This document shows positions 1-45,597 of a stretch of DNA of 45,597 nt, in pieces. The notes under the pieces were generated by a model. The model saw nothing but the letters and a program-made list of their open reading frames with translations, was not told the origin of the DNA and ran no database searches. The DNA lies in NCBI GenBank assembly GCA_020536535.1, contig JAHLWZ010000431.1, positions 1 to 45,597 on the forward strand. Reading direction: 5' to 3'. Position 1 is the first letter of the stretch; every line of letters begins with the position of its first letter. The stretch comes from Pelomyxa schiedti. Lineage: Eukaryota; Protista; Evosea. Made by a program: the position numbers and the translations under genes.

Positions 1-1290
1 TGTTTGTTTCACCTCTAATGTCTGTGAGTGCTGTGAGGCATGTTGTTGTGAGTGTTCCTGCTCCAGTGTGTCCAGTGTGTCACTGTTGTGGCAAAAGAGA
101 AACCCACATTCTCCCCAAATATGTTGGTACATGGAGGTGTATCTACCAGACGAAATTAATCTGGTGCCTCTTTCACTATTGCAGTTCCAGATTTCAAAAT
201 GCTTGATTTTAGACACACAGAAAAGGGAAGAACTGAGCTGAGAGAGCTCTAATGAGGAAATTGTCACTCGAGTGACTTCTTTGTCACTTCCTTCCTGTGT
301 TTCAAGTATCTGACCAAGCTCACCAAGTAATGACCCCTAAAATATGAGATGCCGCTTTCCAGAGATTTTATACAGCATCAACACTGTGCCAGTCCCCACA
401 AATTTTGAGGAGAAAGAGCATTGCGTTGTACTCACTGGATGAACAACTCTTGTTGAAGATACTTGATCTACATTTAACACCATAAAAATAAGGTGGTAAT
501 GAGGGGTCTCAAAAGCCAGTATGAGCTCGTCTTGGTTGATCTTATTGAAGATAACAGACAAAACATGCTCCCCTCCCTCCGGAAATGGAATATTGACCAC
601 AACAGGTTTAAATGACTTGCGCTTATCCATGATATTGGATATTGCCAGGTCAGAGCCCCTAATGGCCACCCACCACTTGCAATTAACTGCTGACAAGTAA
701 CTTGGAGCCTCCCACAATTTAACCTGGTTGTTGTTTCTCCCACCACCACCATTGGCAGCACCAACCAAAAAGTCACTTGTCATCCAAGTTGCATGCACTT
801 TTCTGCTCTGCCTCACAACCACTTTTCCGCAGTGTGTGGCAGCTAGAATTCCTGAATCTTGGTCACAGGTGAACACCGCTGGGTCTCCAACCACACAACC
901 CAGCAGCGGAAGCACACGAAATGCGACGGCCGCGTCACTCACACCCTTCCCAAAATGAAACGACACACTGAAGAACACCACAGGGGCGTCCCTATCTCTC
1001 ACACACCACTCCCACAACAGCTTCACACCCAATGATGGAACAGTGGGGCCAACCCCAAAACCTCCACAGTGGTCACTTGTAGTACTTGTACCATTACTAC
1101 TTGTAGTAACAGCACTTTGATTGCATTTGGGTTCTTCCCAAATGGTGCTCAATCCCCTCCCACAATTCCACCGCGACGACCCAGCGAGGGCCAAGAACAT
1201 GTCACGCGCGCGCACGAGAACCCTGACATTAAGTGGATGTATCCGCGCCACCCTCGCTGTCAGAGTAGACGCTGTTGTGCCTCGCGACAT
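1..1290 (-). pseudogene. 'ARDQF'-motif family member, intronless, one in-frame TAG at 337-339; runs off the window
   Basis: ORF 337..1539 carries RARDMFLALAGSSRWNCG. Likely ATG at 1290 (MSRGTT; 1448 also possible). Manual translation past the TAG stays open in the same frame to position 1 and holds family motifs SQLSSSLFCV, FEIWNCN and WGECGFLF (cf. SQLSESLFCV, FSIWD, AEGGFLF in 14204..15604). Confidence 0.75.
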
Positions 1291-1553
1291 TTTCAATGAA
1301 ACTGTTGAGTGATGGATCAGGACCAGAGGCTGAGAGAGTGACCCGATGTTTGACTCTCTCACACAAAACACAAACATACCCCACACGCTGGGGACACTGA
1401 CAGGTGGCCAGTTCATCACAGACAGGGGCGTATCTGTTGGATGCTTCATTAATCTAGACTTGATTGCGTTTATTGTGGGTGGTACGAGTGTCGTAGTTAC
1501 GAGTATATACAGTGGGAAGGGGGTATTGGTGATATACATAGGAATCGATAGAG

Positions 1554-2950
<1,397 letters not shown>

Positions 2951-3131
2951 AGGACACACTGACATTGTGCCGCAACCCTACCAATATTCTGTATTTAGGA
3001 TCCTCCAATGTGAATGTTTCGCTCTCGAGAGCGAAGTACCTGCGCCCCACTCTGAGCTCGAATTTGATTGAATTCTTTCCAATCAACCCCATCTTTCTGG
3101 TAAACAAAAAACAAAGTAGATTAAAGACAAG

Positions 3132-5393
3132 ATGTCACACGGGGTTGCGTCGCACGGGCTGCCGCCGGCACCGTTGTTGGGGGCTGATGCGTATGTGTTG
3201 CGGTTGGAGCAGATGAGGAGATCTGCGTTCCCCGATGAGAAGGACTCGAAGCCAGGTTGGTCCCATAACCCCTTCGTTCCAACCCCCGTCCCCGCTGCCC
3301 TTGTTTTGGTGGTGTTTTTTTTTAATTTTTTCCCCCGGGAGTCCCGTTTCCTCCTGCTAAAATGGTGATAGTTTTGTTTTTTTTTGGTTTGTTGGTTTGT
3401 GTGGACATGGAATTTCCTTGGTCTAATGCCAACACACACAACCAAAGTAATAGTAGTCAATTCTGAACGAAATGTACAGAGAGGTACCGCCCCAACCACA
3501 AGGTTCTCGTATACCAGAGCTTCGCCGACGAAATTGCCATGCGGCAGCGTCACAAGGCTGAGGCTGCTGCCCATAGACGCGATAAAACCGAGAGTACCAG
3601 TGCTGCAGCTCCGAAGCCCACTGATAAGAGGCCCTCTGGTAGGCACGGACTGTTTGCTGACACTCGGAGTGAATCGATAGTACCAAAGACGTAAGCCTCT
3701 ATTCTTTTCCTTTTTATTTGGCAGTCCACCTCTCCCAGTGATTAACTAGCTTCTAAAAAAGGACACCGGTGGTTGTAAATGATTCAACTTCGACTGCACA
3801 AAAGAGAGCTATAAGGCCAGCTGAAATTGTATTCTCTACAATTAAGACAGGTACGCGAGTATTAAAATGTTGGCATATTATCTCATTTTGCATAAGATCC
3901 CGTTGAAGAGGAAAAACTTTCACAAAATCTGGAACAATGTACCTCACACTCTTATTCTATCTCCATTTAAATCAAATCTTTAGTGCAAGTGCAACCAGAA
4001 GAAACCCCGATTGTCTCTACTACCACTATAACCACTGCTGCCAGTGTAATGAACGAAAGTGAGGAACTGGAACTTGAAGAAAAACGTAGAAGGGCACGGG
4101 AAAAGGCCCTTGCCAAAGTTAAGATGGAAGAAGAAGCCCAACGAAACCTGACTGATACTACTCACGATGAAGTATTTGCCGTTCTTGGACCATCAACATA
4201 AAATAACATAACTTAAGGAGGAAGAAACCGAATCTAAGAAGATTATTTCTGTTGAAGATGCTGAAGATGCCAATGCTGATGCAGAAGATGAAGATGAAGA
4301 GGAGGAGGAAGAAGAGGAGGAGGAAGAAGAGGAAGAGGAAGAGGATGATGAGACATGGCCAATGCATCCAACAGTACAACCAATTTTCGTTGCCAAGTAT
4401 GCACAACCTTGAATTCCCTGAGTATTAATATGTGTAGGACTGATAGAGCTACTATTAAAGAGCGTGAAGCCCTTGAAGCAGAAGAAGAGAGACACCTAGA
4501 AGAAGAGAAAAAAAGAGCTGCTGAATTACAGCAGGAGGCCAAAGAACTCCTTGTGAAAACCCTAGAAATGGAAAAAATTATGGAGAAAGCGGAAGTTGCC
4601 TGTAAGTTCTCCCACAAAAAAAGAGATAGAAACTAATGGACTGGTAGCATCTGATGAGGAGATTCCATCTGACCCGGAGCAGACAGAAGAACAAGAATTT
4701 GAAATGTGGAAGAAGCGTGAGATGGATCGCATCAAAATGGAAAAGGAAGAAAGAGAACAGTTAGTTACTTCTACGCATTCTCCAATTTCTCACATAATCC
4801 TAGATTTTCAAGAGATAAGACAGAACTAGAAAGAGAACGTTGCCAGGCTACACCAGACACCAGTGCCGCAAACCAACACGAACATAAAAAGTGGAAGTTC
4901 TTGCAGAAATACTATCACATTGGTTCCTTCTTCAGGTGAATTTCTTCCTCCTTTGCCACCAATCTTATGCACATGTTATCAGAGATGAGGGAGAAATGGA
5001 TGTTGCTATGGGAAAATGGGACTTCAATGAACCCACTGGCCAAGACAGAGAAATCAGTGACAAGAGTGCATTACCCAAAGTTCTCCAAGTCAAGGTTCGT
5101 TTCCTTTTTCCTGCTTCGAAGTTATTCACTTTTTCATAAACAGAACTTTGGAAGAAGTGGACGCACCAAATACACACATTTGATGGACCAAGATACCACT
5201 GATTGGAATTCTCCCTGGTCCGTCAATGACACGGTTCGGCAAGCCTATGTTCAGAAAATGGGCGGCGTTGCTGAGTATGTTATCTGTAACCGCTATTCCA
5301 TCCCGGTTCTAACTGTTCCTTCTTTTGTGTAGCAAGGCACCACCCCCAACACAGAAAAAGAGAAAAGTGGATGCTCCCGGTCAATCAAGCTGA
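3132..5393 (+). CDS. MFAP1: Microfibrillar-associated protein 1 / Spp381-like spliceosomal B-complex protein, multi-exon
   Basis: Poly-Glu tract, then [78 protein letters not shown]: the conserved MFAP1 C-terminal domain. N-terminal exons less certain. Confidence 0.92.
4285..4352 (+). repeat. (GAR)n trinucleotide tract encoding poly-Glu/Asp in MFAP1
   Basis: Run of gaa/gag/gat codons seen directly. Confidence 0.85.
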
Positions 5394-5483
5394 GGCTTGT
5401 TTTTGTGTTGTGAATACTGATGGCCATAACAAAGAGAATAGTTCCTTTTTCTATTACTTTGTTTCGCTATTGTTGGTGATTGG

Positions 5484-6610
5484 TTAACCAAATAGTTGGG
5501 TGAAGCATTTGAGGCAGTAGGGCTTGGCACTCTTCTCCTTGTATGACATGCCGAGGAGGTTTTTCTTGCAGTAGGTGCAACAGAAGTGCTCAGTGTGGTA
5601 ACTCTGCTCGCCAACGCGAATGCGTTTTCCGGAATTTATTGGCCTCTCACAGACACAGCAGAGAAGTCCCTTCCTCTCATAGAAATGTCGTTCACAGTAG
5701 GGCATGCCGTCCTGTTGGGTTGTTTCCAATAATGGAGGAAACTTGGCAACCTACATCAGCCGGATAAAAAATATTGTCTGCCAAGGGATTCTTGCATGAA
5801 GGACACTTGAAATGAGCTGGGTGCCATATCTTAGGAACTTATTAGCGGTTCTAGGGTAAAATGAAATGGAAAAAAGTACCTTCTCCATAGCCTCTACTCT
5901 AGCTTCGGACTCTAAGACTGGTTCACCACACCCGCCGCACTTCGGCCGGAATACAGTGTCATAGTCGGCTGCAATTACTTACNNNNNNNNNNNNNNNNNN
6001 NNNNNNNNNNNNNNNNNNNNNNNNNNNNNNNNNNNNNNNNNNNNNNNNNNNNNNNNNNNNNNNNNNNNNNNNNNNNNNNNNNTGAAATGGAAAAAAGTAC
6101 CTTCTCCATAGCCTCTACTCTAGCTTCGGACTCTAAGACTGGTTCACCACACCCGCCGCACTTCGGCCGGAATACAGTGTCATAGTCGGCTGCAATTACT
6201 TACCGTTAGCAAGAAGGTTTCAAAGAAAGTGGGTGATAGCTTCACTAGCTCTCATATAATAACAATATATTACAATGTGTAATTTTCAATTTTGTGGTTA
6301 CCTGTGCAATAGGCCATCCCATCACTTCCCTCTAATTCATATCTTCTGAGTGAGAATGCTGTCTGGTAATAATATTAGCATGACACAGTTACCTTCCACT
6401 TTGGAGCCATCCGAGAAGTCCTTCCCGCACACTTTGCATGTCAAGTGATTTGGGTGCCCTGCGTGTATTCAAATGAATTATGGGTTAGTACCGGTAGCTA
6501 GAGTAAACAAGCGGGACAAAAAGAGAGGGGAACCCACAATAGAGATTGAACGCGAACAACATGTCCCCCTCAATAAGCTCGTTACACGCGTAACATGTCC
6601 GCGCAGCCAT
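5484..6610 (-). CDS. LIM-only protein with three LIM zinc fingers (paxillin-like C-terminus), multi-exon
   Basis: MAARTCYACNELI..HPNHLTCKVCGK..YC / KCGGCGEPV..WHPAHFKCPSCK..PYCERHF / CCVCERPI..YHTEHFCCTYCKK..PYCLKCFTQLFG*. The gene spans the gap at 5983..6082. Confidence 0.88.
5983..6082. other. Scaffold gap (100 N) with an identical 121-bp overlap on both flanks
   Basis: 5862..5982 is repeated at 6083..6203, typical of an unmerged contig overlap. Confidence 0.95.
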
Positions 6611-6683
6611 TCGTTTTGCTTTTTTTTAATCCGCCTTCACCGAAATCACCCTAATCTCCACAATCCTCACGAGACGAAACAGC

Positions 6684-7858
6684 TCACACCGAGCCCAATA
6701 CTATGAACAACTCCATCTTGATGCTGCTGGTTCCCAGTGAAAGTGCGGTCAACTCAACAGGGAAAAGGAACTCTCCACCAAGGATCTGTGACGTGCAGGC
6801 AGCACCGTGGGTCAGTCTCCTCTGATTCTGGAAGTGAAGATAAGACCACCTTCTGCAAGCAGTTGCATGTGAGGTCTTCAGTGGACTGCTGGGGCAGTCG
6901 CAGTGCCATAATTCGTACCATGCTGGGGCACAATTGGAGAACAGAGATCTTATCACATTCACATTGTGCCTCGCAATGCAAAGAACCAGTGAGTTGGCTG
7001 AGACTATCCACAGCTGATTCCCAGTTCCCAGTGTTGTTTGTATTCCTGTTCCTTCTTCAATCACCACAACAGCATTTCCATCGTGTTTCCAGGCATCCAG
7101 CAACAACAAAAGTGTGAGCTCTGCTTTGCTTCCTGAGGAGCACCACTGAATCTCCCATAATCTCACAAGGCCAAACACAGAACGCAGAAGTGGTCAAGCT
7201 CAGCTCAGTGAACTTCTTGTTTTCCCAAGTGTTGCCCACATCAATCACCCTCAGGTGTGCCAATGATGGTCTTGCCGGCCAAGATAGCCGTCCCAAAGCA
7301 AAAGAAGAGCGGCTTCATCAGGACAAGTGTGGTTGAAAATGAACATCACACGTGCGCCATTAATAGACTAACCCTGTGGCATGGCCTCTGGAAAAACACC
7401 AACGACGCACTCTGCACCTGAGTCCTTGCCACAAGTGGGTGTGATTGCGAGGTGAGAAACTCTGCCAAAAGCACCATCCACTTGCCATTGGCTACCTCTT
7501 GAGTGGCGAAGCGAGGCAGAAGAACCTGGATGGGAAATCAACCAGCCAGCCCCACAGCACCCTCAGTGTACTCCACAATCGGTTGTTGGGCGTTGGCAGC
7601 GGCACCGCAGGAGGGCCCTCATCACAACCTGCAAGGCGGAATTGTGGGAGGAAGACGTGGAGGTGGAGGTGGAACGCAGCACCGCAGCGATGGTGCGTCG
7701 ACATCAACAGGGCGAAGAACTGGTCGCCCAGGCGCAGGGGCCCGCGTGCACGCAACCACGCCGTTGGGAAGGTGCAGGGGAAGGGGTGCCGGACGACGAG
7801 CGCTGCTGCCATCACGTGACGCAATCCCCCGGCACATCTCACCCCCCTCCATCCACAT
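6684..7858 (-). pseudogene. Degenerate tandem paralog of the adjacent 7947..9509 'ARDQF' gene
   Basis: Homologous blocks are split over several frames: PLHLPNGVVACT (7622..7858), RLGDQFFALLMSTHHRCG..DFPSRFFCL (7492..7974), RPSLAHLRVIDVGNTWENKK (7057..7296), VVVIEEGTGIQTTLGTGNQ (6684..7178), LSQLTGSL (6754..7011); a central block is deleted. Confidence 0.85.
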
Positions 7859-7946
7859 TGAAGCGACTGGGCCTGCAATGCTTTCGTTTTTATTTGCAAA
7901 AAACCACCAGGAACAGGCTTTTTTTTTTCCTTGTGAGGAAAAATGT

Positions 7947-9509
7947 TCAAATCAACAGGGAAAACAAATCCCACAACATGATGGGTCTGGGGTACGTGAG
8001 GGAGAACAGACCGTTTCCTGGTGATGGTGACAATGGATCAGTGACCTCTAGGCAGTTGAGTGCAGTTCTGCCTTCACAGCCTCTGACACTGAAGACAAGG
8101 CCACCTTCGGCAAACAAGTTGATGGTGCAGTTTGGTGTGAGTTGTATGGTCTTCAGAGGACTGCTGGTGTGGTTGCAATCCCAGATTTCGTACCCCGTGG
8201 GGCATTCAACGACAAAGAGGGGAAAACCCCCCACTGCGCTGGTCCTGCACCTGGCAACGCAAAACAAAGAACCAGTCAGCTGGCCAATACTAAGGACAGC
8301 TCCATCTTGCTGCTGATTCCCAGTGCCAAGTGTGGTCTGCACACCAGTTCCCTCTTCAATCACAACAACAGACTTCCCGCTTCTTTCGTATGTATCCAGC
8401 ACAAAAACAAAAGAGCGAGCTCCGCTCTGCTTCCTGAACACCAACCCACCTCTATTGATCTCACAAGGAAAAGCAGGGAACGCGGAAGTTGTTGCACTCA
8501 ACTCCGTGAGCTTCTTTGTTTCCCACGTCTTGGAAACATCAATCACCCTCATGTGTGCCAAGGACGGTCGTTGGCGGCGCTCAGAGCCATCCCCGAGCAA
8601 CAGAATAACAGCCTCATCAGGAGCAGTATGGTTGAAAAAGAACAGCACACCGACTTCGTGATCGCGATAGCACCGTGGCATGACACGAGGCACATCAACA
8701 ACACACTTGCAGCTTGCATCCCTCCCAATTGTGGGTGTGATTACGAGCTGAGAAACCCTCCCAAAGCACTGCACCAGCCACTTGCCATTGGCCGCCCATT
8801 GAGTGGCAAAGGCCCTTTCCTCAGACAACCTCAGCGTCTCCCCTGTTGCAATTCTGGTGAGGTCAAAGGTGCAGCGAGCCAGGTCGCCAAAGAGGACATT
8901 GTGGGAATTGACGGCCATCACCACGGTGTTGGGTCTGTCTTCCCTCCAGAAGCTCACGTCACTGGTCATGGATCCGGTGAGTGGTGACACCCGAAACGTG
9001 ACAGCGTTGGGCCCAAACGTGGTCGCCAGGCTCTCAGTCAGCCTGAGGCAGAAGAACCTCGTCGGGAAATCAGCCATCCACGACCACAGCGCCCTCAGGC
9101 CGCGCAGCACCACGTCGCTATCGCGGCTGTCATCACCACCGCCCACTTCCCCGCCGCCGCGCCTCGCCAAAGGCAATTGTGGGAGGGCGAACGCGGCACC
9201 GCAGCGAGGGTGGGTCGACAGCAGAAGTGCGAAGAACTGGTCGCGCAGGCGCGGTCCGATGGGCGTGCAGGCTACAGCGCCGGTTGGCAGGAGCAGGGGA
9301 AGGGCCGTTGGTCGGGGGACTGGGCCCAGGGTGATGGTCGGAGGAGTAGCAGCAGCAGTACCGCTGTCGTTGTTGGATCTATTTCCTCCTTCGAGTGGCG
9401 TGGCGGTCCTGTGTGTTTTTGACTTTGGCGAACGGGGTTCGTCGTAGTCATCGTCGCTGTGGTAGTCGCTGTCATCGTCGCTGTGGTAGTCGCTGTCATC
9501 GTCGCTCAT
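7947..9509 (-). CDS. 'ARDQF'-motif family protein, 520 aa, intronless, function unknown
   Basis: Long open ORF with RLRDQFFALLLSTHPRCG, ANGKW, FFFNHTAPDE, QLTGSLFCV, YEIWDCN and AEGGLVF motifs shared with 14204..15604. Confidence 0.85.
   Translation of the reverse strand: MSDDDSDYHSDDDSDYHSDDDYDEPRSPKSKTHRTATPLEGGNRSNNDSGTAAATPPTITLGPVPRPTALPLLLPTGAVACTPIGPRLRDQFFALLLSTHPRCGAAFALPQLPLARRGGGEVGGGDDSRDSDVVLRGLRALWSWMADFPTRFFCLRLTESLATTFGPNAVTFRVSPLTGSMTSDVSFWREDRPNTVVMAVNSHNVLFGDLARCTFDLTRIATGETLRLSEERAFATQWAANGKWLVQCFGRVSQLVITPTIGRDASCKCVVDVPRVMPRCYRDHEVGVLFFFNHTAPDEAVILLLGDGSERRQRPSLAHMRVIDVSKTWETKKLTELSATTSAFPAFPCEINRGGLVFRKQSGARSFVFVLDTYERSGKSVVVIEEGTGVQTTLGTGNQQQDGAVLSIGQLTGSLFCVARCRTSAVGGFPLFVVECPTGYEIWDCNHTSSPLKTIQLTPNCTINLFAEGGLVFSVRGCEGRTALNCLEVTDPLSPSPGNGLFSLTYPRPIMLWDLFSLLI
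9441..9506 (-). repeat. 24-bp tandem repeat (~2.7 units) encoding SDDDSDYH
   Basis: gtagtcgctgtcatcgtcgctgtg units seen directly. Confidence 0.85.
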
Positions 9510-9626
9510 CTGATTTTACGTGCTTTTTCCCTTTTCTCAAGAATGGGTGTGACGAAAGGTCTTCACAAAGAAGATTTCATCACAGAACAACGTTCAACGT
9601 TGAAGAAGAGAAAAACGACATCAACA

Positions 9627-12600
9627 ATGTCAATCAATCAAGCAATCCCAACCGGCGGCGCCAGTGGGGACCCTAATGACGTCCGTGAGGAGCTAGGACA
9701 ACCGCTGGCTCCTCAAACATCACCCTCGTCATCAGAATCGACACAGACAAATTCGAGCACAGGGAACGACTGTGTATCGTCGTCGCCGTCATCCTCGACG
9801 GCTCCCGCAACCGCCACCACCACCTCCACCACCACCACAGCAAGCTTCACAGCAGGAAGGGGAAGATCGAGATCGGTGGGAGCGACTCCGAGTCCGACGC
9901 CATCGCCATCGCCATCGCCATCGCCATCGCCATCGCCATCGCCATCGCCATCGCCATCGCCATCGCCATCGCCATCGCCATCGCCATCGCCATCACCTTC
10001 GGAGCGGCCCAGAACAGTCAGTGAAAGAGAGGAATCTATTATGACACGAATAAAGGCGATTCAGGACAGCATCAGGGCCACTTTGGCCAAGTCAGGTCCC
10101 AATGAGGAGTTCCTGGAATACACAGATGCTGTGCCGAGGCTGATGACTGAGGACGACCCGACTTGGGTAACACGTCCGTACCTAAATGGTTTGTTTGCAG
10201 CCGTTTTTATTTACAGTCGTTAACAAGAAAATATTTCGCGCGTGTACATGCTGTACTACTTAAAAGTATTGTTTGCATAACTTATTTGTTACCTTGAAAC
10301 CCTTAACCTCATGAAAACCAAGGTTTGTACCCTTTGCACATTGCATGCAAGAAGGGATATGTCAAGACCACAAGATACTTGATTGAAGAGTGCCATTGTG
10401 ATGTAAATATCACAGAAGAAAGTGAGGGCATTACGCCGTTGCACATGGCATGTGCATTGTACGCATGCTTTCTTCTACTTCGTTTTTCACCTAAGAAACC
10501 CCAAACCATCTCACTCATTCCACACACACAGAGGGCACGCATACCTTGCCTACATTTTGGTCAAGCAGTATCAGGCTGATGTCAATGTCCGAAACGCTTC
10601 CTGGGAGACACCCCTTGTGCGGGCTGTAATTCGGGGACGTCTCAATGTAGTGAGAGTGCTTATTCAAAACTGTATCTGTGTCTTGTTTCCTTTTTGTTCT
10701 TCTGAACAACCTATGACACTCAGGCAATGCCGACCCGACCCTCCGTGATAAATACGGATGCACTCCATGTGAGATTGCTAATACCACTGGTCACCATGAC
10801 ATCGCTCTGTTTCTTGAAGGGTGCCATCATATCTCCACAAGCCAGGTATTTATAAACCATATCATTTCTCCAATAAAAAAAACCCAGTACCAACAGCAGA
10901 CTTCAGTCAGTTTGGATGAGCTTATCACAATTCCAGCAAGTGGAGGGGAATTGGAGGACAAGGTCAAACTTCAACTCGAGCTCACAAACCAATCAAGATC
11001 ACTTGAAGTCCCAGGATGCCAAGTTTGGGTTCCATATTCTCACTACACCCCTCATCATCAAACCAAGCCTTGTCAAAGCCGGACACACTCAATTGAAGTG
11101 GACTCCAACGAGAAGCCTCTGAATTCTGGCGAGATTCAAATCAGTGCTATTGCTGTCAGACTTCTGTGTGCTTTCACCACAGTGTGTACCCCGTTCATCC
11201 ACCATTTCAAATGACCACTTTCCAAACTTTTAACAGCGCAGTGGGAGAACCCTTTTGAGTGGGAAGGATTGCCTCTCATGCAATCAAGTGTGCACAATTT
11301 GGCGCAGACAATTATCGGCTGATGATTCAGTTTGGATTCTTCACATCAAGTTTTTTCCCTCCGAATCATTCAGTTTTTTGTTGTTCCCCATCTCTAACCA
11401 CAATTCATCCACACAGAGATGAAATTCGCTATGCTGTAAAGAACACAATGACTTATCAGGACAAGAACATCCCCCAAGATAGTAAAGAGGAGTGGAAAGA
11501 TGCGACATTAGTTTCCAAATCTGAAATGGAAACACTGAAAACATGGTCAGCAACGCCACCTGAAAAGTTTTGTGGCAACTCCAAAGTGAAGTACCTTTGG
11601 GTGCTCAGGAAAAAGGGGAGAGTTCCTGTGCCTGAGACCGTTGTTCCAACATACAATCCATTGATTCATGACAAATGGTTCCCTCCTCTTCTCCACACCA
11701 GTCACCCAAAAACGCTCACTTTTAACAAAAGGTGGTCTCCAAGAGATGTGGCACGTTGCTGGTGGTGTTTCATTCGGCACTATAAGGTATCTGCTCCTAC
11801 ACCTATACCTTTCCTTTTACAAGAGAACCAACGGAAATGTTCAAGTGGCTGGATTTCTTCATCAAACAGAGTGCCATAATGAAGGACAGTTATGACGCAA
11901 AAGTTTTGGCATCTGTGAGGAATTCACTTGGAGTCGTTGGAGTTATCGTGACCCTCCTGATGTTTGGGAAGTGCCTGTCTATCCCACGCAGGGAGACGGA
12001 CAACAACTGCTTTCTTTGGCCGACAGGCCAGAATTACGTTGGCACGTCTGTGATGGTGAGTTCCCTTTTATTGTCGAGACACTGCCAATCACTAAACCTC
12101 AACAGTTTTCAATGTTGAGCTCGTTTATTCTTTACGCATTTTCCCTTGGAACCAAGGTTGTTTTTTTTTTCTTCAGAACATACATCTTCCATTCACACTC
12201 TTACGGCAGAAGAACATGTGGTACTGGTTCCCAATCGCGATTATAATTGTTGGAACAATACCTTTTCCATCGGAGTGGATTTGCTTCTTCCGATCAATTG
12301 TATAGCAAATGAAACACTAACAACACAACTGACACAAATTACCAGACACACCCAAACCCAATTTTCTTGGCTGCAGCTTCCACTGTGATGCTGACATCTA
12401 CCTTCTTGCTCAGCAAATACGCACTGAAGGAACCACGCAACAGGAACTCCCTGGTTTGTTTTGATCCCTGATTTCACGACACCCACATTTCACACAGGGT
12501 CTTGGAATACTTGTGACGATTGTTGGGCTGATTGTATGGTACGACAGGTTTGTGATGGTACTGCGTGCTTGCAGCACAGGACAGCAGATTCTAAGAGGCA

Positions 12601-12698
12601 ACTACCCGTCATACGATCTCGACTGGTTCAGGCACAAAATGGCCATTGGTGCATTCATTTTTCTCATCATAATTTCCATCGTTGTGTGCGTCGAGTAA
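9627..12698 (+). CDS. Ankyrin-repeat protein with C-terminal multi-pass membrane domain (DUF202/Vtc1-like), multi-exon
   Basis: Ankyrin motifs YPLHIACKKGY, ITPLHMACALGH, ETPLVRAVIRGRLNVVRVLI, ADPTLRDKYGCTP; hydrophobic helices VRNSLGVVGVIVTLLMFG, ILVTIVGLIVWY, MAIGAFIFLIIISIVVC. Start could be 9543; central exons uncertain and a two-gene model is not excluded. Confidence 0.7.
9900..9994 (+). repeat. (CCATCG)n hexanucleotide microsatellite, ~15-16 units, encoding (Pro-Ser)n
   Basis: Perfect repeat seen directly. Confidence 0.95.
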
Positions 12699-12785
12699 AG
12701 AGTACTTTCTGCGGGTTTGTACTGTGATTGGTGTCTGTGAAAATAAAAATGATTATTTTATTTGTGCAGTTGAACCAACATACAC

Positions 12786-14138
12786 ATGAACTACCACAAC
12801 GGGTCCATTCCGTTTTATGTTCTTCCGCACCTCTGTCGTTGGGGACATCAGCTGTTCAATTCCCCCAACCAACAATCCACCCCCTCCCTTCCTCCTCATC
12901 AGCACATCAACAACCTTCCTCGCCATCAACAGCACCAACACAGCGACAACAACGAAACACAAGCAACAACCACCACTGCCATCGACTGTGTTATTTCAGC
13001 ACGGGAGCAATTCTTGGCGGTGTGCGTCGGTGCGCTGGTCCCGCGGTGCGGGCGCCGCAGCCCCGCGAGGGCCTGGGCGTCGCCGGCGTCGCTGTGCGAG
13101 TTCGGGAGGGCGTGGGTGGTGTACGTGTCCAGGCAGATCGGCCTCAGCCTCCCGTTATCCGACGACGTCACCCTGAACGTGTGGATGGGCGTGTCCCCGA
13201 CCGAAGGCACCGTGTACTGCGGCGCCCACCAGTGCGCGGCCGCCTCGTCGCCGCCGCCGCCGCCCGCCGAGTTCAGCCACAGCAGCTACATCCGCTGGAT
13301 TATGGGAAGCCTCGGCGGAAACATGCACGCAGGGGTGTGGGACCGCGCGGCGGTCCACATCGACGATGGAGAGGGCAACACTGCGAGTGTGATGTCGTGG
13401 CCTGGGAACATAGTGTCACACTTGAGTGCGTGCAGTTGCAGGTGGCTGGCAGTGGTCCTGGAAAAGGAGGATCGCGGGGCGGCCAACTGGTGCTCGCTTG
13501 AAGTGTGGAGGGTGGTAAATGGGGAGCTGCTTCAGGGTGGTGGTGGAGGTGGTGGAGGTCCTGCGAGAATGCCACTCGGTTTCCTTGATTCGTGGTATGA
13601 AGGGTGTTCCTGTTTGCACGACGACGTGCTGCTTATCAGTGCAACCCAAGAGCCATACCCGGAATGTGAGACCGCTCAAGTTTGGTTTGTTGACCTGAAG
13701 AAAAGTATCCTCCAGAATTCACCAGCAATATCCAGAATAGTGGAGTTTCCTGGTTTTCGTGCCAGAAACATCATTCTGAGTGACCCCATAACTTTCTTGG
13801 TGAGCTTTGGTCCAAACTGCGCGCTGATACTGCCACATGATTACAGTGAAAATGCCATGACCAGCCATCATTCGTCATGGCACCAACTTCCCACTGTTTG
13901 TTGTGTTGGTGACCACCTCATTTGTGTGTTGGATGGGATGTCGGCCACCCGTCAGTACTTCAAACTTCCTGAACTGGACACTCCTGTGTTGACCCTTACT
14001 GCAGATCAAGTCCTTGAATCAGAGCCATTTCACACCTGGCAAGGAATCGTGGCATTGAAATTGGATGCCACGTCACAAATCGCCATTCTTGATGTGACCT
14101 CAAGATCCGTTCTCGCTGTTCTGTCCCTTGGAGTTTGA
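12786..14138 (+). CDS. 'ARDQF'-motif family protein, 450 aa, intronless
   Basis: ISAREQFLAVCVGALVPRCGRRSP..EFGRAWVV..GVSPT..SCRWL..VWFVDLKKS; same subfamily as 23231..24505. Confidence 0.85.
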   Translation: MNYHNGSIPFYVLPHLCRWGHQLFNSPNQQSTPSLPPHQHINNLPRHQQHQHSDNNETQATTTTAIDCVISAREQFLAVCVGALVPRCGRRSPARAWASPASLCEFGRAWVVYVSRQIGLSLPLSDDVTLNVWMGVSPTEGTVYCGAHQCAAASSPPPPPAEFSHSSYIRWIMGSLGGNMHAGVWDRAAVHIDDGEGNTASVMSWPGNIVSHLSACSCRWLAVVLEKEDRGAANWCSLEVWRVVNGELLQGGGGGGGGPARMPLGFLDSWYEGCSCLHDDVLLISATQEPYPECETAQVWFVDLKKSILQNSPAISRIVEFPGFRARNIILSDPITFLVSFGPNCALILPHDYSENAMTSHHSSWHQLPTVCCVGDHLICVLDGMSATRQYFKLPELDTPVLTLTADQVLESEPFHTWQGIVALKLDATSQIAILDVTSRSVLAVLSLGV

Positions 14139-14203
14139 GTTTCGTAATCACTTGTTTTTGGCGACGTTGAAAATAAGAATTCTCCTGCACAAACACTGCG
14201 TAG

Positions 14204-15604
14204 CTACGGAAATTGTTGTTGCTCCCTTGTTGGGACAAAATAGGAGAACCTTGGGGACAGCACAGCACCTTTGTCTGTGGCCAACATGATGATGTTAGTA
14301 CCTGTCGAAGGGTCCGTCACACGGGCAACACAAGATCCAGGGGACTGTATGGTGCCGAAAAGAAAGCCACCTTCAGCAACCAAATTCCCCCAATAGGCGC
14401 TGCAATCAATCACAACAAGTGCGCCAACACGGATGTGGTCGATGTCCCAGATTGAAAACAGTGGTGGTAATTCACTCTGAACACAAAACAGTGACTCACT
14501 CAACTGCGACATGCATTTTACATTGGAAACACCAATCAGGGAGAATGCATCATCACCAGGCGTTATTCCTTCTGCCACTCGGCAAACACTTGATGCCTCA
14601 GGTGACGAGTGAACATGGAGGATGAAAACTCTCTTTCCACTTCCCTTTTCCATCATAACCAGTGCCTCCCTGATCCCATCCTCCTTCTCACACGGAGTAG
14701 TGAGGAATGAGGCTGAGGCCAGCACAGTAAGCCTGGAAGCCCATGTTTTCTCAATTTGAATCACAATCAAATCAATAGAATGGTCAGCCTGAACACTGCA
14801 CATCACACCCTCATCAGGGTCGGTGCGGCTGAAGAAGAACAAACTATGAAGCGCCCTCGGCCCGAGTCTTGGCACAGTACGTGTTGCCACCTCTTTCCCC
14901 ATGTCCTGAATGCCATAAATCATCAGAAAGGCCCCAGAGGCCTCCAGGCACACGAACCACTTTCCGTTTGTCTGGCAGTGCTTCACCTGGATAACGCCAT
15001 CCCGCAACGAAACACCTCTGCCGGTCTCATTGCTCCTCAAATAGTACAAATTCGACTTCTCCTCCTGAGAGAAGAAGCACATTTCCACCACGTTGCAGTG
15101 ATTGACAGACTTGGTGCACCACCGCGGCCTGTCGTCCCACCAACATTTAATGTCCCTCGTCAGTGACCCCAACATTGGTGACACCCCAAACGTGATCACA
15201 TTGTTTGCTGCAGCTTCAGTAGTGATAGTAGTAGTAGTATCTCCACCACAAACACCAAGAGCAACAGAGGCACAGAAGAACCTCATTGACTGGTGGCAGC
15301 AATCCCACACCAGCCTGACGACCATCACGAGGGTGTCGATACCAAGCATTCCCATAATCGACGAGTAGGCCGCGCCACACCGGGGGTGGGTAAAGGCCAA
15401 CAGCGCAACGAACTGGTCACGTGCACGAAGGCGCACAAGTGGAACAACCCGAGGGACGGTGCCCGCACTATAATGGGATTGCTCTTCTTGGTCGTAGTAG
15501 AAGGCGGAGCGTACTTGTTTCTTGCGTGTTTTTTTAGAACGCGCCACGCTATGGTTGCTGTCTATGACATTTTGCTGCTGGCCTGCTCGTTCATCGTCCA
15601 TCAT
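14204..15604 (-). CDS. 'ARDQF'-motif family protein, 466 aa, intronless
   Basis: RLRARDQFVALLAFTHPRCG..FGVSPMLGSLT..TNGKW..FFFSRTDPDE..SQLSESLFCV..AEGGFLF. Confidence 0.85.
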   Translation of the reverse strand: MMDDERAGQQQNVIDSNHSVARSKKTRKKQVRSAFYYDQEEQSHYSAGTVPRVVPLVRLRARDQFVALLAFTHPRCGAAYSSIMGMLGIDTLVMVVRLVWDCCHQSMRFFCASVALGVCGGDTTTTITTEAAANNVITFGVSPMLGSLTRDIKCWWDDRPRWCTKSVNHCNVVEMCFFSQEEKSNLYYLRSNETGRGVSLRDGVIQVKHCQTNGKWFVCLEASGAFLMIYGIQDMGKEVATRTVPRLGPRALHSLFFFSRTDPDEGVMCSVQADHSIDLIVIQIEKTWASRLTVLASASFLTTPCEKEDGIREALVMMEKGSGKRVFILHVHSSPEASSVCRVAEGITPGDDAFSLIGVSNVKCMSQLSESLFCVQSELPPLFSIWDIDHIRVGALVVIDCSAYWGNLVAEGGFLFGTIQSPGSCVARVTDPSTGTNIIMLATDKGAVLSPRFSYFVPTREQQQFP

Positions 15605-15771
15605 CTGATTTTCCTCGAATCAAGGTCACGTGCACAGCAATATATCAGGAATTACCTAAAGGTTTTGGCAGAAGAATGGTAGTTCTACTAACTTCAGATT
15701 GTGGCTCTGAAAACCCTGGTCCGATTCCAGGTGCCTCTCTTTTTGATTTCTGTGAACTATTAATCACTAAG

Positions 15772-17433
15772 ATGCAGGAGGCCCTGGCACGACATGGTTT
15801 GGAGGCACTCACGTCGTTCGGGGCGGGCGACTACGTGTCCGAGCTCCATTGCCTCTTTTTGCTTATGGGTGGTGGCTCACCTGACGAATTCGACATCAAC
15901 ACAATCGGCCTCAACAACAACAACACCTCTGGTTCTTATGCTAACTCACTTCCAGCCTCAAAAAGTGGTCGTTCTGATGCCTCAGACAACGCCACTGTCA
16001 CTAATGCAGCAACAAAGTGCTGTTGTGAGGTGGGAGTGATGGAGGAGGAACCACTGCCAGGAAAGGCACTTGGCCTGGTCCTTCTGAGGTACACCTACAG
16101 CAACAACCCTGAAATGTTCAGTCACCAAAGGCCGCATTCAGAATACATGCTGGATGCGTTGTTGGAGAGAGCAAAGAAGTGCAGTGGTGTGTGTCACAGG
16201 TTCATGAACGAGGTGCTGGACAGGGCATGCGATGTGAAGGTTGTTGATGTGGATGTGGATGGTGGCAAGTCGAGGGCTCTGTTCTGTGCTGGTCACTTCA
16301 TAAAGGGTTCTCTGCTGTTCAGGGGCCTTGGGATCGAGGAGGATTTCAAAGGGTGTGTGGCTCACATGAGGGCATGTGAGCCTTATCAATTTGCTTTGGC
16401 ACTGAACACGATTGGGCTGTGCTATGAAAAAGGGAAAGGTGTGGAAAAAGATGTGGGGAAATCTTTTCAGTTTTACATGATGGCTGCAGTGAAAGGAGTG
16501 CTTATTGCACAGGGAAACGTGGCTATGTGCTTCTGGAATGGGACTGGAGTCGAAATGGACAAAAAAGAGGCTTTTTCGTGGTTCAAACGGAGCAGTGCTC
16601 TCCCAGTTTCATGTTCCAAGCTGTCTCATTGCTACAGAATTGGGGAAGGTGTTGACAAGGACCCCCAGGAGAGCCTGAGGCTTCTGAAGTTTGCTGCAGA
16701 GCAGGGAGTGGCAAACGCGCAGTACAAACTAGCACAACAGACAAGTGACCCAGCTGCAGCTTGGAAGCTGCTGATGTTGGCTGCGGCACAAGGGTATTCC
16801 AATGCACAGTGCGAGGTTGGAAAGGCTCTGCTTAAAGGAAAGGGTGTGGACAAGAATACAGCCGAGGCATCCAGGTACCTAAGAATGGCAGCTGCACAAG
16901 GAAACCACTTTGCATTGGCAAGACTGGCTGCCATGTATCAATACGGTGATGGAGTGCCACTGGATAACTTCGAGGCCTTCAGGCTGTTCAGCCAGTCTGC
17001 AGAGTTGGGCAACCGTGCTGCACAGAGTGAGGTGGGAAGGTGCTACTACACTGGAAGAGGTGTTAATAAGGACTACTCTTTGGCTGTGCACTGGTTCAGA
17101 AAGGGCCTTGCTAATCCAAGGAAGGGAGGCTATGGGATGGCACACAACAGTCTGGCAAGGTGCTTCAGAGACGGACACGGTGTCGCAAGGGACACAGCTG
17201 AGGCATTCAGGCTCTACAGCATGGCGGCTCTGCACGGCAACTTGATCTCTCAGTTCAATGTGGGTGTGTGCCTGGAGAACCACGTTGGCACCCCAGCCAA
17301 GGACACGAGGGAGGCAATGAGGTGGTACCGCCTGGCTGCTTCCAGGGGGAATACTCCCTCTGTTAGAAGATTAGAAAGCATCATAACCAAATCAACTCGA
17401 CGCGCACAGCAACCACAAGACGATACCATGTGA
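15772..17433 (+). CDS. Sel1-like repeat (SLR) protein, intronless
   Basis: About nine repeats of the type ALNTIGLCYEKGKGVEKD..F.FY..AA..G and AQSEVGRCYYTGRGVNKDYSLAVHWF. Start could be 15676. Confidence 0.92.
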   Translation: MQEALARHGLEALTSFGAGDYVSELHCLFLLMGGGSPDEFDINTIGLNNNNTSGSYANSLPASKSGRSDASDNATVTNAATKCCCEVGVMEEEPLPGKALGLVLLRYTYSNNPEMFSHQRPHSEYMLDALLERAKKCSGVCHRFMNEVLDRACDVKVVDVDVDGGKSRALFCAGHFIKGSLLFRGLGIEEDFKGCVAHMRACEPYQFALALNTIGLCYEKGKGVEKDVGKSFQFYMMAAVKGVLIAQGNVAMCFWNGTGVEMDKKEAFSWFKRSSALPVSCSKLSHCYRIGEGVDKDPQESLRLLKFAAEQGVANAQYKLAQQTSDPAAAWKLLMLAAAQGYSNAQCEVGKALLKGKGVDKNTAEASRYLRMAAAQGNHFALARLAAMYQYGDGVPLDNFEAFRLFSQSAELGNRAAQSEVGRCYYTGRGVNKDYSLAVHWFRKGLANPRKGGYGMAHNSLARCFRDGHGVARDTAEAFRLYSMAALHGNLISQFNVGVCLENHVGTPAKDTREAMRWYRLAASRGNTPSVRRLESIITKSTRRAQQPQDDTM

Positions 17434-17560
17434 TATAATGTATCCCTCTTTGGCTGACATGATCAAGGCGGAGACTCACTTTGGCGCATCACCATCTTCT
17501 TCAAGATCAGCTCCACCGAAAATGATTGGTCCGAAAAACTTGGTGATAAAGGACTAAAAT

Positions 17561-19614
17561 TTAGTTATTACATTGGTTTTTAATCCAAGGGAATCTCATG
17601 TCCAAACTGGAGGGCTGGCCAGTGAGCAACACAGCAGTGAAGTTCTCACCGGTCACAACGTCGAGGCAGGACCCAGGCGGCACCCACGGCACAACCCCTG
17701 GAGCTTCCACTGACTTGCACATTCTGACGCCACACTCGAAGCTGGGGCAATATCCCCACGTGAACACGTCCCCCCAGCGCGTCAGCGCAGCATAGTGTTG
17801 TTTCGGCGACGAGTAGTCCGCAGCAGCACACACCTTGCACAGTGATGATGAATCGTTGTGAAGCAGTTGTTCATCTCCGGAAGATGGTGGTGGTGCGGTT
17901 GCCGTTGCTGCGAATGGGGGGTACCTCTTCTCGCTGCCGAGTTTGCTGTGGGTAACCTCCACCACACCGTGTGATGTCAACCACAGGGAGCTGGTGTGGC
18001 CGTCGGCAGCGCGCAGCACTCTCTCGCCGTCGCGGAGGCTGTGGCTGAAGAGGTTCCCGCCTTCGGATAGTTTTTGGGCACCGCCGGACTTCATTATCAG
18101 GGTCGCTGTGCCCCATGCTCCGATTCCCAGGCTCTTAACGCCGGTGGTGACTCGCCGCATGCGGCCCTGCGGTGGATTGAGTGTTGGCGGGAAAAAAGGG
18201 GGAGTTACATCGTTATGTTCTCCTGATTGCCATACAGTGCCATCCTCTGTGAGAACAACAGTATGAAACGATCTCATCTCCAGCTGTTTCACATTGGAAA
18301 ATCTCAGCTGCGTGAAGAAAGGGTATTAATAAAAGCTGAATAAGAGAACAAACAACCTGCATTATTGACAAAGGTTGACGTGCCGAGCAGAATGCCTTTT
18401 TGTTTGAATCAACTAACCCTATCGTCAATAGAAATCAGTATTGTAACTGTTCGGAGTTTGGCTGGATACCAACCAAAAGAGTGATGAGAACACGAAATTT
18501 GTCTCGGAGGCCATTTGAACGTTGATGGAAGGAGGGAGCTGATATCCTTTGGCGCATCCCCTTTGAAATCTTCACACTCATTAAATTTATTAAATTAATT
18601 GTATTATGCTTTATCTCCAAACTCACCTATCTTCAAATCACCCCAAAAGAAAAGTTGTCTTTCTGTTGTCGCAACAACCATGTGATACTGTCCGGCTCCC
18701 ATCATGATTACCTTAATTATTTTCCCCCACCCCAATCCATCCAAGGAGGTTAAAAATAAATGCAACTTGTTACCGCTTGAATACCTTGGTGTTTCCAAGT
18801 GGTGACACAGGAGAAGAGGTGTCCTCCTCTGATGGTTTTCCGAGTCTGAAACTTGAACCTCGTCCAAAAGTGAATAAAAATCTGATTTCCAAAGGGGAGT
18901 TAGGACGATAAATTCGGGAGGAAGGCAATTGTGTGGCAGCACACACCCGGGCATTCTCGGGACCCACACAGGTCTTTCCACCAAATCCCGCAACGCATCC
19001 CTTGGTGTCACTGCCATCACATTCCCATTTTCCCTGCCTCCTTCTTGTTCTCGTTGATGCGATGGGTCACCATCGCCTCGGTTTGTGGCTGTGGTGGCCG
19101 GTGGCAACAGCGAGGGAGCTGCTTCTACCCTGGACCATTCATCATCATCACCATCCTCCTCGCTGTCATCGGCTTCGTCGTGTCCACCACGGGCTGCGGC
19201 TGCCGTACCATCTCCGCCACCACCCCCGTTGTTGTTGTTGATGCTGTTGTTGTTGTTGTTTTGTTGCTCGAGCAACACGGACCAGAGCGACGACGTTGGG
19301 CTCGCGGCGAGGTCGGCCACGCGACGGCACGTGCACAAGAGTGACACGAAGTCGGAGCCAGAGCCTGGCCTGAAAGCAGCTGCGAGAATCGCGATGAGCG
19401 CCGGGTCCGGCAGTGTCGAAAACGACGCCGTTGTTGCTGTAGTTGTTGTTGCTGTGGTAGGCGGTGGTTGTTCTTCAGGCCGTGCGGTAGTGTGCGCCTG
19501 TGTGTCGGCTGGTACAATGGGTGCACCCGACCACAGGCGTGACAGGAGGTCCACGGTGCAACGATAGACGTACGACATTCTACGTTTAAACAAAGTTTCA
19601 CCAGTTGTTCTCAT
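17561..19614 (-). CDS. F-box-like + RCC1-repeat protein, copy A (apparently intact, 7 exons)
   Basis: FSTLPDPALIAILAAAF..FVSLLCTCRRVADLA..SSLWSVL (F-box-like LP..I...L..TCR..W pattern), then RCC1-type blades FTFGRG..RLG, MGAGQYHMVVAT..LFFWG, FHTVVLTEDGTVW, HYAALTRWGDVFTWG, VVTGENFTAVL. Splices cleanly with GT-AG introns. Confidence 0.8.
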
Positions 19615-19890
19615 AAGGCAGCACTAAGTGGCTGAAGAAAATAATCACCAGACGACCGGACGCTGTCATTTTCGTTATCGTCGCTCGGGATCGGCGGTCT
19701 GGTGTTTCTTTATTCCGCCAAGTGCCCTTTCTCCGACGTACCTTTCGGAGCACAATAACAACAATCATCCCCACCACTCAGCCACTGAAATTGCTATTGA
19801 AAATACCAATTTCAATAATATTATTGTTTATGCAGTTTTGTTGAAGTGGCACGTCGTGTGTCCCGTTCATCAATCTGGAGTGTATCACAA

Positions 19891-22800
19891 CTACAACCTC
19901 GTGGAGGAAGCAGAGATGGATGCAATGGTTGGTGAGAGTGACGACAACCACTGTGTGATGCCGACACTGACTTGGTCCTGCATGATCCCATAACCTGATC
20001 CTGATGCCGAGGAGAGGAGGGCAATGGCGGCAGATGTGCAACAACAGTGCAGAACCTGCATGATCACTGTGAATGGCACCCGGTTTATCTCTTTTTGGTA
20101 TTAGTGTTGGGTCGTTGTATTGTGATTTGTGTTGGGTTCACACACCACAAATCGAGAGGCATGACTGAACAATGAGGAGCAGGAGGTCTGGTGCGGTGCC
20201 AAGTGCAATTACTGCAGCCAAATTGGCATTGGGTGGTGCCACCAGTGAGAGAAACAGTGAGTTTGGTGAGTGGACAAGGTTCTTCACTACGTTGATGCAG
20301 GCTGTCCTCCTGCTCAGGCAGTGAGCAACAGTTGATTCTGTGGCCTCATGGCAGAGCCTGTTCACCTCTGCGGTTGTGGTGTAGTTTTGGGGGTGTGAAG
20401 TGATGACTGAACACTAACCTGCAACATCGGGAACCGGAAGTGACTTCTCCTGCTCCATGAGGAACATTGTCTGTTTTGCTGGAGGCAATTTGTGGAAGGA
20501 AGAGTCAACAATTTTCCCACAGATCATTTCAGTGGTCAGAACCCCAAAGCTCCAAACATCTCCTTTGTTTGTTGTGTGGTGGGTAATAAAGGAAATGGAG
20601 AACAAAACAAACCTTTTGATGTGTAATGCTTGGTGAACATCTGAGGGGACATGTAAACCAGTGTTCCTGGTCTATGGGTGCGGGTCTGTTGCACATTTGA
20701 AATAACTTGACTGGTTGTCCCACATGAGACACCTTTTTTGACTTGACATTAGCGTTGAAACACCAGGGAAGAAATGGATGTAATAATACCAAAATCACAG
20801 ATTTTTGGTGTTCCCTCAGCATCCAAAAGGATGTTGTTGCTACTCAGGTCTTGGTGCATATATTTTTGTCTGTGTCACAGCCAGAGGAAAGAGGATTTTT
20901 ATGACATTCATGGTAGAGAGTGAGAGAAAGACCTGTGAAGGGCATCCATTCCTTTGGCAACACCAAGTGCGATGGCTGTGACTTCTTGGAACTTCAACTT
21001 TCTCTGTTTTTCCTTGAAGTTGAAAAATGGGGGGAAAATGTAAAAAAACCCTTGCCTTGGCAAGGAGCTGTCTGAGACTGCAACACATAAGTTCAGACAC
21101 AATAAGAACTTTCCCTGATCCCGTTGTACATGTTCCAATGCACTCAACAATGTTGGGATGCCTCAAACCTCCCACAATCTGTACCGTTTTTTTTTTGTTT
21201 GATTGTTATTTTATTTCAACAAACCTCAGCTTCAAGCCTGAAACGGTCAATGTTGTAGGTTGACAGGATGGCATCGTGAAGTGACTTAACTGCAACATCC
21301 CTTGATGAAAGAAGTGTGCCTTTGAACACAGTGCCATAGCTCCCTGTTCCCAATTGTGACGAAATCTTGAGGTCTCTTTCTTGGATAGGCATCATTGGTG
21401 CGATTCTGACCATCACCTTCATTTGTGGTTCTGGATGTGTGTGAGATCGTCTCTGGGGTGGTTATGAGAAAACCTGAGCGAAGCAGAAGGTGTGACAATG
21501 TTGAAGATGTTCCAGAGAGGGTGATTTCAGTTGTCTCCTCCGAATTTGGGTTGTGTACAACAACAGATACAACTTGGTGGTTTTCAGCAACTCCAAACCG
21601 CTTTTCAATTTCCATTTTCACAATCTTTTCATTGTTTTTTTATTGTTTTGTTAATGTGAGTGAGATAATGTGTTAATGTGTGAAGTTGGAACAAAACCTT
21701 ATCAAAGGGGCACAGACTGCAGAAGGAATCTTGAAATGTGATGTTGGGTTTCTCCAAAGTGACTAAAGCATCCTTCATTGTAGTGTTGTTCTCTCTTTGG
21801 TTTGTCGCTGGTTGGAAAGTGGATTTAACCCAAGACCCCTGTTGAATGTGCTTCAGAACGTGGTCAAGGCCTTGATTGTTGTGTCAGTATCTTTTATGTA
21901 CTCTAATTCAAAAACAGTCAAACTTCTTGCGCACATTCCTCTTGCTTTTTTAACTCCTCAGCTTGAAGTCTCATCACTTTTTTTTGTGGTTTGTTTGGTA
22001 AGAAAACGAATTGGTGCCATCATACATTCTGTTTGTTCATCCAGTTTCTGTTGAATGATGGTTTTTTCTGTTTGCAACCTTCGCAATTCCTCCTGGTGAT
22101 ATACCCATTAAATTACTTTGAAAGAAGAGAAAGAAACCTCCATCAGTGGGTCACCACATCCCATGTGATGGCGGAATCCCCTATTTCCATGTTCTTGGAA
22201 AACACCACTTGTCACAGTGCCTTCGAACTTGGATGTTGTTGATGAACTGTCATGGCTCTTAACTGTGGCAATACCTTGGCCCACATCATCATCTGCAAAT
22301 GTGCCAGTGAATTTGTCACCATTTGGCCACGTCATTGTGCCCGACTTGATTGCACCCATCTCCCAAACACCATCAACCACTGTCCCATCACATGCCTGCA
22401 TCCTTTCTCCTTCACCGTTCTCCTTGCCATACAGCCACTCGCCCTCGTACCTGTCACCGTTTGCCCACAGCCTCACACCCCAACCCTGGAACTTGCCATC
22501 CACCCACTCCCCGGCGTAACTGCTGTTGTCATCAAACAGCATTCTCCCATTCCCACTCTTATTGCCGTGATAAAACATGCCATGATAGATGCCACCCGAG
22601 CCGTAGCCCGTGCCACAGGTCGTTCTCCCACTCTCCCTCATACAGCACTTGCCCGCTGCCCGCTCCTTCCCTTTGCACACCCCACCCATGCATGTCGTGC
22701 CGGTTCTTTTTCTCGTTCCACACCCACTCGCCCTCCCTGACATCGTTGTCGCCGTCGCCGTCGTCCTTGTTGGGGTGCCACGTCCCCCTGGCCCACCTGT

Positions 22801-23104
22801 TGTGCCTCCACAGGCCCTCGTACCACGAGGACCCGTCGGCATCGTTCCACAGGCCCCACCCGTCCCTGTAGTAGTTGTGCCACTCGCCGTCGTAGGCCTC
22901 CCCGTCGGCCTTCTTGAACACGCCTCGGCCGTGCCACTTGTCGTCTTTCCACTCGCCGGCGTAGGTGTCGCCGCTCGGCCACGTGACTGTGCCGCCGCCG
23001 TCGCGGCTGTTGTTTACGAGGCGCCCAGTGTACGTTCCATGGGGAAACTTGCGGCCAACAACCATCGTCGCGGTTGCTCCACGAGGTGTCGCCGTTGCAG
23101 CCAT
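19891..23104 (-). pseudogene. MORN-repeat / coiled-coil / ubiquitin-like / TKL-type protein kinase with one frameshift near 22600
   Basis: MORN repeats (YAGEWKDDKWHGRG, YEGEWLYGKENGEG); kinase motifs LGTGSYGTVFKG, VAVK, HPNIV, HQDLSSNNILL, KICDFG, GTLVYMSPQ, GDVWSFG. MORN repeats are split between ORFs 22559..23539 and 22108..22842 with no plausible intron. Could be a sequence error in an intact gene. Confidence 0.8.
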
Positions 23105-23230
23105 TGTAGTATCTGCCGAGATTCGAGCTGTACCAGAGAGGCAAACCCAAAATGAATTGAGGGGATGTTGTGTGTGCGTTCGTGCGTGGAGGTAGTCTCT
23201 GGGCCCAGACACAAATTCTGAGATAAACCC

Positions 23231-24505
23231 ATGGGCAGTAATCACACCAACGGCACGAACACTCCAACAAGCACAAGACATAATCACGGACTCACCATAA
23301 CCACCCACACCTCCCCGACGGGCCCCCAGCCGCCAGAGGTGGTGAGACAGATATCGGCCGCACGCCAGTGCGTCGCGTTCCTGTGCGGCACACTTGTCGC
23401 AAGGACGAGGGCACGGTCGCCAGGCAGGCTCCTTGCCGTGTCCCCATTGCTGGTCGAGCAGTTTGGCAGGGACTGGGTTGTGCGCGAGTGCAGGGATGCG
23501 GCGTTCACTGTGGATGTGGGCGGCGGGGTCTGTCTGCACTGTATTGTGTGGGTGTCACTTACCCTGGGCGTTGTGGGGTCTGTGCAGTTTGCCACGGCGG
23601 GGCCTGAGAGGTGCCAGCTTGTCGGGTGCGTTGGTTCTTCGAGGGGAACCGGAATGGGTTGGGGTGTGGCACCTGGAGTTGGGCCCAGTGGTTGCTGCTG
23701 CAGGCTGCTGATGACGAGGACACACCGTGACAGCGGTGTGAATTCGGTTGATGTAGTGGATGGAACCCGGCTCGGTGGTGAGAAACTTGTTCCGTGGTTG
23801 TGGACCTTGTGAGCTGCAGGTCAGTTGCAACAGTAGGTGGATTGTTTTGATGGAGGCAAGTGAGATTACATTGTGGAAGCTTTGGTCTGCCCACGAGCAG
23901 GATGGGGCTGACTGTGAGTTGGACACAGAGGAGACCTGCATAAAGATACTGCTAGATACGCATCCCCTCTGTCATACTTTGCATGAGAACGACCCCGATG
24001 TTCTTCTGATGACTGTGGGCAACTCAGAGGTTTTACTGTGGCACATTGACTTGAAGGAGAGCTTTTGCAAGCGAGCAATAGTGTTCAAAAGTGATCACAT
24101 CCCAGTGCCATTTGGTAAAACTGTGCTAGGAGGTGACCCTATCTGTACTGCTCAAAGTGTAGAAGCCGACAAGTTCCACATCCATAACTCCAGAACCCAC
24201 CAAACAACAGCCATTAAAGGTGGATTCTACCCTCTGAGTGGGCACCTGTTCTCAGTCTGGAACTCCACTGAAGATTACAACAAAGTGTTGGTGTTCTGCA
24301 CTGCTGACCTCATCAGCCCTCTGTACTTTGTTGACTGCTCCACAAGAGGAGCTGACAGAGGGTTCTCACCTGTCTTCTACAAGCTGAGTTTGTACTGTGG
24401 GAAGTTGTCCCTCAAGGAACAGTGAAGCACAGGCAGAAGAAGTATGTACTAGCAGATAGTGTGACTGACACAATTTTGGCTATTGTCAACTACCCAAAAG
24501 ATTGA
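23231..24505 (+). pseudogene. 'ARDQF'-motif family member with two frameshifts
   Basis: ISAARQCVAFLCGTLVAR..SP..EQFGRDWVV. Removing one C from acccgg (~23767) joins it to ORF 23760..24425 (CNSRWIV..LWHIDLKES). A third frame gives a family-like end YVLADSVTDTILAIVNYPKD* at 24505. Confidence 0.75.
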
Positions 24506-24607
24506 CACTGGCATGGGTGGTCTGTATGTTGGCACTGTGGAAAAAATAACAGAAGTGGACCACCTGGAGCCACTTTCAAACGTTTACATCTTTTGTTTTC
24601 GCTGAGC

Positions 24608-26303
24608 TTAAAGGAGGTCAGTGCGGAGTAACACGGCAGTGAAGTTCTCACCAGTCACAACGTCGAGGCATGACCCAGGTGGAACCCACGGCACAACTTC
24701 TGGACTGACACCACACTCGAAGCTGGGGCACTGCCCCCAGTGAACACGTCGCCATCTCGTGTCAAAGCAGCGTAGTGGTGCTGCATGGGTTCACAGTAGT
24801 CCGCGCCAGCGCACACCTTGCACAGTGCGTCGATGTGGCGCGGGAATCGGAAGTAAGTCATGTCGTGGTCGGGGTTGCTGGGGTGCACTTCCATCAGGCT
24901 CTGTGATGTCAACCACAGCGACGGTATGTTGCCGTCTGCGGCGCGCAGCACTCTCTCGCCGTCGCGGAGGCTGTGGCTGAAGGTCTGCCCTCCTTCGGCT
25001 AGTATTTGGGCACCGCCGGACTTCATTATCAGGGTCACTGTGCCCCATGCTCCGGTTCCCAGGCTCTTAACGCCAGTCGTGACTTGCAGCATGTTTTCCT
25101 GTTTTCAGTTGATTGGAAATTGGTGATTGGGCAATGACATAACATAGGTTCCCTCATTTGTTTGCCACACAATTCCACCCTCAGTGAGAATAACAATGTG
25201 AAACAATCTCAGCTCCAGCTGTTTCACATTGGAAACGCTCAGCTGGCATCAGTATTAATTATGTTAGCTAACATAAAAGCAGTATTATGATGAAATGAAG
25301 AAACCTGTATTATTGACAAAGGACCACGTGTTGAACAGAACGCCTTTTGGTTTGAATCAATCAATCCTGAGTTCGCAGTCAGTCTCTTGTGTTTGGTGGA
25401 TTGGAGACCAACCAAAAGAGTGATGAGAACACGAAATATGTCTCGGAGGCCATTTGAACGTTGATGGAAGGAGTGAGCTTACGTCCTTTGGTGCATCCCC
25501 TTTGAAATCTTCACACTCATTAAATTAATTTAACGAGGTTGCAGTTACGCGCTCACCAATGTCCAAATCACCCCATAAGAAAAGTTGTCTTTCTGTTGTC
25601 GCAACAACCATGTGATACTGTCCGGCTCCCATCATGATCACCTGAATTATTATTCCCCCCCACCCCAATCCATCCAAGGAGGTTAAAAACAATGCAACTT
25701 GTTACCGCTTGAATACCTTGGTGTTTCCAAGTGGTGACACAGGAGAAGAGGTGTCCTCTGATTGCTTTCCGAGTCTGAACCTTGAACCTCGGCCAAAAGT
25801 GAATAAATATCTGTCCCCGACTTAGAGGAGTAATTTACCAACAACAATAGCACACACCCAGGCCTTCTAGGTACCCACACAGGTCTTTCCACCAAACGTC
25901 GCAGCACATCCCTTGGTGTCACTGCCATTCCATTTCCATTCCAATTGCTGTCCCCAGAGTTTTGGCATTCACTGGTTTCCACACCATTGTCATTGTTGTA
26001 TTGCTCAAGCAAGACGTACCACAGCGACGACGTGGGGCTAGCGGCGAGGTCCGCAAAGCAACGGCACGTGCACACAAGAGACACAAAGTCAAACCCACAC
26101 CCGGACCTGAAGGCCGCCGCGAGAATCGCGACGAGCGCAGGCTCGGGCAGCATCGAAAACGACGCCGTAGTCGTTGTCCCCATGGTGGTTGTGGGTTTCG
26201 TCGCCGTACCGGGAGGCGTTGTAGAGGGCCACAAACTCGACAACAATTCGACGTATCGGATGACACTCGACATTCTTTTCTTGGAAGCCACGATGGTGCC
26301 CAT
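24608..26303 (-). pseudogene. F-box-like + RCC1-repeat copy B, 1-nt deletion near 24739
   Basis: Same exon set as copy A. FTWGQC of the paralogs reads FTGGSA; correcting one base restores PWVPPGSCLDVVTGENFTAVLLRTDLL*. Confidence 0.8.
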
Positions 26304-26381
26304 TTCCCTAATTTCTGGTTTTTTTGTTCCTGGTAGTTACAACAGAAGAGGGAACGAGGCCTACTATAACATGTTTTTTCT

Positions 26382-28061
26382 TCAAGATAAGCCTGTATGG
26401 TTGACGGTTAGTAACACAGCAGTGAAGTTCTCACCAGTCACAACGTCCAGGCATGATCCACGTGGAACCCACGGCACAGCCCCTGGAGCTTTCACTGTTC
26501 CGCGGTTGGGCACACCACACTCGAAGCTGGGGCACTGCCCCCACGTCAGCACATCGCCATCACGTGTCAATGCGGCATAGTGCTGTGTTGGTTCAGTGTA
26601 GTCGGAACCAGCACACACCTTGCACAGTGCAAGATCATGGTGGCTGTGCAGTTGTTCACAGGCAGGTGGTGTGGTTGTTTCCGTTGCTGTTTTTGTGTTG
26701 AATGGGGGGTACCTCTCTTCTTCGAGGTTGCCCTGATTCACCTTCACCACACCGTGTGATGTCAACCACAGGGAGCTGGTGTTGCCGTCGGCAGCATGCA
26801 GCACTCGCTCACCGTCGCGGAGTCTATGCTTGAGGAGGCCACCATCTTCAGAAAGCATTTGTGCAGTGCCGTACCTCATTATCAGGGTCACCATGTCCCA
26901 TGCTCCAATTCCCAGGCTCTTCACATCAGTTGTGACTTGTTGAATGGGTATAAAGGGAAAGAGATCCTCAGTTGTTTGCCACACAGTGCCATTCTCAGTG
27001 AGAACAACAGTGTGAAACGCTCTCATCTCCAGCTGTTTCACATTGGAAAGGCTCATCTATCATGAAGAGTGTTAATAACTGAACAGCAGACAACATGACA
27101 CACTTGTTGAATTGAAAAAGGTGGCTCTGAAGTGCGGAATGCGTTTTTGTTTGCATCAACCAATCCTGAGTTTGTTGTCAGAGTGCGCGGTTGGGGTGTG
27201 AGCGGAACAAACCAAATGAGTGATGAGCACACGAAATTTGTCTTGGAGGCCACTTGAACTCTGATGGAAGCATAGATGTGATGTCTCTGGGCCCATCTTC
27301 AAAATCACCCATGGTTAAATCACCCCACAAGAAAAGTTTTTTTTCTGTTGTGGCAACGACCATGTGATACTCTCCAGCTCCGATCATGAATACCTGCACA
27401 CACAAGTTAAGTGCAGTTGTCACTTGAGTCTTGAAATGTGGCATTTACCTTGGTGCTGTTTCCAAGTGGCGACACAGGAGAGGCTGTATCCTGTGATGAT
27501 TTTCCAAGTCTGCCCCTTGAGCCTCGTCCAAACGTGAACAAGTAGCTGTTTAAAACATTAGCCCACATAATGCAACTCAAAAATTTGAGTGATAGTGGAC
27601 ACACACCCAGGCCTTTTTGGGAGCCACACAGGGCGTTCCACCAAATCCCGCAGCACATCCCTTGGTGTCACAACCACCACCCCAACCCCATTTCCATTTC
27701 CAGTGCTGTATTCACTGGTGGCTGGCACATCAGTCTCAAGTCCATTGTCATTGCTGTATTGCTCAAGCAACACGTACCACAGCGGCGCCGTGGGGCTCGC
27801 GGCGAGGTCAGCAAAGCAACGGCACGTGCACACAAGAGACACAAAGTCAAACCCACACCCGGACCTGAAGGCGGCCGCGAGAATCGCGACGAGCGCAGGC
27901 TCGGGCAGCATCGAAAACGACGCCGCAGTCGTTGTCGCCATGGTGGTTGTGGGTTTCGTCGGTGCCATGTCGATGTGTTTGGTGTGCCGAACTGGGGGTG
28001 TTGTAGAAGGTGACCATAAACTCGACAGCAATTGGACTCCGTGTCGGATGGCACCGGACAT
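26382..28061 (-). CDS. F-box-like + RCC1-repeat protein, copy C (apparently intact, 5 exons)
   Basis: FSMLPEPALVAILAAAF..TCR..LW; YLFTFGRGSRGRLG; VFMIGAGEYHMVVAT; last exon is ORF 26382..27056. Splices in frame. Confidence 0.82.
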
Positions 28062-28094
28062 CTTTTTTGATCAAGCTTTTTTTTTTTAAAGAGC

Positions 28095-29751
28095 TTAAAG
28101 GAGGTCAGTGCGGAGTAACACGGCAGTGAAGTTCTCACCGGTCACAACGTCGAGGCATGATCCACGTGGAACCCACGGCACAACCCCTGGAGCTTCCACT
28201 GCAGTGCACATGGGCACACCACACTCGAAGCTGGGGCAATCGCCCCACGTGAACACGTCGCCGTGGCGCGTCAGTGCAGCGTACTGCTGTGTTGGTTCAG
28301 TGTAGTCCCCACCAGCACACACCTTGCACAGTGCATGTTCTTGGGTGCTGTGCCGCTGTTCACAGGCAGTTGGTGTTGTTGTTGCGGGTGGGGGGTACCT
28401 CTTCTCGTCTGCGAGGTTTCTCTGGTTCACTTCCACCACACCGTGTGATGTCAACCACAGGGATTTGACGTTGCCGTCAGCAGCATGCAGCACTCTCTCA
28501 CCGTCGAGGAGGCTGAAGAGGTCGCCATCTTCAGAAAGTAGTTGGGCACCGCCGGACTTCATTATCAGGGTCGCCATGTCCCATGCCCCAATTCCCAGGC
28601 TCTTCACATCAGTTGTGACTTGTTGAATGGGTAAAAAGGGAAATGTCAGCTTCTTTGTTTGCCAAACGGTGCCATCATCAGTGAGAACAACAGTGTGAAA
28701 CGCTCTCATCTCCAACTGTTTCACATTGGAAAGACTCATCTGGAAGAGTGTTAATAACTGAACAGCAGACAACATGACACACACCTGTTTTATTGACAAA
28801 GGTACCTCTGATGAGCAGAATGCGTTTTTGTTTGAATCAACCAATCCTGAGTTTGTTGTCAGCGTATGTGGGTTGAGGTGTGGGCAACCGAATGAATGAT
28901 GAGCACACGAAATTTGTCTTGGAGGCCACTTGAACTCCGATGGAAGCAGTGATGTGATATCTATGGGCTCATCATTGTTCTCAATCATGGACAGATTACC
29001 CCACAAGAAAAGTTTTTTTCCTGTTGTGGCAACAACCATGTGATACTCTCCAGCTCCGATCATGAATACCTGCACACACAAGTTAATAATAAATATTTAT
29101 TAGTGCAGTTCCCACTTGAGTCTTGAAATGTGGAATCTACCTTGGTGCTTCCAAGTGGCGACACAGGAGAGGCTGTATCCTGTGATAATTTTCCAAGTCT
29201 GCCCGCTGATCCTCGTCCAAATGTGAACAAGTAGCTGTTTAAATCTTAAATATTAGCCGACGGGATCGGTTTTCCCTCAAAGTAGTAATATTTATTATTA
29301 ATGATTATTATAATAGATCGAGTGTTACACACAGACACAACCAATAACAACAGCACACACCCGGGCATTTTTGGTACCCAAAAGGGGCGGGCCATCAAAT
29401 CCTGCAGTGCATCCCTTGGTGTCACCGCCATCACATTCCCATTTCCATTTCCCCTGACTCCTTCTTGTTCTTGTTGTTGTTGGTGTGACGATGTTCCTCG
29501 GTAGCTCACATCATTGCTGTCGGATCTGCCAACGAGTCCGCGCCTTGGTATTCCGCCAGCAACACGCACCACAGCGACGACGTTGGGCTCGTGGCGAGAT
29601 CGGCGACGCGTCGGCACGTGCACAAGAGTGACACGAAGTCGGAGCCAGAGCCTGGCCTGAAAGCAGCTGCGAGAATCGCGAGGAGTGCCGGGTCCGGCAA
29701 CGTAGAAAACGACGTTGCAGCATTACTCTCTGCCGTTGTTGCGGTGGACAT
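28095..29751 (-). pseudogene. F-box-like + RCC1-repeat copy D, frameshift in exon 1 (~29510-29560)
   Basis: F-box-like segment lies in ORF 29506..29760 but the conserved VTPRDAL..RP.WVPK.PG lies in ORF 29246..29623 (other frame); RCC1 exons intact (28095..29081). Confidence 0.78.
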
Positions 29752-29858
29752 CTGGCACAACCGTTAGTTGCTTTTTAACGTTTCGAATTTGATTGATGGG
29801 AAAGAAGCTGTTTGGCGCTGTTGTTTACCATGGAACACTCCAGGGGCAGATCGAGAGT

Positions 29859-31524
29859 TCAGAGATTTTTCTTCAAACGAAATAGATGCAGGTCCAAGGG
29901 CTTGTTCACGTTTAGTAACACAGCAGTGAAGTTCTCACCAGTGACAACGTCGAGGCATGACCCACGTGGAACCCACGGCACAACCCCTGGAGCTGCCACT
30001 ACCCTCGTTCTTACACCACACTCGAAGCTGGGGCACTGGCCCCAAGTGAACACGTCCCCACAGCGGGTCAGTACAGCGTAGTGCTGTGTTGGCTCCGCGT
30101 AGTCCGCGCCAGCACACACCTTGCATGGTGCACTATGCAAGGCAGGCGGTGGTGTCGTTGTTGCTGCTGGTGGTGGTGTTGTTGCCGCGAATGGGGGGTA
30201 CCTCTTCTCGAAGGAGTCGAGGTTGTTGTGGTTCACCTCCACCACACCGTGTGATGTCAACCACAGGGATCTGGGTTTGCCGTCGGCAGCACGCAGCACT
30301 CTCTCGCCGTCGCGGAGGCTGTGGCTGAAGAGGTTCCCGCCTTCAGATAGTTTTTGGGCACCGCCGGACTTCATTATCAGGGTCACTGTGCCCCATGCTC
30401 CGGTTCCCAGGCTCTTAACGCCAGTTGTGACTTGCCACACAGTGCCATCATCAGTGAGGACAACCGTGTGAAACGCTCTCATCTCCAGCTGTTTCACATT
30501 GGAAAGACAGATCTGGAAGAGTGTTAATAACTGAACAGCAGCGGACATAACTTAGATAACGAGACACACCTGGTTTATTGACAAAGGTCGCTCTGATGAG
30601 CGGAAGGCTTTTTTGTTTGAATCAACCAATCCTGAGTTTCCTTGTCAGAGAGGAGTTGGGGTGTGAGTGGATACCAACCAAATGAGTGATGAGAGCACGA
30701 AATTTGTCGTGGAGGCCACTTGAACTCTGGTGGAAGCAGTGATGTGATATCTCTGGGCCCAACATTGGTCTCACCCATGTTTAAATAACCCCACAAGAAA
30801 AGTTTTTTTTCTGTTGTGGCAACAACCATGTGATACTGTCCGGCCCCCATCATGAATACCTGCACACACAAATCAACATGACTTGAATAGGAAATATCTA
30901 CCTTGGTGCTGTTTCCAAGAGGTGACACAGGAGAGGCGGTATCCTCTGAAGATTGTCCAAGTCTGCCCCGTGAACCTCGTCCAAACGTGAACAAGAACCT
31001 GTTTAAATGTTAGTTACGTGGTTATCCCAATTTAATACAGCTATAGTTGCGCCACGACTGCGCTCCACATTTTTCATTAAACCTGTGTGTGACACACACA
31101 GACACACCCGGGTGTTTTTGGGAACCACACGGGGCGTTCCACCAAATCCCGCAGCGCATCCCTTGGTGTCACAACCACCATCCCATTCCCATTTCCCCCA
31201 CTGGCTTCCTGTTGTTGTTGTTGTGATGAATCGCAATGGCATCGGGTGGTGGTGCAAGATGACGGTTCTCCGCAATCGATTGCGATGAGGCTGCCGTGTA
31301 TCATCGAGTAGGCGCCGGTGCACTGTTGCTGCTCCGTCTGACTCGAAAGCAGCGGCGAGAATGGCGATGAGTGCCGGCTCGGGCAACGTCGAAAACGTTG
31401 TTGTTTCGGTGGTACTACTCGAAGAGGGTGCCGGCAGTTGCTCTGGAGGCGGTGCACCGGTTGTTGTACCCACGAGCACAGTGGGTTCTTCCCGTACTGG
31501 TTTTAAACGGTAACGAGAAGACAT
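29859..31524 (-). pseudogene. F-box-like + RCC1-repeat copy E, frameshifting deletion of the F-box core
   Basis: FSTLPEPALIAILAAAF is followed directly by (other frame) EQQQ..VTPRDALRDLVERPVWFPKTPG; the FVSL.CTCR..LW block is missing. RCC1 exons intact. Confidence 0.78.
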
Positions 31525-31815
31525 CACAATAATTTGAAGGGAAGTTTTTTTATTTTTTGATAGGAGAGAGAGGACGAGCCTCTCCCTCAGTCACAAAAAT
31601 ACGTGATCAAAGCGCATTAGTTGACGACCAGGAGCACGGTTGCTCATTAGTAAAAGGCGAATGACAAAAACGTTATGCGCCTGGCCCTGCGCCGGTGATT
31701 TGTTAAATCAGTCCGCACTTCGATTTTAAAGCAGGGGACAAGGTGCCGAATTATGGTACGAAAAACCGTGTGTTCCCCTAAAGTTCAAAACATCAACGAC
31801 ACAAATTTGTGAGAC

Positions 31816-34800
31816 ATGTCACAAGGGTACGGGGACTACTACGACGACGGCACGGGCGCGTCGGGTTCGTCGGCATACGGAGGATCCTACGACGACTACT
31901 CCTCCTCCTCCGCCTACGACGACTCCTACTCGTCCCCCCAACAACAGGCCCCACCACCTCCACCACCCACAACAGCCACACCCACATCACCCGCTACCAC
32001 CCCCACCACCACCACGACAACTCCTCCTCCGCCTCCACCACAACACCCACCGGCGATGGCATCACCAACATTGGCGGCCCCGCCCCCGCCACGCCCCTCG
32101 CCTCCATCCCTATCTCCATCACCATCACCGTCGCATACACCGCCCAATCTCAATCCCACTCCCACTCCGACCACGGCCACGCCGACGGCGGCGGCGGTCG
32201 CTCCCACGGGGCCGCCTGCTCAGCCGGCACCAAAAGTGGGGGTGCCACCTGTGACCACCACTGCAAGAGGGAGAGGTTGTGCGCGTGTGTGCGTGCGTGT
32301 GACTGTGCGTGCGCGTGTGTGTAGTACTTGTTTGGCTGTTGTTGTTTTGTTGTTTTGTTGTTGTTGTTGCTGTTGTGGCTATTTATATTTCGAACGTGAA
32401 AATGTGTGTACTTATGCACTTACATTCACAAACGAACAGCACCCCCGGCGCTGATGACACCCAATCGTCTGTCATTGTCTGGGGCACAGTTCCAAGCTTT
32501 CAGACAGGCGGGCGTCATGCCACCCTCAGTTGTTCTCACCAACCCACCCAGTCGCCCTCCGCTGTCCCGCGGCCCTCCCCCGCGCGCGGCGCCTCCCGCG
32601 CGGAGTGCTGTCCAGCCCCCTTCTCCCGCTGTAATTCCTCCTCATACTACTGCTGATTCTACGCCTACTCCTAGTCCTGTTACTAGTTCCGACCATGGAA
32701 ATGATGAATACGGCAGCAGCGCAGCTACTCCCCCTCCTCATCGGCCTGTCACAACGTCTCTGCCTCCCCGCTTGCCTCCAGGGACCCGCGCCCCTCCTGG
32801 CACTGACACTGCCAGCAGACCACCGGTAGGCCCACCAGGCATCTGTCAAAGAGGGAGAATTGGGGCCCCAAAAGTTCCCACAGACCAGGAAACTTCCACT
32901 AATACACCCCCGGAGCAAGCCGCACCGCTTCCCACACGAGAACGATCCAACTCCAACCCAACACCTCCAGGTATCGCAGCAAATATTTCAGCTTCACCTA
33001 CAACACCAAGTGCTGAGCATACTGATCTCCCTCCTGATATTGGACCGCCACCTCCTCCCCCTGAATCACATGTAGATATTCCTCCCCCCACAGCGAGTGT
33101 CGAAATTCAAGTTCAGCCCCCTTCACACAAAGATGCAGCGTCTCCTCTTGTAAATTCTACCCCAGTCAGAGGACCTCCTCAACGTACCGCTTGTGGTCCC
33201 CCTGGCTCGCAGAATAAATCTGGACCCCCAATTAAATCAGTGATTTACAAGCCAGTGTCAATTGGTGGTGGCCCCCCTTCGAGAGGTCCTCCTTCACGTT
33301 TACCCACAATGCCCACCTCACCTCAACTCCCAACCACAATTCCTGCACCAGTTTCCAATACCGATGCTTATGGTGGCTATGGTGACTATGGTGACTTCAA
33401 TGCTTCTTCAACCGCTGATTATGGGTATGGAGGTTCGGACAACCTCTCTGTTACCCCTTCTCTCACAACACCACCTTCACTACCAAGTACTACCTCTCAG
33501 GAGCCTTCATTACCTTCAACTACATGTGAAAAGGGACCGCCTACATCTGAAACAACATCTTCCACAACAGAATGCACTGCCTCCCCGCCTTCACCAAAAC
33601 CTCTGCCACTTTCAGGTCCTGCAAGCAATCCGCCTGCCAAAAAAGGGCCTCCAGCTAGAGCTACATCAACCCCTGTGCAGCAAACCACAGCTACCATGGC
33701 TCCAACAACACCAGATGGGTACAATGATAGCACCAATGGAGTTGGTGACACCAATAGTTATGATTTGTACAACTATGACTCCTCTAGTGGTGCCAACTAC
33801 GGTGGATATGGAGACGGAAATTATGGCTCTGGTGATTCAAGTTACGGGTCCAACTGTGGCGAGAATACCACTAGTTCCTATGGGCAAGTAGGGCATTCAA
33901 TGACTGACTATGGCACTGTTACAGCCCCAACTATAGTACCAAAAATGATACCCACAATAAACTCACGACCCCCGAGTTTGACCCCCGTTCTACTTGCAAA
34001 GCGTAGCACATCACCCGGAAGTACAACTGTAACCACCAGGAATCCACCAAACAGGCGCGCCTCAATGCCGGCCGAGGTTTTAGCGGCTGAATTAGCAAAA
34101 GCACACTCCCTTTCACCACCATCGAGTCCCGCCATACCAGCGACTAAGCCCCCTGTGACTGCCACAAGTGGCAGCTCTCTACTTCCCGGACTACCCAAAA
34201 ATCCAACTGCTCCAACTCCAGCTTGTAAAGCGGGACCCCCAGCACGCAGAGCGTCTATTGCCTTGGATACATCTCTCAACAGACCCAAAAGCTGGGGACC
34301 ATATGATCAAGAAGTTGCGTCCTATAACCCCAGTGAATATGGTATTTAGGCTTTATTTTAATTTTAACGTGGTTCTGAGTTTCCTTCGTAGGAGAAATAA
34401 CTCCTTCCCCTCTTGCCAATAATGAACAAGGTGTTCCACCTGACCTTCCATCAAACACAACAACCCCCTCTGGCCCTCTACCTACAGCATCCCCACCAAA
34501 CATCAACGCCATACACCCTCAGCCAAGTAACAATCCACCAACAGATGTTCCACCACCAGGTACACCAGATGCTTCCTCTAGATACCTCTTTGCTGAGCCG
34601 GACACTGCTGATAACATATGTTACCGCACTATTGGTGGGGAAACAAAATTATATGGAGCAACACTTCCCAAACTTGTAGAAAAACTTACTGATGTGACAA
34701 TACCAGGTCTCCATAACTTTTTTTTTGTTGCTCATTATGTCCAGGACCCCAATTTGTGAAATCATTCTTGCTGACATATAAATATTTCTCAAATACCAAG

Positions 34801-36278
34801 GAAATACTTGATTTACTTTCTCTACGTTTCCGCGTTCCAGATTCTTTTGAGTCTCAATTCCGTGAAACAATACAGTTCAGGTAACCAAAACTTTTTTTTT
34901 TTGATTGGTAATTCGAGTAATAGAGTGTGGTTCTTTGTGAAGGAGTGGATAAACAATAGCAGCCAGGATTTCGTCAAGCAACAACCACTTATTGATCAAA
35001 TGACAAGTATAATCGAAATGATGACCGCGTGTCCCACAGAATCTGTGAAAATGGCATCTATGCAGCTCAAGAATACATTCACACATAAGGTTTTGTTTTC
35101 TCGGTTCCTTGAAACTACTCAACAACAAAAGATGCAAGGCCGAGATAGCTCCATGGTTTCGATTTTAAATCCACCCAAGTCATATCACAGTTCATCAGTA
35201 TGGCCGCTCCACACTTTACCTTTAACATGTTTTCCGTAGTATTCCTCCTGGATGGACGTTCACCCAATTGAATTCGCCAGGCAACTAACATTAAGGGAAT
35301 TTGATGTATTTTCGAGAATTAAGCCAACAGAATGCTTTGGGCTTGCTTGGACTAAAAAAGACGCTTCCACCAATTCACCTCACATTCTGCAAATGACCCA
35401 GGAATTCAACAAGGTACGCATTAGCTTGAGATATCTATTCCTCACCATTGGTAGATTGGTACCTGGGTTGTTGCCGCAATTCTCAAGAATCCAAAGGAAA
35501 AGACCAGGCAGAAAGTAATAAAGCAAATCCTAAAAATATGTGGTGCTCTGAAAGATCTTCACAACTATAATGGCTTAATTGCCCTTATATCTGGACTAGG
35601 ATCACGCTCTATTTTGTATGTCTTTAGATACGATTTTTTTCCCCTCACTTTATTCAAGCCGTCTAAAGAAATCTTGGACCGTGTGCCTTTGCCATTTTTG
35701 ATATACTTTTATCTAAGTACTCCACAGGAAAAAACTACTACTGCTTTCAACGAATTTTCGCACCTTCTCGAGAATAACTACCGAGAAATGCGTGAATTAC
35801 TCACCAACACCAACCCACCATGCCTCCCTTATCTCGGAGTATGTTTCAGCTGCGCAGTACTATTCGAATTTACATACAATAGATTTATTTGACTGATCTT
35901 ACATTCATCCAAGAAGGAAACGAGGTACCTGCCTTCGGTTTTTGTGTTTAGGCCACTTATTCCTCTCAACAGGATTGTGTACCAGGAACAAAAAGTTCGG
36001 CTCCCACCCCGCTTCTCTTTGTTTCTCTCTAATTCTATGTACCTCAAGTGATCAACTGGTGGAAGGCAACAATGAATGCTGGAGTTATTCAACAGATACA
36101 ACAATGGCAACAACTCGGCTTTGTAATGAATTCACCTCTTTTCGTGCTTTATTAACCTCTTATCAAGGTATTTTCACCGGTACAAATGATACAGAACATT
36201 ATAGCGGGGCTTGAATCAGACCTCTCTGATGCCGATGCATATCAACTTTCCCTCAAGGTAGAACCGAGAGCTGGTTGA
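31816..36278 (+). CDS. Ras guanine-nucleotide exchange factor (REM + CDC25 domains) with a very long Pro/Ser/Thr-rich N-terminus
   Basis: REM: GATLPKLVEKLT..FVKSFLLTYKYF..RVWFFVKEWI. CDC25: HPIEFARQLTLREFDVFSRIKPTEC, NYNGLIALISGL, PPCLPYLG/IYLTDLTFIQEGN, ending SLKVEPRAG*. Confidence 0.92.
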
Positions 36279-36351
36279 TTTAACCTCTTGTGATAAATGT
36301 TTAAAACAAAACAAAAACATTCTATCAATTGTCAGTTGCGTTTAGTTGTAT

Positions 36352-37288
36352 TTACAAAATGTTGCAGCAGCTGTTCATTTTTTTGGCATTAATCATAAAG
36401 GCTCTCGATTGGAAACTCAAATCATCACTCTTCTCCACCAATCTTTAGGCTTCATGAGCAAAATAAGCATGTAGAGACACCAGGACTCACCTTTCAAGTG
36501 AGTCACCACGCTCCAGAAGTTGATCAATGTTCTTAATCATAACACTCTTTGTCTCCTCCAGGTCTCTCTCTACTTTGGAGATAGGGTCCGCCCGGGCTGG
36601 GTCTTGGTACCTGAAAGACTTAAGTGTGTTTATGTCTGGAGGTATAGGGAGTACCGGGCTAAGAGTTCTGTCAATGCCGGAAATGGAATTTCCATATCAT
36701 GGGTTGCAGCCATGGCCGTGGCAGAGTGCTGTTGCCGGAATTCATCTAACACCCTCGAAAGCAAAGTGAAGGCCACTCTGGCTTGATAGTCTCCATCAGT
36801 TATAACTGTTACAGAAGTCTACATAAAGTTGGATTAAAGTTAAACCCTGTGTTGAGTTGCGTAGGTTTTTTTTTTTTTTTTTGTAAAAAAAAGAATAAAA
36901 AGGAGGTATACCCTGTCAGGGTGTGTGTATACGTGGCACAGGTAAGACCCATCACTTAATCTTACAATTTCCCTCTGGCCTGGCCCTGCACGGCTTGCTA
37001 CTTGTCGGCATCCAAACCTGTGTTAAAAAACTCATTAGGCCACAGAGAAAAATTCTAAGTTGTGCGGTTTTTATAATAACATGAATAGGTTTTTCGACTC
37101 AATAGTGATTTTTACAGTGCCGCAATTGAGAATACACACGTGCATATCTCCTTGACCGTACCGCGCTGGAAAAACCCAAACGAGGACAGCTCGAACGCCG
37201 ACGCCAATAATATTGCGGTGCCCGCTTCGCCTGTCGCAATTGTGGGTCCCGTCAACTGCCTGAACACCAATACCCCCAACAACTTCAT
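36352..37288 (-). CDS. YKT6: R-SNARE Ykt6 (longin + SNARE + CCaaX prenylation motif), 5 exons; absent from the ORF track
   Basis: Manual splice: MKLLGVLVFR..ELSSFGFFQRGTVKEICT/FGCRQVASRAGPGQR..YLCHVY../..TDGDYQARVAFTLL../YQDPARADPISKVERDLEETK..LLERGDSLE/RLVEKSDDLSFQSRAFMINAKKMNSCCNIL*. Confidence 0.95.
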
Positions 37289-37512
37289 TATGTGCTTGTT
37301 TTTTGTTCTGTGTTGATTTTGATTTCAATTTTTTTGTTTTTTTTTTCGTTTTTTCTTGTTTGTTTTCCCCAAATGAGATGTGATTCCCCCCAGTTGGTTT
37401 TTGGGATGGGGGTGCTGGGTGTAGGTGATTAGGGTGGTGGGTATTAGGTGATGGTGTTTGCTACGGCCCTGGTAAGAAAACTGTTTGTATGTACAAGGGC
37501 TTCCCTTGGGGT

Positions 37513-38962
37513 CTATGGATACAACACAGTTATGAGTAACCTGCATAACAACGTTATCGGTGAGGATTTACGTGAGCGGAGGTAGTACCGTAGTATTTGG
37601 TAAGTCTTCGCAGACGTTGGCGGGACTCGTCATCACCTGTTTATGAAATGTAAGATTGAATCCTGCTGTAAGCGGAGGTAAATACCTCCTGCAAAGGCTA
37701 GTTTGTACAAACGAACAGCCTCTCTGACATCCCTGCTAGTTCCTTTGGAGTATTCATAGCATGCGGCGAGATTTCTTTCTGCCAAGGGAACGTCTTGGGA
37801 AACACTCAACTTGTACCAGCGTACTGCTTCCTCCAGATTCCTTTCACAACCAGTGCCGTTTTCAAAGCAAACACCGATGTTGTTTTGTGCCATTGCATTA
37901 CCCTGAATTGCGGCAGAGTGGTACATTCTAAATCCATCTCTGTGGTCTTTGGGCACTCCATCTCCGTTTTGATACATCAAAGCCAGGTTATTTTGTGCCC
38001 AAGCATTTCCTTGTTCAGCTGAGAGCCGGTACAGGGTAAGGCTCTTCGCAAGATCTTTTTCAACGCCATCAGCATTCTTGTAACAATATCCCAGATTAAT
38101 CTGAGCCATTGGGTTTCCCAGGTCCGCAGCCTTTGTGTAGAGTCTCAGAGCTTCATCTCTGTTTGCCGGAGCCCCTTCACCGTTTTTCAGACACCAGCCC
38201 AGATTGTACATTCCCATAGAATGTAAATGCCGTGCGGCAATCGCGTAATGCTTCACTGCGAGAGTCATGTCCCTCTCCACACCCAAGCCTTTATCATATA
38301 GCATTCCATAGAGATATTCACCGGTCGCAATCATATTCTGGTGCGGTGAGTCTATAGCTCTCAGAACTACTTGCAAAAAGAACTCCTTGGAACCCTTGGA
38401 GCATCTCATTGCTTTAGTTAGCAATTCGGTCATTGGGTCTACAGTTCTCACAGGCTGAAGCTGCTGAAGAAGCTTGGGGCAATGGGTGTAAATGCACCTC
38501 ATCAGGAAATTTGCCATTGAATGAGTGACAGTCGAGGAAGAATTCAGCATCTCGGTACATTTTTTCAAGCACCGTGTATAATCGCCGCTACAGAAAAGCT
38601 CTAGTGTTTGCTGGGCGAATTCCGCTGTATTTTTTTAGTTTGTCAAATGAGATAAGTTCTTCCCTTTATCGTTTACTAGTATCACGAATTGGTTTCACTA
38701 CTATACTATACCGAAGATTAAACACCAAAAACGAATAGGTCATACAGCAAGGAACGTCGCCAACACAGCATTTCTCGCCACTAGTGCACAACGCCGATCG
38801 AGAAATCGCAGCAGAATCGTATGTAGCGGCAGGGAGATCCGACATCGGTGGAGGCGTACCGGTAACCGCCGCGTCGCTCTTTGTCGTAGTGCAAGGATCT
38901 CCATGCGCAACGCCGGAGATCTCGACGTTCATATCCGTGTTGTGGTCCCACCTGCCGCTCAT
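37513..38962 (-). CDS. Sel1-like repeat protein, 3 exons
   Basis: Main exon in ORF 37633..38568 (AQINLGYCYKNADGVEKD, AQNNLALMYQNGDGVPKD, AQNNIGVCFENGTG). Exon 1 MSGRWDH..VPC joins in phase 1; last exon GDDESRQRLRRL..LYP*. Confidence 0.88.
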
Positions 38963-39157
38963 TTCAACCAGCACCCACTTTTTTTGATTGATGAAATGAT
39001 GTTTGCTTTTCGGGGCGAATTGGGAGGCGCTGGCAGTGGCACCTTAGTTTGCCTGCAACAAAAAACAAAAAAGTAAAGAGGTTCTTCGATGGACATTAAT
39101 AAGGTCAGTATTAACAGAGGTGATAGATATGAGGGTTGTGTGTGTGTTATGAAGAGT

Positions 39158-39661
39158 TTAGTTCTTTGGGGGGACCACGTCACTTGTTTGTTTGTTTGCG
39201 TCGGGGGCCTGCGGCTTGTGGTCCACGTCGTTTTGTGGAGATATGTTGTCCTCGTTGTCCGGGGGAACAGAGATCTTGTCTTCGTCGTCCGGGGGGACAG
39301 ATATGTGGTCCTCGTCGTCGGGTGGTACAGATATGTTGTCCTCGTCGTCGGGTGGTACAGAGATGTTGTCTTCGTCGTCGGGGGGAACGGAGATGTTGTC
39401 TTCGTCGTCGGGCGGGACGGAGATGGTGTCCTCGTCGTCAGGGGGAACGGATATGTTGTCCTCGGTGTCGGGCGGTACGGACGTCGATTTCGCGTCGCTG
39501 TGAAGAACTTCGGGCGGGGGTTTTACTTCCTTTTCGGTGCCTTCGGTTTCGACGTCGACTTGCACCGAGGCCTTGTCGGTCGTGTTGACCAGCAACAAAT
39601 AGACTGTAATAGTGCCAATTACCAGCCCCACTCCTATCAAAAAGGTACTCTTGGACACCAT
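39158..39661 (-). CDS. Type II membrane-anchored acidic repeat protein, (SVPPDDEDNI)x8, 167 aa
   Basis: N-terminal hydrophobic helix FLIGVGLVIGTITVYLLLV followed by eight 30-bp tandem repeats; ORF preserved in both duplicated copies. Confidence 0.7.
   Translation of the reverse strand: MVSKSTFLIGVGLVIGTITVYLLLVNTTDKASVQVDVETEGTEKEVKPPPEVLHSDAKSTSVPPDTEDNISVPPDDEDTISVPPDDEDNISVPPDDEDNISVPPDDEDNISVPPDDEDHISVPPDDEDKISVPPDNEDNISPQNDVDHKPQAPDANKQTSDVVPPKN
39241..39482 (-). repeat. 30-bp coding minisatellite, 8 units
   Basis: agatgttgtc(c/t)tcgtcgtcgg..ac units seen directly. Confidence 0.92.
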
Positions 39662-39834
39662 CGTCGCCGACTTTTTTTTTTGTTGTCTACGGGAAAAATC
39701 AATAGATTTTCTTCTTCCGCTGCCGTTCACGAAAACCCCGTCACCCTGATTGATGACACTGGTTGCCTGAGGCTTGTTTCGACCCAACGTGTCACAGGAG
39801 ATCTTCATTCATTACCTCTTTTAAACCTGACTCT

Positions 39835-40905
39835 ATGAGTGGGTCCAGCAATGCTAGGGACCAACACGTAGCAACGACGGCCTCAACAGCAGCAACAGGG
39901 CGTAAGCGTACACGTAACAGTGGGAAGCGAGGAGGAGGAGATGACAGAGGGGGTGTTACGGGAGTTAGCGGCGCATCGATCGGTGGGTTTGGTGCCAGTT
40001 TGAACGCGTTGGGAGGCGGAGGGGGGGCACTGCCACCGGGCTACGAGGGGTTCGTGCGACCGCCCTTGCCGCCACCGAGTAGAATGCCTCTGGACGCTGT
40101 TGCTTTGTGCAAACCTTACCCGCACGTGCCGATTCCCCGCAGTTTTTTTTAGTTTTCTTATCTCGCTTGCTGCAGGAAACTGGGGTCGCCTGATATGCAA
40201 GTGCCGTTTATCACTAGGCAACTAAGTCTGTTTGTAATTGGATCGGCTAATCCTCCTTCAAGAGCCCTACAACAACACCAACCAGCACGTCTCCCACACA
40301 TCCAGGACCCACATTCAATTTGGGACGAGTTTGACAAAGATACCACCGAACCCGTTTCACTCTCTCCCCTCTCTCCGTCCTCTCCGCATTGTGGGGCTCC
40401 TAACATACAACCCACACAAATAGTACAACCCCCAGCAACGCACGCACAAGAACAATCTGTAAAACAACCGGCACAACCCCCGGAACAAATACAACCACCA
40501 CAATCCTCACCGGAGCATGCCCAAGTAATACCCCCACAGAAACCCAAGCTATACGTACACAAGCCCCACAAGCGAAAGTTCCCCGTATGGCCGGTTGCAA
40601 ACCCCAATTCAGCTGGCAACCCACAAGCGCCACAATCTCTACAACAGCAGCAACAACCCCCGTCCAGAGAACAAGTACCCTCCTCCGGCATGTTCGTCAA
40701 AGGCAAGAAAGCCTTCAGAATGGCCACAGGCGTTGTTGTTATGCAATGGCCTCCCATTCACCACACCAACAAGCCAAACCCAAACCATACTAGTAACAAC
40801 CTTAATAAACCACCAAGCACTCACCCCACAACTAAAACAAACAACAACATGCCCCATGCTGTCCCCAACACAAACACCACACCACCACCCAATGACAATC
40901 CCTGA
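39835..40905 (+). CDS. Hypothetical Pro/Gln-rich protein, probably 2 exons
   Basis: MSGSSNARDQ..RKRTR (NLS-like)..KPYP joined to KLGSPDMQVPFITRQLSLF..; exonic indels between the two copies preserve frame. Confidence 0.6.
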
Positions 40906-41010
40906 TCACTAGGTCTATATCACACTGCCACAACACCTTAACGTGAATTCAAGGAAATTGGGTGATTCGTAACGAAAACCAATTTCGTTACAAAGAAAAA
41001 ACGAAAAAAA

Positions 41011-42066
41011 ATGTCGTCATCACCAGACGACGCGACCAACACCAGGTCAGAGACAGCAGCAGCAGCAGAAGCAGCAGCAGCAGCAACTACAACGTGCGAC
41101 GATGGCTGCGCCGATGAGACCATCACAGGGGGCCCCGCGAGGCCGCAGGGCCCCGCAACCACAACAACAACCCCCCGCGTACCAGTAGTACCAGCAGCAC
41201 CGGCCGCGGTAACAACCCCCCGGGAGACCGGCGAGACTAGCTTGTCCAGCGACGTGAGTGGCGAGAACGCGGCGGCGGTTGTGGTGCAGGGGGAGGAGGG
41301 CGAGGAGGAGGAGGAGGAGGGGGCCCAAGGAGAGCCTGCTGCGTCGGAGAGCGCCGGTGGCCGCACGGCCCCAGGCCAGACTGCCAACGCACGAGGGGGA
41401 GGCGGCGGAGGCGGGCGGGACGAAACGGCCAACGACGGCGGGGCCCGGGAACCCACCGAGGGGGAAGAAGAGCACGCACGCGCGAGGAGCGAGAACCGCG
41501 GCACCGGCGGCGGCGACGAGCGAGATGGCGGCGCGGAGCGAGATGGAGACGCAGAGGGCAGCAGTGCCGCCGCCGCCACCACAGCACGAACGAATACTCT
41601 TGGTGCACCCGAAACGAAGGATGGCACGGGGGGGGCCACCAGCACACGCGACGGGTACGCGGACCCCACGGCACCCGGCGGCGCCGCCGCCGCCGTAGCA
41701 GCTTCTGCTCATCACCCCCATCAACGTCAACATCACCAGCAGGGTGCCGCGGCAGCACCGGGCACGACGGTGGCGGAGGGCTCCCAAGGGGGGTGCACGA
41801 GCGACGCCGCAGCCGCACTTGTTGTTGGTCCCACGGAACCAGACGCACCCCCGCCGCCGCCACTCGACGCCGATGCCAATCGGGCCTCCGGCTCATCCAC
41901 AGTCTCGGACTTAGCTTCTCCCACTGCGACGAAATCGGAAACCGAGGAGACAGTGGGGGCCAGGAACGACCACCTCGACGGAGCTGCACATTGCGTAGCT
42001 GTACGTTGCCACTCGTCGCTTTTATCTTATACAGTTTTACTATGTTTCACTCATTCAAGAAAGTAG
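41011..42066 (+). CDS. Hypothetical low-complexity (Ala/Gly/Glu/Thr-rich) first exon, probably truncated by the gap
   Basis: GC-rich 351-aa ORF; indels against copy 2 preserve frame; composition turns AT-rich after ~41995, suggesting an intron. Confidence 0.55.
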   Translation: MSSSPDDATNTRSETAAAAEAAAAATTTCDDGCADETITGGPARPQGPATTTTTPRVPVVPAAPAAVTTPRETGETSLSSDVSGENAAAVVVQGEEGEEEEEEGAQGEPAASESAGGRTAPGQTANARGGGGGGGRDETANDGGAREPTEGEEEHARARSENRGTGGGDERDGGAERDGDAEGSSAAAATTARTNTLGAPETKDGTGGATSTRDGYADPTAPGGAAAAVAASAHHPHQRQHHQQGAAAAPGTTVAEGSQGGCTSDAAAALVVGPTEPDAPPPPPLDADANRASGSSTVSDLASPTATKSETEETVGARNDHLDGAAHCVAVRCHSSLLSYTVLLCFTHSRK

Positions 42067-42099
42067 GAAGTCACTTTCAAAAAAGTTGGGGAAACCAAT

Positions 42100-42199
42100 N
42101 NNNNNNNNNNNNNNNNNNNNNNNNNNNNNNNNNNNNNNNNNNNNNNNNNNNNNNNNNNNNNNNNNNNNNNNNNNNNNNNNNNNNNNNNNNNNNNNNNNN
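42100..42199. other. Scaffold gap (100 N)
   Basis: Seen directly. Confidence 0.99.
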
Positions 42200-42657
42200 A
42201 CTATACTATACCGAAGATTAAACACCAAAAACGAATAGGTCATACAGCAAGGAACGTCGCCAACACAGCATTTCTCGCCACTAGTGCACAACGCCGATCG
42301 AGAAATCGCAGCAGAATCGTCTGTAGCGGCAGGGAGATCCGACATCGGTGGAGGCGTACCGGTAACCGCCGCGTCGCTCTTTGTCGTAGTGCAAGGATCT
42401 CCACGCGCAACGCCGGAGATCTCGACGTTCATATCCGTGTTGTGGTCCCACCTGCCGCTCATTTCGACCAGCACCCACTTTTTTTGATTGATGATATGAT
42501 GTTTGCTTTTCGGGGCGAATTGGGAGGCGCCGGCAGTGGCACCTTAGTTTGCCTGCAACAAAAAACAAAAAAGTAAAGAGGTTCTTCGATGGACATTAAT
42601 AAGGTCAGTATTAACAGAGGTGATAGAGATGAGGGTTGTGTGTGTGTTATGAAGAGT

Positions 42658-43161
42658 TTAGTTCTTTGGGGGGACCACGTCACTTGTTTGTTTGTTTGCG
42701 TCGGGGGCCTGCGGCTTGTGGTCCACGTCGTTTTGTGGAGATATGGTGTCGTCGTTGTCCGGGGGAACAGAGATCTTGTCTTCGTCGTCCGGGGGGACAG
42801 ATATGTTGTCCTCGTCGTCGGGTGGTACAGAGATGTTGTCCTCGTCGTCGGGGGGAACGGAGATGTTGTCTTCGTCGTCGGGTGGAACGGAGATGTTGTC
42901 TTCGTCGTCCGGCGGGACGGAGATGTTGTCCTCGTCGTCAGGGGGAACGGATATGTTGTCCTCGGTGTCGGGCGGTACGGACGTCGATTTCGCGTCGCTG
43001 TGAAGAACTTCGGGCGGGGGTTTTACTTCCTTTTCGGTGCCTTCGTTTTCGACGTCGACTTGTACCGAGGCCTTGTCGGTCGTGTTGACCAGCAACAAAT
43101 AGACTGTAATAGTGCCAATTACCAGCCCCACTCCTATCAAAAAGGTACTCTTGGACACCAT
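42658..43161 (-). CDS. Acidic repeat membrane protein, second copy/allele
   Basis: 167-aa ORF near-identical to 39158..39661. Confidence 0.7.
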   Translation of the reverse strand: MVSKSTFLIGVGLVIGTITVYLLLVNTTDKASVQVDVENEGTEKEVKPPPEVLHSDAKSTSVPPDTEDNISVPPDDEDNISVPPDDEDNISVPPDDEDNISVPPDDEDNISVPPDDEDNISVPPDDEDKISVPPDNDDTISPQNDVDHKPQAPDANKQTSDVVPPKN

Positions 43162-43341
43162 CGTTGTCGGCGACTTTTTTTTTATTCTATTATTCTATTC
43201 TATTAATTTTCGATTTTCTTCTTCCGCTGCCGTTCACGAAAACCTCGTCACCCTGATTGATGACACTAGTTGCCTGAGGCTTGTTTCGACCCAACGTGTC
43301 AAAGGAGATCTTCATTCATTACCTCTATAAAACCTGACTCT

Positions 43342-44448
43342 ATGAGTGGGTCCAGCAATGCTAGGGACCAACACGTAGCAACGACGGCCTCAACAGCAGC
43401 AACAGGGCGTAAGCGTACACGTAACAGTGGGAAGCGAGGAGGGGATGACAGAGGGGGTGTTACGGGAGTTAGCGGCGCATCGATCGGTGGGTTTGGTGCC
43501 AGTTTGAACGCGTTGGGAGGCGGAGGGGCACTGCCACCGGGCTACGAGGGGTTCGTGCGATCGCCCTTGCCGCCACCGAGTAGAATGCCTCTGGACGCTG
43601 TTGCTTTGTGCAAACCTTATCCGCACGTGCCGATTCCCCCCGCAGTTTTTTTTAGTTTTCTTATCTCGCTTGCTGCTTGTTGGCTAATTTAATGCTGCAG
43701 GAAACTGGGGTCGCCTGATATGCAAGTGCCGTTTATCACTAGGCAACTAAGTCTGTTTGTAATTGGATCGGCTAATCCTCCTTCAAGAGCCCTAAAACAA
43801 CAACAACCAGCACGTCTCCCACACATCCAGGACCCACATTCAATTTGGGACGAGTTTGACAAAGATACCACCGAACCCGTTTCACTCTCTCCGTCCTCGC
43901 CACATTGTGGGGCTCCTAACATACAACCCACCCAAATAGTACAACCCCCAGCAACGCACGCACACGCACAATTTCAATCCTCACAAGAACAATCTGTCAA
44001 ACAACCGTTACAACCCCCGGAACAAATACAAGCACCACAATCCTCACCGGAACATGCAGTCCAAGTAACACCCCCACCACCACAGAAACCCAAGCTATAC
44101 GTACACAAGCCCCACAAGCGAAAGTTCCCCGTCTGGCCGATTGCAAACCCCAATTCAGCTGGCAACCCACAAGCGCCACAATCACTACAACAGCAGCAGC
44201 AACCCCCGTCCAGAGAACAAGTACCCTCCTCCGGCATGTTCGTCAAAGGCAAGAAAGCCTTCAGAATGGCCACAGGCGTTGTTGTTATGCAATGGCCCCC
44301 CATTCACCACACCAACAAGCCAAACCATACTAGTAACAACATTAATAATAAACCACCAAGCACTCACCCCACAACTAAACCAAACAACAACATGCCCCAT
44401 GCTGTCCCCAACACAAACACCGCACCACCACCCAATGACAATCCCTGA
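43342..44448 (+). CDS. Hypothetical Pro/Gln-rich protein, second copy/allele
   Basis: Homologous to 39835..40905. Confidence 0.6.
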
Positions 44449-44553
44449 TCACTAGGTCTATATCACACCGGCACAACAACACCTTAACGTGAATTCAAGG
44501 AAATTGGATGATTCGCCAAAACCAATTTCGTTACAAAGAAAAAACGAAATAAA

Positions 44554-45564
44554 ATGTCGTCATCACCAGACCACGACGCGACCAACACCAGGTCAGAGAC
44601 AGCAGCAGCAGCAACTACAACGTGCGACGATGGCTGCGCCGATGAGACCATCACAGGGGGCCCCGCGAGGCCCCAGGGCCCCGCAACCACAACAACCACA
44701 ACAACAACTCGCGTAGCGGTAGCAGCACCAGCCGCGGTAGCGATCCCAGAGACCGGCGAGACTAGCTTGTCCAGCGACGGTGGCGAGAACGCGGCGGCGG
44801 TTGTGGTGCAGGGGGAGGAGGAAGAGGAGGAGGCCCAAGGAGAGCCTGATGCGTCGGAGAGCGCCGGTGGCCGCACGGCCCCAGGCCAGACTGCCAACGC
44901 ACGAGGGGGCGGCTCGCGGGACGAAACGGCCAGCGACCGCGGCGCCCGGGGGCCCGCCGAGGGGGAAGGAGCGCAACACGCATGCGCGAGGAGCGAGAAC
45001 CGCGGCACCGGCAGCAGCGACGAGCGAGATGGTGACGCGGAGCGAGAGGGAGAGGCAGAGGGCAGCAGTGCCGCCGCCACCACAACACGGACGAATACTG
45101 CTGCACCCGAAACGAAGGATGGCACGGGGGGGGCCACCAGCACACGCGACGGGTACGCGGACCCCACGGCAACCGGCAGCGCCGCCGCCGTAGCAGCTTC
45201 TGCTCATCCTCATCACCAACATCAACATCACCAGCAGGGTGCCGCGGCAGCACCGGGCACGACGGTGGCGGAGGGCCCCCAAGGGGGCTTCACGAGCGAC
45301 GCCGCAGCCGCACTTGTTGTTGGTCCCACGGAACCCGACGCACCCCCGCCGCCGCCGCCGCTCGATGTAGATGCCAATCGGGGCTCCGGCTCATCCACAG
45401 TCCCGGACTTAGCTTCTCCCACTGCGATGAAATCGGAAACCGAGGAGACAGTGGGGGCCATGAACGACCTCCTTGGCGGAGCTGCACATTGCGTAGCTGT
45501 ACGTTGCCACTCGTCGCTTTTATCTTATACAGTTTTACTATGTTTCACTCATTCAAGAAAGTAG
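44554..45564 (+). CDS. Hypothetical low-complexity protein, second copy/allele
   Basis: Homologous to 41011..42066. Confidence 0.55.
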   Translation: MSSSPDHDATNTRSETAAAATTTCDDGCADETITGGPARPQGPATTTTTTTTRVAVAAPAAVAIPETGETSLSSDGGENAAAVVVQGEEEEEEAQGEPDASESAGGRTAPGQTANARGGGSRDETASDRGARGPAEGEGAQHACARSENRGTGSSDERDGDAEREGEAEGSSAAATTTRTNTAAPETKDGTGGATSTRDGYADPTATGSAAAVAASAHPHHQHQHHQQGAAAAPGTTVAEGPQGGFTSDAAAALVVGPTEPDAPPPPPPLDVDANRGSGSSTVPDLASPTAMKSETEETVGAMNDLLGGAAHCVAVRCHSSLLSYTVLLCFTHSRK

Positions 45565-45597
45565 GAAGTCACTTTCAAAAAAGTTGGGGAAACCAAT

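Follow-up and report, generated by a model that had tools for sequence, protein, structure and literature searches.

The question raised by this locus is what kind of protein is encoded by five clustered paralogs of Pelomyxa schiedti, and what the variation among them means. In the present study, we analysed a window of 45,597 bp (contig JAHLWZ010000431.1), in which a preliminary description had seen five minus-strand genes for F-box-like proteins with RCC1 repeats and had taken them for an expanded, fast-evolving group of SCF substrate receptors. Our results suggest that these genes belong to a Pelomyxa-specific F-box family with an RCC1-like propeller, whose members are probably SCF substrate receptors. 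The gene structures confirmed the five minus-strand paralogs where they had first been placed:

17561..19614, minus strand: gene A, annotated partly as Pelo_5381; exons 19578/19614-18947, 18881-18785, 18711-18627, 18569-18474, 18418-18357 and 18307-17561
24608..26303, minus strand: gene B (Pelo_5384), with the exon plan of A
26382..28061, minus strand: gene C, intact; exons 28061-27607, 27545-27449, 27393-27213, 27165-27104 and 27056-26382
28095..29751, minus strand: gene D
29859..31524, minus strand: gene E, with intact propeller exons

Genes B to E are arranged head-to-tail, as had been claimed, and are separated by spacers of 78, 33 and 107 bp. Four GT-AG introns of 42-126 nt lie at identical positions in A-E, and all splice sites are conserved across the copies. 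In addition, gene A contains an optional in-frame intron of 42 nt (18167-18208) and a long linker rich in N/G/D/E, and gene B carries an additional, obligatory intron of 45 nt (25099-25143) and an in-frame deletion of 21 bp in the loop after FECGV. In the public annotation these genes appear under the name 'hypothetical protein', and their models are truncated or chimeric; Pelo_5385, for example, is a chimera of D and C. Corrected gene models are given here, together with a likely function as SCF substrate receptors.

Genome-wide, about six loci were found, namely A-E and one copy on contig C1257. Second versions, about 95% identical, are present on small contigs for A (C1392) and for the C-B junction (C3779). 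A reading of the C1257 copy as an allele of E was rejected, since its flanking sequence differs from that in the window. Genes A, C and the C1257 copy are intact throughout, except that the start codon of the C1257 copy is unresolved. Since at least 148 F-box-like matches occur in the whole genome, about six loci make a weak case for calling the family expanded. The F-box-like segments of B and C are 97-98% identical in DNA, and that of D is 96% identical to A over part of its length; gene conversion is exchanging segments among the paralogs. Within about 14 kb, the cluster combines duplication in tandem with gene conversion, the gain or loss of introns and the loss of an F-box.

The C-terminal part of the protein was modelled as a propeller, which in gene C occupies the following stretch:

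26385..27545, minus strand: predicted seven-bladed RCC1-like propeller of C, exons 2-5

The RCC1-type blades of the preliminary description were supported by Pfam repeats above cut-off, by the AF2 model and by Foldseek. The searches and folds were performed with references for single exons and with two models from the database, P0001 and P0004. P0001 scored 34.4 bits with the Pfam RCC1 profile (cut-off 21.7) and 44.6 bits with RCC1_2 (cut-off 22), and pieces of exons from A, C, D and E passed the RCC1_2 cut-off as well. Divergence is very strong in blades 3-7, only one or two repeats pass Pfam, and the whole-domain profile PF25390 (WD40_RLD, cut-off 150 bits) was not reached by P0001 (72.8 bits) or P0004 (39 bits). 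An AF2 model from an alignment of eight paralog rows was unusable (pLDDT 51.5), which was fixed by the addition of 43 distant RCC1 proteins; the improved model has a pLDDT of 84.9, a pTM of 0.85 and 28 strands. All of the top 50 Foldseek matches of this model were RCC1-family structures (best E 2.4e-17), with Prp20, RCC1, RPGR, HERC2 and UVR8 as the best matches (E 1e-17 to 1e-13, TM 0.6-0.72). As modelled, the domain shows a seven-bladed, four-stranded RCC1-like fold.

At the N-terminus, an F-box-like segment had been described in each copy, and we located it in four of the five:

19282..19422, minus strand: F-box-like segment of A (FSTLP...LW), from which the complex with Skp1 was predicted
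26019..26159, minus strand: F-box-like segment of B
27777..27917, minus strand: F-box-like segment of C
29569..29709, minus strand: F-box-like segment of D

In gene E the claim fails: the N-terminus is broken and the motif is reduced to its first ~25 residues (31333-31407), after which a deletion of about 90 bp and a frame shift precede the conserved TPRDAL motif. No copy reached the Pfam F-box cut-off (PF12937 F-box-like or PF00646 F-box; best 19.1 against 24.3 bits), although a sub-threshold F-box-like alignment was obtained in all six copies over the same profile span (about 1-42 of 47; best E 0.0011). The profile comparison upheld the RCC1 part of the preliminary assignment above its cut-offs, with the F-box part below cut-off in every copy. 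In an hhalign comparison with 18 genuine F-boxes from the P. schiedti genome, the segment gave an E/P of 1.6e-4 over 50 columns with a probability of only 50%. Furthermore, the ESM-Atlas neighbours of the N-terminal piece were all F-box clusters (0.88-0.75, below 0.9).

The F-box was also supported by complex prediction. With Skp1, the F-box-like segment gave an ipSAE of 0.73 (best control 0.12). Of 78 solved complexes, 51 pass the same mark, as do 2 of 108 mismatched pairs; in a family with solved complexes such a pass may reflect memorization, and it shows likeness, not binding. Contact agreement between the runs was at least 89% and partner pLDDT at least 76. The predicted interface joins Skp1 residues 100-164 to partner residues 2-44, and so would fall on the usual F-box-binding, C-terminal part of Skp1. 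The search returned no complete Skp1 model of P. schiedti, and the nearest entry (P0015) is truncated and looks mis-spliced; therefore, the Physarum protein (P0123) was used as a stand-in, and the two C-terminal Pelomyxa Skp1 exons that were compared with it show identities of 94% (36 aa) and 83% (24 aa). Genes for Skp1 (on contigs C76 and C911), cullin and Rbx1 are present in the genome. The preliminary proposal of an F-box joined to an RCC1 propeller, with likely Skp1 binding, is supported in silico by the Pfam alignments (6/6), the hhalign match and the complex prediction, and we infer that the family may bind Skp1 and take part in SCF.

In the arrangement that we propose, the protein would begin with a divergent F-box; a linker of low complexity (about 25-120 residues) would lead to a short conserved helix (TPRDAL...), and the propeller would come last. 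By docking on the C-terminal part of Skp1, the F-box would make the protein a component of an SCF ubiquitin ligase (Skp1-cullin-Rbx1), and the propeller would recruit the protein to be ubiquitinated, in an arrangement as described for animal FBXO24. The paralogs differ mainly in the odd-strand loops, which in the model share one face, and in one disordered T/P-rich insert.

The rates of substitution separate a constrained frame from variable loops. For this analysis the exons were aligned one by one by the scripts and only the statistics were summed. Purifying selection acts on the F-box, with a dN/dS of 0.20 (0.12-0.33), and on the core of the propeller, with 0.22; the value for the linker helix was 0.29. 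The variable, indel-rich loops after GTVWQ, AADG, YPP and FECGV were all found where they had been indicated, with a dN/dS of 1.25 (0.84-1.81) for these four and 1.00 (0.72-1.38) for all loops. Variable loops follow odd-numbered strands (A-B and C-D loops), and in the model seven of eight lie on one face of the propeller. The exception is the largest, after YPP, which is a disordered, low-complexity T/P-rich insert (pLDDT <50) between blades 6 and 7 on the opposite face; the expected confinement to one face holds for the other seven only. The idea of a fast-evolving surface stands in so far as the variation is concentrated in loops, most of which share one face; a dN/dS of 1.0-1.25 with intervals that include 1 does not bear out the rest. 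Positive selection on the loops is not claimed, because the region-level bootstrap intervals include 1 and conversion makes pS patchy.

These values give serious weight, somewhat short of an even chance, to an explanation in which the proteins are real Skp1-binding F-box/RCC1 proteins whose loops drift neutrally in redundant, recent duplicates, with no variable repertoire; the working surface would then be the conserved face with the KWPPR, RDGER and VPWVP loops. The loop dN/dS near 1, the value of 0.63 for side X as a whole, the disorder of the largest variable loop, the high conservation of the side Y loops and the decay of some copies are all in its favour. It accounts less well for the unequal faces, since, with the insert set aside, variability in the side X loops is twice that in the side Y loops (pN 0.209 against 0.103), and for several short windows with pN > pS, though noise and gene conversion confound these windows. 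Neutral relaxation explains the loop variation as well as diversifying selection does, and we do not yet describe the loops as adaptive. A diversifying receptor repertoire, in which one face is under diversifying selection and reshuffled by gene conversion so that SCF is directed to changing foreign proteins, is a long shot at present. Such foreign targets could come, for example, from the bacterial and archaeal endosymbionts of the amoeba, from its prey or from parasites. The variable loops may have a role in substrate choice, and if the variable face selected substrates, the family would offer a workable system for the study of receptor diversification in an endosymbiont-bearing anaerobic amoeba.

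It is rather unlikely that these are RCC1-like propeller proteins with a role outside SCF, for instance in GTPase exchange or as scaffolds, and that the N-terminal helical motif merely resembles an F-box. The Pfam score below cut-off in every copy would fit such a role, as would the propeller exons that stay intact in E after loss of its F-box-like motif. Likewise, the profile of the N-terminal segment found no F-box among PDB sequences, only chance matches at E~0.7, and P0004 was not detected when it was scanned, along with the distant matches, by an HMM of F-boxes from this genome; the same HMM found five distant RCC1 proteins, three of which pass the Pfam F-box cut-offs. Against it are the consistency of the sub-threshold alignment in all copies together with the hhalign value, the passing complex prediction with its interface at Skp1 100-164, the Atlas neighbours with both F-box and RCC1, and the constraint on the segment (dN/dS 0.20). 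We retain the reading as probable SCF substrate receptors.

Some copies are decaying: E is without most of its F-box, and D may be broken. The F-box-like reading frame of D closes at a stop at 29506-29508, out of frame with the remaining gene; the frame could be restored by a hypothetical 56-nt GT-AG intron (29454-29509), and contigs from the DNA runs diverge from the window sequence at 29400-29486. Gene B shows a 1-bp gap in the assembly (24739/24740), which causes a frameshift, and the extra base that restores the frame is present in contigs from two of the three DNA runs. All runs were available as Logan contigs, from which splice joints, transcript ends and expression levels are not readable; the RNA libraries gave one contig, inside exon 5 of C, with no splice joint seen. 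Least probable of all is that a recent burst of tandem duplication has left mostly pseudogenes here, with no present function. The damage in E and D, the assembly frameshift in B, the minimal RNA evidence and the truncated or chimeric annotation models speak for this; against it are the constraint on core and F-box (dN/dS 0.22 and 0.20), the conserved splice sites, the intact A, C and C1257 copies (start codon of the latter aside) and the two DNA runs in which B is free of the frameshift.

The combination of F-box and RCC1 repeats is already known from FBXO24 and from haptophyte and metagenomic proteins, and the Pelomyxa family adds to it, supplying an amoebozoan example for an architecture scattered over FBXO24, haptophytes and green algae. 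The FBXO24 of animals shares the domain order, with an N-terminal F-box before the RCC1 repeats; it co-precipitates SKP1, CUL1 and RBX1 and drives substrate degradation (PMC10932545). For the whole Pelomyxa protein, the nearest ESM-Atlas neighbours were F-box+RCC1 clusters (0.95-0.96), the FBXO24 cluster among them (0.95). However, the Pelomyxa propeller is far more divergent than that of FBXO24, and the family is tandemly multiplied and mosaic, with a long low-complexity linker. An exhaustive HMMER search detected no FBXO24 orthology across both domains; at E<=1e-30 it returned two clusters, both from Pelomyxa, and no protein from outside Pelomyxa. None of the non-Pelomyxa proteins matched the N-terminus, their matches being limited to query residues ~136-206 or similar RCC1 stretches, and a word-based protein search gave four Pelomyxa annotations only.

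Proteins of haptophytes, green algae and metagenomic eukaryotes have the same architecture as those of Pelomyxa. Three of them (P0214, P0210 and P0221) carry seven RCC1 repeats and pass the Pfam F-box-like and/or F-box cut-off, and Atlas clusters with RCC1 and F-box-like domains are the top neighbours (0.96). These haptophyte, algal and metagenomic proteins match the Pelomyxa proteins at E~1e-6 only, over one or two blades, and their F-boxes and RCC1 repeats are canonical, unlike those of Pelomyxa. The propellers of RCC1/Prp20, RPGR, the HERC1/2 RLDs and UVR8 are seven-bladed with a 2+2 closure of the last blade, as is the modelled one; sequence identity to them is 14-17%, they are without an F-box, and the GQLG hairpin signature is found in Pelomyxa in blade 1, partly in blade 2 and nowhere else. 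The WD40 and Kelch F-box receptors (Fbw7, beta-TrCP and plant FBK) also combine an F-box with a beta-propeller that turns one face towards substrates, and in the classic SCF receptors a rigid linker stands between the F-box and the substrate domain; the flexible linker of the Pelomyxa proteins counts against the proposed reading. In comparison with the WD40 and Kelch receptors, the Pelomyxa propeller belongs to a different family, and the linker is long, flexible and of low complexity rather than rigid and helical.

The window carries five minus-strand paralogs, A (17561-19614), B (24608-26303), C (26382-28061), D (28095-29751) and E (29859-31524), which the preliminary description read as a cluster of F-box-like/RCC1-repeat genes. 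This observation was essentially right, and the RCC1 part was confirmed at the level of both profile and fold. Exon pieces of four copies (A, C, D and E) scored over the Pfam cut-off for RCC1_2. The public model Pelo_5385 (P0001) scored 34.4 bits for RCC1 and 44.6 bits for RCC1_2; the whole-domain model WD40_RLD stopped at 72.8 bits in this protein against the 150 required. When 1.84 billion representatives were searched exhaustively with HMMER, matches at E<=1e-30 were confined to two clusters, both from Pelomyxa, and nearly all of the 367 matches at E<=0.001 fell on residues ~136-206, the first two blades. The alignment for the AF2 propeller model was enlarged by 43 distant RCC1 proteins from this search. 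The model (pLDDT 84.9, pTM 0.85) had 28 strands, forming seven four-stranded blades. Two strands from the N-terminus and two from the C-terminus close the last blade. The top 50 Foldseek matches (E 2e-17 to 1e-11, TM 0.6-0.72) were all RCC1-family structures, including Prp20, RCC1, RPGR, WBSCR16, HERC1/2, UVR8 and Kti13.

The proposed F-box remained below the Pfam cut-off in every copy, with a possible match in profile-profile comparison. Pfam F-box-like aligned in all six complete N-terminal segments over the same profile span (~positions 1-42 of 47), with a best E of 0.0011 and 19.1 bits against 24.3. No F-box was found when the segment profile was compared with PDB sequences, and Pelo_5384 (P0004) went undetected by an HMM derived from 18 bona fide F-boxes of this genome. 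Profile-profile comparison of the segment with those 18 F-boxes gave an E/P of 1.6e-4 (probability 50%, 50 columns) and aligned the LP, hydrophobic helix, C-R and LW columns. The ESM Atlas neighbours of the segment, taken as a lead only, were exclusively F-box clusters (0.88-0.75), and those of the whole protein were F-box+RCC1 clusters, FBXO24 among them (0.95-0.96). Skp1 genes lie at five or more P. schiedti loci and are interrupted by introns; none of the annotated Pelomyxa Skp1 models returned by the protein search was complete. Physarum Skp1 (P0123), which is 94% (36 aa) and 83% (24 aa) identical to P. schiedti Skp1 in the two C-terminal exons compared, was used in its place for complex prediction. 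The predicted complex passed, with an ipSAE of 0.73 against 0.12 for the best control; the same mark was cleared by 51 of 78 solved complexes and by 2 of 108 mismatched pairs. Where a family has solved complexes, such a pass means likeness and not binding. Contact agreement between runs was at least 89%, partner pLDDT was at least 76, and the predicted interface joined Skp1 residues 100-164 with segment residues 2-44. Cullin and Rbx1-type RING genes are also present in the genome. On this in-silico evidence, the family is best read as F-box/RCC1 SCF receptors, an assignment that we regard as fairly probable.

Pelomyxa schiedti is an anaerobic archamoeba, whose genome was obtained from a single cell and has ~7.4 introns per gene, almost all GT-AG (PMC8887013). 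A six-frame search of the assembly (G000; 52.4 Mb, 5,337 contigs) with exon 5 of C returned the five window copies, copy F on contig C1257 and copy G on contig C1392, with fragments on C3779 and C2010. The contig of G was ~94-95% identical to the flanks of A, and C3779 corresponded to the C-B junction (95.5%) and C2010 to the region just downstream of A. Between them, these three small contigs cover stretches of the window again at ~94-96% identity, flanks included (Sel1 gene region, gene A, C-B junction), which suggests a second haplotype or segmental duplication of very recent date. The flanks of F are unrelated to the window, and F is therefore a separate locus; the family thus comprises about six loci. 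The claim of an expanded family was not upheld by this count, set against at least 148 F-box-like matches over the Pfam cut-off in the whole genome (from 405 first-look candidates). P. schiedti has a large F-box complement and five or more Skp1 loci, and the A-F family is a small, divergent corner of it.

Searches and fold predictions used exon references and database proteins; exons were aligned separately and only the statistics were summed. All seven copies have the same four GT...AG introns, which occupy identical positions and measure 42-126 nt. In A, B and G, exon 3 is interrupted by a further intron of 48-57 nt. These three copies also carry, in the hypervariable loop following GTVWQ, a GT-AG element of 42-45 nt. 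In A and G it is in frame and could be retained as coding sequence; in B it contains a stop and so must be spliced out. Close paralogs thus differ in intron presence, and the gaps between tandem genes B-E are extremely short. Positions are as follows.

18570-18626, minus, extra exon 3 intron of A
25509-25556, minus, extra exon 3 intron of B
18167-18208, minus, GT-AG element in the GTVWQ loop of A
25099-25143, minus, GT-AG element in the GTVWQ loop of B
26304-26381, B-C spacer, 78 bp
28062-28094, C-D spacer, 33 bp
29752-29858, D-E spacer, 107 bp

Four public proteins of the family, all named 'hypothetical protein', were found (Pelo_5381, Pelo_5384, Pelo_5385 and Pelo_17110), three of them on the window, and the models of these genes are poor. 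Pelo_5384 covers the whole of B, with a tail that is out of frame, Pelo_5381 (P0003) represents A and lacks the N-terminus, and Pelo_5385 fuses D exons 1-2 with C exons 3-5, which could be an annotation artefact or read-through with cross-paralog splicing. No link to ubiquitination was seen among the neighbouring genes, listed here.

15676-17433, plus, single-exon Sel1-repeat gene, 7 repeats, E 7e-57
~20414-21422, minus, protein kinase exons, Tyr/Ser-Thr-type
22108-23539, minus, MORN-repeat gene
32406-34349, plus, P/T-rich ORF

Some copies are damaged or doubtful. E retains only ~25 residues of the N-terminal motif, followed by a ~90-bp deletion and a frame shift before the conserved TPRDAL motif; its close paralog F is intact across this region. 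F has no in-frame ATG upstream of the F-box within the open frame (L001, the F locus, ~4053-4182, minus), and may have a further 5' exon. D has a stop at 29506-29508, between the N-terminal motif and the remainder, and a hypothetical 56-nt GTGAGC...CAG intron at 29454-29509 would repair its frame. Contigs of all three DNA runs depart from the window at 29400, 29465 and 29486; the assembly is therefore uncertain there and may be wrong. This zone is the low-complexity linker of D, beside its frame break. In B, the assembly has a 1-bp gap at 24739/24740. DNA runs X1 and X2 have contigs with an additional C behind 24739, by which the ancestral reading TWGQ is restored; X3 agrees with the assembly. 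Downstream, the ancestral frame stays open as far as the stop that D also uses, and B is therefore probably intact. The runs disagree here though they come from one sample; either amplification or assembly went wrong, or the nuclei are heterogeneous.

The paralogs are mosaics. B is 97-98% identical to C at its 5' end, 97-100% to A/G in the middle (exon 2-3 region) and 94% to D at its 3' end; the F-box of D is 96% identical to A, and E is a patchwork of blocks resembling F (up to 100%) or A/B (98%). This pattern, across 24560-31560, F and G, points to gene conversion or unequal recombination. In each of the three DNA runs and in the RNA library, one contig joins D-like 28249-28321 to E-like 29916-30045; it steps back by 1797, has a few mismatches, and may represent a further mosaic paralog, an allele or a collapsed assembly graph.

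Selection was estimated by Nei-Gojobori on exon-wise codon alignments, with 95% bootstrap intervals in brackets.

All pairs, overall: dN/dS 0.3-0.5 (no interval)
F-box: dN/dS 0.20 (0.12-0.33)
Linker helix: dN/dS 0.29 (0.14-0.54)
Propeller core: dN/dS 0.22 (0.16-0.29)
All variable loops: dN/dS 1.00 (0.72-1.38)
Four loops of the preliminary description (after GTVWQ, AADG, YPP and FECGV): dN/dS 1.25 (0.84-1.81)

Some short windows had pN > pS. The mosaic make-up of the genes leaves pS patchy, so positive selection is unproven and the loop variation may be neutral; both loop intervals include 1. Strand order was taken from DSSP on the AF2 model. With four antiparallel strands per blade, successive loops alternate between the two faces of a propeller; loops after odd-numbered strands (A-B, C-D) would therefore share one face, side X, an assignment that we infer from topology and not from model coordinates. 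Side X would hold seven of the eight defined variable loops (blades 2 to 5, two in blade 6, one in blade 7), including those after GTVWQ, AADG and FECGV. The eighth, after YPP, would fall on side Y as the D-A link from blade 6 to blade 7; it is T/P-rich, with 20 indel columns, and predicted disordered (pLDDT <50). The remaining side Y loops are strongly conserved (KWPPR, RDGER, VPWVP, SPLG).

Side X loops: pN 0.209 (95% bootstrap 0.167-0.258)
Side Y loops without the YPP insert: pN 0.103 (0.070-0.139)
Strands: pN 0.079 (0.057-0.100)

The proposal of a fast-evolving family with the propeller as variable surface, possibly for host-microbe interaction, is thus retained for the bias of loop variability to one face, and nothing beyond that was supported.

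F-box plus RCC1 is an already known architecture. FBXO24 combines F-box and RCC1 domains; SKP1, CUL1 and RBX1 co-precipitate with it, and it promotes MIWI degradation (PMC10932545). Three metagenomic proteins among the distant RCC1 matches have an F-box over Pfam cut-offs and seven RCC1 repeats, and Atlas clusters with the pair occur in haptophytes, chordates and green algae. The exhaustive HMMER search detected no orthology of the Pelomyxa family to any of these. Compared with the known F-box+RCC1 proteins, the Pelomyxa family has a very divergent propeller and a long, low-complexity linker, is tandemly multiplied with apparent gene conversion, and includes copies that are losing the F-box.

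Follow-up and report, generated by a model that had tools for sequence, protein, structure and literature searches.

Mosaic RCC1-repeat paralogs in Pelomyxa schiedti: a patchwork that looks like gene conversion between tandem duplicates

Five paralogous genes encoding a weak F-box-like motif and RCC1 repeats were detected on the minus strand of the window (the whole stretch of 45,597 nucleotides of Pelomyxa schiedti DNA analysed here). They raise the question of whether one history of duplication can account for every part of these genes or whether the copies have exchanged segments. The initial annotation had proposed repeated recombination, with the frameshifted copies possibly acting as donors, as in antigenic-variation archives. 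The five copies are designated A to E:

17561-19614, minus strand: paralog A (Pelo_5381 region), type I, 6 introns; model based on ORFs, intron mapping, the spliced frame and the annotated protein
24604-26303, minus strand: paralog B (Pelo_5384), type I, 6 introns
26382-28061, minus strand: paralog C, type II, 4 introns, about 489 amino acids
28095-29760, minus strand: paralog D, type II, with a frameshift in the low-complexity linker
29859-31527, minus strand: paralog E, type II, with the F-box-like motif half deleted and out of frame

The E, D, C and B genes follow each other head to tail in this order on the minus strand, with roughly 35-110 bases from each stop to the next start, and copy A is set apart from the array by 5 kb and three unrelated genes. 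We detected further copies, A2 and F, on two other contigs (C1392 and C1257, respectively), giving a family of about seven members (seven or more). A word-based search (E<=0.001) recovered relatives from P. schiedti alone, and judging from sequence the gene family appears so far to be known only from this species. In each copy, a low-complexity linker joins a weak N-terminal F-box-like motif to an RCC1-like repeat domain.

Introns were picked by junction-peptide guidance and the joined models served for the reading-frame check; for searches, single exons or proteins from databases were the queries. Paralog A looks intact, with the F-box-like motif and the RCC1 repeats in a common frame and a long low-complexity linker. 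Paralog C looks intact as well, and an RNA contig covers 26460-26715 within it. Measured against the full architecture, the remaining three window copies, B, D and E, have disrupted frames. In B, a deletion and a frameshift in the last exon remove about 50 C-terminal residues, and a D-like coding remnant at 24620-24745 is now out of frame. In D, the linker frameshift places the F-box-like part and the RCC1 part in different frames; in E, the loop at the intron 6 site has been lost by an in-frame deletion. The 5' module has been kept by every copy. The public annotation has gone astray at this locus, with Pelo_5385 fusing D exons to C exons over a 1.75-kb "intron".

The RCC1 assignment was supported by profile matches. 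PF13540 scored 25.9-42.2 bits in A, D and E (cut-off 22), and PF00415 and PF13540 are precomputed matches on the annotated proteins; the PF25390 score was far under its 150-bit cut-off. The nearest solved relatives are the HERC2 RLD and RCC1, and the RCC1_2 repeat matches lie above the Pfam cut-off; the sequence similarity to the solved RLDs spans one or two blades only. The AlphaFold2 model of the annotated B protein (P0004), built from a 13-row alignment, is unreliable (mean pLDDT 49.5); in it, residues 170-405 are all beta strands. The F-box HMM PF12937 gave 13.5-18 bits, below its cut-off of 24.3, at the same position in A, B, C and D, and a profile of the F-box-like region from six copies found no match among PDB sequences up to E = 10. 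A role of the motif as a putative Skp1-binding element is only a lead. Human FBXO24 is an F-box plus RCC1 protein; as in proteins of this kind, the weak F-box-like match is found on the N-terminal side of the repeats, yet it stays below threshold.

The closest relative of each copy changes along the gene. By segment, the nearest paralogs are B and C, and A and D, in the 5' module; A and B, and C and D, in the middle; E and A/B in the last exon; and B and D at the terminus. The tracts are listed here from the 5' to the 3' end of the gene:

25987-26202, minus strand: 5' module of B, matching C 27745-27961 at 206/215 positions (95.8%); A ranks second for B, at 77%
27745-27961, minus strand: 5' module of C, partner of the B tract; its 3' edge is crossed by contigs from three runs
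19271-19430, minus strand: 5' module of A, matching D 29558-29717 at 147/160 positions (91.9%), with a 70-base exact match
29558-29717, minus strand: 5' module of D, counterpart of the A tract, with Logan contigs (29157-29487 and 29652-29940) across its edges
18470-18886, minus strand: internal patch of A (exon 2, intron 2, exon 3, the 3' part of intron 3, exon 4), matching B 25409-25815
25409-25815, minus strand: internal patch of B, partner of A/A2
26964-27550, minus strand: middle of C, from exon 2 to exon 6; its closest match is D 28647-29239, 89% identical overall
30182-30435, minus strand: last-exon patch of E, an A/B-type conversion patch with E as the recipient
24604-24699, minus strand: 3' terminus of B, matching D 28091-28186
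28091-28186, minus strand: 3' terminus of D, partner of the B terminus

Identity within single genes is uneven. From exon 2 to exon 4, A/A2 and B are 94-96% identical, with 93-99% in intron 2, where B is nearer to A2 (99%) than to A (93%); their introns 1, 4 and 5 are put at only 53-59% identity, and introns 1 and 4 as flanks of the patch at 51-54%. Between C and D, identity rises to 93-99% over the stretch of exon 2 to exon 3 and is 98% for intron 5, with only 56% for intron 1 and 82% for the terminus. B and D are 94.4% identical over 24611-24699 and 28098-28186, and an exact 49-mer lengthens the match to 24604 and 28091. In the last exon, E is 92.4% identical to A within the patch versus 82.8% to F, while the E-F flanks are 95.0% (upstream) and 97.9% (downstream) identical. 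The A2 copy bears the whole A mosaic at 94% identity. Tract identities are 92-96% and tract lengths about 90-420 bases, and the tract edges fall at the low-complexity linker, introns 1 and 4 and the variable loops, which are points where homology collapses.

The strings on which the first proposal had been built were recovered. The quoted peptides were found in the ORFs at their places, the 49-mer occurs exactly twice (24604-24652 and 28091-28139), and two intron strings are confined to A and B (18730/25663 and 18565/25504). The sliding-window identities confirm that the closest relative switches along the gene.

We analyzed the significance of this pattern with our own implementation of a PHI-type test and with 3SEQ-like and GENECONV-like tests, together with sliding-window identity, segment ML trees, AU tests and parsimony segmentation. 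The PHI-type test gave z = -17 when run on the five window copies and z = -22 on all seven, the observed value being reached in 0/2000 permutations. Segment ML trees contained conflicting splits, each with 100% support, and AU tests rejected the rival clades (p = 1e-3 to 1e-60). Parsimony segmentation divided the five-copy alignment into 3 segments and the seven-copy alignment into 7, versus <=2 in column-shuffled controls. The GENECONV-like run test was significant in 13/21 pairs (Bonferroni-corrected p <0.05), and the 3SEQ-like test, which also found the B 5' module tract, gave 85/210 ordered triplets with a maximum descent >=15 reached in <=1/2000 permutations. The tree topology shifts significantly along the gene, and a single duplication tree cannot yield the pattern, as the initial annotation had argued. 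The terminus shared by B and D is the weakest part of the mosaic: it was significant in the run test and the segmentation, and the AU test over columns 2100-2300 was not decisive (p = 0.12).

The tracts take in introns and third codon positions, so the exchange took place in the DNA and the pattern is not protein convergence. In the 5' module, 37/38 third codon positions match between B and C, versus 21/38 between A and B.

The mosaics could in principle have been created by the assembly. The P. schiedti genome is a co-assembly of seven MDA-amplified single cells, scaffolded with RNA and assembled from 2x300 reads with k up to 121 (PMC8887013). Chimeras might thus come from the SPAdes co-assembly, from the popping of bubbles between cells or haplotypes, from the RNA scaffolding or from MDA template switching. 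Consistent with this, graph branches and small alternative contigs exist in the family: the ends of contigs C3962 and C2010 overlap C and A2 exactly over 121 bases, the 715-base contig C3779 is a variant, 95% identical, of the stretch where the 3' end of C meets the 5' start of B, and a graph branch at 27762 coincides with the 3' edge of the tract shared by B and C, where a contig of run X1 ends exactly. A chimera re-links real segments, so 100% identity would be expected, and the tract pairs here differ by 4-8%. The longest exact match between any two window copies is 73 bases, which offers no path switch to a de Bruijn graph with k up to 121. We also compared runs over 24900-30899 by Logan k=31 contigs, which drop rare variants and were assembled separately for each of three runs with differing coverage gaps. 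Among the pieces listed, contigs from all three runs bridge the B, C and D junctions with 0-2 mismatches; at the edge of the C 5' module, the contigs 27064-27762, 27468-27846 and 27468-27840 have 0 mismatches. The mosaic of A recurs in A2 on a separate contig. An artefactual origin is, in our view, extremely unlikely. The graph branches within the family and the C3779 contig suggest that the true copy number and linkage may exceed those presented here.

We also looked for new mosaics by comparing the variants between sequencing runs with the states of the paralogs, and neither variant set gives evidence of any. The variant at 30345 is best explained as an A contig placed on E, the two copies having 53 identical bases in common there. 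For the run X3 variants in B, an additional copy or haplotype that is nearly identical is the indicated source.

Tandem duplications and unequal crossovers without any conversion could also bring different relatives together in one gene, if the duplicated unit were offset, starting midway through one gene and extending to the next 5' module. With the order E, D, C, B on the minus strand, such a unit would make the middle of D plus the 5' module of C resemble the middle of C plus the 5' module of B. It predicts exactly what was found, with C and D nearest in the middle and B and C nearest in the 5' module. Two 5' types and two middle types, moreover, are found in all four pairings among A, B, C and D, which fits crossovers in the linker. 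Under this reading, though, identity along the unit should not be as uneven as it is (intron 5 is 98% identical and intron 1 only 56%, and the terminus, where D has its match in B instead, is at 82%). The patches A 18470-18886/B 25409-25815 and E 30182-30435 have sequence of different ancestry on either side, and the internal patches join copies that are not adjacent. As a full account, duplication without conversion is improbable; an offset duplication unit could have produced part of the B-C plus C-D pattern without conversion.

Internal patches bounded on both sides by other ancestry suggest conversion, unlike the result of a single crossover. We consider it very probable that the patchwork reflects repeated non-allelic homologous recombination between the copies, mainly interlocus gene conversion, and the PHI, AU, 3SEQ-like, GENECONV-like and segmentation results concur with recombination as the best explanation. 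The molecular mechanism is inferred, as are any selective value and how many events there were and in which order. The mosaics would have been built over evolutionary time, mainly by breaks repaired on a paralog template, leaving internal patches of about 90-420 bases, and unequal crossing-over within the array may have contributed additionally. Tract edges at points of homology collapse would fit a heteroduplex, or repair synthesis, that halts at heterology.

The direction of exchange could be assigned for one event only, in which A/B-type (type I) sequence entered the broken copy E. E is identified as the recipient by comparison with its sister F, which has retained C/D-type (type II) sequence at this place. 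The 92-96% identity of the tracts indicates exchanges that happened long ago and have become fixed.

Trypanosome VSG, Borrelia vlsE and Neisseria pilS are systems in which segments are copied between related sequences, including untranslatable ones, and chicken pseudo-V genes offer a similar model. A programmed diversity archive of this type, with broken silent donors copied repeatedly into an expressed copy, had been suggested for the frameshifted copies. The disruption of B, D and E was confirmed, and these copies have recent tracts in common with the intact ones; conserved modules separated by variable loops and linkers also resemble such a system, as does the involvement of untranslatable copies in segmental copying. 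The donor role was not supported. The family has only about seven copies, each with its own 5' module, and the tract identities are those of old events. The sole polarised event ran from a type I copy into broken E, not out of a broken donor, and A2 has inherited the A mosaic. The junctions checked (B, C and D) are identical across three runs. The RNA data are thin, and RNA contigs match at least two copies, C and an F-type spliced transcript. The F-box-like motif weakly suggests a product that is probably cytosolic, not a surface antigen. In contrast to the VSG, vlsE and pilS archives, there is here no expression site, no large silent archive and no sign of ongoing switching; the polarised event enters a broken copy and the product is probably intracellular. 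We find a programmed archive scarcely credible.

There is only a slim chance that the array is a small, actively recombining, substrate-receptor-like repertoire, in which exchange between intact and broken copies yields new combinations of 5' module, blade and loop; if this were true, prokaryotic endosymbionts or other contents of the Pelomyxa cell would be a possible driver, and ectopic recombination would be unusually frequent in this multinucleate amoeba. Plant NLR clusters and S-locus F-box genes are clustered receptor-type families with mosaic evolution, and the Pelomyxa array is similar to them in its tandem birth-and-death evolution, broken members and module-reshuffling exchange. Unlike in those clusters, no sign of a recognition function, diversifying selection or a large repertoire was seen here.

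The array looks like ordinary gene conversion between tandem duplicates rather than a programmed variation system. The fog-2 and ftr-1 genes encode F-box proteins and provide the nearest comparison. Interlocus conversion has been documented for closely spaced, same-orientation paralogs, introns included, for example in tandem fog-2/ftr-1, which are FTR-family paralogs, fog-2 being a sex-determination locus (PMC3966223). In both systems, adjacent same-orientation paralogs lie <1 kb from each other, the tracts are patchy, measure tens to a few hundred bases and run through short introns, and gene trees are confused by exchange. In the Pelomyxa copies the second domain is RCC1-like and not FTH, and instead of one pair there are five to seven copies, among which at least five or six exchanges took place.

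Taken together, the Pelomyxa array is a new example of a well-known process, and its value is mostly practical. For mosaic copies of this kind, gene trees, orthology calls and dating are meaningless for the family unless they are made segment by segment. The array is also a worked example of how a mosaic in a single-cell co-assembly can be distinguished from an assembly chimera. To our knowledge, the recombination biology of Pelomyxa has been little studied, and the locus shows that paralogs in this Archamoeba have undergone homologous recombination with each other.

Pelomyxa schiedti is an anaerobic Archamoeba, and the window is one contig (C431) of its 52.4 Mb assembly of 5337 contigs. The locus matches the annotated proteins Pelo_5381, Pelo_5384, and Pelo_5385 and holds five paralogs, A to E, each an F-box-like segment (5' module) followed by RCC1 repeats. 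Paralogs E, D, C, and B are arrayed head to tail, with stop-to-next-start gaps of ~35-110 bases, and three unrelated genes separate A from B.

Features of the locus
17561-19614, minus: paralog A
20400-21700, minus: split protein-kinase-like gene (as read from ORF translations)
22108-23539, minus: MORN-repeat gene (PF02493)
23760-24425, plus: unknown 221-aa ORF
24604-26303, minus: paralog B
26382-28061, minus: paralog C
28095-29760, minus: paralog D
29859-31527, minus: paralog E

Very proline/threonine-rich ORFs lie upstream of E (31816-34349, plus). When the entire genome was searched with DNA and exon-wise protein queries, only two further full copies of the RCC1-repeat family, A2 and F, were detected, plus three small fragment contigs. 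A2 (contig C1392) is 94% identical to A and carries a degraded version of its Sel1-gene flank; F (contig C1257) is closest to E, and ~220 bases of upstream flank are common to both. The block (window 14882-19448) with the Sel1-repeat gene (15676-17433, plus) and paralog A is segmentally duplicated at least twice (C1392, 2337-5072, where the Sel1 part is only fragments, and C2010, 986-2397).

Introns were placed with the help of junction peptides and of the gene model annotated for B. All seven copies have introns 1, 2, 4, and 5. Only A, A2, and B (type I) also carry introns 3 and 6 (B 25509-25556 and 25099-25143; A 18570-18626 and 18167-18208), which are absent from C, D, E, and F (type II), and these two structural types agree with the middle-segment tree. 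In E, the loop where intron 6 would sit falls within an in-frame deletion. In the spliced models, a single open frame runs through the F-box-like motif and RCC1 repeats of A, A2, and C. The B last exon carries a deletion and a frameshift, and D is shifted in frame within the low-complexity linker. Half of the F-box-like motif is missing from E, which has also lost the frame; in F, the motif is not preceded by an ATG. The linker follows the F-box-like motif (A 18950-19270, equivalent positions in B-E) and has a high content of N, G, D, E, T, and Q; it and a T/P-rich loop in exon 7, the last exon (A ~17870-17970), vary greatly in length among copies, and several of the tract edges as well as the frameshift of D fall within them.

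RCC1_2 repeats were detected above the Pfam cut-off, with the HERC2 RLD and RCC1 as the closest solved relatives. The F-box-like match (PF12937; 13.5-18 bits, below the 24.3 cut-off) is consistent in position in A, B, C, and D; used as a profile, this region had no match in the PDB, and the attempted structure prediction was unreliable (pLDDT 49.5). The C last exon is covered by an RNA contig from a single-cell transcriptome, and a second RNA contig aligns gap-free to the exon 2-exon 3 junction of F, with intron 2 spliced out. In this second contig, from RNA run X4, an apparent E-C joint (window 30717-30861 and 27457-27487) was rejected as a trans-paralog joint: rebuilt from these window stretches rather than its own letters, the contig scored 170/176 ungapped against spliced F exon 2-exon 3 (+1 match, -1 mismatch), and so represents an F-type transcript lacking intron 2. 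The Pelo_5385 model (window 26385-29431) fuses the D end of exon 1 and exon 2 (29431-29360, 29233-29138) to C exons 3-7 (27390-26385), skipping ~1.75 kb as an intron where true introns measure 42-126 bases; the near-identity of C and D has probably misled the annotation here. The Pelo_5381 model of A has exon 2 in the wrong frame and lacks the F-box-like exon part.

The initial annotation proposed that these paralogs are mosaics of each other through recombination. The strings it quoted were all found in place and confined to the copies named for each, and the switching of the closest relative along the gene was seen in identity windows of 100 columns.

Nearest pairs by segment
5' module: B-C, 95.8% (B-A 77%); A-D, 91.9%
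Exon 2 to exon 4: A/A2-B, 94-96%
Last exon of E: E-A, 92.4% (E-F 82.8% here, 95.0% upstream, 97.9% downstream)
Terminus (3' end): B-D, 94.4% (B-A 77.5%, D-C 82%)

Maximum-likelihood trees of five segments gave mutually exclusive splits, each with 100% support: (B,C) and (E,F) for the 5' module, (A,A2,B) and (C,D) for the middle, and (A,A2,B,E) versus (C,D,F) for the last exon. AU tests per segment rejected the clades of other segments (p 1e-3 to 1e-60). Our implementation of a PHI-type test gave z = -17 with five copies and z = -22 with all seven, with 0/2000 permutations as low as observed. In a 3SEQ-like maximum-descent test, 85 of 210 ordered triplets had at most 1/2000 permutations reaching their descent (>=15). 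With all 15 or 945 topologies considered, optimal segmentation found three segments for five copies and seven for seven, against at most two in column-shuffled controls, and a GENECONV-like longest-run test was significant after Bonferroni correction for 13 of 21 pairs, the B-D terminus among them. One tree over the whole alignment is therefore clearly rejected.

The genome was co-assembled from seven MDA-amplified cells with SPAdes in single-cell mode (k up to 121; 2x300, HiSeq, and Nanopore reads) and subsequently RNA-scaffolded (PMC8887013), so that assembly or amplification chimerism has to be taken seriously. The assembly graph does branch within the family. However, the longest identical stretch between any two window copies is 73 bases. 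Every tract pair differs by several percent, so all segments are distinct sequences and only their linkage could be in error. Logan k=31 contigs, built separately from three runs of the same sample as the assembly, with different coverage holes, cross the junctions of B (25778-26048), C (27064-27762, 27468-27846, 27468-27840), and D (29157-29487, 29652-29940) with 0-2 mismatches, in a comparison confined to 6000 bases (24900-30899, outside A and the B 3' end), where the contigs listed cover junctions of B, C, and D but not the E junction or the B/D terminus. The whole mosaic of A also recurs in A2 on a separate contig. These results argue against chimeras, the alternative named in the initial annotation.

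Two small contigs, C3962 (561-681) and C2010 (2277-2397), end in exact 121-base overlaps, the k of the assembler, with C (27762-27642) and A2, respectively, and are assembly-graph branches. The C3962 branch attaches unrelated low-complexity sequence to C near the 3' edge of the tract shared by B and C, and may represent either an MDA chimera or an additional copy truncated at its 5' end. Contig C3779 (1-715) is a 95% variant of the stretch where the C 3' end adjoins the B 5' start (window 26620-25928). Its two sides are 98.6% identical to C and 93.8% identical to B, which points to another array unit or divergent haplotype left unassembled. Together, the three contigs suggest that additional copies, haplotypes, or MDA junctions exist.

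A/A2 and B share 93-99% identity in intron 2 and 53-59% in introns 1, 4, and 5; C and D share 98% in intron 5 and 56-61% in intron 1. Third codon positions track the shared tracts as well. The tracts thus take in non-coding and silent positions, which points to exchange at the DNA level, not convergence. Tract edges fall where homology is lost, at the linker, introns 1 and 4, and the variable loops. Offset tandem duplication or unequal crossover could yield the B=C 5' module together with the C=D middle, but identity along the supposed duplication unit is very uneven, and the A/A2-B and E tracts are internal patches with both flanks of different relationship, the geometry of gene conversion, which neither process can explain. 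At the site of the E patch, F, the sister of E, has retained type II sequence (84-86% to C and D, a background distance), so that the direction of conversion is readable from this comparison, with E as the recipient of A/B-type sequence.

The best reading of the sequence data is ordinary non-allelic homologous recombination between copies of a young tandem family, its products probably fixed over evolutionary time. Such recombination is well described for closely spaced paralogs of the same orientation, with tracts of tens to hundreds of bases passing through short introns (PMC3966223). The suggested analogy to antigenic-variation archives failed in every testable feature: the family has only about seven copies, 5' modules are present in all copies, the age of the tracts and the direction of the sole polarised event (into E) do not fit, and the junctions compared in B, C, and D are identical in three runs. 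The mosaic RCC1-repeat array of P. schiedti is a new example of an already known process.
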